In this document: positions 1 to 64,000 of the stretch, one piece after another
Position numbering within the stretch: the stretch's first letter is position 1
Layout of the letters: the number at the start of each line of letters is the position of its first letter
Source of the DNA: Botryllus schlosseri
Lineage: Eukaryota
Reading direction: 5' to 3'
Assembly: GCA_051294905.1 (NCBI GenBank)
Contig: CM119381.1
Span: forward strand, 19,406,001 to 19,470,000
Length of the DNA stretch: 64,000 bases
Notes under the pieces: model-generated
Seen by the model: the letters and a program-made list of their open reading frames with translations, nothing else
The model's database searches: none
Told to the model about the DNA's origin: nothing
Program-made: the position numbers and the translations under genes

Positions 1-35
1 TTCTCGCTAAAGACATCGAAAAGAAAACAGCAACC

Positions 36-1781
36 ATGGCGGATAGAACTGTTAAAAACATTCAACATGACTCAAGTGATGACTATGTTGTTTTAGCATC
101 TTCTTCATCTTCAAAAGAGGGTGATAGTTTGAGTTCAAGTTCTGATTATGATGCTGATGTTGGTCTTGGCACCTCGACAGCCATTAAGCTGATGGCACCT
201 AAAAATATTATGAATAATACCCATGTGTCCCAAGCTCTGGATCGATTGCAAATAACAGACAACAAGGCAACAATGCTGATCGGAGCATTTATTACGGCTT
301 GTGGCGGTGACATAGCAATGTTCTCTCTGTCAAGATCTTCGACAAAGAGAGCCAGGGAAACAAATCGTCTTGAAATTTCCAAGGATATTTCAGAAAAATT
401 TGCAGAAAATAAACCTCAACATGTTGCTATTCATTGGGATGGAAAGCTCACAGAGGATAGATTAGGAAATCGGTATGAGGCTCTGTCAATTGTCCTATCT
501 TGTCATCCTCAATACTCAGAAGGAAAACTACTTGGCATTCAAAAGATGCAAAATGCTGCAGGTCAGACGCAAGCAGAAACCACTTTCAACATAATTGAAA
601 GTTGGAATATAAAAGATGCTGTAACAGCTTTGGTTTTTGACACTACAGCAAGCAACAGCGGCTGGAAGAAGGGTGCGGCAAAGATTCTTGAAGACCTTCT
701 AGGAAGGAAGGTGTTCTACCATGCATGTCGGCACCATGTGTATGAGCTGGTAGTGAAAGACGTTTGGAAATCTTTATTTGGAAAGGCCACAACTGGACCA
801 GAGAATGCATGGTTTGCCCACCTTAAAAGGAACTGGAGCAGTCTTGACAGGGAACAGCAATTCAAGACTCTGACTATTCCTCTATGTTTTGCTGAACGAG
901 CTGCAATGATAGTTGATAAGTTCAAGCTACTGTTGAACAGAAAAGATTTTTTCACACGGGATGACTACAAGCAATGTGTGACTAATGCTCTTGCTCTTCT
1001 CGGTGCAGATGAAGATATACGTCATCACAAACCTGGTGCAGCACACCATGCGAGATGGATGGGTACAATTCTGTATGCTCAAAAGATGTTCATGTGGGCC
1101 GACCAATTAGATTACAAATCTGAAGAAGTTGAACTGCTGCGCCGCTTCAATTTATTTTTGGTTCTCTTTTATATCCCTGCGTGGGTGGATTCAAGCATTG
1201 GTCGTGATGCAGCTGGTAATGACTTGAGATTCGTTCAGCACATGTTGAGTTATAAGGAATATGATGAGCAAGTTTCCACAGCTGCTTCACGAAAGCTTTT
1301 GAAGCACGACTGGTATATTGTTGAGGAAACCGCTGTATACGCCTTGTTTTCACCGACGGAAAGCAAGGAAACCCGGGAAAATATGGCAAAGGCGCTCCTG
1401 CAAGTAGAGCGAACTTCCAGTTTCAGAAGGGGCCCACCCTCATTGAATGCAACTATACAGATCAACAAGGACAGTACGTTGTCTGACCTTATTGGGCCCC
1501 AGTCGTGGTACATATTTGAAGTTTTTGAATGCTCTGGGGATTGGCTGCGTCAACCGGTTGATGATTGGCACTTTTCAGATTCATTCAATAAAATGAATTG
1601 CTACGTTAGTTCTGTCAAAGTCGTTAATGATGCCGCAGAAAGAGGTGTCAAGCTAAGCACAGACTATGCTGCAATCTTGACTGACAATGAACAGCAAAGA
1701 GACAGTTTGCTTCAAGCTGTGGAACAGCATAGGAAGATTTTTGGAGACAGCAGGAAGTCTACTCTTATCAAAGGCCAGTGA
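36..1781 (+). CDS. hAT-superfamily (hATm-like) DDE transposase, apparently intact; frame is open from base 3, so the true start may lie outside the window
   Basis: 581-aa uninterrupted ORF. Candidate catalytic D in HWDGK, D in VFDTTASNSG, a CxxH motif (ACRHH) and E in NDAAERGVK match the hAT DDE layout. A possible right terminus is ...GCATGCATCTA at about 2015 (TAG- on the reverse strand); the left end is not in the window, so no TIR/TSD test is possible. Confidence 0.75.
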   Translation: MADRTVKNIQHDSSDDYVVLASSSSSKEGDSLSSSSDYDADVGLGTSTAIKLMAPKNIMNNTHVSQALDRLQITDNKATMLIGAFITACGGDIAMFSLSRSSTKRARETNRLEISKDISEKFAENKPQHVAIHWDGKLTEDRLGNRYEALSIVLSCHPQYSEGKLLGIQKMQNAAGQTQAETTFNIIESWNIKDAVTALVFDTTASNSGWKKGAAKILEDLLGRKVFYHACRHHVYELVVKDVWKSLFGKATTGPENAWFAHLKRNWSSLDREQQFKTLTIPLCFAERAAMIVDKFKLLLNRKDFFTRDDYKQCVTNALALLGADEDIRHHKPGAAHHARWMGTILYAQKMFMWADQLDYKSEEVELLRRFNLFLVLFYIPAWVDSSIGRDAAGNDLRFVQHMLSYKEYDEQVSTAASRKLLKHDWYIVEETAVYALFSPTESKETRENMAKALLQVERTSSFRRGPPSLNATIQINKDSTLSDLIGPQSWYIFEVFECSGDWLRQPVDDWHFSDSFNKMNCYVSSVKVVNDAAERGVKLSTDYAAILTDNEQQRDSLLQAVEQHRKIFGDSRKSTLIKGQ

Positions 1782-2522
1782 TCTGCAACACTGACCCTGC
1801 GATATACTTTTTAATGATGCCTTTTGTAAATAGCATTTTTGCCTTTGTTAAATCTTGAATAAAAAGTGTAATATGCGTTCGTTTTAGAGAGAGACGTCGA
1901 CTTACCATAACAAGCCATAAGGAGAAATTGACTACTGGTTTGCAATTTATGAGTTACAGTCGTTGTCAACTGGTATGTTTTAGAAGGCTCGAAGGTAGCA
2001 CGATGCATGCATCTAGTTCATTCTTATCTTAATTGGCCAAGCTCCTGTGCAAGAAGTAACAAAACTGTTATACACAGTGTTCAGGTAGAAAATATATTAC
2101 TGGATCGTTATGCTGTTGTCGATGGCAGCATTAACAACGTCAATTTACCATATCGCCAATGCCACGAACAGAAATGGCTGCAAACCAACACAACAGAGTA
2201 GAACGAAATCGTGACCAGCAATGATCACAAAATCAGTATTTCAGCCAATCAGTAGCTTATTATTACAGGTTCCAACCAATCAAAATTCTAGGTTCGTGAT
2301 TGCCCGCCCACTTCATCGATTCCCCGCCCACATGCAGACGGCTACTTTCAAACGCTTTGTAAGAAATCTTAACGACGTTCCTGAGAGCTTCTTTCAGGCT
2401 TGTTGATGTTTTTAATCAATAATCTATAGAATAAGACATTACAACGCAGCATTTTCGAAATTTTTCAAATTTTGGACAACCCTAATGTTGACGCATGCAT
2501 GCTTGCTTTCATATGATTTCAC

Positions 2523-5500
2523 CTTCGTGGCTTTGGGTTGGCTTCGACGTTTTCGCGTGGAGCCCGGCGTCGGTTCCTTGCCGAAATCTATCTTCTCCTT
2601 CGCGGCGACTCCCATTGATTTCAAGGCATCGGCGAAGTATTTTCTCATCAGTTTGTAGTCGGGTTTTTCATCGTACTGCAGATTTGAGACGTATTGCAGA
2701 AACTTTTCAAATTCCACAGCTGAAACGAGCGTATGTCTCGTCATTCAGTTTATGATTTCATTGTTTTAAAACACAAGATTGCGATAAAATAAGGCTTGTC
2801 ATACAGATATTAATAAAAAGAAAATGTAAATAATAAATGAGGCGTGCAGACTGAATGACAAGTAACACAGGATAACATGAAAGGGATGGACAAGCAATGA
2901 AAATGCAGTGGCATGTGTCAGATGGCTAATTTCATGTCGGATTAGGAACAGGCAATATTAAACGCAGACTAGTGTTCACTCCGTAGAATCTGTTGTATGT
3001 CATCTTGAACATGAACATGCCGGCAAACTGTTCCATGGTCAAGCTTTCCTGTTATTTGTCATGAACACATGGCAATTGGACGAGGGCACACGTGTGTTAT
3101 GGAAGGGTGGTCGCCATGGAATTGATGTCGATTTCTAGATTCCCCATATCGTTAATGTTTAGGACGCCAAATGTTTCACGTAGGGAATTGTTGGTTGCAT
3201 ACTGTCATCGCAATCGATTATTTCCTTGCATGGCCAATGCAATAACTAGGCCGATTTTCTTTTCACATGTCAAAATTATAGTGTTAGGTCAAAAATTGTA
3301 GCTTTAGGTCAAAAATTGTCAAAATTGTTTACAAATCCAATATTTATATGAGCAATACGTTTCGTTTGAATCGTAGATTTTTCACTGTCGGTGAACTTAT
3401 CGTTTGATATTTTACAGCTTGCAGCCTACTTTATAGGCCTACCGTGGTAGACGGCCCATTGTCAGCTCATTGTGAATCATAAACGGTCAAATGAAACAAC
3501 TAGGTTGACATGTTGCTATGGTCAACGTACCGCAATATCCTAACCGAAGCAAGACTGCTTGGGCATTGCATGGTTCTTATATCAAGAAGCGCATGATGAA
3601 AAATTGTGATGTAGACAACATTGTCAGAATGAAGCGACACGGTGTGTCACCAACAGTGTACGCACAATTTCAGTGTTGTCAGCCAACAACCGTTGATGTT
3701 GAACGTTCTTTTTCCATTCTTGGCAAGCTGCTTAGTAAGGACAGACACTACCCGAGAATGCAGGAAAGTATCTTTTGTTGTACTACAACAAATTCTAATC
3801 ATTTCTACCAAAATATGTGATGTAACTACTGGAATTCTTCATAGGGCCAGATTTCGTTGAAATACAAGTTTTTTCATGTGAAAATTCGTCAGTTTTCAAG
3901 TAAAAAACGTTAGACAGACAGTTCCAACCAGAAATGAAGATAGGTAGTACAATTTTAACATTATGTGCGAAAACACCTGATTTGCATACGTGAGATCAGA
4001 ATTAGGTTTTTTTAGGTAAAAAAAAGTCAAAATTTATTTAAAAGTAATAACATAAAGCGATTATGATGACTTCCACTCGATTTACCGGCATGGTTTACCT
4101 GCCAAAATAAACAAGGAAATTTTGAGCAAATGAACCACAGAACTAGATAATATGTGCACTTCGCAATTGCACGTTGCCAATGCTGAAGGAGCAATAAAAG
4201 TGTCAAAATTACAATTGTTTAATTTCTAACAATACTATACAGCAGTGGTTCTCAACTGCTGGCCATCGTCAACTTTTATGCAGATTCGGCAGATATATTA
4301 CAATTTTATATCTCAATTGCGAAATGCAAGCTGTTGAAGGCTTATCCGATTATCAATGAGGTAAAGTAACAAATTTTAAAGAGATTACAGCTTCGCCAGT
4401 TTGCCGCTTTGTGACATACCGCAACATACAGTTCATTGGCTACCTTGAACTTTATCCGGTAAAGATTATCATATGTCAGCAAAAACTGAAAGAAACTATA
4501 TCACACTCCAGTGATTTTGATTTAAATTTTGCAATTGACCAAACACTGGAATCCAAGCCTCAAATCTGTAGAGATAAGAAATCCACACCTTTACTGGAGG
4601 TAGCCTCTGGATATACGCTGGCGACAAACTTCTTCACATCCGCCATATGCTTCATCTTTTGGTCCTTAACATAATTCTTATCCGTCAGTTTATTCTCCCA
4701 TGGCAGTGATCCGGACACCCAATGGAGCAGTACGTATCCCAAAATTTCTAAATCAGAACGCCGAGATGGTGCTGCGAGAAAGCAAATTAAATTTTAGCAC
4801 ATCTCCAAAATGAAATATTGGAATCGGCAGTGACTGACCTACACCCTTATGAGCATCTCTGCTTGTGTATTCGATGGTACCGTCGTGCGCCTTTCTTGGA
4901 TCTTCCTTATATTCTTTATGTTTTCCGTCTACCAGATAGCGGTATGCAAGACCAAAATCCACCAGATATATCTTGATGAATTTGGACTTGAAATTGATTG
5001 TCATTCCAGTATTTGTTGTCACATACCTGGCTCGGATCACTGTGACCCAATAAGACATTTCCGCCTTTCACATCGGCGTGGACATATTCATTGTCGTGCA
5101 TATATTCAAGAGAATTGATCTGTGCATAGAAAAGAAGGGTTTCATAAGCCATGGACAGCCTACTGGAGTAATTCTACAGATGTGCTAAGAACACCAGTCC
5201 CACGTTGGTAAAAGTACAAATGAATGTCAATGTCAGTAATGAACAGTGTTGGTCAGAGTAGTCATTGATGTTACTAAATAATGGCAGAAATAATATCGCA
5301 AAGTAGAATGATATGACATGCAGGGAGTACTTGAAGTATAAGCCAAAAAGTTCTGAAAAGTACTCAAGTAGCTTGGGACAGCATGACACAGACCTTCTTA
5401 AGTCAATCGCCAGTGATAGTTTTTAAAAGTACTGCAATCATGTCGCGATTAAATGTAGAATGAATGTTTGGCAACATAAATAGATGTATTTTTTGAATTA

Positions 5501-7007
5501 TATTGACAAGTCAATAATACCTACTGTACTACTCCAAAATGATGGAAGTGTGTCTTTACTGACCTATTCTGGTAATAGTACTTCTGTTTTAACAAAGAGT
5601 ACTCGCTCAAATAAGATGTTTCAACAGGTAGGACTATGGAAATATTTGCAGCAGACTGTCCCCAACCCCTAACTCTACTGGCAACTGTAGTGGGAATAGC
5701 ACAACTTCTACAAAGTAATACGCTCCTATTGTGATCACATAGGCATACGAGTATCACCATATCATATTTAAAGTATTGCAAAAGCGGTGTGGGGCAAGAT
5801 GGATACAGAATAAGACTGAAACTACAAAATGAATTTAAATCGACTTGGACTTCAGATATTCGTAACGACAAATTCAGGTTTAACTACCATAATACGATTC
5901 TGATGTGCGCACCTACATTCAAAACGAAAAATTGTTACAAAACATTCACGCCAGACCACAACACTGTGCTTTTTACTAGAGTGGTGCTTACCAGTTGAAT
6001 TGCGAGCTGGCATACTAGCTGCCTACTAAATCTCTTATTTGCTTTTTCCCACAAGTTTTGAAGGTCGCTCCCAAATCGAGGCATCACCATAAATCTGAGG
6101 TCTTCTTGCCCCGTCTTGTGTAAGCCATGGGCAATATAGGCTGGCACGCCAACGTAAGGCAAGCCGGCGCGTTTTCTCCATGCATTCACTGTGAGGAATA
6201 CGACCATTCACAGCAATGAAAATATGTGTGACAGGTCTTGTAATCTTACAGATTTCTGCTTTCGCCGCCCGTTGATAAAAAGCAATTTCACAAAACAATG
6301 GTCCATTGCCTACAGGTTCCTGGAAAATTAATTGATATACAATATGAACAGAGTTAATATAAACAGACAACAGCAGCATTGACAGGAAATCAAGCAAATC
6401 AACTTTAAGAAGAAGTCCACCATGATAATGGTTAGTTACCCTGATGTTGAATGACTTATTAAAGTACACAAGTACACATTCACGGAATGCATGTTACAGT
6501 TCTGAAATTTTGAAACAGCATAGGAATTGGGGATGTAAATTCAAGCGATGAGATAAAACAGCGAATATCGGAGCTGTGTATTAATCTGACGTATAAGGAT
6601 AGCGAAAGTTATACCAAATAAATGGGACGGGAGCAAATCAAAACATGCCCTCTTAGATGAAAGAATTTAATCACAAATAATTAGAGACTAGTATGTCTGG
6701 GATTTTGGTACTTACGACTTTGACCACATACTGTGCCTTCTCTTTACTTGCATTTTCTTTACTAGCATCGGCTAAAAAGTAGAGACAAACTCAAGCATGA
6801 AATATGAACATCATAATAGCCTATTCCCATTTGCAGGAGCGCGGCATTACCTAAATATATCAATCCGAATCCACCGGATCCAATAGCCTCGCCGATGACC
6901 CATGTTTTCTTTCTCAAATCCTTCATTTCTGTATGTATTGATACGGCAGCAGCCAGTTGATGGCCTCCGGCTGCTTTGGCACCTTTTTTGTTACGCTTTG
7001 GTGGCAT
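2523..7007 (-). CDS. VRK1: Vaccinia-related Ser/Thr kinase; exons 7007-6851, 6771-6716, 6319-6250, 6188-5992, 5119-5027, 4971-4839, 4771-4589, 2719-2523; terminal exon not resolved
   Basis: Joined exons are phase-compatible at GT-AG junctions and give [64 protein letters not shown] and [11 protein letters not shown], which are VRK-family kinase motifs. The exon 7 donor could be 4589 or 4595. Confidence 0.9.
3518..3820 (+). pseudogene. Degenerate hAT-like transposase C-terminal fragment in a VRK1 intron
   Basis: [24 protein letters not shown] resembles the hAT C-terminal P-T/S-x-x-x-ERxFS motif around the last catalytic Glu; no upstream domains are present. Confidence 0.55.
4243..4400 (+). 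mobile_element. Truncated, diverged left end of the same hAT family as 33217-34199
   Basis: Starts CAGTGGTTCTCAAC and stays alignable by eye with 33217-33370 (atattacaattttata..., gttgaaggctt...). No right TIR found. Confidence 0.6.
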
Positions 7008-7424
7008 TTTGGAACACTATAGGTCACTTTAAAAAGTCTGCGGCAAAGTTCAGAAATTACAAAATGAGTAATTAACACTAGACCGCGCTCATAAAATCTG
7101 ACATGTGAATATGTCAATGCGATACTCTGCAATCCGCACATGTTATAGAATTTCAGAATGCTAACATCAATATTGATGTTTACAATGTCGGAATTCATGC
7201 AGCGTTGCAGCACAGTGGTCTAGCTGCAGTTAAAATGTCGCAATAGTGAAGAAATTGGAAAAATTACATTTTGCATGAATCATTAGAAGGGTAAACATCA
7301 ATGAAGCTATTGAATATATAATACTTGAAATATTCATTATTATTGCACAAAACTTTCAATTAAAGGATCAAAACACCAATGAGATTCTATAAGTACCACA
7401 ACTTAAATTTGTAGTCCACAATTT

Positions 7425-8300
7425 TCACAATGCACTTTTGCCAGCTAGTTGCCAATGCTCATCGTCGGAGGATGTAGCTCTGCCTTCCCTTTTTAACTTG
7501 GAAAGATGGTTATTCACATTCACAGCGGCAGGAGGATACAAATGCTCCGGAATCTGATAGATCTTCTTCACAATATCTAGTGCAGTCATTGGTCGACCGG
7601 AATTCCCGAGGGCATCGATAATCTGAGATTCACGTTCGTTTCGATGGTTTATATAGTAAGTTATGCCATGGACTGGATTATCAATTACAGGGCCGTGTCC
7701 TGGGTAAATCTTATCCGGCTTTAAGCTCAGCAGGATTTTGAGTGAATTCATGTACTCGTAGAGATCTTCGAATACAGCAGTGCCTTCTCCCAATACACAA
7801 TCCCCAGAAAACAAAGCGCTGTCTTCAAGCAAATGCAGGGCGATATGATCATCGGTATGTCCTGGAGTATACACAGCTTTTAATGTAGCTCCCTCTGTAC
7901 TTATCGTCTGGTTGTCATTGACAAAGGTGTATTTCGAATTGGAATTTGGAGGCCTTTCCGTATCCCAATCTTTAGCCGAACGTTTGTACTTGTATAAAGG
8001 TACTCTGTAACTCGGTCCGAGTATGTTTGATTCAATATTGGCTATGCCGCCAACATGATCGTGATGGTAATGGGTTAAAATGATTCCTTCTATCTGTACA
8101 TCGTTCTCCTTGAGGACAGACTTGAGATTTGCAATGTATTCGGGTATTTCCGAGTCTCCAGTATCTACGAGTATGCGCTTCTTTCCAGTTCCAACCAGAT
8201 ATGTATTTGTACCTTGCAGGGTCATTGGAGAAGGGTTACATCCGAGAATGCGAATAACACGACTCGAAAGCCTTTCAATGCGAGGTATAATCGTGGACAT
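7425..8300 (-). CDS. LACTB2: Metallo-beta-lactamase-fold endoribonuclease LACTB2, single exon (likely start ATG at 8300)
   Basis: RILGCNPSPMTLQGTNTYLVGTG, THYHHDH (HxHxDH), TPGHTDDH, LFSGDCVLGEGT and IYPGHGP motifs. MSTIIPRIERLS at 8300 matches the usual LACTB2 N-terminus position. Confidence 0.93.
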   Translation of the reverse strand: MSTIIPRIERLSSRVIRILGCNPSPMTLQGTNTYLVGTGKKRILVDTGDSEIPEYIANLKSVLKENDVQIEGIILTHYHHDHVGGIANIESNILGPSYRVPLYKYKRSAKDWDTERPPNSNSKYTFVNDNQTISTEGATLKAVYTPGHTDDHIALHLLEDSALFSGDCVLGEGTAVFEDLYEYMNSLKILLSLKPDKIYPGHGPVIDNPVHGITYYINHRNERESQIIDALGNSGRPMTALDIVKKIYQIPEHLYPPAAVNVNNHLSKLKREGRATSSDDEHWQLAGKSAL

Positions 8301-8629
8301 TATTATGTTAACAGAGTTGTACAAGACTGACAATAGTATAAAAGTATATGTGTAATTAATACATTGTTATATGTAATACATTCACAGCAAATATTCAATA
8401 TTTCTAGGTTAGTCCTCATCGGGAAGTAGGCTACTGAGTGGTCTTGTGAAATAGGACATGAGTGAAACACTATTGTAAAAACATGATAAAATCACCTTTT
8501 CACAAAGGTCTCGACTGTTGACACCACAAAAACACAAATGGATGCTAAGTTCAAGAAACTGGAACAACAAATGTTTTCCAATTACATAATGGCCCGCATT
8601 TGCATCTACTTTATTGGCATCGGCTAGAA

Positions 8630-8879
8630 CAGTGGTTTCCAACCTTTTTTAGACACGTCCCCCTTTATGATAGTGAAATCCAAGCGGGATGCTAGCAACT
8701 CCAACAGATTTTTTGATGGTGTGGAAGGTTACAACCGTTGATGAGAGAATTAAAAAAATATGAAACTCGGTGTATAAGTATATATAGAGAAACACGCGTG
8801 AATTGGAGATAAATAGCGCAAAGCACGAAAATTATTTTCAGTTGACCGCTTCTTCGCGCTCCCCAGTTGGGAAACACTG
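8630..8879. mobile_element. hAT-type MITE, 250 bp
   Basis: Imperfect TIRs CAGTGGTTTCCAAC / GTTGGGAAACACTG; perfect 8-bp TSD GGCTAGAA at 8622-8629 and 8880-8887. Confidence 0.85.
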
Positions 8880-9334
8880 GGCTAGAAGATAAAAACAAAC
8901 GTAGACATGAACATCAACTTTTATTACATATCACTGAAGTCATCATGATGAACGACCACCATATTCAAAATATTTATAGATTATATTACTTTGAAGAATC
9001 AGAACTGCAACTGCAAGTATACATTCTTGCTCTTGTTTGTAGGGTGACTTCTACACATTGCGAATAGATCTCTTTGACCACCGATATACAGTATTCAACA
9101 ATGCCACATGAAAAGAAATTAGGTTACCCTTGTACATGTCTACACATCATCGGGGTCAACACCGTTATCTTTACTCTTTGATACTATATAATCTAAATTG
9201 TGTGTGGTACGTGTATGAGCATTGAGCACTGATTGATGCTAGAGGATTCCAGATATAGGCTCAAAGAAGGTGTATTGGGGTCCGCTCTCTCCAAGGCATA
9301 GCAAATGGCATGTTCTTAACGAGAGGTGGTCACA

Positions 9335-9930
9335 AATGAAGTACCGTACTTCTACTTTTTGAAGTAATGCAGGTAGATTTTGCCTACTCGAACTTCATGA
9401 CCACTTGAGGAAGTCTGAAGTGGTCATGAATTTTGACTACTTGTACTTAACAGTTTTCATTTTTTGGGGGCAAAACTCGATAGGGCCGGTGCTCTTACTT
9501 TGCAAATGTGCAAGAAAGTTTTCAAATGGGAAAGGATGACAGGGCGGGGTCATCAGCCCCCCCCCCAGTTGGGGGAGCGACACATGGACTGACGTCAGTC
9601 AAATTGGTGAGGGGGGACATGTTGCATCAACTAGCTGACATCTGTTTTGCATGAATATCTGGATTTGGATTTTGCCATATTCGTGGGGGAGAACTTATCT
9701 GAGTATTGATTAACAGGGGCCAGGGGGGCTGATGAGCGATGACCCATCCTGTAGTGAGTTTTGACCGTTTGCAAAGTGAAATCAATCCTTGCTCATTTGC
9801 AAAGTAAGAGCACCAACCCTCGCAAAACTAAGCCTAGAATACCGTACCTATTTTTATAGGCTACTTGTAAACTACTTTTACTCGAGTAGATATTTATGGC
9901 GTTGCTTCTACTTCTACTTCGAGTACCGAC
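9335..9930. repeat. Dispersed repeat family rich in TACTTCTACT/AGTAGAAGT/ACTCGAGT motifs; related patches near 5330-5370, 43430-43510, 47000-47050, 55790-55880, 62260-62290 and 63250-63290
   Basis: The same short motifs recur in clusters at these positions. Boundaries are approximate; probably decayed non-autonomous DNA elements. Confidence 0.45.
9478..9821. mobile_element. MITE with about 33-bp TIRs inserted into an AGTAGAAGT/ACTCGAGT-type repeat
   Basis: AGGGCCGGTGCTCTTACTTTGCAAATGTGCAAG (from 9482) is inverted at CTTGCTCATTTGCAAAGTAAGAGCACCAACCCT (to 9820). An 8-bp direct repeat GCAAAACT flanks it at 9470-9477 and 9822-9829; the terminal bases are imperfect. Confidence 0.65.
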
Positions 9931-11123
9931 AGTGACTACGTCTGTTCCTAAAGCCTGAACTAAAGCTGGTCAACAGAGGTATAACATTGTAGATTAGTGA
10001 CTGCGAAACACTTCTCGATACATAGTCTAAGTCGGTATTGAAATGACAAATATCATTCACATTTCACAGCAAACAGGATTGAAATTAGGCCAAATTATAA
10101 CAGTGTATATCGTACAACATGTATATAGCATAGATAGATCTTGAAGTACGGAATTTGAATTTGGAATGAATGATCATCATAGTAAATTAATCAAATTTGC
10201 ATTTGGAATATTCAAAAAAAACTAAAATTTCGATTTGGGAATCACAGCATGCACAAGCGTTTGCAATTTGGAAGAGAAAGACAGATTTGAATTTTGTGAA
10301 CGGACTGCCCTGCACGTACGGTACTGACGTACCGACTGCCCTTATTGTGCACTTGAATGAACCGGGTAATTCAGTACCATAGGCTATACCAGACCGGGTA
10401 GAAATAAAAAATCGACATTACATATATGCTAAATTATGATTCAACAACGCTATTGATGTAAACGCCGAGCAGGGAGAAATAATATCATCTCATAATAATA
10501 TAAAATATCCGCAGCCATTACTCAACTAGTGATCCTGCGCCACCACACCAAGCAAAATCCCCAAAGTTGCCAAACACCGAAATGTCCGAAATATATTGAC
10601 ATTGGCGCCTGGTATTCGGTCAAGCGTTAATTTTCTGAAAATATTACGGCTCGGCTGTGTCCGGTACCAACCGGATCTCAATGCCGGTTAAATATCATGA
10701 AAAAATCCCCATGGATTTCATCTAGTTATTCTTCAACTATGTACTGTACACTGTACAGTTTGGTTTAAGTTCAATAATTGACGAATTTATCATACATTCG
10801 ACGTAGAAGCCATGCACGTTACTTCTTGTGCATGGGTTACCAAGGCGATGAAGTAAATCGATATATGTAGAGAGGTACTTCCCCGATTTTGAGCCGCAGT
10901 TCGGCTGAAGATAAAAACGATAGATCGAAACAGTCCGACATTGTTGCTGTGTTGCAGACTTTAGCGCGAGGAGTTATGCTGATTGTGGAAATATATCAGA
11001 TACGTTTGATAGAATGAATGGATGTAGCTAGAACGTGAATATAATCGATGTATGATTTGAGGACGAGTAGTACACGTCAGATTCCGTGAGCATGATCATC
11101 CTGATCCAGGTCGTGAGTCAAAG

Positions 11124-11865
11124 GTATGTAAATTTGCGGGCAGGTCTTCGTTTGTTCCCAAACATTATTCACTGACCCTGGACTTGAGTTAAGTTAGGTT
11201 ACGTTACGGGATTAGGGCAAGTGTTCGGTTAACTTGGTAACGGTCCGCAGAGTGAAATAGGTGGCAAGTGGCAATGTCACGTGAAGCTTTCCTTTTTTTT
11301 TATTATATACGGTACTCAATTATTCTATGCAAGGAACCCTTCTATCACACGCAACTTGATACCGAAAACATCCACTGTTTTGTTTGTCTGGTGAAGATTC
11401 GGGGACTGAGAGGCTATGTGTAATTTTAATTCTAAGTGAATCATCAACATTAATTTGTAATTGTAACTCCATCGTCCTATATTACAATCAAATCACAATC
11501 TAGTGCCGCAATCAATATAGAACAACGTCAAAAAGTCTCTGTTTCCATCTTGAAATAGCCAATTTTATTGTGTTCAAATGCCAGAGAATTCCAAATTATA
11601 CTATACAAATGAAATCTCAAATGAAAACGCATTATGGATATGCATTAAGGATTGATTGGAAAGCATCAATGAAAAATGCTAACATTGGCTCTTGTTTATA
11701 GCAGCAATCTATAAAGATACAAAAGTTAGGCCATAACCTATGGCAGGCTATATTAAACTGGTGTCATATTTTTGCAAAACTAGTTTTGCACGCCTTGTCA
11801 TCCTTATTTTCGATTTCCAATAACATTATATTGGTTTAATAATATAATGTACACTTCAATTTCAG
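11124..11865 (+). other. Putative 5'-UTR intron of the AKNA-like gene
   Basis: Donor AAG|GTATGT at 11124 and acceptor TTCAATTTCAG at 11865, 83 nt upstream of the ATG at 11949. Confidence 0.45.
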
Positions 11866-11948
11866 ATATGTTGTTAGTCTAGTATTACACCATTAGGATT
11901 TAATAATAGGGCTGCCTAGCTAAGAATCACTTCACAATACTTTCCGCC

Positions 11949-14900
11949 ATGTCAAACTCCCCTCCTCAGTTGAGCCAACAATCGTTGGAAGAGTTTGAAG
12001 AATACGAGCGAATCATAGAACAAAACCGGGCTGTCGACAGCAGCGACAGTGACGACTCGTCAAATTCGCAAACAACTCCCAAAAAACCTCACGGCCGGCT
12101 GCCTGCTGATACTGGCTATCACAGTGTTGGAGATTTTACGTTTTCGATACAAGATCCCACGTCCAGCGATAGAAACGACGACAGGGTGTCATCGAATTCG
12201 ACAAGCGATGCTGCAAGCGTTAAAAGCGCGCGATCATCCGCGCGAATGCGAAATAATGCATCACATGCACAATCTTCCGATATCGATGACGACAAAAGTG
12301 AAAAATCTGCAACCTTTGCGAGTGCGTCAATAGAGCAAAACGAGAATATTGATCCAGTCCAAAGCGGCACTGACGACGATGGGAAACTTGTCGCCACCTT
12401 TGGTACGACAGAAAACTTCCAGGCGCTACTACAAAGACAACTGGATGACGCAGAGGAAGAATCCAGCAGCTCTGAGGAGGAGCCGACCCCTGTAGTCGAA
12501 GAGAAACGGCCCGCGACCACTCCAAGCCCCAGAGTTCAACTGCCCCGTCCTAGAAAACCGGCCTACATGAGCCGAACCACGAGATCCCCGGCTGCCAATA
12601 GAGCGCGCCGCGCCAGTCAGAAATCAAAAACGTGGGCGCCACGTTCCCATTCGCCGGGATTTCCGGAAAGCAGCGACGATCTGAGCGTACATTCGGACGC
12701 GTCCAGGACTGAATTGCGAAGGAAGTTACGAAAGGAGAGAGTCGAGAGAGAAAAAGAGAAATCCGTTAAGCACCAGCTGCAGAGCGAGTACGACGATTTG
12801 TTGACCAAGTACGCGGAAGCCGAAAATGTCATCGATCAATTAAGAATCGGAGCGAAAATCGACATCATGGCACAGCTTCCCGATGACGCCGACATGGAGA
12901 AGTTGAAGAAATCACAAGAGGAATATGATACTGCAAGGTCCGAGCCAATTTTGGACCTTTCACATTCTCCGAGATCAACACGTGATGCTGTCACTGATAG
13001 CAGCCTCAAGCTTCCTGCTGCAGCTAACCGCGAGTTTGCGCGTATAGCGTTGATACACGACGCAGACGAATTGCGAGGTCAGATGGAGTCTTTCGCGGCG
13101 CTTCTGGACGAAGGCCACCACATTTCCGACCGAGAGAAAAGAGATGTGCTGGACAGCATAATCAGCAATGTCCACAAGTTAGAAAATGATCGGATGAAGG
13201 CAGCTAGGGATCATGAAGCCGTCCGGCAAGCTGCGATATTAACCGGGAATGCGAGCGGCGCGCTCCTCGAAGATTTTGATCCACAATTGGAAATTGCTGG
13301 TAAGATTTTTCAACTGAATCGACTTTTGGAGGATTTAAAGGATAAGGTAGCCGTGGGGTCAAGTTTACCGCAGACGCCGACATCCGGACGAAGGCAATTT
13401 ACTACAGACGAGGCGTCGGAAACCAGCGAGTCCTGGAACAGCAACATCGACGATAGGTTCAACCAGCAGTTGAAACTTTACAACAAACCGGCGTTGGCTG
13501 ATGAGCAGTCGGACACGACCGTGTCTAGTCATTTCTTGTCTAGCGACGATACCACAGTCGAGTTTCCAGTGGATAGGGAATCGCGACGCGATTTATCAAA
13601 ACAGGGTAGCGACGATATGCCGGAAAGGTTTTTAAGGCCTGTATCAAGCCGCAGGAATAGTTCGTCGAAGGGTACGTCGCGTACCGTGATCAGTAACGGC
13701 GACTCGAGTCCGTCTCGCAGTGTGAGGAGCAGTTATTCACCGTCTAAAGTGGATTCGATGTCGCAAAAGTCCCCGGATTCGCGAAGAAATTCGAAAAGTC
13801 GATTGCCCGTGCCGGTATCTTCATTGACGAATGAGCGCCCGGACAGAGCGGGTGGCAATAGGAAAAAGTCGCCTTCCAGCAATGAAATGGACGGGGACAG
13901 TGGCTTTGTAGGGTCTGTGAGCAGTAGGGAATCGATGGCGGCCAAGTCGCCCCGTGCTGCGTCGCGGAAACAGGAGTTATCGCCTGTTTTATCAGTACCA
14001 CCTAGTGAACGCAGCACGGTCTCTCAGTCGCAGCAAACCCGAGGGTTGAAGCCGTCGGCCAGACCTAGATCGGCATCGCGACATTCAAACGTGTCGGCGC
14101 CACAGTCCACGTACACCCAAGACGATACGAGAAACGAATCAGACTACTTCAAGCCGGAAACAACCAAAAGCTCTGCGTCGAGTAGAAAAGGGCAGAAGAA
14201 AAAAGCCCCGAAATCAGAAGACGGTAGTAGCGTGTGGTCTGTGCCGGTAAGATCGGCACCCCCTATTCCGTCCCATGTCAGAATCCGCAAAGGCGTGTCG
14301 GGAACACCGCTTCATTCTTCGGCGCCTTCTCAAAACACATCGCTACGAGAAACGCTGGGGCACGGCTCTGAAAAATCGAGACCCAGCAGCAGGAGATCGA
14401 CCGCGAGCAGGGACAGCGCTCTGGATTTGATTCGCGGCGAAATAGCGAGACTCCGGCAGGAGCTTGTGGATAATCAAAAGGCGGCCGAAACACGGTCCGA
14501 CAGGGGCCGGTCTGCGGACCGTAAGCAAAGCAGAAGAAGAAGTTACGCTTCCGAAGATCTCAGCACAGAGACAGAATCACCCACGCAAACCGAGAAGACA
14601 TCCGCTAGGCAAGGACGTAGCAGGAGACGACATTCGACCCAGGGAAGACGCAGCATTTCGAAAGGCTCTGAAAACACCGGGATCACTGTAATCGAGAGAC
14701 GAGACGCGAAAAGTGGCAGCGACATTCCGCTTAATCAAGCGCACGAGCAAGCTGTAAAGGAGGAAACAGTTCCGAAAGGCCACTGGGAGTATATACCGCC
14801 GTATTTTTCTCCAGCCGTTGGTCCGCAAATTCTCACCCCGAGACACGTGCCAGTTCCTACTGTAGTCGCTACCCCGCTGCCCCAGCCTGCGATGGTGCAA

Positions 14901-15287
14901 CTCGAACCTGCTTTTTACAGCCCCGTTCGGTACCCTTCGCCGGCTAGGATTTACGTTCCGATACCCGCTTACGAATCTCCGAAGTCCTCGTTTCGACCGG
15001 AACGCATTGTTACGGTTCGTACGCGGCAAGACAGCCCGAGGAGGTCCGGTAGGACGAGGGACGCGGAAGAAAACGATAGGCCTTTAAGACGAAGCCACCT
15101 CAGATCTCCAGTGAAAAGGTCGTCGTCGGTGCCCCCGCTTCGGCAAAGCATCCTAGATCCGCAGTTGAGCCTGTCCCTGCAAAGAGCGGAAAGGGCGGCC
15201 GATACCCTGCAGCGCAAGTCGAGGTCCATGTACCGGAGTTTGAGGGATACGTACAGCAAGGCAGAACTTTCTTTATCGTACGTTTAA
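11949..15287 (+). CDS. AKNA: AKNA-like microtubule-organisation protein, single coding exon
   Basis: EYDDLLTKYAEAENVIDQLRIGAK matches the AKNA-domain signature as I recall it. Also present: a DSGFVGS motif, a C-terminal L..SLQRA..AA..L helix and long Ser/Arg-rich disordered linkers. No clear GRP AT-hook seen. Confidence 0.78.
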   Translation: MSNSPPQLSQQSLEEFEEYERIIEQNRAVDSSDSDDSSNSQTTPKKPHGRLPADTGYHSVGDFTFSIQDPTSSDRNDDRVSSNSTSDAASVKSARSSARMRNNASHAQSSDIDDDKSEKSATFASASIEQNENIDPVQSGTDDDGKLVATFGTTENFQALLQRQLDDAEEESSSSEEEPTPVVEEKRPATTPSPRVQLPRPRKPAYMSRTTRSPAANRARRASQKSKTWAPRSHSPGFPESSDDLSVHSDASRTELRRKLRKERVEREKEKSVKHQLQSEYDDLLTKYAEAENVIDQLRIGAKIDIMAQLPDDADMEKLKKSQEEYDTARSEPILDLSHSPRSTRDAVTDSSLKLPAAANREFARIALIHDADELRGQMESFAALLDEGHHISDREKRDVLDSIISNVHKLENDRMKAARDHEAVRQAAILTGNASGALLEDFDPQLEIAGKIFQLNRLLEDLKDKVAVGSSLPQTPTSGRRQFTTDEASETSESWNSNIDDRFNQQLKLYNKPALADEQSDTTVSSHFLSSDDTTVEFPVDRESRRDLSKQGSDDMPERFLRPVSSRRNSSSKGTSRTVISNGDSSPSRSVRSSYSPSKVDSMSQKSPDSRRNSKSRLPVPVSSLTNERPDRAGGNRKKSPSSNEMDGDSGFVGSVSSRESMAAKSPRAASRKQELSPVLSVPPSERSTVSQSQQTRGLKPSARPRSASRHSNVSAPQSTYTQDDTRNESDYFKPETTKSSASSRKGQKKKAPKSEDGSSVWSVPVRSAPPIPSHVRIRKGVSGTPLHSSAPSQNTSLRETLGHGSEKSRPSSRRSTASRDSALDLIRGEIARLRQELVDNQKAAETRSDRGRSADRKQSRRRSYASEDLSTETESPTQTEKTSARQGRSRRRHSTQGRRSISKGSENTGITVIERRDAKSGSDIPLNQAHEQAVKEETVPKGHWEYIPPYFSPAVGPQILTPRHVPVPTVVATPLPQPAMVQLEPAFYSPVRYPSPARIYVPIPAYESPKSSFRPERIVTVRTRQDSPRRSGRTRDAEENDRPLRRSHLRSPVKRSSSVPPLRQSILDPQLSLSLQRAERAADTLQRKSRSMYRSLRDTYSKAELSLSYV

Positions 15288-16734
15288 TGTATTTTACGTA
15301 CGGTGTACTTTGTACCAAGTATTTTGCGTTGAAACGAATCAGTGCCAACAGTTTGTAACGAAGCTCAATTCTTCCGTACGCAGGGATCAACGATAGCACG
15401 TTTTTTACATTATTTGTATTATGCCTTTTATTCTGTGTCGGGGATATATATCCCTGTTCTGTGTGTACGTCTCTTCAATAACCAGCTGTCCTACGGACTG
15501 CCGTATAATCCGAGTTTTTCTCGAGTCAACATTCCAACTTTTCTATGAATGTTTGAAGTGTCTTCTCGTCAGATGACCATTCAATTTTGGAAGATGTCTT
15601 GAAAATGCATGTAACATCTACATATATTTGGCACAATATGGGTTTTCATATCAACATTGGATCCTGTTTCACCAAATTATTCCATAGTTAAGAAAAACTG
15701 TTAATAGGTCTACCTAACAATCAGCTTTACCTTGTGATGTGTGTATGTCTCTCGGTTAATATATGGCAAGACTTCAATCGAAGGGCTCTGCTCCTATTAT
15801 GTGTAAGGCTTAATGAAATTATTCGTGTCTGAATTCCTAGTCATCCCATACAGCACTCACAGTGTCTAATTTCACTCCATTGTGCCTTATGATTAAAATA
15901 TCCGTTGTCTTCACTCTTCCTATTTACATTGTGAATTCCACTCCACTGTAAAGCTTTATGAGATATGCCTATGTTTCTGCGAGCGATCTACTTTAATGGT
16001 GTAACATTGCTTCATAGTACCTCGAGTTCTTATTTTGTATTGTGTAATTCAAACTCTCAATGTGAAGAGCATGGACAGATCCACTAGCGTAGACTATAAT
16101 ACACACATTTTTCATTGTGACGTATGTTCCAGCATACCGCACTTTTAGATGATCAAAGTAACTCCATTGCAACCCTTCCAATATGGTGGATTGGTATGAA
16201 GTTTGTAGAATCTTGGACGCTATTGCTAATTTGGGTTATTTGTGCAGATTTCACAATACACACATTGCATGAATTTCATTGTTTGGTTTTACCTTTGGAC
16301 TACTCTTGCTTCACAATATTGCCACATTGATTTCTGACTAGTCCAGAGTGAATAGCAATTTATCACCTTTTCACCAATTCTCTATTGTGATGTGACTTGC
16401 TGAACCAGTGGTGGTAGTCTGAGAATTATATTTCAGGTATTTTTATCCTAAACTGCACCGTTGTTGTGGATATTGTGTATATATGTTCAAAGAGTTTTAA
16501 AATTGTACACATCGTAGCATTATCATTGAAGACTTCACTGACTATAATTTACGTTTGTGTAATGTACCCACAATATCTACCTTGCTGGGACAAAGAATTT
16601 TCTTGCTTATTTTATCACAGAGTAAATGCAGCATTGTGAATTGTGTATATTCCATTCTATATTTTCTGATATGTTACCGATGATTCTGTTTTAGATCACT
16701 AGCCGTGCGCCGATAGTGCTTCGTATTTAAAAGT

Positions 16735-17067
16735 ATGCAGAAAAGCTTCACGCTGCGGAGTGGGTATCATATGCCACCGAACATCACTTATGTCTTTGTG
16801 CCACAATATACGCAAGCACGTCGAAGAGTGACACACAGAAGGGAGGGAGCATATCGAAGTTCAAGGCGTCGTTACGATCAAGATGACGATGAGTTTTATT
16901 CTCAAGAACGCTGTTCATGTTCTTCTGATGCCAAAGTCAGTCAGAGCCTGTCAAGTTTGTACCAGTTAACTTCTTTGGATAAATCTCTGCAAAGGGCTGA
17001 AACGGCATCTGGAATGCTAAGAGACAAGTCTCGAAGGATGTATAGAACATTCCGGGACACTATTTAA
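16735..17067 (+). CDS. 110-aa stand-alone paralog of the AKNA C-terminus
   Basis: LDKSLQRAETASGMLRDKSRRMYRTFRDTI aligns with LSLSLQRAERAADTLQRKSRSMYRSLRDTY of the upstream ORF, and ITYVFVPQY with RIYVPIPAY. Acceptor-like TTCTGTTTTAG ends at 16694; AATAAA at 17066-17071. Confidence 0.6.
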   Translation: MQKSFTLRSGYHMPPNITYVFVPQYTQARRRVTHRREGAYRSSRRRYDQDDDEFYSQERCSCSSDAKVSQSLSSLYQLTSLDKSLQRAETASGMLRDKSRRMYRTFRDTI

Positions 17068-18801
17068 TAAAAAGAAGGATCATTTACGAGACGGTGTTTC
17101 TTACTCTGATGATTCTATTGTTCAATGACAGCACTATTTGTTTGGCGATGATAAATGAAATTTGCTTTGTGACTTAAGCACAGCTAGGTGCTATGAATCT
17201 CATCTGAGGTCAAGAATTATGGCGCGAAGTGTTTCCTATAATATACGCGTACCGCTACAACAATAAAAAGGAAACACATTGAGCTCTTCACACTATTTTT
17301 AATACTTTTGTTCAATGGACAACTAGTGATGTATGGATAATAATGTATGTTGACCTGATAATGTTCTTTAATCTCTGACTTCGCTGCAAAGCTAAAACGG
17401 GTCTTGTGGCCAAACAAATTTCCTCAATTGTGTGTAATGTGGTGGTGTCCAATTCTGCAACCGTGTATAATGGAAATATTCCTTTTTTGTAAACTAAATA
17501 GCTTATAAAGTAGTTAGCGAAGCGTATTCATTTTACTTAGTTTTACCCGTCTCTGATGCAACCCAATTTACAAAGTGTAGAACCTATGCAGGATGTGTCA
17601 CATCACATCTGCAAGATTCCTGTTTTTGCAATGCTCGCTTTACGTTTGATGATTTAGCTTTTAGCAAGTTCTCTCTCGAAATGATGCCGATTAGGTACAA
17701 GATAAAATTTGATGATGCCAAAACAAAATTGCGTCAAGTTACAGATCACCTCACCAATTGTATAGCACTGAATATGTAACTGTATTGGACTATTGACATG
17801 CATTTTAAAGTTTCGTTCTATGTCAATAACAAGTAAGCTTCCTCCTGGTCAATGGTCATCCTGCAATGCACTTATTTATCTACATAATGGACGGCCTTAC
17901 CTCCTGCATAGAGGTACAGTATGAACATGTATAGTGAGCCTTTGGAATATTTTTTTAACTGCATGTGGCCAAAACAACACTTTTTCTTGATACTGGTACT
18001 ATTCAAATTCATAATATAGTAGACTACCTTATCTCTCTGGCTATGCATGGCATTCACCACTGTGATAAAAAGTGCGATACGTGTCATTGTATCATCAAAC
18101 CATATAACATGCAATTTGGTCTTTTTGAATGATTTTGTATTTTAAAGGGATTACATTCCATGAAGTTCTGCTTGTTTTGCACGAAATCCAAATGTTGTAA
18201 TCTCGTGTTTGAAATTGGTGATCTTGTGAGATGAAGACATCTTCATTACGTATCTTAGTCTAGTCATTGACTTGCCCTCAGATCGAATTGTTACGGTTCT
18301 TCCAATCTTCTTATTGACAAATCAAGTTTTTCTAGTTGCCATAAGGATATTGAAAATGGATTTGTACAATTATATATGCGGTGCCAAAATGATTGATCTG
18401 TTTCTGTGTGCTAGCGAGACTTTGTTGAAAAGTATTTGCTATGCTACAAGATGGATACTCAAAATTCTTTAATATTTGACAAAGTCTTTTCCTGAACACT
18501 AAGCTTGGCAAGAATGGTTGAGATGATATTTGCTAACGCTCCATTGTTTGCTAATGATTGTGACACTTGAGATAATCGGTGTATCTTTTGTAAGGTTTCA
18601 TGCAAGACGATTTCTATTTATACAAGGTAATGTATTCCACATCCCTTTCAGGCACGCCACAAAATTTAGGCTTTTGTGCTCCACTACAATACACTGTTAT
18701 ACTATGTTAACCGATATTTTTCTTACGTCAGGTTAAGAAAGCATGTGTTGTTGACATATTTTTCCTGTTGACTGAAGCTGTTCGGTTTTGCGGTTGTTAC
18801 C

Positions 18802-21800
18802 ATGGATAAGTATGCTGGATTGCCAAGTTGGATACAAAAGTCAAAAAAAACTTTGAGGCAAACGCAGGTAATTAGCGGCACGTTACCTCTGTCCTCAGAC
18901 ACATGTTCCTAATACACTAAATATATGTTATCGGAATTAATCCCTTAATATAATGGACTGCGATTCAATAAAATTACCGGTGTTTCAGTGTACAAATGCT
19001 GTTGATTTATGCTTTTCGCCAAGGTCATAATTTAAACATGGTATTCATTTCACTAAAGTAGCCTGCTTTTGTGTGATAGGAATGGCAGACCTTTACCATG
19101 AAGCTTTATGATGTCGTCCATCATCAAATGCACGAGATGGGTGTCAGCTCATTTCATGAACTCAACCCATCGGAGAAAGAACTATTGTTACAAAGAGGAT
19201 TCCATGCTCTGAGGAAGAGTGAGTTACTACGGGTGTAAATCATGTGAAAGACAATTTGTACTGATCAAATGTTGACCTTAAGTTACCGATTAAAATGAAA
19301 CTTGATATTAGCTCGTTTGATTAAATACGACCATATTTCATCTGAAATCCACGTTGACAGTCTTAATTAAGATAACTTTGTTGTCGTTATACTTTACTCG
19401 CGCAGGTTTTACTGTACGAAAAGGAATTTACTTTGAAGTATGCTCTCCAGAACAATTGCTCCATAAAAATTATTGCGTGCACTTGAACAATTGTTCCGCT
19501 GTCGTATCATGATGGCCTCCGCCATATCCACTCAAAGATGGGTTAAATAGCACTTGAACTGTTCCATTAATATGGACAGGATATCATGTCCTTGTGTGAA
19601 AGACGTTATCTGCAAACATCTCGTTTCATAGACTAGCAGCAATTTTTATGGAAAGAGCGTAATACCGTACACTAATACACTTTGCACTCAATCTCCTTAT
19701 AGAGTGTATACCTCCAGCAATATGATACCTTTGTTCCTTATTGGTAGGCCTACTTGGTAATTAATACTAACGTTTTTTCCAATATCTTTCAGCGGAAGCT
19801 TATCACAACTTACTGGAGGTTGTTTCCGACACTCTGGATGAATCTGTGAGCAGAGAAGCAGACAAATTGTCAAAGGAAAAGATTCAGACCAAGTCTAGGC
19901 TCGAAATTTTGCAAGATGAATGCGGCAAAGCAGTTGTGAGTGGCTAAATTATGATGATTGATTTTGCCTATAAATCACAAGCTGAATCGCCCCATACCAG
20001 GGACATTGCGATATATTCAGTGGTGACGCAATAGTAACCATTCAAATTACCACTCATGTATAGGGCTTTTGTACCATACGTCTGTGGTCTTGACTAAAAA
20101 CAAAAAAGGTCTACATTTCGACTCGACCTCCGTTTTACCCAATTTGTTACGGAACTCAGACGTTCACTGTGTCAAGGTCGAGTTTCTGATGGCATTTGAA
20201 TACTTTTTCTAGAAGAAAAGGACATTCAGGTGTCCTCTGAGGACACTTTCAATTTATTGAAATAAGGGGAAAAATCCTCACTCATCATGTACCATGTGGG
20301 TTGACGAATTTGCCATGGTTCTCTCTATCTGCCCTACAGTACCACGCCACATTTGTGGGCCGAATGAGATAGCACTGAGAAGTGTACACCAGTTGTAGGC
20401 TACCAAACTTGAAGGCTTCACATATATCAGCGATCTGGAACGTCCTAACACTACTCCCCGATCTCTTTTCAATTCTGTATTTTACATGAACTCATGCATT
20501 GTATGAACTAAAAAATTGGACCCATAATTCGTGACCCTTATGAATTTCAATAACGAACATGCTTGTCTCCAGACAGCTCTTTTACAAAAATGGCCGGACA
20601 GCAAATCATCACTCCGACAATGCCTCAACGTCGACACACCGGTTGAATTGCGATACGTAATGTGGAAGAACTTTTTGAAGAATACGAAAGGTACCCTATT
20701 TTTTGCAAGACCACCCACTGGTCTGTGCTTTTATTTTGTTCCTACTATTATGTCATTTCATACTACTTCACTCCTTCAGTGAAAGAAGAGTATTTGATGC
20801 TTGTCGCCAGCAATCCGGAAAAGCTTGTTTCGTCGTTGGATTTTGAAATATCCCAAAAGTGCAAAATGCTTCTGGCATCGGATCCTACACTGAAGGGAAT
20901 TTCGAATAAAAGTTGTGAGTACTTTGGTACTAGATCACTTTGCTTTCATAAACTCAAAAGGGAAACATGTATGGTATTCTCAATCACGTAGACCCCCAAC
21001 TCGAATCTGAGTTGCACGTAAAGCAGCGACACTATTGACTAACTCAGAATCTTGTGTGTAATACGTTGAATGGAAAATATGAAAAATAAAAACACAGCCA
21101 CATAAATTTGAGACACATCATACAATGGTATTGCATCACAAGACTGGCGTATTATCAGTTCATCAAAAACACCATTTAAATACGAGAAATATACAATATA
21201 CGCCTACATTTCGCCATCATCACATAATATTATGTTCAGTAATTTCTCTACTGAACCTAAGGAATGCATATCCTGCATATTTCTATGCTGTCCGCACCAG
21301 TCCTGGGAATATTCCGGACCTAGAGGACTTTTTGCATGCCGGGATGCTCCAATCACGATGTAATGATATTCGGTGAAATGTCAATCTCGCTTTGCCTTGC
21401 CCCTTCCTTTCTTGAATATTCTGCTTCCGCCTCTTTTTAACATAGGCTGAAAACAAGGAGATGGCTGTTTTGGTGAATGCTGTTGTGAAGTCAGACAAAT
21501 ACTACCCAAAGGCAACACTACTCTTATTGTAATGTATGCATATCACTCACTACCAAGTGAAGTTTACCTTCCTCCTTTAAATTGTTATTGATGATAACTG
21601 CAATAGATGTGAAGTGAGCATCACTACAGATCAGAGCCTGTGAGGGCCAGGTTATGCCTATTTGTACTACCAGTACCTAATCAAGTGAAATTTATAAGAC
21701 AACTGGGCAAAAGAGCATTTGTATCACTGCTACTGAATGTATTTTCAAATGTGCCTATTTGAGGTGTCGTTGGTCATTTCGTGCCTGTCACGAAGAGGCA

Positions 21801-24800
21801 TCTTGCTATTTCAAAAGAGACAGCTAACTGCTAAAAGTGCACGTTGATAAAATGGACTTTTTGAAACTCATGATATTCATCTTCAGCTTCTACTTGGGAT
21901 AGTGTTGACACGTCTTTGAAATTGCTAATTGTAAATGCATAGTAGGGTAGTGTTAATTGATAGCGTTATTTCTAGTTCTACTTAGCTTTTGTCAACTCCA
22001 GTATCAAGAGTTTGGTAGATTTATGATATAAGATTGTTAAAATTAGTAGTGATGGATTCCTTTGTCTACCACTACAGAAATGATTTTAAATGGCACCACT
22101 TCTACTTAAGTTGATTTGAATGGTGCTGCTCTACTTGACCTAAATGACCAGATGACTATTACCATATAACCATTGGCCGCTCACCTGTACTTCAGTATGG
22201 TCCATCTTTCTAAGGACGGCCTCGTCGTCTCCCTTGCTGCGTTGCACAAGGATTTGCGCCTCTAGCTTTTTGAGAAAATCCTGCTTATAGATACGATCGT
22301 CGAGCACTTGACATACGCACAGCTTGTCCATATTCGGATTGTGGTGTTGGCAGTTCGTACTTTTTGCCGACAGTTCGTCCACCAACTGGATGGCAAACAT
22401 GTTCACTGATTCGTCGGAATCTTCAATGTCTATCACAAGCTTGATGTCACTCAAGGGCAGCATGCGGATGTGCTGAAAACATAAATTGAATATTATCGTT
22501 ATTTATCCATGCGGATGAATTTCTACTTTCCATTGGATAAATTTCAAGCTATCAAAGAGATGTGCATTGAGAAATTGTACTTCTTTACCTCCAAAGGAAC
22601 GGGGCAAATGAATAAACAGTGGCCTAGTTGTAATTTCACACAAAAATTCTCTCTTATCCTACTATTCATCAGTTTCACCCCCTCAGCACACGGAAATATT
22701 TGAGGAACCCTGGTTGGGGTCACGCATCTCAAAAAATTGACTAAACGTACGAAACAGCTTTACCAATAAGGGAATTGGTAGAAAATTTCCGCTCTGCAAT
22801 TGCAAGACACCTGTAGGGAACTGTGCATTGCAAAAGCGGGGGTCATAGATAGATGTCAATTAATAAATAATGCTTCTGAAAAGATCAATTCTATACCGGG
22901 ATAGGCAACGCTGCTATCCACCGCTAGCGAGTAGCGAGTATTCATGCAATGAATACTCTTGTTCCATTTTTGTCCACTGTGCTAGTATAGCAGATAAGAA
23001 TATATCTACTGTAGAACCATATATAGAATGACCCATATTGTAAAAACAATCTCATTGAATGAATAAAGCTGAAGGATTCGTGAAGTTTTTTAATCACTGG
23101 TGTTTGTTGCGAATGTACATTGGAGGATGATTCGGTTATGAAAAGGTAAAAACCAGTGATTGGACTATGTGCAGTGTCTATCCTCCTGTGCGTCAATGTA
23201 TTCAATCCTAGCTCACCTTGAGTAATACAGTTCCGGGCGAGTGTTTGAATTTTGACACTTCGATCATGTCAGTTAGTAAATATAGAGCAAGCCTGTCGCC
23301 AACTCGATAAAGACCTTCGTTCAAAGAGGTGACGTTGGTCCTTGCTACAAAAGAACGGTTTGAAGAAACGATTTCCGCAGGACACGATTCCACCTGGTAG
23401 TAATAAAAATGAAGACATTGTTGATATTGGGTCTGTAAAACACTCGGCTATTCAAGTTTATCAGTGGTGAAACACTGCCTACATGTTTACAACACGGACA
23501 TGAACGATATTGCTGAAAACATTGGGATGTAAAATTAATAATAGAGATGTGGCCTGTTGTGACAAAGGCTTAGATGAAACTTCGCACAGTTCTAGAATAT
23601 TGTAACTACTGTATGAACGTAGAACGTGTGATGCAATAATGTAGGACATAGGCAGGCATGGTTATTTTTGGCATTTCGGGAACCAAACCATGCCAGTGAA
23701 CTTTTATATTTATTTGTGAGAACTAGCTGCTTTTCTTCTTGACCAATAAATAGATTGACCTAATACTGTATACGTGCCAGTCACCATCACATTAGATTAG
23801 GTAACCTTCTCCATGAGAAATGAATGAATATATTTGATGAGCTGGAGTTAGTGCATTGCACAAGTGCACAGATTAGAGCTTACTTCATAAATTATATCGA
23901 ATATCTTCAGTTTCCCTTCTGTCTTTCTCTTATCTTCGTTGATATGCGACAGGACTTGCTTTAAAGATTCTTTTGCCTTTTCTAGTTCCTTGTGATCACG
24001 AAGTTCTTCCGGTGTTCTTCTTTGCATGTCTACAATAAATGTTGAATAGATAATTATATGTAGAAAGATTGGACCGCATCATTTTTCTGGAATCTCGTCA
24101 AATTCATTTCATCAAATCACATATTATTTGGATTTTCTGCATGTTAGGTTGAGGTACTGACATTCATTATACGATTACCCACCGCTGATCAAGAGAGACA
24201 TGCTCGGCAAACGTTGCACAGGTCGGATCATTAAAGCGTCTAGCGGTTGCTTTAGGCACAGTGGATTGTTGAAGCAATTAATCAGGAATTCTGAGAATTT
24301 CTGGTTCGACTTCTGCTGTTTCAGTATCAGGTCTTTACCCATGTCGAAAAAGTTCACGTATGGAGGATACGCCTGAATGTATAAGGAAGATTATGTTATT
24401 TTGAATCATGGTATGGCATCTTTAATCTATATGCATCTGGTGATCTGCTGAAGGCACAGAAAACAAACTTTGACACACTTAATGAAAGTAATAATCAGCA
24501 GTCATGGAGATATTGTAGCTTCCGAATTGTTGGTGGAACAACATGGATACTTCTTGGGTATTTTATTCTTCCTAGAATTCACATGACTCAACAGGTGACC
24601 AATTCTATACAATTTCCTGTTACTCTAGGAAACTGCAACCGTTGGCATATTCTTATTTCCCATATCCATTGAAAAAGTATAAAGCAGTCACTTCAGATGT
24701 GATTACCTTGGTGAGTTGGCCTTGATACTTTGTAATTATGCTCGCAATGCAACAATCTTCATCCCAGTCAGAGATCACATTGCTCAATTCTTGGTGAATC

Positions 24801-27800
24801 TCCGAGTGCACCGACAGTATGTCCGATATTCCGTTGAATATATTTTTTATATCTTCTGCCGCCAGAATTGGATCTTTATCTTCTACCGCTCTTTCTAGTG
24901 GTTGCTTGTACACCTGCAGTGGCACATACTTAATACCAAAACCAATGCAGCAGACATGCTGTATGGTCGTCAGTGGATTATAATGTCTCTTTCATTACTG
25001 AGCATAAGCAATTCCAGCAGGCTACCATACATTCCAATTTCTACCTCAATGATGATCTTCAAATTCCGAATGTATGTCGTCTCTGTCTGAAGTAGTTCCA
25101 TCGCCGTTAGTTGCCTTTTGGATGGGGGTGTGCTTGTGATTGAGTCACTGAAAAGGAAATTTTCTCTTTAAACTGTTGCGATATACATCCAATGATGTAG
25201 CATTTCTGAATATTGAATCGTTGATAATTCTACATCATAATCAAGTCATGAAAACAGATCAGCATACGTATCGCCATTCTTAGACTCCTCGTCGCTTGGC
25301 TCAGTAATCAGTGGGATTGTTAAGCTGTGGTGTCTTTTCAATTGGCGAGATGCGGGTGGCGACCGCTCTCTGACAGTTTGATGGAATTTAGGAACATTGA
25401 TTCTGCTCCATTCTTCACCGTGCGGGCTGAATTTTCTGTCATGCTCTGTCAGCAATGGTGTTTTATCGCTATCTAGCTGATATCCTGAAGTTGTGGGGGA
25501 CTGGATATCACAGGAAGAACGCTGATTTTCTGTATGCTGTGAATCATCGTCTCCATAATCGCTGGACAGCAATGGCTTTCTCTCAGAATCCTAGATTAAT
25601 AATTCATGTTTTTCATGTGGCCATACATTGTAAAAACACGTCTTACATCTGACGAACCCTTGATGCCGAAGCACTGCAAAATCTTGCCGAAGCAATTCCC
25701 CATAGTTTCTTTCACAATCGTTACCCAATGTACAAACGCATGACACTCTTATTTTCTATGCTCTAATTCAAAGCAGCTGTAATTACTACATGAAAACTGT
25801 TAGCCGATTAAATCTAAACTCCCTGCAAACCATCCGACTAGCAATACATATTAGTCTAAATGCACTATAGAGCGATTCGATACCCATTCTCCATGCATGA
25901 CATGAATAATTTGATGACTTCCTATGCAAACTACCCAAACATTCGATACCGCACACTTAGGCACAGACCTGTTGTTATCAAAACTACTACACTACAAAAT
26001 AGCAAGGCTTCTCGCAAGTGCCGACACAATTGATCAGGAAGTGCTTTTTCATACATATTCAAAAACAAAACCATTGTAGCTGAAACAAGTATTACATACT
26101 GCATACACCAATACGATAGCAGGATGATAATCCAGCTGCTTTCTAACTCAATTAAATTACCGTCATATCATAAGCTTGTTATAAAGCGACTCCTTCCACC
26201 GTCGGCATTCATGTGATATCTAGCTTACTGAGGTATTTTGATAGGGAATCCACCTTATCTCATGATACTGTCGTATAGTCACATTTTCAAAAATTCCAAG
26301 ACTTTTCCTAAGGTATGATTGGAAAAGAGATGAAGGATTCAAATGTCGGCGAGTGCTACAAAGCTTAATTAATTGCTAGCTTGTCTTTGTGACAAAACAC
26401 ACTGAAACTGTTGATTTCCTGAGTTGCCATGTCTATTAAATTTATAATAGCCTGCAGCTTCCCATTGCCATAGCCTGAACTACAAGTATGCTCGGTATGA
26501 TAGGCGGCTATTACGCTTTCTTCAAAGGTTGTGAAACACCAATAATATGCTCGATTGACTGAACTAATATCAACGTCATGTGAGACGCTTGTAATCGTGA
26601 TCATTCAGCAGATGTCAAAGTACAAATGACTCATTACATATTTTGATTTAGAAATTCCATATTGCAAGAATATTTCTGGCCCGATGTCCATAGAAAACTA
26701 ATATGTGAAACTTATTCATGACTGCAACCTGCAAGGCTTCTTTATTTGACTTATAATGCCATCCTTCAGAAAAGCAATGGTTGACTTTGTTGTGATGATG
26801 GAATTATGGTGATACATTTTAGCACTGACAGGTGACAGTCAGGTCCCGTTATGCTGTTGACAAGTCTGAGATATATAAGTACATAGTGTCTGTTGGTTGC
26901 TAACCTCATAATTTCTATAGGCATGCATACGTCAAGTTGAGATAACATAGAAATAGATGACTTCGGCCTTTTGCAAAGTATATAAGGTGATGATTTATCA
27001 TATTCAATTTGAAATGTTAATATTTGAGAATCATTGCAAATGGATGTTTGCAGAATATAACTAAACACGTTGCTATAGCAAAAGTAAATAGGATCCAGTG
27101 ATCAGTTTAGCAAGTGCGGAAAGACCAGTTCTTTTTAACAAGGTCTCAACCCACTCCTTTCCATAGTACAACACTTTCTGGTTTCCCTGACATCCTTACC
27201 TTCTCATTAAAACATCTTCTTGAAGGTCCCCACTTCTGTTGTCTTTTTTCTTGAGACCTAATCTTCTCCTAATTGGGCTAATAAGCACTTTTGCACCAGC
27301 ACCTCCATCTTGAATAAGCGTTGCTCCCAGGGCACTTAGTGATGTGATCAAACTTAGTTTATAGAAAAAACTGAAGCTTGTCACAGGCCCTGGCATGATG
27401 AAGCGTATGATACTGCAGGCATCTGTAATTGAGAGAAATATCTGTTAAAATATGTTTTTGATGATTGCGGTTCAGTAGTGATGTACTCAGTGCAGAGGTA
27501 ACGAAACATTGATATGAGTCGGAGTCAGATATGACTGAAATGAATCTGGTTGAATTCCCACATGGATAATAGGTCTATGGGAGTGGTGCAGGATGGCTTA
27601 CACAGAGATGTAACTTCCAATTCATCTGATTGCTATATTATGACTCGGGATGTCATTATCCCACAATGTAAAGCCTTGCTATGCTAATCATAAATCAGCC
27701 GATTACTACCATACTCCATGCAGACTAAGGAAGCTAAGAATCACTTCACAAATTATGTCAAAGAATTGACTGAATAATGCAAGTATCTCGATAGATAAAA

Positions 27801-30800
27801 AGTACTTTATACTTCATTATTGACCATCTCCATAATTATATAATACGATTGGGTTATTGTTGAACACTACAAGGGTAGGAGTGACGAAATGATTTTTTTG
27901 TCAGCCATAAATAATTTTCGGTCATAACATAACATGGTATATAATTGAAAAAACAAGTTTCAAGACACTTCCATAAACAAAATCATATTTTTCACCACCA
28001 GCAGACTTGAAGCGAGGCAACCAAGGCCTTCTAACTACACAACATCATGGGTGGTTTATCTACAAGTTTTGAACCATGAAAAATCTTATGAACTTGTCTT
28101 ACAGTAAGTGCAGCACTCTGCAGTGTGTAATCTTACTTGCAACTGCTAACATCTTTGTCAGATACTGCTTCAGATTCCCCTGACTAATGGCCAGAAAATT
28201 TGTGACTACATTGCGCTTGTACGTTTCTGCTCCCACTACTGCCACGGTGCCGAGTAGAGATGCCCTCGCTGCAAGATATCAGAAACAAATAATTTTAAAC
28301 AATTATTTTGAAGCACATCGCCAACTTACCAACAAAATTCAGCCAGCTGTGAATATACCAAAATAGAGTCCCGAGCAACCCCACTTCTTCATATGGTAAA
28401 AAATTTCTTGCTGAAATTAGGTGTAGAAACAAACTGGAGCAGGCTAGGCATCCGATGGCTTGGAAGAGGTGCTCGGGATTCATTTTCCGATTGTGTAACA
28501 AAGTATGGTATAATTATGTAGCTAGCTTACATCTGTTATGCGGACAGTGCATGTTACTGTTATGGAGATATTCAACATGTATTGTTAGGTAAAAATATCA
28601 GCACCTCTACAAAAACTTTGACTATGTGTACTGGTTTGAGGTGGATTGATTCGTGTCATCCACTGTATTTGATTAGTTAGAACTACTAGCTACATATTCC
28701 ATTGTGACCTCACCATGGATAAATTGTGCCAACTACCTTTTACGTCAGCAAAGCTGTTCTGCCACCTAATGGAGTTGCCCTACCTGACAGATTGAAGCGA
28801 AATGATAGCCGAATAACCTTTAGTTTACACCAGATGTACTTGTTACGGATTGAATTATATTTTTGCACCATCTGTTAAATAATTCAGGACAATATATTTC
28901 CTAATTGTATTAGCCTACATCAAAGGTTCTCAACTTCCCTTGGACAACGGGCCGCATTCTAGCAGCAGAAAACGGTGCGGGCCGCAAAACATTATCATGT
29001 ATTTGTGGGCTACTATTAAATTAAGGCTACTGTAGCCTATTTACGAGGCGTATACTGGCATTTAGTAAATTTTTATGCATTCTAAGGCATTAATGGATAG
29101 CGTTCGTATATTTGCGGTTGCTGTTTTTTGTGAGAATATGTTTCTTCCAGCTTCGCAAGTAATGGAGCGTGCAATGCATTCGTTGCCTATTCGGCATATG
29201 CACCTTTAAACTAACCCGTCCACAATATAACCTAACTGTATGTCTCAATGCGGGAGCAAGAAAGTTCAAAATTACGGTAATTTTTTCGTGACAGAGGCCA
29301 TTATCACATTGAGCTCTCAGTGGTATGAGAAGCGTCATTTCTGAGCAAACCAATCAACCCTTCTCATTTCCTTCCATAGATGGAGCCCTGCACCAATAGT
29401 TACAAAAGTCAGCTTGGTCAATTTGATGATTTACTCTAGTCCCGTGCCCACGCTTGCCCTGCCAGTATTTCCTCTGCAAATAGTAAATATGTCCCCTGTG
29501 ATAAAATGCACCTAATTACCTAATTAATTATGAAATGTCTGTGGAGTCGATGGATTTGTCCAATGCTAGGTTGCTAAAGTAAGTCTATACGCGGCAACGT
29601 GTTGCAGAACATGTTGTAAAAGATATACCGACATTGCTGTTACTCTTCTGGCAAGGTTGAATCATATAACTGCAGCTTCGAAATTTGTCAGGTGATGTTG
29701 TCCTTGCTGCTAAGATTCGGTAACAGCGAATATTCGCACAGTATGTTAAAGTTTCATTGAAGTGACGCCTTCTCTAGCATATTTCTTGGGTTTCGCGATA
29801 CACCAAGCAATTTCGAACGATGCGTCTTAAACATTGTCGGCAATTCTACCAACGCCTCAGAATATGGATTTCCGGCTTGACAACTAGCTGGTGACGTTTT
29901 CTAAGATCAGACGATACGTATAACTATACAGAAGAAACTGCCGTGGCATCATTTTAGGCTTCTACGCTTCGTTACGACAACTGTATTTCGACAAACATGA
30001 CAAATCGGTTTCTCATTAATATCTGAGAAAGCAAACCCAGTTTTCGCTGTTTAATTTCCCGTTCCTTGTTCTTGTTTTTGTTCGAACGATTTGCAGTGAG
30101 TGAAACACTCTTTAAAAGTGTACTACACTACAGCAGGAATCTCTTGGAACAAGAGTTCATCTAAATACCGATTCAAAACAATAACAATCAACTCGATAGC
30201 ATATATCAAGAAACTAGAACACAACAAAGAATGAGTAGTCAATTACAATTACAAATAGCCTATAATTAATATGTAACAATACTGTGTCAGTAGTAATTGC
30301 GTTCATAATGAAAGACGTCGCGGGCCGCAAAATAACTGTCTGCGGGCCGCGGGTTGAGAACCCCTGGCCTACATCAAACCAGCGATGACTCCTGTCCATG
30401 TTGATAACAGGCTTCAGCTTTATTAACAGTTCTTGGATTCAGTTGTGATACGACCCAAAGAGACCCATAGAGAGCACATAATTTGAGTACTGAAAAAATT
30501 GATCTCTCTTCACTCGACTCTAATCATTACAATTAATACTCGATTCAGATTTATTTAAGTACTTGAATCATTGAAATAACCCATATTGTGATGTTAACTA
30601 CACTTGCAGATATCTGCTATATAGCAAGATCTAACAGACCATTGCTCACTGTATGAAATCACTGATCTTGATCACTCATAATCATCAACCAATACATACA
30701 CAGGAGACACACTTTGAGTGGGAGGTTATGTTTACATTTAAATCGCACTTTCTTAGTTCAAACACATTGCAGGCAGTTGAAGCTATACATCGCCTTTGTA

Positions 30801-33800
30801 AGTGGATTAACTAGGACGTGTCAACGTTTCTATCACAAATTTAATTACAAGGTCTGCAACAGTTTAAATTCGGTGTTGTTGTGCATAATCTGCAATACTG
30901 GCCAATATAAAAAGCTAGGTGAGGTGAAGGCTAGCAACATTACCCAAGTAAATTTTTAGCGGTAGGCCTATATATGCTATTGCTATATTGATATGTACTA
31001 ACACCAAAACTGAATTCACACTTTCTGACGCATATTAGTACCTTATACGAATAAAGATTCTCTCTCTATCCTTCATTTCCGTTCACGCTACTCGGTTCGT
31101 CAGAAGTGCTATGAACACAGCATTTTACGTATAATTTGAGTCATTAATAGCCTCTATCATCAGATTGTGCCGTCTGTAGCCCTACATCTTTGCATTATCT
31201 ACCGCAAGTTAACCCGGGAAAGTCGGCCGCCCACTGAAAAATTCATGGCATTCGAATCGATTAGGATATGACGTAATTCTAAATTCCTCACATTGATATG
31301 CGACTCTATTGGATATCCCAGACATAAACAGTAACATGTCGCGGCAACCATGTCTGCAACGCAGCAAAACGCGAAACAATATGTTGCACGTGTCTACCTG
31401 CACAAGCATAAGGCTGCATACTAGTATATAAGCTTAGCCGATAGTGAGATGATACCTCCCGGCGAAAACGTATTTCCTTCTTGCTTGTTACGCGCTGAAC
31501 GGACTACGGAGCTTTTGTAACTTCTTCACTGACTTGGTCAACACGTCTGATGTAGGTACCGACAGCCTACCGGCCGCTACACACAAAACTGTTTGGTCCT
31601 CTCTGATCGCCGCGACTATATGTTCAATGTTCATCCAGCCATGCCTCGAATATCAAGCGATGTGCGATGTTTGCGTTTCGGGTGTGACTAGCGAATTTGT
31701 GATAGGAAACGAGCATAGGGTAGTTCACAAATCGCTCTATACCCATAACCAACCAGGACTTAAGCTACTTGTATTATTCGTGGTTGTTCTTATGGAAAAT
31801 TTGAGTATTAACTGGCGCTATCACAATAAGTTGAATTTCAACGTTATATGATTTACATAAATATTTATACAGCTTCTTGGAGGTACAGAACTTCAATATA
31901 CAATTGAATACTTGAATAGTATTGAATTGAATTGAATTCTCTACTAGTTGCTGACGATTACCCCTGACGAGTGTCAGCCGAAAATATTCGGGTTCATTTC
32001 AATATGAATACACTATTCAATAAATAGTTATTTCTGTCAAATTCGGGCCAGCATACATTATAAAATATCAGGACCAAGATCGAAAACTCTCGGCACTAGG
32101 CCGAGAGGGATGTTAAATTTAAAGACTGTAACCTACTTAGTTGTTTCGACAACTTATCTGTTCATTACATTGCATTGTGTCATGCGTATCCCATTATACA
32201 GTTTACACTGTGTGATATGACCAGATAAAGATAATACAGCCGCTGATTATGAATATGATTGTTCCCGAGTAAGAATTGAATTGATGTCATGACATGACTT
32301 GTGACCATGAAATTTCCTATATCCACACTGCGCTGATGAGTGCAGGAACAATGCATTGCCATGATCAAGCGAACGATGATTGAACCGGTTATGTATTGTT
32401 TGCTGCTATCATATTCCATACCTGCGAAAGCTGGGACTTCAAATTATGTCACATATATAGCTTGAATATAAACGGGATGGAATATATTCACCATATTCTT
32501 TCAAAAGCCTGTACTTCTGCAGCCAGCGTATGCTTTAATGACAGACGAAATTCTTCTCCCTGAATAAATCCGTCCCGGCCCAATGCCGTATCTGCAGCTT
32601 CGTACTTTATTTATCAATTTAGTTTTATGATATGATTGTACAATGTACAATGTACAATTGTACAGTACATAAAGTAATACACCGAAGAAGATGACTCGAT
32701 GCTAACGCATGCCAATTATCGCAATAATCTGCTGCTACCCATTGCACAAAAGTGATCTGAATGGTCTGGTGAAGCTGACAAACTGATGACTGATATGCCT
32801 TTCCGCAATGTTGAGATGATAATGACACGACATCGTAACAGAACGAACGCCTTTACCGTTGTGTTGTAGCATTAGCATCAACATCAAGGAAAATACACGC
32901 CTGCAGGATGTGTTGTCACAGTGGTTGTTGTATTAAACTTTCACTTCAGTATATACAACTCGCACTTTGCGCAGCTAGGTTCATAAAATAGGCCCGTCGT
33001 CAACTGAAATTCAATGTTAACGGTAGACTTCCAAGACGCTCACACCTGATCGTTATTGCTTTTATTTTTCCTCGCACTGCGCTATTAAGCTTTACTTTCC
33101 TTACGTATGTAATTTTACGGTTCTATGATTGCACTAAAAGCCTGGCATTTGGTGTAGGCTCCCTATCGGAATCAGGTATAGTTCGATTGTCAAAAATGCA
33201 CCTATTGACTGTAAAGCAGTGGTTCTCAACCGCCGGTCCGCGACGACATTCCTGCCCGTCCGCGAGGAATATTACAATTTTATACTTTAATTTCAAGATG
33301 CAATGTTGAAGGCTTGTCCTTTGATAAAATAAATAAAACATCTAATTTTAAACTGATTCAAAACTTCGTGCGGTAACATTAGGGCTAGAAACATGTTCGA
33401 TTTGACTTAAAGTACAAGACGTTTCATTTGACGACATGCGAGCGACAAAAATAGAACAGATACGAGCTCACTCATCGCTAAGCAGCGGAGTTTGATCATT
33501 GGTTTTCGATTCATTTATTTTGTGCAGGACCGTAACTGGGACACCCCAAACCGCCCAATTGGAGAGGGGCCGAGCTTGAAAAGGGCCCAAAATTATTTCG
33601 CAAATGAATATAAATCATAGCGTTTTATTTGAAACCTTTTCCAACATTTTTCAATTTCTTTTCGGGCTTGGCACCATTTAGTGTCCCTAAATGTCTTGCT
33701 TATTAGGTGCCCTTCTCCGAGAAATACGCATGATTTATAGGCATTTCGGCGTCAGCCATTGCCGCACCACGACGTATCCACACATAATGAAGTTTAGGTT

Positions 33801-36800
33801 AACATATGTGACTCCGAAATTTGGGCCTAAAACTCGACCGCGAGAAAAGCGCTTCAGTCGTGAACGATCGAAAATTGTCGCCGTTGTCGCGATAAGCTAC
33901 GTAAACTCTCTGCTTACGCTGAGTAGAATGGATGTGATCACAAGTAAAGGTGAAAACATCCACCCAAGTGTAGGGTCTTGGGGCGAAGGTCACTACCATA
34001 AAATCACATGGATGCCATCATGAATATTATTAAATACGATCAAAACCCTCCAAATGTCACTCTCTAGCATCATATAATTGTCAAAAACGGTTGCATACTT
34101 TACATTTTGGCTTCATTTCAATTTTGACAGTTCACCGTTCCGCCAAACATTTTTTGAAATTTTACCGGTCCGCGAGGCGAAAAAGGTTGAGAACCACTGC
34201 TGTAAAGAGTCACGCTTTCACGATTGGATACGAATAACTTTTTACAGTCGTGCCCGTGACGGATTGCAGCTTGACATTCTCCCGCGTGCGCCTGTCGCCA
34301 CCTCTAACCTTCGCGCAGTTTCTACATTTTGTAGACTGGTTCGGTCAATTGCACTACATCTTCCGTACCGTGTGTGCAGCAGTTAGGGCGTCTTTCGTCA
34401 CTTCTTTGATCTACGCATGTTGCCCATCTCTGATAGGGTGGCATTTGCGTGTTTTCAAGCGGTTTGGCTTATATCTTTCTGACAGTACTGGTCAGTGGTC
34501 ATGGTCGGTCAGCTTGCATTCATCAGGGGGAAATTGAATCTACCACGTAAGCCCTCTTGTTCGTAGAATTGGCATGCTGAATCCGAAGTCTTATCATAGT
34601 GTGATCTTGCATAAGGCCAGGCTTGACCATGATTCAATATTGATTATGCCATATTTTCGAGCTGATAATATCAGACGGAATTATATGATCCCACTGTATC
34701 TGGAAACAGGGCCTGATTTCTATCGTATCCAATCCAAGAAATTCACATAATATATATATATGTATATTTATACCGTATATAATAAATTTATACAAAAATA
34801 TTGATAGCGATATGGCAAGTGTAACGACGCTATAAAAACCAATGTCTTTGTAATTTGCAATTCACGTCTTTATCAATTGTCCTTAAATCGTAGAAAGGCT
34901 AGCCTACTGCACGACATGCGAAATTGATGAAATGAACAGTAAACGCGGTGGAAAGTGGATGATGCGCCGTAAACATAACATAAACCATCGACGCCAGTAT
35001 TTCTATCTGTACGAGACACACAATGTACAGTGCGATCAAATGAACAGATCAGATGGAGGATATCGAAGCTATACCACGCGCGGTTCATCCATCAAACATC
35101 TACCTTGACCTACTTGTATTAATGCCCGACAGAGCTGGGACATTCATAGTGTCCATGACCATTAACTGCCGTATAAACATAGTCATCAAATGTATTATGA
35201 AATCAATATGGCACGAAGGCTTTGCTAACAACTAGTACGGCCACTTAGTGGTTACGAAAGAATAGAAAACATTGCCAAACCATACCATAATGGGGTCGTT
35301 TTCATAAAAGACGTGATTACAGCGCGATATGTCGGTTATTTTTCGTACTTTTCATATAAAAATCGGCACAGAAAATCCCGGCGATGCTTACAAATCGGAA
35401 CGACGTTACGTAGGCATGCTCTATGAGTCTACGGTGAATGGATGAAAGTATATATTCAAATTGCTGCCTGAGAGTTGCTGTGCTGCTTTGTTCGCGTACA
35501 CATGCCCGTTATTGGTTCTGCGACCTTCCGGCGACACCCAATCAAGTTCAGTCAATACATTACATTGCGTCGCAATCTTTCAGTTTTTCTTCCATTTGCT
35601 GATTTTTTTCGTGATGGGAGTCACGATCGTCTTGGCTCCAGCGCCGCCGTCCTCTGCGATCGTGACGACCAAGGCGCTCAGCGAAGTCATGAAGCTGAGC
35701 TTGTAGAAGAAGGTAAAGCTCGTGACTGGTCCCGGAGTGATGAAACGGATAAAGATAAAAAATGCTGCCGAAAAATAATTGTGCGTTAGTAGTACTACAG
35801 TACATGGGTTTTGGTCGGCAGGGAGCAAATGACGCTTTTGGCCGCTCAATTTTCGATTGGTTATTGTGACGTTATATGTATTGGCTACGTCATAATGAGA
35901 GACTTCCGGTTTTGTGGAAATTATTTCCCCACAAATTTTAAAGCGCCATTTCCAAATATTGCTACGCCTGCGGTAATAAAGACTATAGATTCTAATAACC
36001 TCAATGATTTGAGAAGTATGCTGGACCTCTTATATGGGATATTTATCTTCTTGTTTTTTTCAAATCCAACTTGTAAAAGGACACGGAATATGGTAACAAC
36101 TAAACACAGATTTGAACCGCCTCTGCCGTGCATACAAAAATACACCATGATAGCCGGATTACTTGACAAGCGGTCACATTGGACACAACCATGCGTTTGC
36201 AGCTCACACTTGAGACCAACGAAGTCAGCTTACTTGCAGCCATCAATAATTTCGTGATATACAGCTTCAGTTTGCCGCGACTGATTTTCAGAGTGTCCGT
36301 GACGATGTTTGGTTTGTAAACCTCCGCGCCAATTGCGGCCGCCGTCGCGAGCAAAGATAATCTTGCTAAAAAGATTTGTGATTCTGATGAGATCTGCATT
36401 TTGGAATATCTCGTCATTCAAGTCTTACCGACTACATTCGACCAGTAATGCATGTACCAAAACAACACCCCAAGAAGCCAAACTTCTCCGTCTGGCAGGA
36501 AATTTCCGGCTGAAATCAGATGCACGAGAAGGCTGAAACCGGCTAGGCCTCCGGTGGCAAGGGTAAAATGATCGGCGTTCATCATCTTGAGTTGTTGAGT
36601 ACCGCGACACGACACTATTACATGCTTTCATAATAATCGTATAGAGTAGTTATTGTACAGGCCGTTGGAGGGAGTGGTAAGCGCGAGAATCGCAGATCAG
36701 GATACTACTATCGGGACTTGCTTTTGCGCATTGGAAAATATGTATAGTAGTATATCGATTACTCATTTCCGTTTGGCCTACTGCGATTCCCCATGCTATG

Positions 36801-39800
36801 ATGCTATCTTTACATATGGGCTTCACGCGAGTTATCTTCCATTGTGAGATGCAAGCTGTACCAATGGAACTGAGCCATTGTCCTGTATACCGCGACAGGA
36901 ATGTCAATCGCATGTGGTATCATTCTAAAATGGGGATTTTCACGCACGGGTAATAGTTTCCATAAGCACTGCGAAACAACCTCAGATAAAAAGTCTCGCA
37001 TTCAATCTCAATATTTTCAATATTCCCTTGAATCGCATCGAACGGGATGGCTAACTATTCTAGCTATTCGCACGAATAGGACAGAAATTTTAATCCTGCG
37101 TAAGCGCTGTTGAACTGCGCTGCCTTATACTGCCTACGCACGGTGTTAGGGCGTGACTATACGGTCCGGCTGGCTCACTCGGAACACTTCACAAAATCTT
37201 CTGATATCGTCGAAAAATTTATAACTTGAGAATCGATACGAATGTGTGGTTTGGATGCGAAATTGTACATCGCGAACGGGCACCACACCATTGCAAGTCT
37301 TAAATAATCTGCAAACGTTCTAGCTGCGGTAATTGTGGCTATTCCACCAATGAAACGTTGTCGAGCCTCAGACGCGAACATCTTATTGGAAATGTAGCAT
37401 AATATTGGGATTTTAGAAACAAATTAGCTCAAATAAACGAACACAAACACATCTTTAATTCTGTAATTTATACACTTAGCATCGGCATTGACTGCCTCGG
37501 CGTTCTCCAGAAGTAGCCTGCCTATCGATATTTCGAATGTATCGATACCGAGATTCTGAATACGGGCATTGCTCGATTGACAGTGCCGTGCGATTGCTAT
37601 GCTACAATGACGTCATGTTCTCTTGAATTGCTTAAGTACGCAGCGCGTCAGCACGTATTAGGATTCCTTTTAATTTGAATTTGTTCAAATGCTGCGGCTG
37701 GCTACAGTGTGACGGCTACTACAACCTTCCTTTGTCGGGCTTGGGAGGCTGTTGTTAGATGCTACGTGAAATCGAATTCCCACTATTTTGCTTTTGGACA
37801 TCTAGTATAATATCCCAAGATTTCTATATTGATTGCTTCGATACGGCATATACCGTGTTGGCGGGGTTGACGACAAATGTTAATACGCTGATAAGGACAT
37901 TCCCGACGTTTTTAGAATTCAAACCGTCATTTTCGACTTGGCAGAAATGTACGATGTAGTAGTCTTTTCATCACCTTCGTAAGATCGGGTGTCTTCACAC
38001 TGATACTTACAGTTGGCTCTGTATGATATTATCAGGCTCACTGTTGAGACCATCTGATATTAGTTCAAAGCAACTATACTTGTATACCATCACGTGCAGT
38101 TATGATAATAATTGATATAAATAAATACTAGGTAGCGGGAACTGGTCACTAGATTCGCCTGTAACAATATGTGATAATAAGAGGATTGTTTTATCAGACA
38201 ATCGATATTGATCAGACCTGTGGTTGAAGGAATCAATATTATCTGTATAGTATAACTGTCTGTGAATTGTCTGTGTAGTGCATTGTATAATGTATAAATT
38301 TGCCTGTAGCCAGAAATAGCAATGAGACTATATTCCTACGGGATTGACTCCTAAAGCATTAAGCAATCATCACTTCGTCATTGACCTCATTGACTTTCCT
38401 ACGTCTCATCCATCGTTTCGTTATTAAGTTTTGTAAAAATCTAATTGAAAACCCCTCTGTTTCACATTTCAGATGTCTACTCTGCAATGAAACACGTCTT
38501 GTCTTATTATCACTGCAAGTTCGGCGGTCCGAACCCATTGATAGAGACGGATTTCTTGTTGGCGATCCCCATCGTCATATGCATGCTAGCCGCAAAACAT
38601 ATGCTCGTGAAAGGAGGGCCTGAGAAAAATCTGACGAAGGAATCGCTTGGCTGTATGATGGAACAGTTCTTTACTTTTATGGAGAGAAGGCCGGAATACA
38701 TGATGTCTCTTAAGGTGAGTTGAGGATAACTCAAATGTAGACCTCAGCCGTCTTTGTGTTCGACTGTTCAACCTTGAATACTACACAAGATGCTTAAAGT
38801 GATCAACTGGTGATAAATGTTATACAGAAATAGCAGTAACTAAGTAAGATTGTTTGTTAACATATAACTTGCAAAGCGACCCTGACTATTTCAAGAAAAA
38901 TTCAAGTAGAGGGTGTGAGAAGAAGCCTACATTTCATACTGTAAAAATCATCCACAAGTAGGGTGTCGATTTTTGAAGACTGATAATTGATTGAACTGAT
39001 CAATTCCGTGAATTGTGTCTAAGGGGTTTATGCAGAATGGCTGCAACAACTTTTAGTACCGTGGGCACTAATGCTAGCATCATTGCCGTCTGTTTGTTAT
39101 GTATTTTGGTTGGATGAAAGAATAGAGACTCTCTCTCTCTCTCTCTTTCATAGACTCGGTACAAGCGATTACATGTATCCAATGTCGGTTTTCACTGTCT
39201 CAATTAATGAATGTAATATGCCATCAATGGAAGTTTACCTGGTTTACATCTTCATCTCGTTCCGATTGAGATATTCCATGTGAAAGATCGTCTATTTTAC
39301 GATGTCGAATCACATCGCTAAATACATGTAGTCGGAGCATTCTGTTACAATTCCAGGGTGAGAGCATATTGCAAATGTCGTTAACAACAGGCCAGCTAAT
39401 CCAAAAGCGGGATCTGGAACTTACGAAAACCATCGAGGACTTTCGGGTCGAGGGAAAGCACTTGACGGAAAGAAATTTGGAGATTGCCCTTTCGAGCTTG
39501 CTACATCCCATGGTCCGATCGATGTTCGTCGGATATTTTCCTATCGATACAGTCATGCATATGTGGGATATCCACATATTAGGTACGGATTATGCTTTCG
39601 GTGATTTAGCTTATGATGTGTCGCTGTTCTTACAGCGTCTACCTTTTCGTTTCGACAGACTCCTGTCCGTTTATTGCATTCTGTCTTATGTACCTCATTG
39701 TACATTGTTTCGTGAACGGATGATTATAATGGAACCGCAGATTATGATTTAGGGCCTCCTTATCCTAAATTTTGTATCTGGCCCACGATACAAGTTTGAT

Positions 39801-42800
39801 GACAGCGGCTTACACACTCGCGATGTGATAAGCGGGTGATTGGTGCAAAGCCACTTTATTGCCTAGAATTGGATGCAGATGCAGCCTAGGTTACATTTTA
39901 CGGAGTTTGCAGTGATATGAAAATTCATGATTATATGAGATTCCAGTTCAATGAATTCACTCCGGTTGAATCTCACTGTTGAGGTAAATCACCAGTCATG
40001 TGAAGTCTCATCTTTCTGAAAGAGTGGTGGCTTTGGTCTATCAATTACTTATTTTACTATGCTCCCTGCATTCTTGCCGCGTCAGTTCGTGTCATCACAC
40101 GTTTGTATGATACCTGTGTTGTAATCAAGTCACTACCTTCGAGTTGAAGTCATTTTGAGTCGATGCAAATTTTTACTCGCGACACATCACACGTATTCAT
40201 GAATATAGCCTGGAAGGCATTTCAGCATGCATTATGAATATCATTTTGAATATCGCCAATAACCTGAACCCGAGTAATATTTGGCAGGTTCATCCCATCC
40301 CAAACTGTCACGACCTGGGCCGATAAATAACATCTCTGCTATTGTTTTGTTGCCTGTAAAAAGACATTGCAATTTATGGTTAATAACAAAAATCGAATCC
40401 AGTAAATACATGATCGGTAACGAAGACGTGTTCAGGTGTTCACTCTCTGTACAAAAGCTTCGGAATTCCTTGCTGAGTAGAATACTTGAAAATTGGCTCG
40501 AAAGTCTTTCATTTGTCAAGTCCGAGTCATATATCGATAGTGACTCGAGTCAAATATGTGTCAAGCGTCCCAGCACTGTATGATATAGTTCTGGAAGCAT
40601 AGTGATAACTGTTGATCACTAAAAACAAAACGGTTTTCAATTGACTTTCAATGTTTGCTTTAAACGTTCTGTTTTGATAGGAAAGAAGGACACTTTTTAC
40701 ATACCATAAAAAACTGCTGATACTAAAATTTATACTGGTAATTTGTTTGTGTTGACTAAAAAAAAGGTCACCTCTCTGATACGACTCCCGTACTACCCAC
40801 TTTTTAACAATACTACTGTGGTGTTCACTAAAAAAAAGGTCATTTACCATTCCTACTCCCGAATGACTCGCACGGACGTCCGTATTACAGGTTTACAGAT
40901 TTCACGTCATTTATGGCGTTTTTTAGTTAAGCCTGTCCACTACCCTGGCTGTCAGAGCTATAAGGAAGGACGAATGTCATCGGTAATGCTAGTTTTGAAA
41001 AAACAGTTCATCCAATGTGACACAACTTCCACATAATATTATTTCATGTCAACAGGTTTCGGTCATGCAGGCTATGACGCTGTTCCATACCTGTGTGCGA
41101 CGATATTCCTTCTTCTACGCAATGAGCTGTCTACTTGCAAATCGGACAAAGAAGCATCAACAGTAATCATAAAGCGGTGTAGATGCATTGGTAAAGAGCA
41201 ATTTATCCATGCTCTGCGGCAATACGATTTCGAGAGAGAGCTGAAGGATAGCTTGGATATTGCTGATGAGGTAATAATGTTCACTATTTCATGAGCCAAA
41301 CAATGTAGATGTCCAGCTATGCATAAGTTGGTCTGCAAACTTCTCTTGAATACAGGCCTATTATTGACAGTGTTGAATTGTTCCTATGATTTCGGTATAT
41401 TTGGCGTAGATTATAACTGCGCTTTGTGTATAAGGATTAGTTAGGGCTCTTACAAAATCTGAATTCCCGGCATTTGGGAATTTTGCATTTCGGGCAGGAT
41501 GTGCTCAACCCTAATCTAATCTCGCCACTAACCTAATTTCTCTAACCTAATTGTGAAAGGGTATAACGGCGAACTCATTGCTAAGTGAATGTCTGAAAGC
41601 TCTCCGAATTGTTACCGCAAAATCTATTCGAATCACAGCACACTGTGATTTATGACATGAATTGAATATTTTAATTCATCTACAGTTAGAAATTAGCTGC
41701 ACAAAAGTGTTGGTATCGGTAAAGAGAGAGAGAGTCTTTATTTTCATCCAACCAAAATACATAACACACGGCAGTGGTGGTGGTACAGAAAATATACATA
41801 CACAGTATTCGGTATTAGATAGGAATGATCGATAAGACCGTGAAGGTCATCTAGTCTGATCACACCAGCATCAAACAGGTACACTTGACTCTAAGCAGTC
41901 TGGCTGTAAAAAAGGTTACAGTAGTTAAAAAAATAAAATAGAAGAAAAATTAAACGATGGTAGCAAATGATCAATGAAGCAATGTCTGGGCGAGGTAGGG
42001 CAACAGTGTTAGTGTAACGACAAGAGGTGATCAAGTGGGGCTTTTTTGAATCTATTATAAGGCAATTCACGGATATGTGGTGGTAATGCATTCCAGATGA
42101 TAGGTCCGGAGTAGTCAGTAGATCTCTTGGTTAGGTTGCTATTGGGTGGGGGTAAGTAGATATTTCCTTTAGACGAAGATCTCGTGTAGTGGGAGTGGAC
42201 ATTTTTAGCAGGCATGAAAAAGACATCAAACACAGGAGGCAAACTATTGGAAAAATATTTGTGAATGACTTTGAAAGACTTTGAAGTATTTGAATAAGTT
42301 GCGTCAAGGTTTATAATGCCTGAAGCGATAGCTAGGTCACCTAGGTGATATGTCTGAGTGATTTTTTTGTTGTGGTGAAGAAGCGACACACGGGCTCTCT
42401 TTTCAGGATTATTTCCCGGTATTCCATCCTTCGTTGAAGAGCAATCTTGCACCGTGGAAATATTGGTACAGCGAGAAAATCATTGATCAAGCTCAAAAAG
42501 AAAGAGCAGGAAGAATAGGTTGGATTGACTTGATTTTTTTTATGCCCTGTTCATTTAAACTTGCCTTATGCTTATGGCATCGGCAACTGGTAGTAGTTCT
42601 CACTGACCCCTGTGATAGTTTCATTAAAGTATTCTTATCGACTTTAAATGGTGCAAGTTATGTTTGATAGTAGCCAGAGATGCAGTAGGAACCTTGTTGA
42701 TACTAGTGTTGTTTAGTACACAACTACACATTGTATTTCGTGATTACGGTAGATTTTCTACTCTGTACTATTCCAAACTTCAGTAAATTAAAGAGATGGA

Positions 42801-45152
42801 TGGAAACCTATTTTTTATTCGTCAAATTAAGAAAAATGATGACATTTTAGCAGCAAAATTAGGATTGAAATTGTTTATTTCGAATCGGCAAGTATCTCTC
42901 TTATATTTTTAAAAGTGTTATTGAACCTTTTCTTGTTTTTTATGTGTACTGAAATCGTATCAGTGGTATTAATGAGCTAGATCCATAGCAGAAGCTTATT
43001 TATAAGGAACCTAGTAGAGGACCCGGAAAAAATATAAATACTTTGTTACTGATCACCTCTGCTGTTTACTCGCCACATCAACGAGGCTCCACAATATGTT
43101 CAGGCTCTTCGACAAGCCGTAATTTATTGGGAGACGAACGATACGACGAAAACGCCGCCCTGGCAGAAATGGACTTGCAGGAGCAGGCGTCGAGGCTTCG
43201 CGCCGAGCGTGACTCCTTGGCGGAAAACGTGGAGAAGGAGAGACGGCTGAGGGTGGAGATGCAGCAGCACGCCGATGGCGAAATCGAAAGGTTGCGTAGG
43301 AAGCTGGACTTGATTCAGAAGAAAAATCCACAGGTGAGGCTAAGGATTTTGCGAGCAAATGTTCGGATTAGTCACTGACCACGTAAAAACGACATGAATA
43401 ATCAAAGGTTGTCAAAGTGACCATATTTGATACTCCAGTAGAAGTAATGTCAAAATTTTTTACTCGTACACAAGTAGAAGTAGCAATCACCAAGTCAGTA
43501 AAAGTATTTTTGGGTTAGTTTTGCCTGGCATAACTGTAGAAGTGGAATTAGTCTGAAAGTGAGCACTTTGCTTGAAAAGCGTTGACCTTGCTTTTTTAGC
43601 CAGTTGGTGCGAAATTTCGCACTCAGGTGTGTCCTGCTTTGTAGATAATATGATAATTATGAACACACTTTGTCTCACAACTGAGAACACTCAATCAGCC
43701 TGTGACCCTGACTGAATATTCTCATAGATGACATGCAATTTTGTAAATATCTCTAGCCTTCTAAAAATAAAGTTCATTGTCGAGCATGAAACTTACTACG
43801 CATTTACATGGAAATGCTGATATTTTTCAGCTTGTTTCCGAAGAGAATACTCCTGTACCACCTGAACGGCAGCCAACTCCCGTTATGACACCTCCAGAGC
43901 CAAAAGTCGAAAAACGTAAGTTGTTCAATTTCGAAACCTGACTAAATTATCTCAAAAGCATGCGCTTCAGTAGTGCAGGACATTATATCAGCGCTTTTAA
44001 GAACTTCATGTCCTACTCTCTCCGTTTAGCCGAACCAAAGCCACCAACTCCAAAACCAACAACGCCGATTCCCGATAAACCACCAACTCCAAAGCCGAAA
44101 GAAATTACACCCGAAACTAAAAAAGCACAAAAGGTTTCCGACGACTTCATCAAAAGGATGATGGCGTCCGTAACATTACGTGCGTAAAGTGAATGGCCGC
44201 TTCGATTGTATTTCTTCAAAATGTTTTTTTTTTCGTCGAAATCAGTGGCTCACGGAGACGCGAGACAGAGGAAATTGTTGGATAAAGCAACTCAGAAAGA
44301 CATAAATAAGTTGCAGATTGCACACGATAAAGCAAAGGTATGTATTTCGTATTCAAGCTGAACTGACAATGGGAACGTCGAGCACAGGCGTTCTTTATGT
44401 AGACGTAAAATTTACAGCTAGTCATGTGGTGTATGTCAATTTCTTGGTATATATGCGCTTAAGTGCACTACAGATATAAAAAATGATCCCTGTGGAATGT
44501 ATGAAGAGCTATCACATAACGACACAATAGTATGCTCTAGTAATGATATGCATTTTCAGTTTATTTCAATACATAGCGCCCACCAATCTGCACCTATCAG
44601 TGCTAGAATACCCGATATAGAATCTATAGAAGTTTGTGTGCATGCATATGAATAAGCATGATGGTAGGCTAGCTGCTTTTAAATTCTAGTTATAAGTAGC
44701 CTACTCGAGTGTTTTCATGCGGCTCCAGACCTATTCTGAAGTTTGAAATGCAGCTCCGACTTCAATTCTAGTCTCACGCATTATGATAGCATACGACTAC
44801 GAATCATATCGAAAATTCTATGCGACCACAAGTAAAATAATGCCAGTTCTACACTAAATAAATAGAATACCAGCCATATTTATTATAAATTCATACCATG
44901 GATTAAGACCTTGTGAGTCGCTTTGTAAATGAACATTAACTGATCACTTCAAAACCAAGCCGTCGTTTCGGGTGATATTTTGCCTGCTTGTCACCCGCCG
45001 TGATTTTGTGTTAATAATATTTCATACAGAAAGTTGTTTATGGGAAAGCAGTAACAGAGGAGAAACTCGCTCAGCTGACTGACGAGGAAAGAAAGGAGAA
45101 AGACGCCCAAGTTCAGGAGCAAACTAAAAAGATACTTTTCAAAATTAAGTAA
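18802..45152 (+). CDS. TBC/Rab-GAP-like domain and coiled-coil protein; exons 18802-18867, 19080-19218, 19793-19935, 20573-20690, 20780-20914, 38473-38714, 39357-39582, 41056-41270, 42407-42518, 43104-43333, 43831-43915, 44030-44179, 44246-44337, 45030-45152
   Basis: All 14 exons have GT-AG ends and are phase-compatible to a TAA at 45150-45152. TBC-like segments: TPVELRYVMW, AMKHVLSYYH, MVRSMFVGYFPIDTVMHMWD. These are followed by a coiled coil (EQASRLRAERDSL...) and a Pro-rich PPTPKP tract. Confidence 0.72.
21381..25703 (-). CDS. ECT2-like DH-PH RhoGEF without BRCT domains, 518 aa; exons 25703-25647, 25590-25268, 25147-25045, 24913-24707, 24372-24183, 24029-23884, 23393-23217, 22472-22185, 21446-21381
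   Basis: ECT2-type motifs ELLQTETTYI, AYPPYVNFFDMGK, LMIRPVQRLPSMSLL, HINEDKRKTE, YEVESCPAEIVSSNR and HIRMLPLSDIK. The exons sum to 1557 nt in frame. The N-terminus is MGNCFGKILQCFG. Confidence 0.82.
26220..28483 (-). CDS. Small multi-pass membrane protein, paralog A (198 aa); exons 28483-28330, 28268-28137, 27422-27200, 26307-26220
   Basis: Phase-compatible exons, several hydrophobic segments, and exon-by-exon homology to 35580-36585 (both second exons are 132 nt). The last exon is the least certain. Confidence 0.65.
28921..30366 (-). mobile_element. Decayed hAT element of Buster/SPIN/GTF2IRD2 type
   Basis: TIRs CAAAGGTTCTCAAC / GTTGAGAACCCCTG; perfect TSD GCCTACAT at 28913-28920 and 30367-30374. 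Minus-strand relics FAFSDINEKPICHVC (BED-finger-like) and ASFEIAWCIAKPKK are broken by stops and frameshifts. Confidence 0.88.
31872..32025. mobile_element. Penelope-like pLTR fragment; second copy at 63031-63149 with one block inverted
   Basis: 31935-32020 is a direct match to 63031-63118, while 31872-31910 is the reverse complement of 63111-63149. The shared block contains a hammerhead motif. Confidence 0.55.
31960..31993 (+). ncRNA. Minimal type I hammerhead ribozyme
   Basis: ACCC-CTGACGA-G(TGTCAGC)C-GAAA-ATAT-TC-GGGT: intact CUGANGA and GAAA core, 4-bp stem I (ACCC/GGGT), 1-bp stem II, palindromic AATATT stem III, and a UC cleavage site (after 31989). Confidence 0.62.
33217..34199. mobile_element. 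Non-autonomous Charlie/Buster-type hAT element, 983 bp, containing a fragment of a second hAT family from 33525
   Basis: 15-bp TIRs CAGTGGTTCTCAACC / GGTTGAGAACCACTG; perfect TSD CTGTAAAG at 33209-33216 and 34200-34207. Segment 33525 to about 33840 (CAGGACCGTAAC...) is homologous to the left end of 45598-46900. Confidence 0.9.
35580..36585 (-). CDS. Small multi-pass membrane protein, paralog B (157 aa); exons 36585-36429, 36365-36234, 35764-35580
   Basis: Phase-compatible GT-AG exons. Shares HLISA.NFLP..EV.LLG.LFWY.H.W.N.VAR.SLL and IRFI.PGPVTSF.FFYKLS..TSLSAL...I.DGGAGAK with paralog A. Confidence 0.7.
39078..39147 (+). mobile_element. Short 3'-terminal copy of the LINE at 41723-42400
   Basis: TGTTATGTATTTTGGTTGGATGAAA...GACTCTCTCT matches the reverse complement of 41723-41770. 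Confidence 0.65.
41723..42400 (-). mobile_element. 5'-truncated L2/CR1-type LINE: ORF2 C-terminus, 3' UTR and (CT)n tail
   Basis: ORF 42009-42452 contains HSHYTRSS...IYLP...KRSTDYSGPIIWNALPPHIR...FKK, typical of the region after the RT domain in CR1/L2-clade ORF2. It ends in AATAAAGAC(TC)n. Confidence 0.78.
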
Positions 45153-45597
45153 CTGATTGTATCGATAATGATTTTTTAATGTGGCAGCTAAACTATTTTC
45201 TTATGGAACGATATTATTTTACATATTTGATACACATATGACAGGTCATTTGAGTCTAAACTTTAATATTGTTTTGATACTTCATGCAATTTAGCACTAA
45301 CATGACAAAGTACACTGTGTAATTGCTCTGACTTGCATTATAATTCAGTAAGATTCTTTAATTTTTGTAGTGTTTTCTGGATTTCTTGAATCATACTTGT
45401 TAGACGTTCCTTGCCGTGAAAATTTATCCGTCGCGACGCTTGCTTAGAATTGTGAAGCCATGATATATTTCTTTGACAAAGATTTGGTGAATATGCAACA
45501 ATTCGTCCTTGTATGTAAAGAGTGAAAATGCTATATTTTGAATAAACCGAACACAACATAAAATTGATATTAGGAAGCGGTGATGTTGCATGCCTAG

Positions 45598-46900
45598 CAG
45601 GGCCGTAACTGCCGCACCCCAAACCCCCCAATGGGGGGGGGGCCGAGCTCGAAGGAGGCCCAAAATTATTTCGTGAATTAGCATAAATTATAGAGTATTT
45701 TTTGAAAATTTAGGCAACTTTTTTCGCACTGCACGCGATTTCAAGTTGCCAAGTATCTTGAATATTGGGTACTCTTCCCACAAGAAAAAATACGCAAGAT
45801 TTATAGAAATGGGCATATCAGCGTCGGCCATTACCTCGCCACGACGCACCAAGACGTATAAAGTTTTAGGCCATGTTACATGCGACTGCAAGAAGTGTGC
45901 CAAAACGATCGGCAGCGAGAAAACCTTGGCCGAAAAGGACTGCCCTTATGCTGACCGAAAACTTCGTTATATATACAAAATACATGTGGGTTTAATAGTC
46001 CATAGGCGCCTAAATGACTGGCACCTAAATGTTCCTGTCTGGACAATCTGAACCTCACAAGACAAATACCACCCCGCAGGGAAAAATTATATGCTAGTGA
46101 AGAAATATCAATTTGAAATCGTGAGATCTTTTAGTTTAGTACGTTTCGGCAATTGTATATTTTTAATATAGCAGACAGGAGGTCACGAAATAACATGTAA
46201 CGAAGTCATACCAACGGGTACACCTGCCCGAAGGTGTTTAATTATTATTTACGGGCTCTACATTTTCCAAGACAACACCTGACTCATCTCTACCAGTAAA
46301 TCTGATTACGTGAGCAATTGAGTGTAGAGGACAAGAAATTGATAGCAATATATATGCAATTCCCAATCTTATTTACCGATTTTATCTTGAATTATCGAAA
46401 ATTTTCGCGGTTCGCGCTGGCTTACTACGCAATACATCTATACTTTCGTGGCAAAGTGAACAACGTAGTGGCGGCCTGGAGGGTCGGTTTGTCACCCTAT
46501 GGGAGCCCAAGATTCCAGTTTTTTGGGGACTGACGAAGTGCTGTTTCGTTCCTGCCAACGGGTATACAATACATCCGGAGATGTTTATTTATTATGGAGG
46601 GGTCCTACCCTTTCAAACACACCTCACTCTGCTCTACCGGTAAATCTGATTACGTGAGCAGAGAAAGGATAAAAATTGATAGCAATATATATGCAATTCC
46701 TGATCATATTGCCCGATTCAGTCATGAATTATAGAAATTTTTCGCGCGTTTAGGCGATGAAAACTGACTCACTAAACGGATACCCAATATAGATGACAAG
46801 CAGCGGTAAACATCGCCCCCCCGAAGTTAGGTTTATCACCCTATGGGGGGCCCAGGACCAACGTTTTGGGGGGGGCTGACGAAGTGCTGTTACGGCCCTG
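45598..46900. mobile_element. Non-autonomous hAT element with a tandemly duplicated right end
   Basis: 12-bp TIR CAGGGCCGTAAC / GTTACGGCCCTG; perfect TSD ATGCCTAG at 45590-45597 and 46901-46908. Segments 46211-46554 and 46555-46900 are diverged tandem copies. Confidence 0.9.
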
Positions 46901-47589
46901 ATGCCTAGGTGTAGATGTATTTACAGATTCAAGTACCAAACGTATCAATAGTCGCCCCAAGTTTGCAAATTGTGCAGCAAGCACTACCTGACAGTCAACT
47001 TCAGGGTAGAACCAAGCAGAAGTTTTCAATAAGTACTTTTGAGAAGATATTAACAAGACCTCCAGTAGGTTCTGTTTGCTGTACTTAACGTGCTCGTTTA
47101 TTATGGAATTTTCGTCAAATGGAGTGTGGGTGTAAAATCATACCATGGCGACAGCCACACAATAACATCTGTCCTTCTTTGGCAAAAGAAATGCATCTAC
47201 CAATTCCGCAAGTCATCAGTGGTGTGCAGTACCTCATTAAAAAATTTTGACGCCATGTCCGAATCTGTTTTGCTGGACTACTTTTGCAACCATCTGTTCT
47301 CTACTTGAAGTAGAATCGACATCTTCATAATCTCTGCTATTTCTACCCTGAGTAATATCGACTACTTTTGTCATCTCTGTATTCCGGTAAATACAAGCAC
47401 GCGTGCCAAGAAGTTTCATCAGTCCGATTAGAGAAGTGCTGGAACAGAGCATATCCTCAGTACCAAATCATGTGATTTATACGAATATGACAAGAGCAAT
47501 CCCAACACTACAAAACAGTCATGTGTGATTTGAATCGTAATGTCAAGTTATAAAGAAATGTATCTCAGATTCACAGTGGGTAGATATAA

Positions 47590-47943
47590 TCAGACAGCGT
47601 TCTGCTTTCTGTGTTCATCTCTCATTTTTTGCTGCACGGTCCGCGAGTCCTCTTCCGGCCTTGGACCTCGAATATTAAACCAAGAGTCCAAATCGGTCTT
47701 TTCCATCATAGCTTCGTATTCCTCTTGCGCCGTTGTTTTCTTCTTTTTACCTCTCCCGCTCTGTTCCATCCTCTCCTGAAACGCAGCACTCTCGCCGTAC
47801 TTCTTCTTGACGTCGTAGCGAATTTGTGCAAATTCCCTCACGCCTAGCCAGCCTACGACGAGAAAAGTCAGAAACGGCAAGCCACGCCTCGCATGCTTGT
47901 TGGCCGTAATTCGTTTCACCGAAGAGGCGATATAATTAAGCAT
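47590..47943 (-). CDS. COX16: Cytochrome c oxidase assembly protein COX16, single exon (likely ATG at 47943)
   Basis: GLPFLTFLVVGWLGVREFAQIRYD (single TM followed by REF.QIRYD) and DSWFNIRGPRPEED motifs. Confidence 0.9.
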   Translation of the reverse strand: MLNYIASSVKRITANKHARRGLPFLTFLVVGWLGVREFAQIRYDVKKKYGESAAFQERMEQSGRGKKKKTTAQEEYEAMMEKTDLDSWFNIRGPRPEEDSRTVQQKMRDEHRKQNAV

Positions 47944-48272
47944 AACTGACGGCGATGTCGGCGACCGCCCGGTAAATTTCTGCAACACAAACAATCTCGT
48001 AACGGACCTTTATTTGAAAAAAATCAACAAACCCCCGTATCCACTCTGTGATACAAAATTGACACTGACAAAATAGGGACTAAATCACATACACCATTCG
48101 AGACACAACCGCAGAAACACACGCACGCATGCACACCGGATAACGCCCGGAATCATTTTGTTAGCAAGTCCTGAATCAGTTACAAGCGTCAAATTTTGTT
48201 TTAGCCAGTCTTCATTGGGACAGCATTTACACGTTGATTATATACAGTTTTTATTAATCCTCTTCGCGCACC

Positions 48273-48611
48273 CTAAAAGCCGTGGAGCTTGATATGGTCT
48301 TTCTTCGCGATTCCAACTTTGAGCAGAAACTCAGATATGTTATTTCTTTGATCCCCCTGCAGCTGCAGCACTTCTCCGTATTCTGGGTGGTCAACCACCG
48401 TTCCGTTGCATGCAAACTCCTTCTTGCATATTCTCACGATCTTTTTCTTGTCGTAGTCATCGGCTATGCCTTGCACGGTAGTCAGGGTTTTTCGGCCATT
48501 TCTTTGCTGGATACGAATGTGAATTACGCCGGTTTGTGATGAGGATTCGTTCCCGGTGCTTGCATCCGCAAACGGGTCAAATTCATGGACTGCGAGTGGA
48601 TTTGAAGTCAT
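48273..48611 (-). CDS. EIF1: Eukaryotic translation initiation factor 1 (SUI1), single coding exon
   Basis: FDPFADA, IHIRIQQRNGRKTLTTVQGI, KKEFACNGTVVDHPEYGEVLQLQGDQR and the C-terminal HGF. Confidence 0.97.
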   Translation of the reverse strand: MTSNPLAVHEFDPFADASTGNESSSQTGVIHIRIQQRNGRKTLTTVQGIADDYDKKKIVRICKKEFACNGTVVDHPEYGEVLQLQGDQRNNISEFLLKVGIAKKDHIKLHGF

Positions 48612-49363
48612 ACGGAAGAGTTTCTTGCTTTGTAATATAAGGGGGCAGACGCAGCTAGTAAATCCTCGGCTAATTTATTATATAGTTCTTGAACATGCAG
48701 AAGATCATGGTTATTAAAAATTTAGAATCCTCGACAGTAAGTAATTTTGCATGAAACTTGTAACAAATTTAGGAAAAGCTGACAAGGTTATTCACAGCAA
48801 TTGTCATATATAAAGAAACAGCTACTGAATATTTGTAACTTTTTCGATACACGCACCATCACGACCCTAATCACGCTGTCTAACAGTGTTTTCCATGACC
48901 CTTGGTCAATGTGCATTGCCGATCGTTTAACCAGGTATTGTTCCACACTGACGAGGCTGAGTGGACAGAAGTTATTCAATTAAAAAATTAGTTGCACAAA
49001 ATAGTATACCCAGTATATAGGCCTACTACATTGTGTGTGCCGTGGTCATCTATCTGGTCAGCTTCAGTCATGAAGTTTTGGTGAAGGGATGATTTCTGAG
49101 GAAAGGGGGGTAAAGGATGTGGTTCTAGGAGGTTGAGCAGCGTGGATACATCAACATGCTATCAATCCAATCGCTGAGATCATGCACGTTTAAACAGGGC
49201 TTGTCCAAAGATGTAACCACATATTTGATGAATTATAACATCAAAGCATACAGGGTATGGGCACAGAACGAAGCAAACACCATCAACTGTAGAGACATGT
49301 ACAATGTGCATGCATATTACATATATTTACATGAAAGCCGTGCCCTTTCGCATGGTCGAGTTG

Positions 49364-50665
49364 AATATTGGGCGCTTCTTCGTTTTACGATCATGACAAG
49401 CCAGTGTCCCCCCATGATACCAACAAATGTTTCCCATGAACACGAACAAAAATTTATGAACGTCTAAATAAATTTTTTTTTTGCCTTTGGATATATTGAT
49501 ATTAGGGTTAGGGGAGGTGGGATTGGAGGAGGTGGGATATTAGGGTTGGGGGGGGTGGGATATTAGGGTTAGGGGAGGTGGGATATTAGGGTTGGGGAGG
49601 TGGGATATTAGGGTTGGGGGAGGTGGGATATTAGGGTTAGGGGAGGTGGGGTATTAGGGTTATGATTAGGGGAGGTGGGGTATTAGGGTTAGGGGAGGTG
49701 GAATATTAGGGTTAGGGGAGGTGGGATATTAGGGTTAGGGGTTACGATTAGGGGAGGTGGGATATTAGGGTTAGGGGACGTGGAATATTAGGGTTAGGGG
49801 AGGTGGGATATTAGGGTTGGGGAGGTGGGATATTAGGGTTGGGGGAGGTGGGATATTAGGGTTAGGGGAGGTGGGGTATTAGGGTTATGATTAGGGGAGG
49901 TGGGGTATTAGGGTTAGGGGAGGTGGAATATTAGGGTTAGGGGAGGTGGGATATTAGGGTTAGGGGTTACGATTAGGGGAGGTGGGATATTAGGGTTAGG
50001 GGACGTGGAATATTAGGGTTAGGGGAGGTGGGATATTAGGGTTAGGGGTTACGATTAGGGGAGGTGGGATATTAGGGTTAGGGGACGCGGGATATAGGGT
50101 TGGAGAGAGGGGGATGTTAGGGTTGGGGAGAGGGGTGATATTAGGGTTGGAGAAGAGGGTTAGGGACATGATATCCAACCCTAATATCCCACCTCCCCGA
50201 ACCCTAACATCCCCGAACCCTAATATCACCCCTCTCCCCAACCCTAATATCCCGCCTCCCCTAACATCACCCTCTCCCTCAACCCTAATATCCCACCTCC
50301 CCTAATCCTAACCTAACCCTAACATCCCCTCTTCCCCAACCCTAATATCACCCCCTCTCCCCAACCCTAATATCCCACCTCCCCTAATCCTAACCTAACC
50401 TAACCCTAATCATAACCCTAACCTAATCCTAACCCTAACATCCCCTCTCCCTTAACCCTAATATCTCCCCTCTCCTCAACCCTAACATCCCCCTCACGTA
50501 ACCCTAATATACCCCCTCCGACAACCCTAATCCGTCTCTCCCAAGGAAAAAAACAATTTATTTTGATGTTTATAAATTTTTGTTCGTGTTCATGGGAAGC
50601 ATTTGTTGGTGTCATGGGGGAACACTGGCTTGTCATGATCGTAAAACGAAGAAGCGCCGAATATT
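49364..50665. mobile_element. Foldback element: about 130-bp unique TIRs enclosing inverted 23-bp TTAGGG-containing minisatellites
   Basis: 49364-49490 and 50540-50665 are inverted copies (AATATT.GGCGCTTCTTCGTTTTACGATCATGACAAGCCAGTGT...). The unit GATATTAGGGTTAGGGGAGGTGG repeats over about 49497-50165 and its complement over about 50176-50535, with the axis near GATATC at 50170-50175. Confidence 0.8.
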
Positions 50666-50830
50666 GTGATGGCGTTGAGAGACATCTCATCGATTACTGT
50701 AGGACTTCAAAACTATCTGCCGCAGAGAAAGTGGTGTTAATTCAAAGCCGAGGCCATAACCCTATAATGTATATCACCAACCAATTCATAGTATGTAGTT
50801 CTCGATTATAATGACACTGTTGTAAGGCTA

Positions 50831-50854
50831 CAGGGATATCTATAGATATCCCTG
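50831..50854. mobile_element. 24-bp palindromic hAT-like micro-element
   Basis: CAGGGATATCTATAGATATCCCTG is a perfect palindrome with hAT-like CAGGG termini, flanked by the 8-bp direct repeat TAAGGCTA (50823-50830, 50855-50862). Confidence 0.7.
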
Positions 50855-51787
50855 TAAGGCTACCGTATGACAGACATGCAATTTACTTGAATACGAGGTC
50901 AAATTTCAATATTTTACAGCTGTCATCTGTTGATAGGTTTACGAACGAGTTTAGGAGAATTCTCCATGAATGTGCTGGTAGTCTGGTACCATAGCTAAAC
51001 GTAGAACTGTAGCACTCCAGGTGACTCTTTCGACATTCATTCATTATACTCAATGGACGGCACTTTCAACTATGAAGTATAGGACAGATCTTAAGCTAAT
51101 CCAGCTATTATGAACTCGATAAAATTGTAAAGTTCAGATTACAACGAACAGTATACGCACAAGTAGTAGGCTAATACTGTAAATAATGTATTTCATCGAA
51201 GCTTGAATACCGTGACCTGTACATTCCGTACCGTCCTTACTATATAATCAGTGAATAAAAACGAATACCTTAAACACCACAGGTCTAAGATCATTTCCAA
51301 CAAAGCAACAAAGAGCTAGGGGCCTGTGAATCACCGAAAAACTGAATAAAAAGTAACTATTCCCCCGTGATAAACAACCTAGAATTTATTCACTATTCAG
51401 CAGGCAAGAGCCTCGCTTTATATTTTTTTACAATCGCCACCCGCAATCCTCAATGCCACGACCACTTGGTGGCAACAGAACTATCTTACTCCACTTTTAG
51501 GCATATTATTTCTCTTAAAAATCATCTTTGATAATATCTATATTTATCTTGTAATAAAATAGTTTAGATAAAAATACTAGAAAGTTTACAATCTTTGTAT
51601 ATTTTCCTTGTTCGACATTTAATTTGTTATCGCTATAGCGAACTGTTTCCATGGTAGGCGTAACGCCTCGCTGAGCCAATTGCAACTTCTTGCAGTTCAT
51701 TTCATTCATGTTTATTACTATTTCCCGGTAACTTCAACGTTTTGATGTTATCGAGTATCCGTTCGAAGGTGTAGAAAGCTTGTACGG

Positions 51788-54700
51788 ATGGATGTTAAGA
51801 AACGGAGAGGTGATGATGTGGCAGATAAAGCTAGGAAAATCCCACGTGAAAAGTGGCAGCAGTACAATCCGTTGGACAAAAAGGATGGTTCAATGAAATT
51901 TGATAAAAGCAACAAATTTCCATACTGCAAGCCGGACAATGCTACCACGATTGAAAAAATGAGTGAACCGAAAATATCAGTTGTAGGCATTGTACCCGTG
52001 CGCAGTACTACTGAAATTACAGACGTGGATGTTATGATAGTTGGTAAATCAGCCTCCGACTCAAAGTCACAAAACCGAGATACAGTAACAAGGACAGATA
52101 ATAGTGAGGATGAAACGGAACATTCATCCCATAAAACTAACAACAACGTCAAGTCGAAGGGGAAAATGCCAGCCATTGTAGCTACCGTCGGCACCACTGG
52201 AAAAATCGCATTTTCAACAAGAAAAAAGCCACGACCTACTCCCATGACAAAATTAAAAGGACGAGTTCCACCAAAGCAGCCGCTCATTCCAGCGCCTCCA
52301 AATAGCAGAATGAGTAAAAGGACATCGAGCCGACACTCAATATCACGCGACGACGCAGATAGCTCCCCGTCACGAGATACAGGTATAACAGTGTACGACA
52401 TAGATTTGCCTTTAATATGTCTATATATTCCACCATGCAACACAGGTTTAATATATCGATTTACTTTGACCAATATTTAAATGAGAGAGAGAGAGTGTGT
52501 GAATTAGTTCATTCGGTAACATCCTAGACACCTGGACCTGAAACCCAGACAGGTTTGTCTGTGTAGGCCTAATCTCTCCTTTCGTGTTGATGGTATTGCT
52601 GCTTTCCCTTCTCTCTCTTAGACTCTCTCAGTAAAATTTCCAAATAAACTATACAGTAGGTTAATGATTACTACCTTGTACCTGTAAATTTCGAAAGCCA
52701 TGTATTGTTAAAAGTTAACGTTAAATTTCTTTCAATAAACGCACAGGTAAAACGTCAATTCCTCTACCGAGCACTCCTGTCATCGATGAGCTGCCATTTA
52801 CGGAAGGCAGGGAAGTTGGGTCGGCAAGGTATGTGCTACCTTTGCGTATGCAGTTTATTTATCAGAAGTCTCATGAAATGGCATATTTCCAACGCAGATC
52901 AGTGGACGATATCATCAAATCTCTGCGTTCGTCGAGGCAGGGCATTGGAGGGAAATCGTCAGCGGACGTCCGGATCGATCGGTTGCTTCAGCAGGTTCTC
53001 GGCCACACGGAAGAATGGACGGAGCAAGTAATTACATGCTATTCAGTAGAGCGGTGAAAGTCGTCATTTTTGGTGCTCAAATAGAAATAACACCATAATT
53101 TTATGCTGAATTACAAGTAGAATTAGCAATGTCCAAAGCTATTTAAGTCAGCTTTTCAAGTAAGATTTGGTTTGGGGCTCACAAAATCTCAGTGGTTAAT
53201 TCGAGATGGCTGTTTTGGTAATTGCAGGGTGCATCTTTGTGACTAACCCCCAATGACTTATGACGGCATGACGCTACAAATAGCCTAGGTTAGGGCTACC
53301 ATATTTTTGTGGCACAAATTCTGGACATTCTTCAGCGCTCACTAGCGGATTTCAAAATGAGGTACGAGCACGCTGTCTCACCGGTAAAGCTTTATCTATC
53401 GACTAGAAGTGGTCACGATCCGGTTCAAGAGTGTGTGGTTGCGTGTTGTAAGTTGTAAACAGGGCCGAAGTCACATTTTTCAGCCCCCTCCCGTCCGAAT
53501 AAACAATGATCTTGGGCTCACAGTAGGGTAATCGATGCAACTTATGGGGGCTTACTATATGCATCTGGTTTCTACACACATCTGGTCGTTAAATGATTTG
53601 AATGAATTATGTCAATAATATTGGTTCTTCAATATATATTGCTGTATAATTTTGAACCTCTCTCCGCCCACCTGATCAGAGTTGGCAATAGAGCTGGTGG
53701 AGGATGATGACTTCGAAAATGCAAGGAGCGTGATTGCACATCATTAAGTCATGTTCATGTCATACCGATGAGAATATTTATCAGCCTACTGCCGATGCGC
53801 ACTGCACCACTGAGCTATATAAACACCGCGCATCCGGTGGTTTCCAACCTTCTATGGTCGGGACTCCATTTACAATTTACATTTACAATCATCTTGTAAT
53901 TGCGATTACAATTAGACTTATTTATGTGAATAAATGTTATTTTCATTTATTTTTTATCGCGGTTTTTGCGAGGGTGGTAGTCCCCATATTAAAACCAATA
54001 TATGTGATACCAAATCGCGCCCAGCGCGAAGAAAAACTTCATGTATCATAAATCTGCCCAATAAGTACTATTGTTTATGTTGATTTACGAAAAAAGTATG
54101 AGGTTACTTCAAGCCTTCAGAATTCTGGACATTTAGTCATATTTTAGAAATTCCTCCCGTACGCAGTTTTAACCCTTTCGCCGCGGGTGGATCCTATAGG
54201 ATCCATGCACAGTTTTTCACAAACACGCTTCAATCAATTAACGACATCTGGCGTTGTAGGGGTCGTAAACGGTTACAATGATCGTCTAGAAATAGCGATT
54301 GTCGATACGCATACGACCAGCTATATATAAACCATTGCCTTATGGCATAACCTGTTCAAAATGCAGATTGAATACAGAAAAACGTTTCCCGCAAAATACA
54401 ATGTGTAGCTCAGTTCGCCTGAATGAACGCTAATCTTATAATTCCTTACATCTTCCGTTCTACACGTCGTAAGCAGACACAGTTGTCGTTTTAGAGTAGC
54501 TGTTGATCGCAAGAGTTCATTTCAACCATAATATCGGCAATTAGTTGGATAGAACACGCTTCAAATTGGTGAGAAATATAGCAATGTTCTGTTACGTGAA
54601 AAATGCCGCGCACGTATGAGCATTGGCACATAAGGCCATATACATTCACTTACGATTGTCTTACACAGTTGAATGTCACACACATAGTTAGATGCAGTCC

Positions 54701-57700
54701 ATAACACTTCAACAAGATCAGTATCACGAAGGTTGATCGTATATAAGTTACGCGAAGCCAGTGCTAACCACTGCAGACATGGGTGTGGAAGTTGGCGCGA
54801 GTGTACGGTATTCGCGCCTGTAATACCAACATCATACAGACAGTTGAATCATCCGTTTTATATATGTTATCCTTGAGCAGTGTAGTTTGTCAGTATTCCA
54901 CTTATGATTGAAATATATTGTATTGTGCCAAACGTAAATATATCGTTTTACTTGAATATATATGCCGCGATGCGCATGCGATACACAATAAACCATATTG
55001 ACGGCATAGCTGTGCCTGAGGAAGCATGGAGGAGTTGCAGGTTATCACTACCTGTCAATTCAACCACCATGGATTTATCTGTTGTTGTTCAAAGAGCAAG
55101 GTTTATTTCAACGCATAGCAATAAATCGTACAACTGATTGATAGTCAATTACCGATTATATACAATGATATTGTGACGGCCAGACTATCAAAACAACGCG
55201 CGCCGCGTGTGTGAGCCTCGTTTGCAAGATGCGCGACGTTGAGCACGTGTTACATAAACGGCCTTCACACTCGACTGTGTTACGGTATGAAGCTCACTCA
55301 GGACATTTTAGAAAGGTGATATTGCTGTGAAATCAGTCAGGCGATGATTTCACCCCGAGAGCGTCTATGTATGACGTAGTGGCAAATTCAGTAACAAAAT
55401 TCTCTTCTAATTTTTCAAAACCTGAAACACTTCTTCTCATAGCGCTTTCAGCTCTCCCAGCTGATCAATCCGAGTAGCTCAGTTGGTTAGGCAGCTGTTT
55501 CCTGCTTACTACGATATTTTGGGTATTGGTTCAAGTCCCACTGTTCGGATTTTATGATCTTTTTCGTGAGAGCGGTAAAATTTGGACTCGAGGCCGACCG
55601 CGGAGATAGGGTTAACAGTCAAATTCCGGACATATGGCAACCCTAGCCTTGGTGCAATCTTCAAAAGCATGTTCATACAGGGGATATTTTGCCGGTTCAG
55701 TAGTACAATGTCACTCGTAAATGTGACAAAAACCTATCTCCAAACTACTATCTACAGGACAAAAAGTGTAATAAGCAGTTTTGCTTAAAATGTAACTAGA
55801 AGTGGAAGTAGCCTAACATTACAACCACTTGAGTCAGTAGTGCAAATAGGCATTAACTAATTTGAGTACTAAAATATAGAAGTACGGTACGTCTTCGCTG
55901 ACTATTTCTGGTGTTTCTCGCTACAGGGTTGTCCTTGTAACCAACTCATAAGATTCCAACTCACAAGTCAATCTCTCTTTTATAGTTTTGACTCGAGTCA
56001 ATGAAATGCCTGTCTGGTTCGTTCTAGTCTCGAGTCATATGACTTTGTTTTAGTCATGCACAATGACCTGAGTACAAGTCTAGTCAATAACAAAATTGTC
56101 TTTAGTCGAGTCTTATTATACATTTGAAAAAATGACTCCTGGCAAGTCGAGTCCCCGAAAAATCGTGACTCGAGCCGAGTCATGACTCGAGTCACTACTT
56201 CCACGATGAAGCCAAATTGTGTGCTCATTACTCTTTACGTTTTGTGAAGTGGACAGTGTAACACCTCGTGATTTTTCTTTCCCTTTTTGTTGTTTCGTAG
56301 GAGCAAAAAGAAGAGCCAACCGAGCAAAATGTGACCGACACTCCGAGAAAACCGCCGTCCGTACAATTGGACGACGATGTGGATATATCAGATACCGTGT
56401 CCACGCTTGCAAGTCAATTATCGGCACCTGCCGGTATAATAATTACAAACCCTTAATCTAGCGTAGATGAATACAGTCAAGGTTATGAAACAGGCATTCC
56501 GGATGTCTCGGCAATTCTACAGCGAAAATCTTCGCAGGCTTTCGGTAGAAGTGGCGATTCGGATCATAGCGAATTTTCGTCTCCTGTTTTTGGCGCTTGT
56601 GATCCAGGTTTGCTTGCTCGTATTATGATGTGTTTTATCTCCGATAGGTACCGTCGTTTGCTTTTGTAGAATCATATATCGATGCTGAGCAAGCTTTGAA
56701 AGATTTGCATCAAAGTTTGGACGTGAAGAACGAAGACGTGCTCAGGGTAGACGGCAAACCCCCTCCTATCGGAAAAATAGAGCTGGCTAGTGAAGATGAA
56801 GGTATACAAAAATAGAGGGGTTTTAGTACTTTACCCTATTTCTTGCATATAGGACCCTCTCTCATATCACGCATTGGAAGCATGACTTTAAAGCGGCACT
56901 GCTCTCTAAAAATGATGTGGTCTAAAATTGAAGGGCAAAACGAAAATTTTTTTTTAGCCCCAGCCATTTCCTTCAGAACGCCACCGTAGTGGAGCTGTAA
57001 TTTATTCAAATTTCCACAGGAACTTCACGGTCCAGCTGTGGTGGCTGCGCGTCATTCCTTAACCCATTACATGGCACGATGTATTCACCATCGCACTTGC
57101 TCGACGCAATTAGGCAGTCACGCAGAGAATGAACAATGAACATAGAAAGTTATTGACAGATTTCCTACATAACATCGGCTGACAACTATCTAAAGTCTGT
57201 TCTCTGCGTGACTGCCTAATCGCGTCGAGCAAGTGCGATGGTGACGACATCGTGCCATGTAACTGGTTAAGGAATGACGCGCAGCCACGACAGCTGAAGC
57301 ATGACGGTGAAGTGCCAATTTCAAATATTCTTATCAAAATTTACTCAATTCCAAAGAAAAAGTGATTCGCCATTATTACATAATACAGTCCGACATTAGA
57401 TTTTGTTGATAAGTCTCGCCATCACCGTTACCAATATCATAATGATATCATGGTAGGCCTTGTAACTGCTAATGAGCCTATAATAGGCTCACGGTCTCAC
57501 AGTGTTATTCATATGACTGCGTGTCGGTAACGTTGCACACTCCTGGAATGAAACCAATACAGCATTCAGATGAATTTTTTCTCATTTGAGCATGTGATAC
57601 AACGAAAAACGGCATTTGCGCATGCGACACATGTAAGTAACTTTATAATACGCATGTGACTTCATAACCTCAAACCTAACCGTAAGCGCCAAACTAACAC

Positions 57701-60700
57701 TTACCCTAACTTTCACACATATGCCCAAGTGTCGCAAGCTCCAGCATTGCATGTTGAAGTGTTGTATGCTCAATTGGTCATGTTTCCGCGGACTATTTTC
57801 GTTACTAACAAATACGGCACGATTTTCAGGGTACTACGACGGCATCTTGTCTGGGTCTGATAGAGATAAGTTTCGACCCGCGGATCTACACACCACGGTG
57901 ACGACAGCAGGACGTATCCACCATCTATGCCTTCTGGCGGCAGACAACGCGACGCAGTTCAACGTCGATCCAGAAAGCGCGGCTCTAACCCGCTTGCTTC
58001 ACGCGCCCGGAAAGAACTCAAAAGCTATTTATGCCGCTGATGGGATTCGCAATAAAATTAGACATTCTCCTCCGGCTCCACCACCGTCGGTGGCTCCATC
58101 TACTGCTATGGATCTTCAAAGTGTCATTGACGAAAGCGCTACCGGATCCCTGCCTGCTGTTCTGTAAGTGGTTGATTAGTTGTGTTGTCGTTCTAGAGCA
58201 GGGTTCCTTAACCTGGGGTTACGAGAACTGTTCCTAGGAGGTGCGGAGATGTTAATTCATCTAGATTGGTTAGGTCTGCTCTATATAAATTCAGAAACCT
58301 CTTTCCTATATTGCTTTGGCAACTTTCAAGAGCAGCAAGTGACTTTGAACTACTACTAGATTTTAGCATGTAAAATCCATGTTTATCAAAACGTAACTCT
58401 GGCCAGTGGCCACTCCTTCTCCGGGCATACTATTCCAATTACGACTCCGGCCAAGATTTGTTCCGGCTTAGGATTAATGCTACAATTGCTCCATACGACC
58501 TAGCTGTTTTCGAATGCGTGGTTTGTACCAGACCGAAATCACGAACATAGAATTATGACTTAATTCTGAGAAATATAGTCAACAACGCACCTGGCATGTG
58601 TCGAATGCATCCTCTCAAATGCAAAATTGAGATCTTCTTTGTTGAAATGTTGTTTCTATAAATTAATCAACTCGCAGCATTGTCACAAAGGCCTGTATCG
58701 TGGTTGTGTTAACGAAAAACGAAATTACATTCAATGATCCAGAGCTGGCATTATTTTCAAGTGTAGGCCTACACATTGCAAAATTTCTTAAATAGCACGG
58801 ATAATAGTGCGCTTTTTGAAACAGGGAACAGGTGGAGGAGTATCACAGGTTGATAAATGAGATGGTAAGGGGTAAACCCCCTGCGGAACCGAAGAAACCG
58901 ATTGAAACCGGTTTCGACACCAGTAAGATTGACCCTTTGGACATTGACGCTTGGCGAAAGGTTGCCGACAATCTATTGGAAAGAAAAGATATGACGCAGC
59001 AGGGACAGCCGTAAGTCTTCAACATGTTTTTTCCGCGAACAACGGTTTGTATGACACGGACAAATTTCAAGTCATGCACACGATGTTAGCAGGTTCATTT
59101 CCTTTGTAGTCAGAGGACAGATAGCCGAGGTTGATGCACGGACTGAAATTATTCTGATTTTGCTGTAAAATATGACAATGGACTGGCTAAATAACTTGAC
59201 ACGGTGCAATTATACAAAATATTTGCAGTATGGTGGTAATTTACAATCTCAACGTGATGTTGCAACATTTTCTATGATTTTTTCAGGATTCCCGGAGGAG
59301 AATCGAATATGTGGCGGCTCATCTGGGATCCTGCCCCGCCAAAGATGCACATACCACCCGTCGCTGTCAAGGCTGCGTTGTTTCCCAAGTATCACGGTGC
59401 GCAAGTCTCTTCTGGTCCAGCCACCGGGACAGGGCTGGTGGGTTTGCACTCTGATCTGCGTACCACAGTGACTTTCGTGGCAATTTTAGTTCCAATGGCA
59501 ATCTTGTAGATACGTTGTCATACCACAGCACTTGCTTCTTACTTACTTCTTTTGCTTGTTATGATATGATGATGGCATTGGCATGTGTATCTATCGCAGA
59601 CATGAAGTGAATATTGCACAATGTAGTTCATTGCGATAATGATTACTTCTGAAATGCTATATTATGATTACGATCCAAAAGTAGTCGATTACGATTGCGG
59701 TTGCATGGGAAAGTAATCACCATTGCATTCATTTTGTTTCCTCGAAGAACACATAAAAATATATAGAAATATAAGATTGCATCATGAGAAGACATATTTT
59801 TAATTATTGCGACATCATTTTCTTATGACATCACACTATATCATTTTTGCAATTCAATCGCTGACCATTTGTCCCTCCCCACCAATATTCAATTTAGCTG
59901 TCGATCCATGCTAATATAGAATAACGAAAAAACCACTGTTGCCTGCTTGAAGTAGGACTGCAGGAGAATGCAATCGATTACAATTGCAAATAACGATTAA
60001 TGCATGTCTGATCCATTGACGTTTCTCTGTGACATATTTTTCAATTTGTGTTGATAGTAGGTAACTTATTCAATACACCTAATCTATACAACTCACCAAG
60101 GCGATTTTGATATGGGAGGGAGTCTTACAATGATTTGAACTAACATTAATACCAATAAATGAACGGATGGAGATTGGGTTCATGCGTGGTCCAATACCAT
60201 TATGTGTTTGTTCCTAACTATTGACTATGTATTAGTGCGATACAATTCTTAACCTCCACTCTTTACCATCAGGAATTGGAACTCCATGACAGTGATGCCG
60301 GCTCGGAAGACGATGAGGAAAACGAATTTGAACTCAACCTACGATCTATCAACAGGAAGCATAAATCAGAAGAGGTAAGTTACAGTCAAGCTTAGTTTAC
60401 GAGGTACGACAGTACAGGCTGTCACTAGGTACTGATGCTATTCAAGCAGTAGGAGAAGGTACCACTTGGCACGAGGTAGATAGATACTACTCCGGGTGGA
60501 GGGAAATGATATTTTCAAAAAGCATCGTGGTGTTGGTAGTTTTGAACAGATCATTCAATACTTTTTGTTTGTCAGTGGTCTGTTAACGTGTAAAATTATG
60601 TGGTAGATCGATGTGGTCAATGCTGACTGGTCTACAGCGGTACAAATTGATGTGTTATCAACGTATTCGACGAGAAAACAGTCGGAGCTGATTCATAAAC

Positions 60701-63700
60701 TAGTTTTTACTTCACAAAAGAGAATAATTGAATAGGTGACTGGCGGTACTAAACTTGAATATTGCTTGCAGGAATGAATTCATTGCATTTATTTTACTGT
60801 TATGTATCTGTTGACGCGTTTTTGTGTGTGTATTGTACAACTTGATTCTCACAGATTTCCCTGTTATGACTATGACATAGTTTCCGATACAGTCCCATCG
60901 TAGCATCATAAATTGCCAAATTGGGTTTCATTTCAATCTCTATTTATATACTTGTTATTGTGCCATTAAGATGCCGAGTTAAATAAATTATACCGCAATG
61001 AATATCATCCTGAAAACAATACGTAGGAACGAGTAAGCGATTTGACTTCTGTAACAGATCGAGTAGGAGTAACAATAGTTTTGTAACTAAAACCGTTAAT
61101 GGTAATACTTCTTGTAGAAGAAATATATCGTTGACAGTCTTTGATCCCAGGTCTTTCCAAATTTAGACTCAAGCTGATTAATAACCCACTTGTAGCGAGA
61201 CCGTACTTTATCCTGTATGTGTGATGTTTCAGAATCTTACAAGGTTGGACCAAGATCATTCTATGATGGAACGTGTTGCTCTGCAAAGAACAAACTCCGT
61301 ACCAGAACTCATCAGGACTGACTCTTACGAAGAATTGAAAGTAATTTATCGCGATAATATTCCTACATTCCCATTGTCTTGAATGAAATACCTGCTCATT
61401 CTGTCAAGTGTTGCTTGGCTTACCCTTGCATATAGACACCGTCACGGTCACACCTCACTCTCCGTAAACACACCCTAATACATTGGCAACATTCAGACAG
61501 CATTGTGGCTATGATGTGGTGTCCATCATCACATGTGGTGTCCATCATGTCCATCATCTGATTGCAGGAATTTATTCAGCCCGTACTAGTAATTTCTTTC
61601 GATTGCATGTTATTAGTGGATAATAATTACCGATGTTGTTACCAGATTCCATCGAACATCAAGTAATAAAAATTCTTGACAAATGATTTACAATTTCATA
61701 ATTATTTTATGGTTTGACTACACTAACATCGCTGCTTCCGTTTTTTCAGATCGAGACCAATTATTCGACTGCAATGCTGGAACTCAGCCAGCAGCGTGCA
61801 CAAGCTATGCAAAAGGAGCAGGAAGCCCTTCTTTTACAGTCGGCGGCCAACATACAACCAGTCAGGTCTAGAATTGAGAGAGAAAGCACGATCCAATTGA
61901 GCACTCCCGCAAACTCGGAGATAAAGGTGATTGCTTTTCGTCAATTTTTCCGGACAACGACTCACGTCTCGCTGTCGTTCAGACGATCAAAACGAGCAGA
62001 CCGTCGAAGCCCATTTTGCCTGAGAAGAAAATTAGCGAGGCGGAACTGTCTCGCATCGGTGGTCAGGCGTATGTTCCGTACTCGAGAAAAACGAACAAGA
62101 AGGTTAGTCGATTCATTATTTATTGTAGATTGAGATAGGCCTACCTATCGCGACTGATATTGCTGTCTTTCCAGTTTACAATTTGAGACCATGAAATGGC
62201 TCGATACAGAACCTCCCAAGTGTAAGTTTCGCAGAGGTGGTCAAATCAGCCAGCGTTAATACTCAAGTAGAAGTAGAAGTAGCATTACCGAAATATGCCA
62301 AAACTGCTTTGAATGGAAATAGAAATGGAGGTGTAAAAAGTACTAACGTAATTAGTTTCAAGATGTAGATTTGTTTGACGGATCACATGCTTTTAGCAGT
62401 TCATTGAAAATGAGTATTTTTGGAATTGGAGGGTGCCCCTTTGTGACTGGCGCAGAATGACAAATGACCTTACAAATATGCGCAATTTTCTAAAATACGT
62501 TCAGTTATCGTGATGCGAGGAAGTTTCGTCCGGTTTTTATGACGATTTCATTCGTAAGATTTATGCAAACATATCCCCAAAACTTCTTTCTACTTCTCTA
62601 CGTGGGAAAAACAAAACAACCTTTGCCGGACCGCATAAAACAGCATGTCCCTAGATTTATTTGAACAAGGCGCATCTTGTTTGTTGAAAGACTCACCCTT
62701 GACTCATCCCCTCAAGCTTGATTCAGAACAGACAATTTTAAGCCATAAATTTTGCCATTGCCAAACATTTGTTGGAAATCCTGTTTGCGTGAAAAATTTT
62801 TGGGACAACAGATTTCGTGTTGTCGTTTGCCTTTCACACTTTCATTTGGGCACCTTTGAACCGATTTTTTATCAAAATACACCAACCAAGCCTATGTCTA
62901 CATAAGGAGTTTGTGTACCATCTAAAAATATTGCATTGAGCTTGAGCGGTCTCTCCGCCACGATTATTCAAAATTTCATGCCGGTGACGTCATATTCATG
63001 ATACGATTGTTGATATACAATGTTCTTTCCAATTCTCTACTGGTTGCTGACGATTACCTCTGACGTGTGTCAGCCGAAAATATTCGGACTCATTTCAATA
63101 TGAATATACTATTCAATTGTATATTGAAGTTCTGTACCTCCAAGAAGCACTTCTCTAAATCCACAATTTAGAAAGCAAGCAGTTTTGCCTAAAAAGCTGG
63201 GAAGTACAAGCGGAAGCAACACAAGTTCGCTAAACCTACTTCAGCGCTCTGAAAAAGTAGAAGTACTACTGATCGTATCTCAATTTTTGAGTATTAACAT
63301 GTTGGCAATGACATTTGATGGTGAAACGTCCGGCTTCTTCATCGGTAGGCCGTGGGTTCGATCCTCGGAGGGGTCAGACCAAAGACCTGATTAGTAACAC
63401 TGGTATCCATGATTTCCCGCTTGGCGCTCAGCATTACTGGGATAGCATGAAAGGGTGGTGCAAGAACTAGGAAGCCTCATAAGGCTATATCTGCACGTTC
63501 CTTGTCCAGCGGCATATGCACACCATGCACTCATGGTATACATATGCACAGATCGTGTGTATGTATATCATGAGTCGGTGTATATGCCGCAAAAAACATC
63601 CAGGACAAAAATAAACAGCGTCCTATTCCTATTTGCATCATAAATTTTAACACAAGTATTTCACTGTCAAATCTTGAATGTTTCACTCCGTACTTTCCAG

Positions 63701-63882
63701 CGTGGCAAAAAAAACACGGCAATAGCCGAAGAGGCTCGGAAACTCCTTTCTACATATAACCCGACTCGATTGAAACGATCAAAATCGATTGAGGCTATGC
63801 CCTCTGTCGTAGAGCAACGGGCCAAGTTTTCCGGGAATAACCGAGTGTCTGCTGTCTTGCCAAACAGACAGCGCAGTCGCAG
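51788..63882 (+). CDS. Long uncharacterised multi-exon protein, probably 3'-incomplete; exons 51788-52382, 52747-52828, 52898-53027, 56301-56433, 56494-56607, 56670-56801, 57830-58163, 58825-59010, 59287-59437, 60273-60374, 61233-61340, 61750-61926, 61983-62068, 62175-62221, and probably 63701-63882
   Basis: The first 14 exons are GT-AG and phase-compatible with an open frame. The exon at 63701 is open only in phase 0, so an intervening exon is probably missing from the model. The protein is mostly low-complexity with helical islands; I cannot assign a family. Confidence 0.65.
54173..55611. mobile_element. Possible non-autonomous piggyBac-like element
   Basis: TTAA-CCCTTTCGCCGCGG at the left and CCGCGGAGATAGGG-TTAA at the right: a 14-bp TIR with 2 mismatches, TTAA on both sides. 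No transposase. Confidence 0.45.
55469..55549 (+). pseudogene. Degenerate tRNA-like sequence (tRNA pseudogene or SINE head)
   Basis: A box TAGCTCAGTTGG, B box GGTTCAAGTCC and acceptor stem TCCGAGT/GTTCGGA are present, but the D, anticodon and T stems do not pair properly. Confidence 0.5.
55985..56205. repeat. GACTCGAGTC-palindrome-rich dispersed repeat; related patch near 40510-40560
   Basis: Several GACTCGAGTC/CGAGTC motifs within 220 bp. Confidence 0.5.
57033..57296. repeat. Near-perfect 97-bp inverted repeat with a 70-nt spacer (MITE-like hairpin)
   Basis: 57033-57129 is the reverse complement of 57200-57296 with only a few mismatches. Confidence 0.85.
63031..63149. mobile_element. Second Penelope-like pLTR fragment with a degenerate hammerhead
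   Basis: The core reads CTGACGT (A9 changed to T) and stem I is disrupted (ACCT/GGAC); otherwise it matches 31935-32020. Confidence 0.5.
63305..63520 (+). mobile_element. tRNA-derived SINE with a conserved central-domain-like segment
   Basis: B box GGTTCGATCC at 63355-63364 followed by GGGTCAGACCAAAGAC...TGGTATCCATGATTTCCCGCTTGGCGCTCAGCATTA, which resembles the core domain of widespread invertebrate SINEs. Boundaries are approximate. Confidence 0.6.
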
Positions 63883-64000
63883 GTAATGTAGTTCGGTTTC
63901 GAATATGAACCGCTCGCTGTACAATGTACGTGTTCCGTGTCTCACAGCCTTCCGCGTGCGAATAATTTTCGGCGATTTCTCCATCGTCACGGCAATCCAG

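What the first reader, a model, noticed from the sequence alone, without database searches (positions are those of the whole stretch)
16695..17071. Stand-alone 110-aa duplicate of the AKNA C-terminal module, a candidate microprotein regulator
Seen: 1.45 kb downstream of AKNA, a co-oriented ORF repeats the layout of its last ~110 aa (Y-x-P-x-x-I-x-YV...PxY, Arg-rich linker, then SLQRAE.A...L..KSR.MYR..RDT). The helix is well conserved at protein level while the linker has diverged, which suggests selection. An acceptor at 16694 is followed by an in-frame stop (16714-16716) before the ATG, so it fits a separate gene with a 5'-UTR or trans-splice acceptor better than an alternative last exon. AATAAA overlaps the stop. 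Established: the C-terminal part of mammalian AKNA mediates centrosomal targeting. Inference: a two-component locus in which a mini-AKNA competes for the docking site of the full-length protein. I know of no description of this.
Basis: partly seen in the sequence, partly recalled or inferred. Interest (0 to 1): 0.7.

Follow-up and report, generated by a model that had tools for sequence, protein, structure and literature searches.

The report
Conserved mini-copy of AKNA-like tail
Just downstream of a sea squirt's only AKNA-like (centrosome-protein-like) gene lies a small 110-codon gene copy of that protein's tail; it has stayed intact in at least three sea-squirt species, so it is probably a real, unannotated small protein, but its expression and role are untested.

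Summary
ORF 16735-17067 (+, 110 aa) is a true paralogue of the last ~110 aa of the intronless AKNA-like ORF 11949-15287 (37% identity, E 7e-10). These are the only two copies in the genome.

New here: the mini ORF has full-length small relatives in two other ascidians (P0005, 117 aa; P0004, 108 aa). P0005 lies 2.0 kb downstream of, and co-oriented with, that species' AKNA-like gene. The three minis form one clade (support 89/91) and share a C-x-C-S motif. All lack the parent's invariant PLRRSHL..KRSSS motif.

Silent sites between mini and parent are saturated, while the terminal helix keeps 17 of 26 residues. Neutral simulations almost never give this together with an open frame. So this is an old duplicate kept under coding selection, though it evolves about four times faster than its parent.

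Separate cistron is favoured over alternative last exon: stops follow acceptor 16694 in all frames, no ATG precedes 16735, the start is shared with P0005, and no splice joints were seen. The read data were thin, so the transcript architecture is unresolved.

The "competes with AKNA for docking" idea is untested, and the module was not detectably related to vertebrate AKNA. The scan's only other note on this stretch is the same finding.

The parts
11949..15287 (+). AKNA-like protein gene, whole 1112-aa CDS in one exon (parent of the duplicate)
   Evidence: ORF list. 65% identical over its full length to P0001 and 40% to Styela clava LOC120340620. Pfam AKNA domain E 0.009, below the cut-off. It is the only AKNA-like locus in the genome.
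14913..15287 (+). Parent C-terminal module: FYSPVRYPSPARIYVPIPAY, basic linker, EENDRPLRRSHLRSPVKRSSS, terminal helix SLQRAERAADTLQRKSRSMYRSLRDT, tail
   Evidence: Alignments A2 and A4. PLRRSHL..KRSSS and the helix are invariant across four ascidian AKNA-like proteins.
16690..16694 (+). Acceptor-like TTTAG after a pyrimidine run; candidate cis- or trans-splice acceptor 40 nt upstream of the ATG
   Evidence: Sequence. Stops follow in all three frames, and no ATG lies in 16695-16734. Its use is not shown by reads.
16714..16716 (+). TAG in the frame of the mini ORF, closing it upstream
   Evidence: Sequence and three-frame translation.
16735..17067 (+). Mini ORF, 110 aa, 13.1 kDa, pI 10; paralogue of the parent module
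   Evidence: Orthologue-like small ORFs P0005 and P0004.
16912..16923 (+). C-S-C-S (residues 60-63), part of a C-x-C-S motif shared by all three minis and absent from AKNA-like proteins
   Evidence: Alignment A3, invariant C60, C62, S63. The parent has RSPVKRSSS at this position.
16966..17061 (+). C-terminal amphipathic basic helix (residues 78-109), the best conserved part
   Evidence: AlphaFold2 model: helix 78-109 with pLDDT 80-91, the rest disordered. In the 26 helix codons compared, pN is 0.23 against a saturated pS of 0.96.
17066..17071 (+). AATAAA overlapping the TAA stop; the first canonical poly(A) signal downstream of the AKNA-like stop as well
   Evidence: Pattern listing: AATAAA only at 17066 and 17262 between 15288 and 17700, and ATTAAA at 15892.

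Best explanation
The ORF at 16735-17067 is a selectively maintained, separately initiated coding sequence. It is a 13-kDa, basic, mostly disordered protein ending in one amphipathic helix. It arose by an old duplication of the 3' end of an already intronless AKNA-like gene in a stolidobranch-type ascidian lineage, and it has stayed just downstream of that gene.

Shown: paralogy, age (it predates the split of at least three species), conserved position in a second species, an open frame with a shared start, and constraint concentrated on the helix.

Inferred: it is translated from its own AUG, the first AUG after acceptor 16694. The mRNA would be made either by splicing (cis or spliced-leader) at 16694 or from a longer transcript that ends at the AATAAA on its stop.

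Inferred, weaker (about 0.3 given that the gene is real): it acts through the retained helix as a mimic of the parent's tail. It would bind what that helix binds but lack the parent's PLRRSHL..KRSSS motif and the whole upstream protein, and so modulate the parent. This is microProtein-like.
For: Paralogy: E 7e-10, and it is the only second copy in the genome.

Relatives: an exhaustive HMM search found small proteins P0005 (117 aa, covering profile positions 18-133) and P0004 (108 aa). The mini against P0005 is 38% identical from residue 1 to the end, E 8e-18. Against P0004 it gives E 3e-12.

Synteny: P0005 lies at 5617-5970 on the same 9,199-nt contig as the AKNA-like gene P0001 (225-3599), on the same strand.

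Tree: the minis form one clade at 89/91 support. Grouping the mini with its own genome's AKNA-like tail is rejected, p-AU 0.0155.

Shared derived features: the C-x-C-S motif and an MQ start.

Selection: 32 of 42 identical residues use different codons. In the helix pS is 0.96 and pN is 0.23. Neutral simulations give P(open frame and helix identity of 17/26 or more) of 1e-4 or less at 0.5 or more substitutions per site. Flanks of the ORF retain no similarity.

Start context: A at -3, and no upstream ATG after the acceptor.

Transcription hints: ten RNA-sized runs from four studies hold the stretch. In X23 the only reads on the 6 kb are two pairs inside the ORF.
Against: No direct evidence of a discrete mRNA, a spliced leader or translation.

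In X1, contigs are collinear with the genome from 15760 to beyond 17600. One crosses the candidate donor at 16622 unspliced. X1 may even be DNA. In the true RNA run X19, the few reads cover spacer and ORF alike.

The mini evolves about 4 times faster than the parent module over the same species pair (path 1.96 against 0.50), so constraint is weak outside the helix.

Styela clava has no mini within 10 kb downstream of its AKNA-like gene.

No DNA of the orthologues could be fetched, so there is no dN/dS between orthologues.

No annotation in any source names such a protein.

The proposed mode of action has no support from any test here.
Confidence: 0.6

Rival explanations
1. Real, conserved small protein, but functionally uncoupled from the AKNA-like parent. 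After duplication it took on a new role built on the C-x-C-S motif and the basic helix, so it is not a regulator or competitor of the parent.
For: It has lost the parent module's most invariant motif, PLRRSHL..KRSSS, and gained a mini-specific C-x-C-S. Its branches are long (0.8-1.4 against 0.1-0.5). The complex prediction gave nothing usable.
Against: The residues kept best are exactly those invariant in the parent helix (L..RAE.A...L..KSR.MYR..RD). It has kept its position beside the parent in two species.
Confidence: 0.15
2. Non-functional relic of a partial tandem duplication whose frame happens still to be open.
For: Fast evolution, GC3 down to the genomic background (0.40 against 0.62 for the parent tail), no annotation anywhere, no clear mRNA evidence, and absence next to the Styela clava gene.
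Against: Open, collinear ORFs of 108-117 aa in three species, with only in-frame gaps. Silent sites are saturated while the helix is conserved. Neutral simulation gives P of 1e-4 or less. The flanks have decayed beyond recognition but the ORF has not.
Confidence: 0.12
3. Alternative 3'-terminal exon of the AKNA-like gene. A donor inside the big exon (for example ATG|GTGCAA at 14894/14895, phase 0) would join an AG just at the ATG (16733 or 16740). That would swap the parent tail for the mini tail.
For: A phase-0 join to 16741 would be in frame, as read directly from the sequence. The first canonical AATAAA downstream of the AKNA-like stop is the one on the mini's stop. Same strand and conserved order.
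Against: No joints in any of the four runs laid. Acceptor 16694 is followed by stops in all frames. The AGs at 16733 and 16740 have a poor pyrimidine tract and an AG just upstream. The candidate donors are weak. The AKNA-like stop and tail are conserved in P0001. Gene calls in two other species start at a Met at the equivalent place, MQ in both this genome and P0005. Annotated Styela and Clavelina isoforms differ by only 1-4 residues.
Confidence: 0.08

Closest known systems
microProteins (miPs), e.g. Id versus bHLH, LITTLE ZIPPER versus HD-ZIPIII (reviewed in PMC9638782)
   Same: Small (under 20 kDa), related by descent to one module of a much larger protein, and lacking the rest of that protein. 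Such proteins typically act by engaging the same interaction surface.
   Different: No interaction has been shown here. The retained module is a single helix plus a disordered region, not a defined dimerisation domain. The parent is a putative centrosome or microtubule protein, not a transcription factor. The mini sits in tandem directly downstream of its parent.
AKNA (vertebrate subdistal-appendage protein; its C-terminal 324 aa are needed for centrosome localisation according to Camargo Ortega et al. 2019, as cited in PMC8535656; it recruits gamma-TuRC, bioRxiv 10.64898/2026.08.17.745143)
   Same: The parent ORF and its ascidian relatives hit the Pfam AKNA domain at the same relative position. 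The Clavelina relative is named 'AKNA domain-containing protein' by UniRef.
   Different: All Pfam scores are below the gathering cut-off (17-26 against 28.1 bits). A profile of the C-terminal module found no vertebrate protein at E of 0.001 or less. So equivalence of this module with the mammalian targeting region is not established.
SL-trans-spliced downstream cistrons of ascidian operons (Ciona, PMC1488885)
   Same: Same strand as the upstream gene, a good acceptor 40 nt before the first AUG, and no canonical poly(A) signal for the upstream gene before the mini's own.
   Different: Ciona operons have no intercistronic DNA at all, whereas here the spacer is 1.45 kb (2.0 kb in the relative). 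No SL-bearing read was seen.
Translated downstream ORFs in 3'UTRs
   Same: RNA-like coverage may be continuous from the AKNA-like CDS through the mini ORF. The relative's contig also carries both.
   Different: Here the peptide sequence itself is conserved and is homologous to the main ORF's own tail. Many AUGs lie between the main stop and 16735, which makes reinitiation unlikely.

Membership tests
Paralogue of the ascidian AKNA-like C-terminal module | Significant sequence similarity over the whole module | tested here: met
   BLASTP E 7e-10, 37% over 106 aa. Profile hits.
Paralogue of the ascidian AKNA-like C-terminal module | Terminal helix motif L..RAE.A...L..KSR.MYR..RD | tested here: met
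   Invariant columns in A2 and in the 8-row alignment. Modelled as a helix, pLDDT 80-91.
Paralogue of the ascidian AKNA-like C-terminal module | Invariant PLRRSHL..S..KRSSS motif | tested here: not met
   Present in all four AKNA-like proteins. Replaced in all three minis by a stretch holding C-x-C-S.
AKNA family (Pfam PF12443), for the parent ORF | AKNA domain above Pfam's gathering score | tested here: inconclusive
   17.0 bits (this genome), 17.1 (Styela) and 25.8 (Clavelina) against a cut-off of 28.1. The hits fall at the same relative position. None for P0001.
AKNA family (Pfam PF12443), for the mini ORF | AKNA domain | tested here: not met
   No Pfam hit for the mini, and none to AKNA for P0004 or P0005. 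The mini covers only the tail, which lies outside the Pfam domain.
microProtein | Small single-module protein related by descent to part of a larger protein | tested here: met
   110 aa, 13.1 kDa. Paralogy shown.
microProtein | Binds the parent or the parent's partners through the shared module and thereby modulates it | tested here: inconclusive
   The complex prediction gave no verdict. This needs an experiment.
microProtein | Expressed and translated | tested here: inconclusive
   RNA-sized runs hold the stretch. Raw RNA reads are very few, and there are no junctions, starts or ends.
Alternative 3'-terminal exon | Exon-exon junction from the upstream gene | tested here: not met
   Joints: none in the four runs, but depth was low.
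Alternative 3'-terminal exon | Frame open from the acceptor | tested here: not met
   Stops in all three frames within 36 nt of acceptor 16694. Only the weak AGs at 16733 and 16740 would allow it.
Ciona-type SL-resolved operon | No or very short intercistronic DNA | tested here: not met
   1,447-nt spacer, against none in Ciona (PMC1488885).
Ciona-type SL-resolved operon | Spliced leader on the downstream mRNA | not testable with these tools
   The read tool's single call showed no loose end at 16695 among the rows printed. Two rows were not shown.

The most novel reading that the evidence does not exclude
A chordate centrosome or microtubule-organising protein (AKNA-like) is controlled by a tandemly encoded microProtein made from its own tail. 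The 13-kDa mini keeps the terminal docking helix but not the PLRRSHL..KRSSS motif or the rest of the protein. It would titrate the parent's docking site or partner, possibly being produced from the same primary transcript by trans-splicing.
Probability: 0.2. Interest if true: 0.7.

Novelty: new member of a known kind. Interest (0 to 1): 0.5.

Why it matters
If it is translated, this is an unannotated, lineage-restricted small protein family, so far seen in three ascidian species. It was born from the tail of the only AKNA-like gene and has been kept beside it. That would give a natural, genetically tractable handle on what the conserved terminal helix of ascidian AKNA-like proteins binds. It would also be one of few animal examples of a microProtein-type partial duplicate outside transcription factors. 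It further shows how a short duplicate can survive long enough for its silent sites to saturate. If it is not translated, it is only an unusually persistent relic.

Tried and rejected
1. Word-indexed protein searches with the mini alone and with the three-mini profile added no further members.

2. DNA of the orthologous contigs (Logan SRR25569784, ERR9287620) could not be fetched because the sample files are too large. So there is no dN/dS between orthologues and no view of their acceptor or start context. Whether these contigs are RNA or DNA is unknown, and no paper cites the runs.

3. Read laying (one call allowed). X11 laid nothing. X19 gave 48 mostly partial reads and X23 gave 4. X1 is of uncertain type. 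The nine variants inside 16727-17146 were not among the rows printed.

4. Complex prediction of the mini with the parent tail gave no verdict (score 0.01, folds under pLDDT 50). It is neither for nor against binding.

5. ESM Atlas look-ups of the mini and of the parent tail gave no usable hit.

6. A 23-nt direct repeat (14935 and 16533) suggested a second relic of the IYV..PQY motif in the spacer. Shuffling shows that no part of the spacer matches the mini or the parent tail above chance, so it was rejected.

7. No synteny between the Styela flanks and this window by tblastx.

8. The Rfam scan of 15200-17700 found nothing credible. The bacterial-type promoter and terminator scan is irrelevant to a eukaryote.

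9. Weak Pfam hits (DUF6468, CCDC32, COMP) are all far below their cut-offs and were ignored.

Full report
**What is there.** The window is part of a sea-squirt chromosome: G000:C11, a 495-Mb assembly. On the + strand a 1112-aa ORF (11949-15287) encodes an AKNA-like protein in a single exon. 1,447 nt further on lies a 110-aa ORF (16735-17067).
- BLASTP aligns the small ORF with the last ~106 residues of the large one at 37% identity, E 7e-10.
- In a six-frame search of the whole genome the AKNA-like tail is the only other credible match.
- I add that no ATG lies between 16695 and 16734, and that stops follow the acceptor in all three frames.
- Recognisable similarity to the parent is limited to 16777-17061. 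Neither the spacer nor the downstream flank keeps any.

**Is it more than a decaying copy?** Within the window, 32 of the 42 identical residues use different codons, and third positions differ at 71% of aligned codons.
- In the 26-codon terminal helix the synonymous difference is saturated (pS 0.96), while pN is 0.23 and 17 of 26 residues are identical. In the remainder pN is 0.57.
- I simulated neutral decay of the parent sequence towards the local base composition. At 0.5 or more substitutions per site, an open frame together with that helix identity arose in at most 1 of 10,000 runs, even ignoring indels.

**Relatives elsewhere.** An exhaustive HMM search of 1.84 billion representative proteins with a profile of the module returned six proteins. 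Three are long AKNA-like proteins:
- P0001, 1124 aa, from a Logan assembly.
- P0002, Styela clava LOC120340620.
- P0003, Clavelina lepadiformis, called 'AKNA domain-containing protein' by UniRef.

Three are small:
- P0005 (117 aa) aligns with the mini from Met-1 to the last residue: 38% identity, E 8e-18.
- P0004 (108 aa) aligns over the C-terminal 75 residues: E 3e-12.
- P0006 (74 aa) looks like a stray last exon of a Clavelina-type AKNA gene, not a mini.

**Conserved position.** P0005 is encoded on the same 9,199-nt contig as P0001. The AKNA-like gene is at 225-3599 and the small ORF at 5617-5970, both on the + strand. So the arrangement 'AKNA-like gene, about 2 kb, mini' is conserved in a species whose AKNA-like protein is 65% identical to this one.

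**Shared features and phylogeny.** The three minis share features that the parent lacks: a C-x-C-S motif, a Y-Q/T-L/S stretch before the helix, and an MQ start in two of them. All three lack the parent's invariant PLRRSHL..KRSSS motif.
- A maximum-likelihood tree puts the three minis on one side of a branch, support 89/91.
- It rejects a recent, species-specific duplication (mini with its own parent), p-AU 0.0155.
- The path between this mini and P0005 is 1.96 changes per site, against 0.50 between the two parents. The mini therefore evolves about four times faster.
- Long-branch attraction could inflate the mini clade, but the shared derived motifs point the same way.

Three open, collinear frames with only in-frame gaps, over a divergence that has erased the flanks, are hard to reconcile with neutrality. 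I conclude that the ORF is under coding selection. That selection is strongest on the helix and weak elsewhere.

**What the protein looks like.** It is 13.1 kDa with pI 10. AlphaFold2, on a three-sequence alignment, gives a disordered chain for residues 1-77 and one confident helix at 78-109, pLDDT 80-91. No Pfam family matches it.

**Separate gene, alternative exon or 3'UTR passenger?**
- *For a separate cistron.* The frame is closed upstream, the AUG is the first after a good acceptor and has A at -3, and the start is shared with P0005. The parent's own stop and tail are conserved in P0001.
- *An alternative last exon* would need the weak AGs at 16733 or 16740 and a weak internal donor. No joint was seen in any run.
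- *Limits of the read evidence.* Of the two true RNA runs, X19 gave 48 mostly partial reads spread over spacer and ORF alike. X23 gave two read pairs, both inside the ORF. X1 is one of ten RNA-sized runs from four studies that hold the stretch. It covers 11847 to beyond 17600 almost continuously, including the spacer, and it crosses a candidate donor at 16622 unspliced. It may be total RNA or DNA.
- *Poly(A) signals.* The only canonical AATAAA between the AKNA-like stop and 17700 are the one on the mini's stop and one at 17262.
- *Reading.* Coverage in X1 begins about 100 nt before the AKNA-like ATG, and the relative's contig begins 224 nt before its ATG. Together with the poly(A) pattern, this leaves open that both ORFs lie on one primary transcript.
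- *Operon comparison.* Ciona-type operons have no intercistronic DNA (PMC1488885), so this would not be a typical one. A trans- or cis-spliced mRNA starting at 16695 remains possible but unshown.

**Function.** But I could not connect this ascidian module to the vertebrate protein. The profile search found no vertebrate hit, and the parent reaches only sub-threshold scores for the Pfam AKNA domain. The complex prediction of the mini with the parent tail gave no verdict. The mimic or competitor model therefore rests only on which residues are kept. I rate it at about 0.3 given a real gene, or about 0.2 overall.

**Comparison with known kinds and verdict.** The closest concept is the microProtein: a small paralogue of one module of a larger protein (PMC9638782). 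The size and descent criteria are met. Interaction and expression are not shown. No literature on AKNA in ascidians mentions such a gene. I file it as a new, candidate member of a known kind.
- Observation: confirmed.
- Interest: 0.5.
- The scan's only other note on this stretch is the same finding read again.

Noticed in passing
window 11949-15287; L005 (Styela clava) 10001-31604: The only AKNA-like gene of this genome has its whole 1112-aa CDS in one exon and is G+C-rich (51-55% against about 38% around it). The Styela clava orthologue has at least 22 coding exons over 21.6 kb, including an intron inside the C-terminal module. That suggests wholesale intron loss or replacement by a retrogene, before the mini was duplicated, since the mini has no intron either. 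The 10-kb Styela flanks show no synteny with this window.
   Followed up: partly
window 15090-15140 (parent residues about 1048-1064): The most invariant stretch of ascidian AKNA-like tails is D.PLRRSHL.S.KRSSS(VPP). From memory, untested, KRSSSVP fits the R-S-x-pS-x-P 14-3-3 mode-1 consensus and basophilic kinase sites. All three minis have lost it, so they would escape any regulation exerted there.
   Followed up: no
window 16622-16694: A textbook-looking 73-nt intron (AGA|GTAAAT ... If real, the mini would have a cis-spliced 5'UTR exon ending at 16621 rather than a trans-spliced leader. An X1 contig (16478-16664) crosses the donor unspliced.
   Followed up: partly
window 15600-16450: In run X1 the spacer between the two ORFs has about 3 times the depth of either ORF (45-59 against 9-17), although it is single-copy in the assembly. 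One contig has 14 unmatched letters before 15648. This could be a separate transcript, or a repeat collapsed in the assembly. It remains unexplained.
   Followed up: no
window 12801-14465: Of the 40 X1 variants printed for the AKNA-like exon, 32 fall on third codon positions. That indicates about 3% allelic or strain divergence with strong purifying selection on the parent.
   Followed up: partly
P0006 (ENA contig, 938 nt): This 74-aa gene call is homologous to the KRSSS-to-end part of Clavelina-type AKNA. It is probably just a last exon on a short contig, not a mini gene: it has no C-x-C-S and no N-terminal part.
   Followed up: partly

What the first reader, a model, noticed from the sequence alone, without database searches (positions are those of the whole stretch)
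21381..25703. ECT2-like RhoGEF with BRCT autoinhibition replaced by a lipid-anchor and lysosomal-sorting N-terminus
Seen: the DH-PH module is clearly ECT2-type, yet the in-frame upstream exons encode MGNCFGKILQCFGIKGSSD|DSERKPLL...DSDKTPLL...; I found no BRCT-coding exons upstream in the window. Gly2 with Cys4 and Cys11 suggests N-myristoylation and palmitoylation (position 6 is Gly rather than the preferred Ser/Thr). E22-RKP-LL and D61-KTP-LL are perfect [DE]xxxL[LI] motifs. The C-tail is a short polybasic stretch (KRGGSRIFKKGRGKAKRD). Established: canonical ECT2 is autoinhibited by N-terminal BRCT repeats and drives RhoA in cytokinesis; an MG-Cys start plus dileucine is the endolysosomal targeting scheme of LAMTOR1/Ego1. 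Inference: a constitutively membrane-tethered, endosome-, lysosome- or vacuole-directed Rho GEF, an architecture I do not recognise as described. This is the strongest novel-system candidate in the window.
Basis: partly seen in the sequence, partly recalled or inferred. Interest (0 to 1): 0.82.

Follow-up and report, generated by a model that had tools for sequence, protein, structure and literature searches.

The report
Membrane-anchored ECT2-like RhoGEF, two alternative anchors
This sea-squirt gene encodes a Rho activator of the ECT2 type that has lost the usual BRCT regulatory domains and, by alternative first exons conserved across ascidians, carries either a four-helix membrane domain or a lipid-anchor plus dileucine signal resembling the lysosomal tag of LAMTOR1.

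Summary
On the minus strand, nine GT..AG exons (25703 to 21381) give a 518-aa protein: an MGNC... N-terminus, a DH domain, an ECT2-type PH domain and a polybasic tail. The window has no BRCT exon. A canonical BRCT-bearing ECT2 lies on another chromosome.

One RNA contig joins shared exon 3 (25147) to an upstream exon ending at 27200. That exon and two more (28483-28137) encode a four-helix membrane domain. This domain is the N-terminus of the closest relatives, which NCBI names 'protein ECT2-like' in Ciona, Styela, Clavelina and Phallusia.

Those species also have a second isoform starting MGN(K)C...C...E-x-x-P-L-L, like the window's. In Ciona the exon order is the same: TM exons, then MG exons, then shared exons. 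So there are two alternative membrane anchors, and their use differs between samples.

The genome's own LAMTOR1 starts with the same kind of signal, but lysosomal targeting is untested. The family is not ECT2L. A TM-only duplicate lies at 35580-36585. I found no paper describing this, and the scan had not noted it on other DNA.

The parts
28330..28483 (-). TM first exon P1: start codon, helix 1 and the beginning of helix 2 of the membrane domain
   Evidence: Model (donor GTAAGT). Homologous to residues about 8-52 of Clavelina P0001 and Styela P0154.
28137..28268 (-). TM exon P2: helix 2 and the basic cytosolic loop
   Evidence: AG/GT bounded and phase-compatible. tblastn match to P0154 and P0001.
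27200..27422 (-). TM exon P3: helices 3-4 (IRFIMPGP...), basic linker RRRLGLKKK. Its donor joins shared exon 3. If left unspliced, a TAA follows at once.
   Evidence: An X1 contig runs from 25149 into sequence that maps uniquely to 27202-27231. In frame with exon 3. Matches the long form of Styela isoform X1, P0270.
25647..25703 (-). MG first exon, coding part (MGNCFGKILQCFGIKGSSD). RNA contigs continue upstream to 25927 and 26093 as 5' UTR, so it has its own promoter inside the intron that follows P3.
   Evidence: Joint 25590/25647 and contigs 25675-25927 and 25675-26093, with no joint entering the exon from upstream.
25268..25590 (-). MG exon 2: ERKPLL, DKTPLL and a disordered acidic/Ser-rich linker
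   Evidence: Joint 25147/25268 in X1, X15 and X2. No Pfam match.
25045..25147 (-). Shared exon 3: start of the DH domain (PSKRQLTAMELLQTE, CR1)
   Evidence: PF00621 positions 2-21. Acceptor used by both N-terminal modules.
23884..24913 (-). Shared exons 4-6 (24913-24707, 24372-24183, 24029-23884): rest of the DH domain, including IRPVQRLPS
   Evidence: PF00621 positions 24-180. Exon 5 scores 51 bits against human ECT2 6l30. Joints.
22185..23393 (-). Shared exons 7-8 (23393-23217, 22472-22185): ECT2-type PH domain
   Evidence: PF21242 E 1.6e-10 and 2.6e-9. Joints.
21381..21446 (-). Last coding exon: polybasic tail and stop. The 3' UTR runs on to about 21066.
   Evidence: Joint 21446/22185 and read ends with adaptor at 21066-21113. 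The tail is conserved in the family.
35580..36585 (-). Tandem duplicate of the three TM exons (36585-36429, 36365-36234, 35764-35580). It encodes a stand-alone 157-aa membrane protein that ends in TGA and has no phase-compatible donor.
   Evidence: 59% identical to the proximal module and 71% to a 154-aa transcript-derived protein, P0298. RNA-like runs hold 0.28-0.49 of its words, about its exon fraction.

Best explanation
The locus encodes the ascidian 'ECT2-like' RhoGEF. It has a catalytically intact DH domain, an ECT2-type PH domain and a short polybasic tail, and it has no BRCT repeats. It therefore cannot be recruited or autoinhibited the way cytokinetic ECT2 is. Instead it is fixed to a membrane through its N-terminus, and two alternative promoters choose the anchor. 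The upstream promoter (exons 28483-27200) gives a 561-aa form with a four-helix transmembrane bundle. Its topology is N-in/C-in by the positive-inside rule, so the GEF faces the cytosol. The internal promoter (exons 25703-25268) gives a 518-aa form that starts MGNC...C. This form is probably N-myristoylated on Gly2 and palmitoylated on the nearby cysteines, and the anchor is followed at residues 22-27 by an acidic dileucine ERKPLL. Shown: the gene models, the splicing, the conservation of both modules and their order in ascidians, the ECT2-type DH-PH, and the separate canonical ECT2. Inferred: lipidation, topology and GEF activity. Most speculative (about 0.35-0.4): that the lipid form is sorted by adaptor complexes to late endosomes or lysosomes as LAMTOR1 is, so that the two isoforms activate Rho on different membranes.
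For: Gene models and frames. RNA joints for all introns of the MG form, plus a contig joining 27200 to 25147. Domains. The Styela orthologue's DH-PH scores 246 bits against human ECT2 (DH, PH and tail) with QTE and PVQRLPS conserved, against 65 bits for ECT2L. TM-DH-PH proteins occur in Clavelina, Ciona, Phallusia and Styela, and in four transcript-derived sequences. MG isoforms in Styela X3, Clavelina X2 and Ciona X1 share the MGN(K)C, second Cys and E-x-x-P-L-L layout. In Ciona the exon order is the same, TM x3 then MG x2 then shared. Canonical ECT2 with BRCT exons lies on C4 and groups with vertebrate ECT2 (SH-aLRT 99), while the TM family forms its own clade (97). AF2 predicts a four-helix bundle (pLDDT 73.5), and hydropathy gives four segments. 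The genome's own LAMTOR1 starts MGCLESC...DERTPIL. The LAMTOR1 N-terminus with these elements is sufficient for lysosome targeting: PMC7039192. Isoform share differs by sample. The exon2-exon3 joint versus the shared-exon contig is 16.8 vs 96.2 in X1 and 15.3 vs 17.4 in X2. In X23 there are 0 reads on that joint versus 5-21 on most of the others.
Against: There is no experimental evidence for lipidation, localisation or GEF activity. The 27200-25147 junction in this species rests on one contig of one run, and the P1-P2-P3 junctions were not seen directly. Styela has Arg at position 6, which fails the simple PROSITE myristoylation pattern. Dual acylation alone usually gives plasma-membrane localisation. 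Contig depths are a poor measure of expression, by the tool's own caveat. The helices are only moderately hydrophobic (1.4-1.9 on a 19-residue window) and the TM model has moderate confidence.
Confidence: 0.7

Rival explanations
1. One reading: the MGNC protein is the gene's single or main product, a constitutively lysosome-directed GEF.
For: The MGNC form is spliced and conserved. In X2 and X15 its exon2-exon3 joint depth is about equal to the shared-exon depth.
Against: A TM first-exon module is also spliced to exon 3 and is the form found in most relatives. In X1 and X23 the MGNC exons have roughly a fifth or less of the depth of the shared exons.
Confidence: 0.12
2. The lipid isoform sits at the plasma membrane or cell cortex, as Src-family and G-alpha dual-acylated proteins do. 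The dileucine only drives endocytic cycling. The gene then provides cortical RhoA activation independent of the central spindle, not lysosomal signalling.
For: MG-Cys dual acylation commonly targets the plasma membrane (general knowledge). The ECT2-type PH plus polybasic tail is a plasma-membrane phosphoinositide-binding module in ECT2 (general knowledge), and the tail is conserved here.
Against: The strictly conserved E-x-x-P-L-L about 11-16 residues after the last Cys, in four genera, matches the LAMTOR1 layout, including this genome's own LAMTOR1.
Confidence: 0.3
3. The TM exons belong to a separate small membrane-protein gene, and the 27200-25147 junction is a read-through chimera without function.
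For: A TAA follows the donor at once, so the unspliced product is a TM-only protein. A TM-only duplicate exists upstream, and a TM-only transcript exists in another species. Only one contig shows the junction.
Against: The fusion is in frame. TM-DH-PH in one ORF is found in at least eight relatives, including transcript-derived contigs of 1.9-2.3 kb. The Ciona gene has the same layout. The Styela long form aligns up to the junction.
Confidence: 0.05
4. It is the tunicate orthologue of vertebrate ECT2L, the known BRCT-less ECT2 relative.
For: Both lack BRCT. Databases name it 'ECT2-like'.
Against: The Styela orthologue scores 246 bits against ECT2 over DH, PH and tail. It scores 65 bits against ECT2L over the DH only, about the same as BCR at 60 bits, and PVQRLPS is absent from ECT2L. 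No ECT2L representative appeared among 179 significant hits to exon 5. No F-box or other Pfam match was found on the N-terminal exons.
Confidence: 0.03

Closest known systems
ECT2 / Pebble (cytokinetic RhoA GEF; human structure 6l30)
   Same: The DH domain has the conserved QTE and PVQRLPS motifs. The PH domain is of the ECT2-specific Pfam family PF21242. A basic tail follows the PH domain. Identity over DH-PH is about 35-40%.
   Different: No BRCT0-2 region. The N-terminus is a membrane anchor. The C-terminal tail is only about 20 residues. The family is a separate clade found so far only in tunicates, and the same genome keeps a canonical ECT2.
Machine-annotated 'protein ECT2-like' isoforms of Ciona intestinalis (XP_009858328, XP_002131614), Styela clava (XP_039249550-52), Clavelina lepadiformis (XP_076799787, XP_076799789) and Phallusia mammillata (CAB3240771)
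   Same: These are orthologues, 75% identical to Styela over DH-PH. They have the same two kinds of N-terminus, and in Ciona the same exon order.
   Different: They are predicted records without functional description. The window adds RNA-supported junctions in a further species and a tandem TM-only duplicate.
LAMTOR1/p18 N-terminal lysosome-targeting signal
   Same: Gly2, nearby cysteines and an acidic dileucine lie within the first 30 residues. The genome's own LAMTOR1 reads MGCLESC...DERTPIL. The LAMTOR1 segment is sufficient for lysosomal targeting of fusions (PMC7039192).
   Different: No sequence homology beyond the motif and a different exon structure, so it is an analogue, not a relative. 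Here the signal is attached to a GEF, not to a Ragulator scaffold.
ECT2L (ARHGEF32; structure 11xu)
   Same: A BRCT-less Dbl GEF distantly grouped with ECT2 (PMC5499878).
   Different: Only weak, DH-only similarity (65 bits), and different N-terminal domains.
Lipid-anchored Dbl GEFs such as Tiam1 (myristoylated) and p63RhoGEF (palmitoylated); from general knowledge, not tested here
   Same: The principle of holding a DH-PH at a membrane by N-terminal acylation.
   Different: Different GEF subfamilies. None is known to me to alternate with an integral-membrane N-terminus or to carry a LAMTOR1-like dileucine.

Membership tests
Dbl-family RhoGEF | DH domain (Pfam PF00621) covering the whole profile | tested here: met
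   Exons 3-6 match profile positions 2-21, 24-84, 88-148 and 153-180 in order. Exon 5 alone is over the cut-off (43.9 bits).
Dbl-family RhoGEF | Conserved catalytic motifs (CR1 Glu in QTE; CR3 PVQR used in ECT2 loss-of-function mutants, from general knowledge) | tested here: met
   MELLQTE and IRPVQRLPS are present in the window protein and invariant in the 14-sequence alignment. Aligned to 6l30.
ECT2 family | ECT2-specific PH domain (PF21242) | tested here: met
   Exons 7 and 8 give E 1.6e-10 and 2.6e-9, both over the cut-off.
ECT2 family | N-terminal BRCT repeats | tested here: not met
   No BRCT match in the window in six frames, with a positive control on C4. None in the orthologues' precomputed Pfam.
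ECT2 family | Groups with canonical ECT2 in a DH-PH tree | tested here: not met
   It forms a separate clade (SH-aLRT 97) outside the metazoan ECT2 group. The genome's C4 gene groups with vertebrate ECT2 (99). The stem is long, so the placement is uncertain.
ECT2L | Closer in sequence to ECT2L than to ECT2 | tested here: not met
   65 bits versus 246 bits.
LAMTOR1-type lipid plus dileucine lysosomal signal (a functional class, not a homology family) | Gly2 in an N-myristoylation context | tested here: met
   MGN start in all four species. PROSITE pattern G-{EDRKHPFYW}-x(2)-[STAGCN]-{P} fits the window, Ciona and Clavelina but not Styela, which has Arg6 (pattern from memory).
LAMTOR1-type lipid plus dileucine lysosomal signal (a functional class, not a homology family) | Cysteines next to the myristoyl-Gly | tested here: met
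   Cys4 and Cys11 in the window. Cys4 or Cys5 plus one to three further Cys by residue 16 in the other three species.
LAMTOR1-type lipid plus dileucine lysosomal signal (a functional class, not a homology family) | [DE]xxxL[LI] within about 30 residues of the N-terminus | tested here: met
   ERKPLL, EKKPLL, ERSPLL and ETEPLL at residues 22-28.
LAMTOR1-type lipid plus dileucine lysosomal signal (a functional class, not a homology family) | Actual lipidation and lysosomal localisation | not testable with these tools
   Needs labelling and imaging.
Known transmembrane domain families | Significant sequence or fold match of the four-helix N-terminal domain | tested here: not met
   Best Pfam match is TMEM128 at E 0.037, below the cut-off. 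Atlas scores are 0.80 or lower. Foldseek E is 0.38 or higher in both AlphaFold DB libraries.

The most novel reading that the evidence does not exclude
Ascidians evolved a Rho activator that is permanently installed on organelle membranes. Alternative promoters switch it between a lysosome-directed LAMTOR1-like lipid tag and a previously undescribed four-helix membrane domain. That domain also exists as a stand-alone protein (the upstream duplicate and P0298) and may pair with or compete against the GEF's own membrane domain. This would be a self-contained system for Rho signalling from endomembranes, with a new membrane domain acting as sensor or regulator and not merely as an anchor.
Probability: 0.2. 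Interest if true: 0.75.

Novelty: new variant of a known kind. Interest (0 to 1): 0.55.

Why it matters
ECT2 is the textbook example of a GEF controlled by BRCT-mediated autoinhibition and recruitment to the spindle midzone. Here a close structural relative has replaced that control with fixed membrane anchorage, in two interchangeable forms kept since before the ascidian orders split. To my knowledge, integral-membrane Dbl GEFs are rare, and no RhoGEF with a LAMTOR1-like lysosome tag has been described in the literature I could search. Ciona is easy to electroporate, so the two N-termini offer a direct test of whether Rho is activated on lysosomes or other endomembranes. They also offer a natural case of 'anchor swapping' by alternative promoters. 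The limits are that the family is known only from tunicates and that every functional step is still inferred.

Tried and rejected
1. ECT2L orthology was rejected. The BRCT-less representatives in the exon-5 search turned out to be partial ECT2s or distant sequences, not ECT2L.

2. A search with the Ciona MG N-terminal region (residues 1-190) found only itself. The variable linker is not conserved. The other MG isoforms were instead found as members of 90% clusters.

3. Identity of the membrane domain: Pfam, the ESM Atlas by features, and Foldseek against AlphaFold DB Swiss-Prot and clusters gave nothing significant. The TMEM128 lead (E 0.037) was not confirmed.

4. The distal TM module was considered as a third alternative N-terminus. 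It is rejected for now because it ends in TGA and has no GT in the required phase.

5. Derivation of the MG exon from the genome's LAMTOR1: only the motif layout is shared and the exon structure differs, so I treat it as analogy.

6. The supplement of the RhoGEF survey (PMC5499878) is not held, so I could not see how its authors classed the tunicate gene.

The window's own full-length isoforms were therefore never searched, folded or looked up directly. The Styela orthologue stood in for them.

8. No complex-prediction job was sent, because no binding claim is made.


Full report
**1. What is at the coordinates**

- The window is eukaryotic DNA of about 40% GC. It corresponds to C11:19406001-19470000 of a 495-Mb assembly.
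- On the minus strand, nine exons from 25703 to 21381, all with GT..AG borders, give an open frame of 518 aa.
- Scanned exon by exon, Pfam puts the RhoGEF/DH profile on exons 3-6 in collinear order (positions 2-180). It puts the ECT2-specific PH profile PF21242 on exons 7-8, and nothing on exon 2 or the last exon.
- Exon 5 alone scores 51 bits against human ECT2 (6l30) and about 20-26 bits against other GEFs.
- The protein starts MGNCFGKILQCFGIKGSSD, followed after the first intron by DSERKPLL. A second DKTPLL lies at residues 61-66. The protein ends in an 18-residue stretch with nine basic residues.

**2. RNA evidence**

- I laid one raw-read RNA-seq run (X23) and the contigs of three other runs from three studies on 21000-26900. 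All eight introns appear as joints with CT..AC ends on the plus strand.
  - 25147/25268 in X1, X15 and X2;
  - 25590/25647 in X23, X1, X15 and X2.
- Contigs extend upstream of the ATG to 25927 and 26093, and no joint enters exon 1 from upstream. Exon 1 is therefore a true first exon with its own promoter.
- One item did not fit: an X1 contig that matches up to 25149 and then continues for 251 nt into other sequence. Its first 30 letters map uniquely to 27202-27231.

**3. A second N-terminus**

- The sequence at 27422-27200 is an AG/GT-bounded exon, open in the frame that continues into exon 3.
- Together with exons 28483-28330 and 28268-28137 it gives a 561-aa protein. Its first 135 or so residues contain four hydrophobic segments.
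- This is not a chance read-through. A search of 1.8 billion representative proteins with exon 5 gave, as best full-length hits, proteins of 553 and 580 aa with the same kind of N-terminus.
- A follow-up search named the relatives:
  - 'protein ECT2-like' of Clavelina lepadiformis, Ciona intestinalis (isoform X2), Phallusia mammillata and Styela clava;
  - four unnamed proteins called on short contigs (1.9-2.3 kb).
- All carry RhoGEF and ECT2_PH and no BRCT. The next-best hits are canonical ECT2s at 39% identity with BRCT domains.
- An AF2 model built from an eight-sequence alignment gives a four-helix bundle: helices 3-24, 36-68, 81-104 and 114-138, pLDDT 73.5, pTM 0.67.
- Charge distribution:
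  - the H1-H2 loop is acidic;
  - the H2-H3 loop is basic;
  - RRRLGLKKK follows H4 (sequence).
  This fits an N-in/C-in topology with the GEF in the cytosol. That is an inference from the positive-inside rule.
- The domain has no significant relative in Pfam (best TMEM128, E 0.037, below cut-off), in the ESM Atlas by features, or by Foldseek in two AlphaFold DB libraries.

**4. The MG-Cys N-terminus is conserved too**

- Ciona isoform X1, Styela isoform X3 and Clavelina isoform X2 replace the membrane domain with N-termini that begin:
  - MGNKCSTFFKRCPCFGG...ETEPLL (Ciona);
  - MGNCWRKFVDCLCYYC...EKKPLL (Styela);
  - MGNCWNAIRRCFGC...ERSPLL (Clavelina).
- Aligned with the window's sequence, the invariant features are MGN, a Cys at position 4 or 5, a Cys at 11 or 12, and E-x-x-P-L-L at residues 22-28. 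The rest of the linker is free to vary.
- These genera represent three ascidian orders.
- In the Ciona genomic locus the order is three TM exons (10001-11764), then two MG exons (13978-14652), then the shared exon (14965). This is the same order as in the window.
- The two-promoter, two-anchor design is therefore old and maintained.

**5. Which isoform is used**

I compared the depth of the exon2-exon3 joint with the contig that covers the shared exons.

| Run | Exon2-exon3 joint | Shared exons or other joints |
|---|---|---|
| X1 | 16.8 | 96.2 |
| X2 | 15.3 | 17.4 |
| X15 | about 10 | 11 |
| X23 (raw reads) | 0 reads | 5-21 reads on most other joints (1 on 24913/25045) |

- In X23, exon 2 also has about a fifth of the depth of exon 4.
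- With the tool's caveat that contig depth is a poor measure, the MG form looks minor in X1 and X23 and the main form in X2 and X15. That points to sample-specific promoter use.

**6. Relation to ECT2, ECT2L and LAMTOR1**

- The genome has a second ECT2_PH locus on C4, with BRCT exons upstream.
- A sea-urchin ECT2 aligns along that locus from the N-terminal region through BRCT1-2, DH and PH to the tail, at 26018006-26031982.
- In a DH-PH tree that gene groups with vertebrate ECT2 (SH-aLRT 99). The window gene groups with Styela (100) inside a clade of the membrane-anchored family (97), which lies outside the canonical ECT2 group. The stem is long, so the age of the split is uncertain.
- The Styela orthologue scores 246 bits against human ECT2 over DH, PH and tail. 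It scores only 65 bits, DH only, against human ECT2L (11xu). So this is not ECT2L.
- A profile of ECT2 N-termini finds nothing in the window and six exons on C4.
- The genome's own LAMTOR1 first exon reads MGCLESCLKQEEGDPDERTPIL, the same layout as the GEF's MG exon pair.
- A JCB paper states that the first 39 residues of LAMTOR1, with myristoylation, palmitoylation and an acidic dileucine, suffice to place fusion proteins on lysosomes (PMC7039192).
It does not show localisation.

**7. The upstream duplicate**

- A second copy of the three TM exons lies at 36585-35580. It is 59% identical to the proximal module.
- It ends in TGA just after KKISKWKKN and has no GT in the phase needed to join exon 3. 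It therefore encodes a stand-alone 157-aa membrane protein.
- These two are the only copies in the genome.
- A 154-aa protein called on a short (1040-nt) Logan contig of a public run, whose organism is not recorded, is 71% identical and ends at the same place.
- RNA-like runs from several studies hold 0.28-0.49 of the locus's words, about its exon fraction. It is probably an expressed gene, but I could not lay reads on it.

**8. Literature**

- Searches for ECT2-like or Ect2 with Ciona, and for transmembrane RhoGEFs in tunicates, returned only the Dbl-family survey of Fort and Blangy (PMC5499878). That paper lists tunicate GEFs without describing this architecture in the text held. Other papers cite canonical ECT2.
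- The sequences are public as machine-annotated isoforms. I found no description of their N-termini.

**9. Verdict**

- The finding is best described as a tunicate-specific, BRCT-less ECT2 paralogue held on membranes by either of two alternative, conserved N-terminal anchors. It is accompanied in this genome by a TM-only duplicate.
- The gene structure and its conservation are well supported.
- Lipidation, topology, GEF activity and above all the target compartment are inferences that need bench tests.

Noticed in passing
window 35580-36585 (minus strand): Stand-alone 157-aa four-helix membrane protein gene, a tandem duplicate of the GEF's TM exons. It has an intact ORF and canonical splice sites. 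RNA-like runs hold about its exon fraction of words. A 154-aa counterpart (P0298), called on a short Logan contig, exists elsewhere.
   Followed up: partly
window 27196-27200 (minus strand): The donor of TM exon P3 overlaps a stop codon (AGA AG|G TAA). An unspliced transcript would therefore make a TM-only protein from the GEF gene itself.
   Followed up: no
L009 (G000:C8:242274-245381), minus strand: The genome's LAMTOR1 first exon starts MGCLESCLKQEEGDPDERTPIL, the same MG-Cys plus acidic (I/L)L layout as the GEF's MG isoform.
   Followed up: partly
window 11949-15287 (plus strand): Intronless 1112-aa ORF in a GC-rich stretch (49-51% GC against about 40% around it, AT skew 0.2). No Pfam match.
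   Followed up: partly
window 49498-50388: G-rich satellite built of TTAGGG-containing units (periods 23, 82 and 225), followed from 50179 by the complementary CCCTAA-type array. It looks like an interstitial telomere-like repeat in head-to-head orientation, and it explains the GC-skew spike.
   Followed up: no
G000:C6:13681869-13685351, C17:2481694-2485168, C71:6295-9769: Three loci with many BRCT repeats inside single open frames of 1215-1448 aa without introns. Two of them (C17 and C71) have identical scores. They may be a duplicated or assembly-duplicated intronless BRCT-repeat gene.
   Followed up: no
P0286 / P0010 (Logan/ENA, organism unknown): Divergent relative that groups with the membrane-anchored family. 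Its N-terminus is Ser/Asn-rich with a hydrophobic Cys cluster (FLLCFCCCS) in place of a TM bundle or MG start. This may be a third way of anchoring.
   Followed up: no
window 25120-25296: One X2 contig (depth 14.9) runs unspliced through intron 2, and X15 also covers several introns at low depth. This is either pre-mRNA or DNA carry-over in those runs.
   Followed up: no
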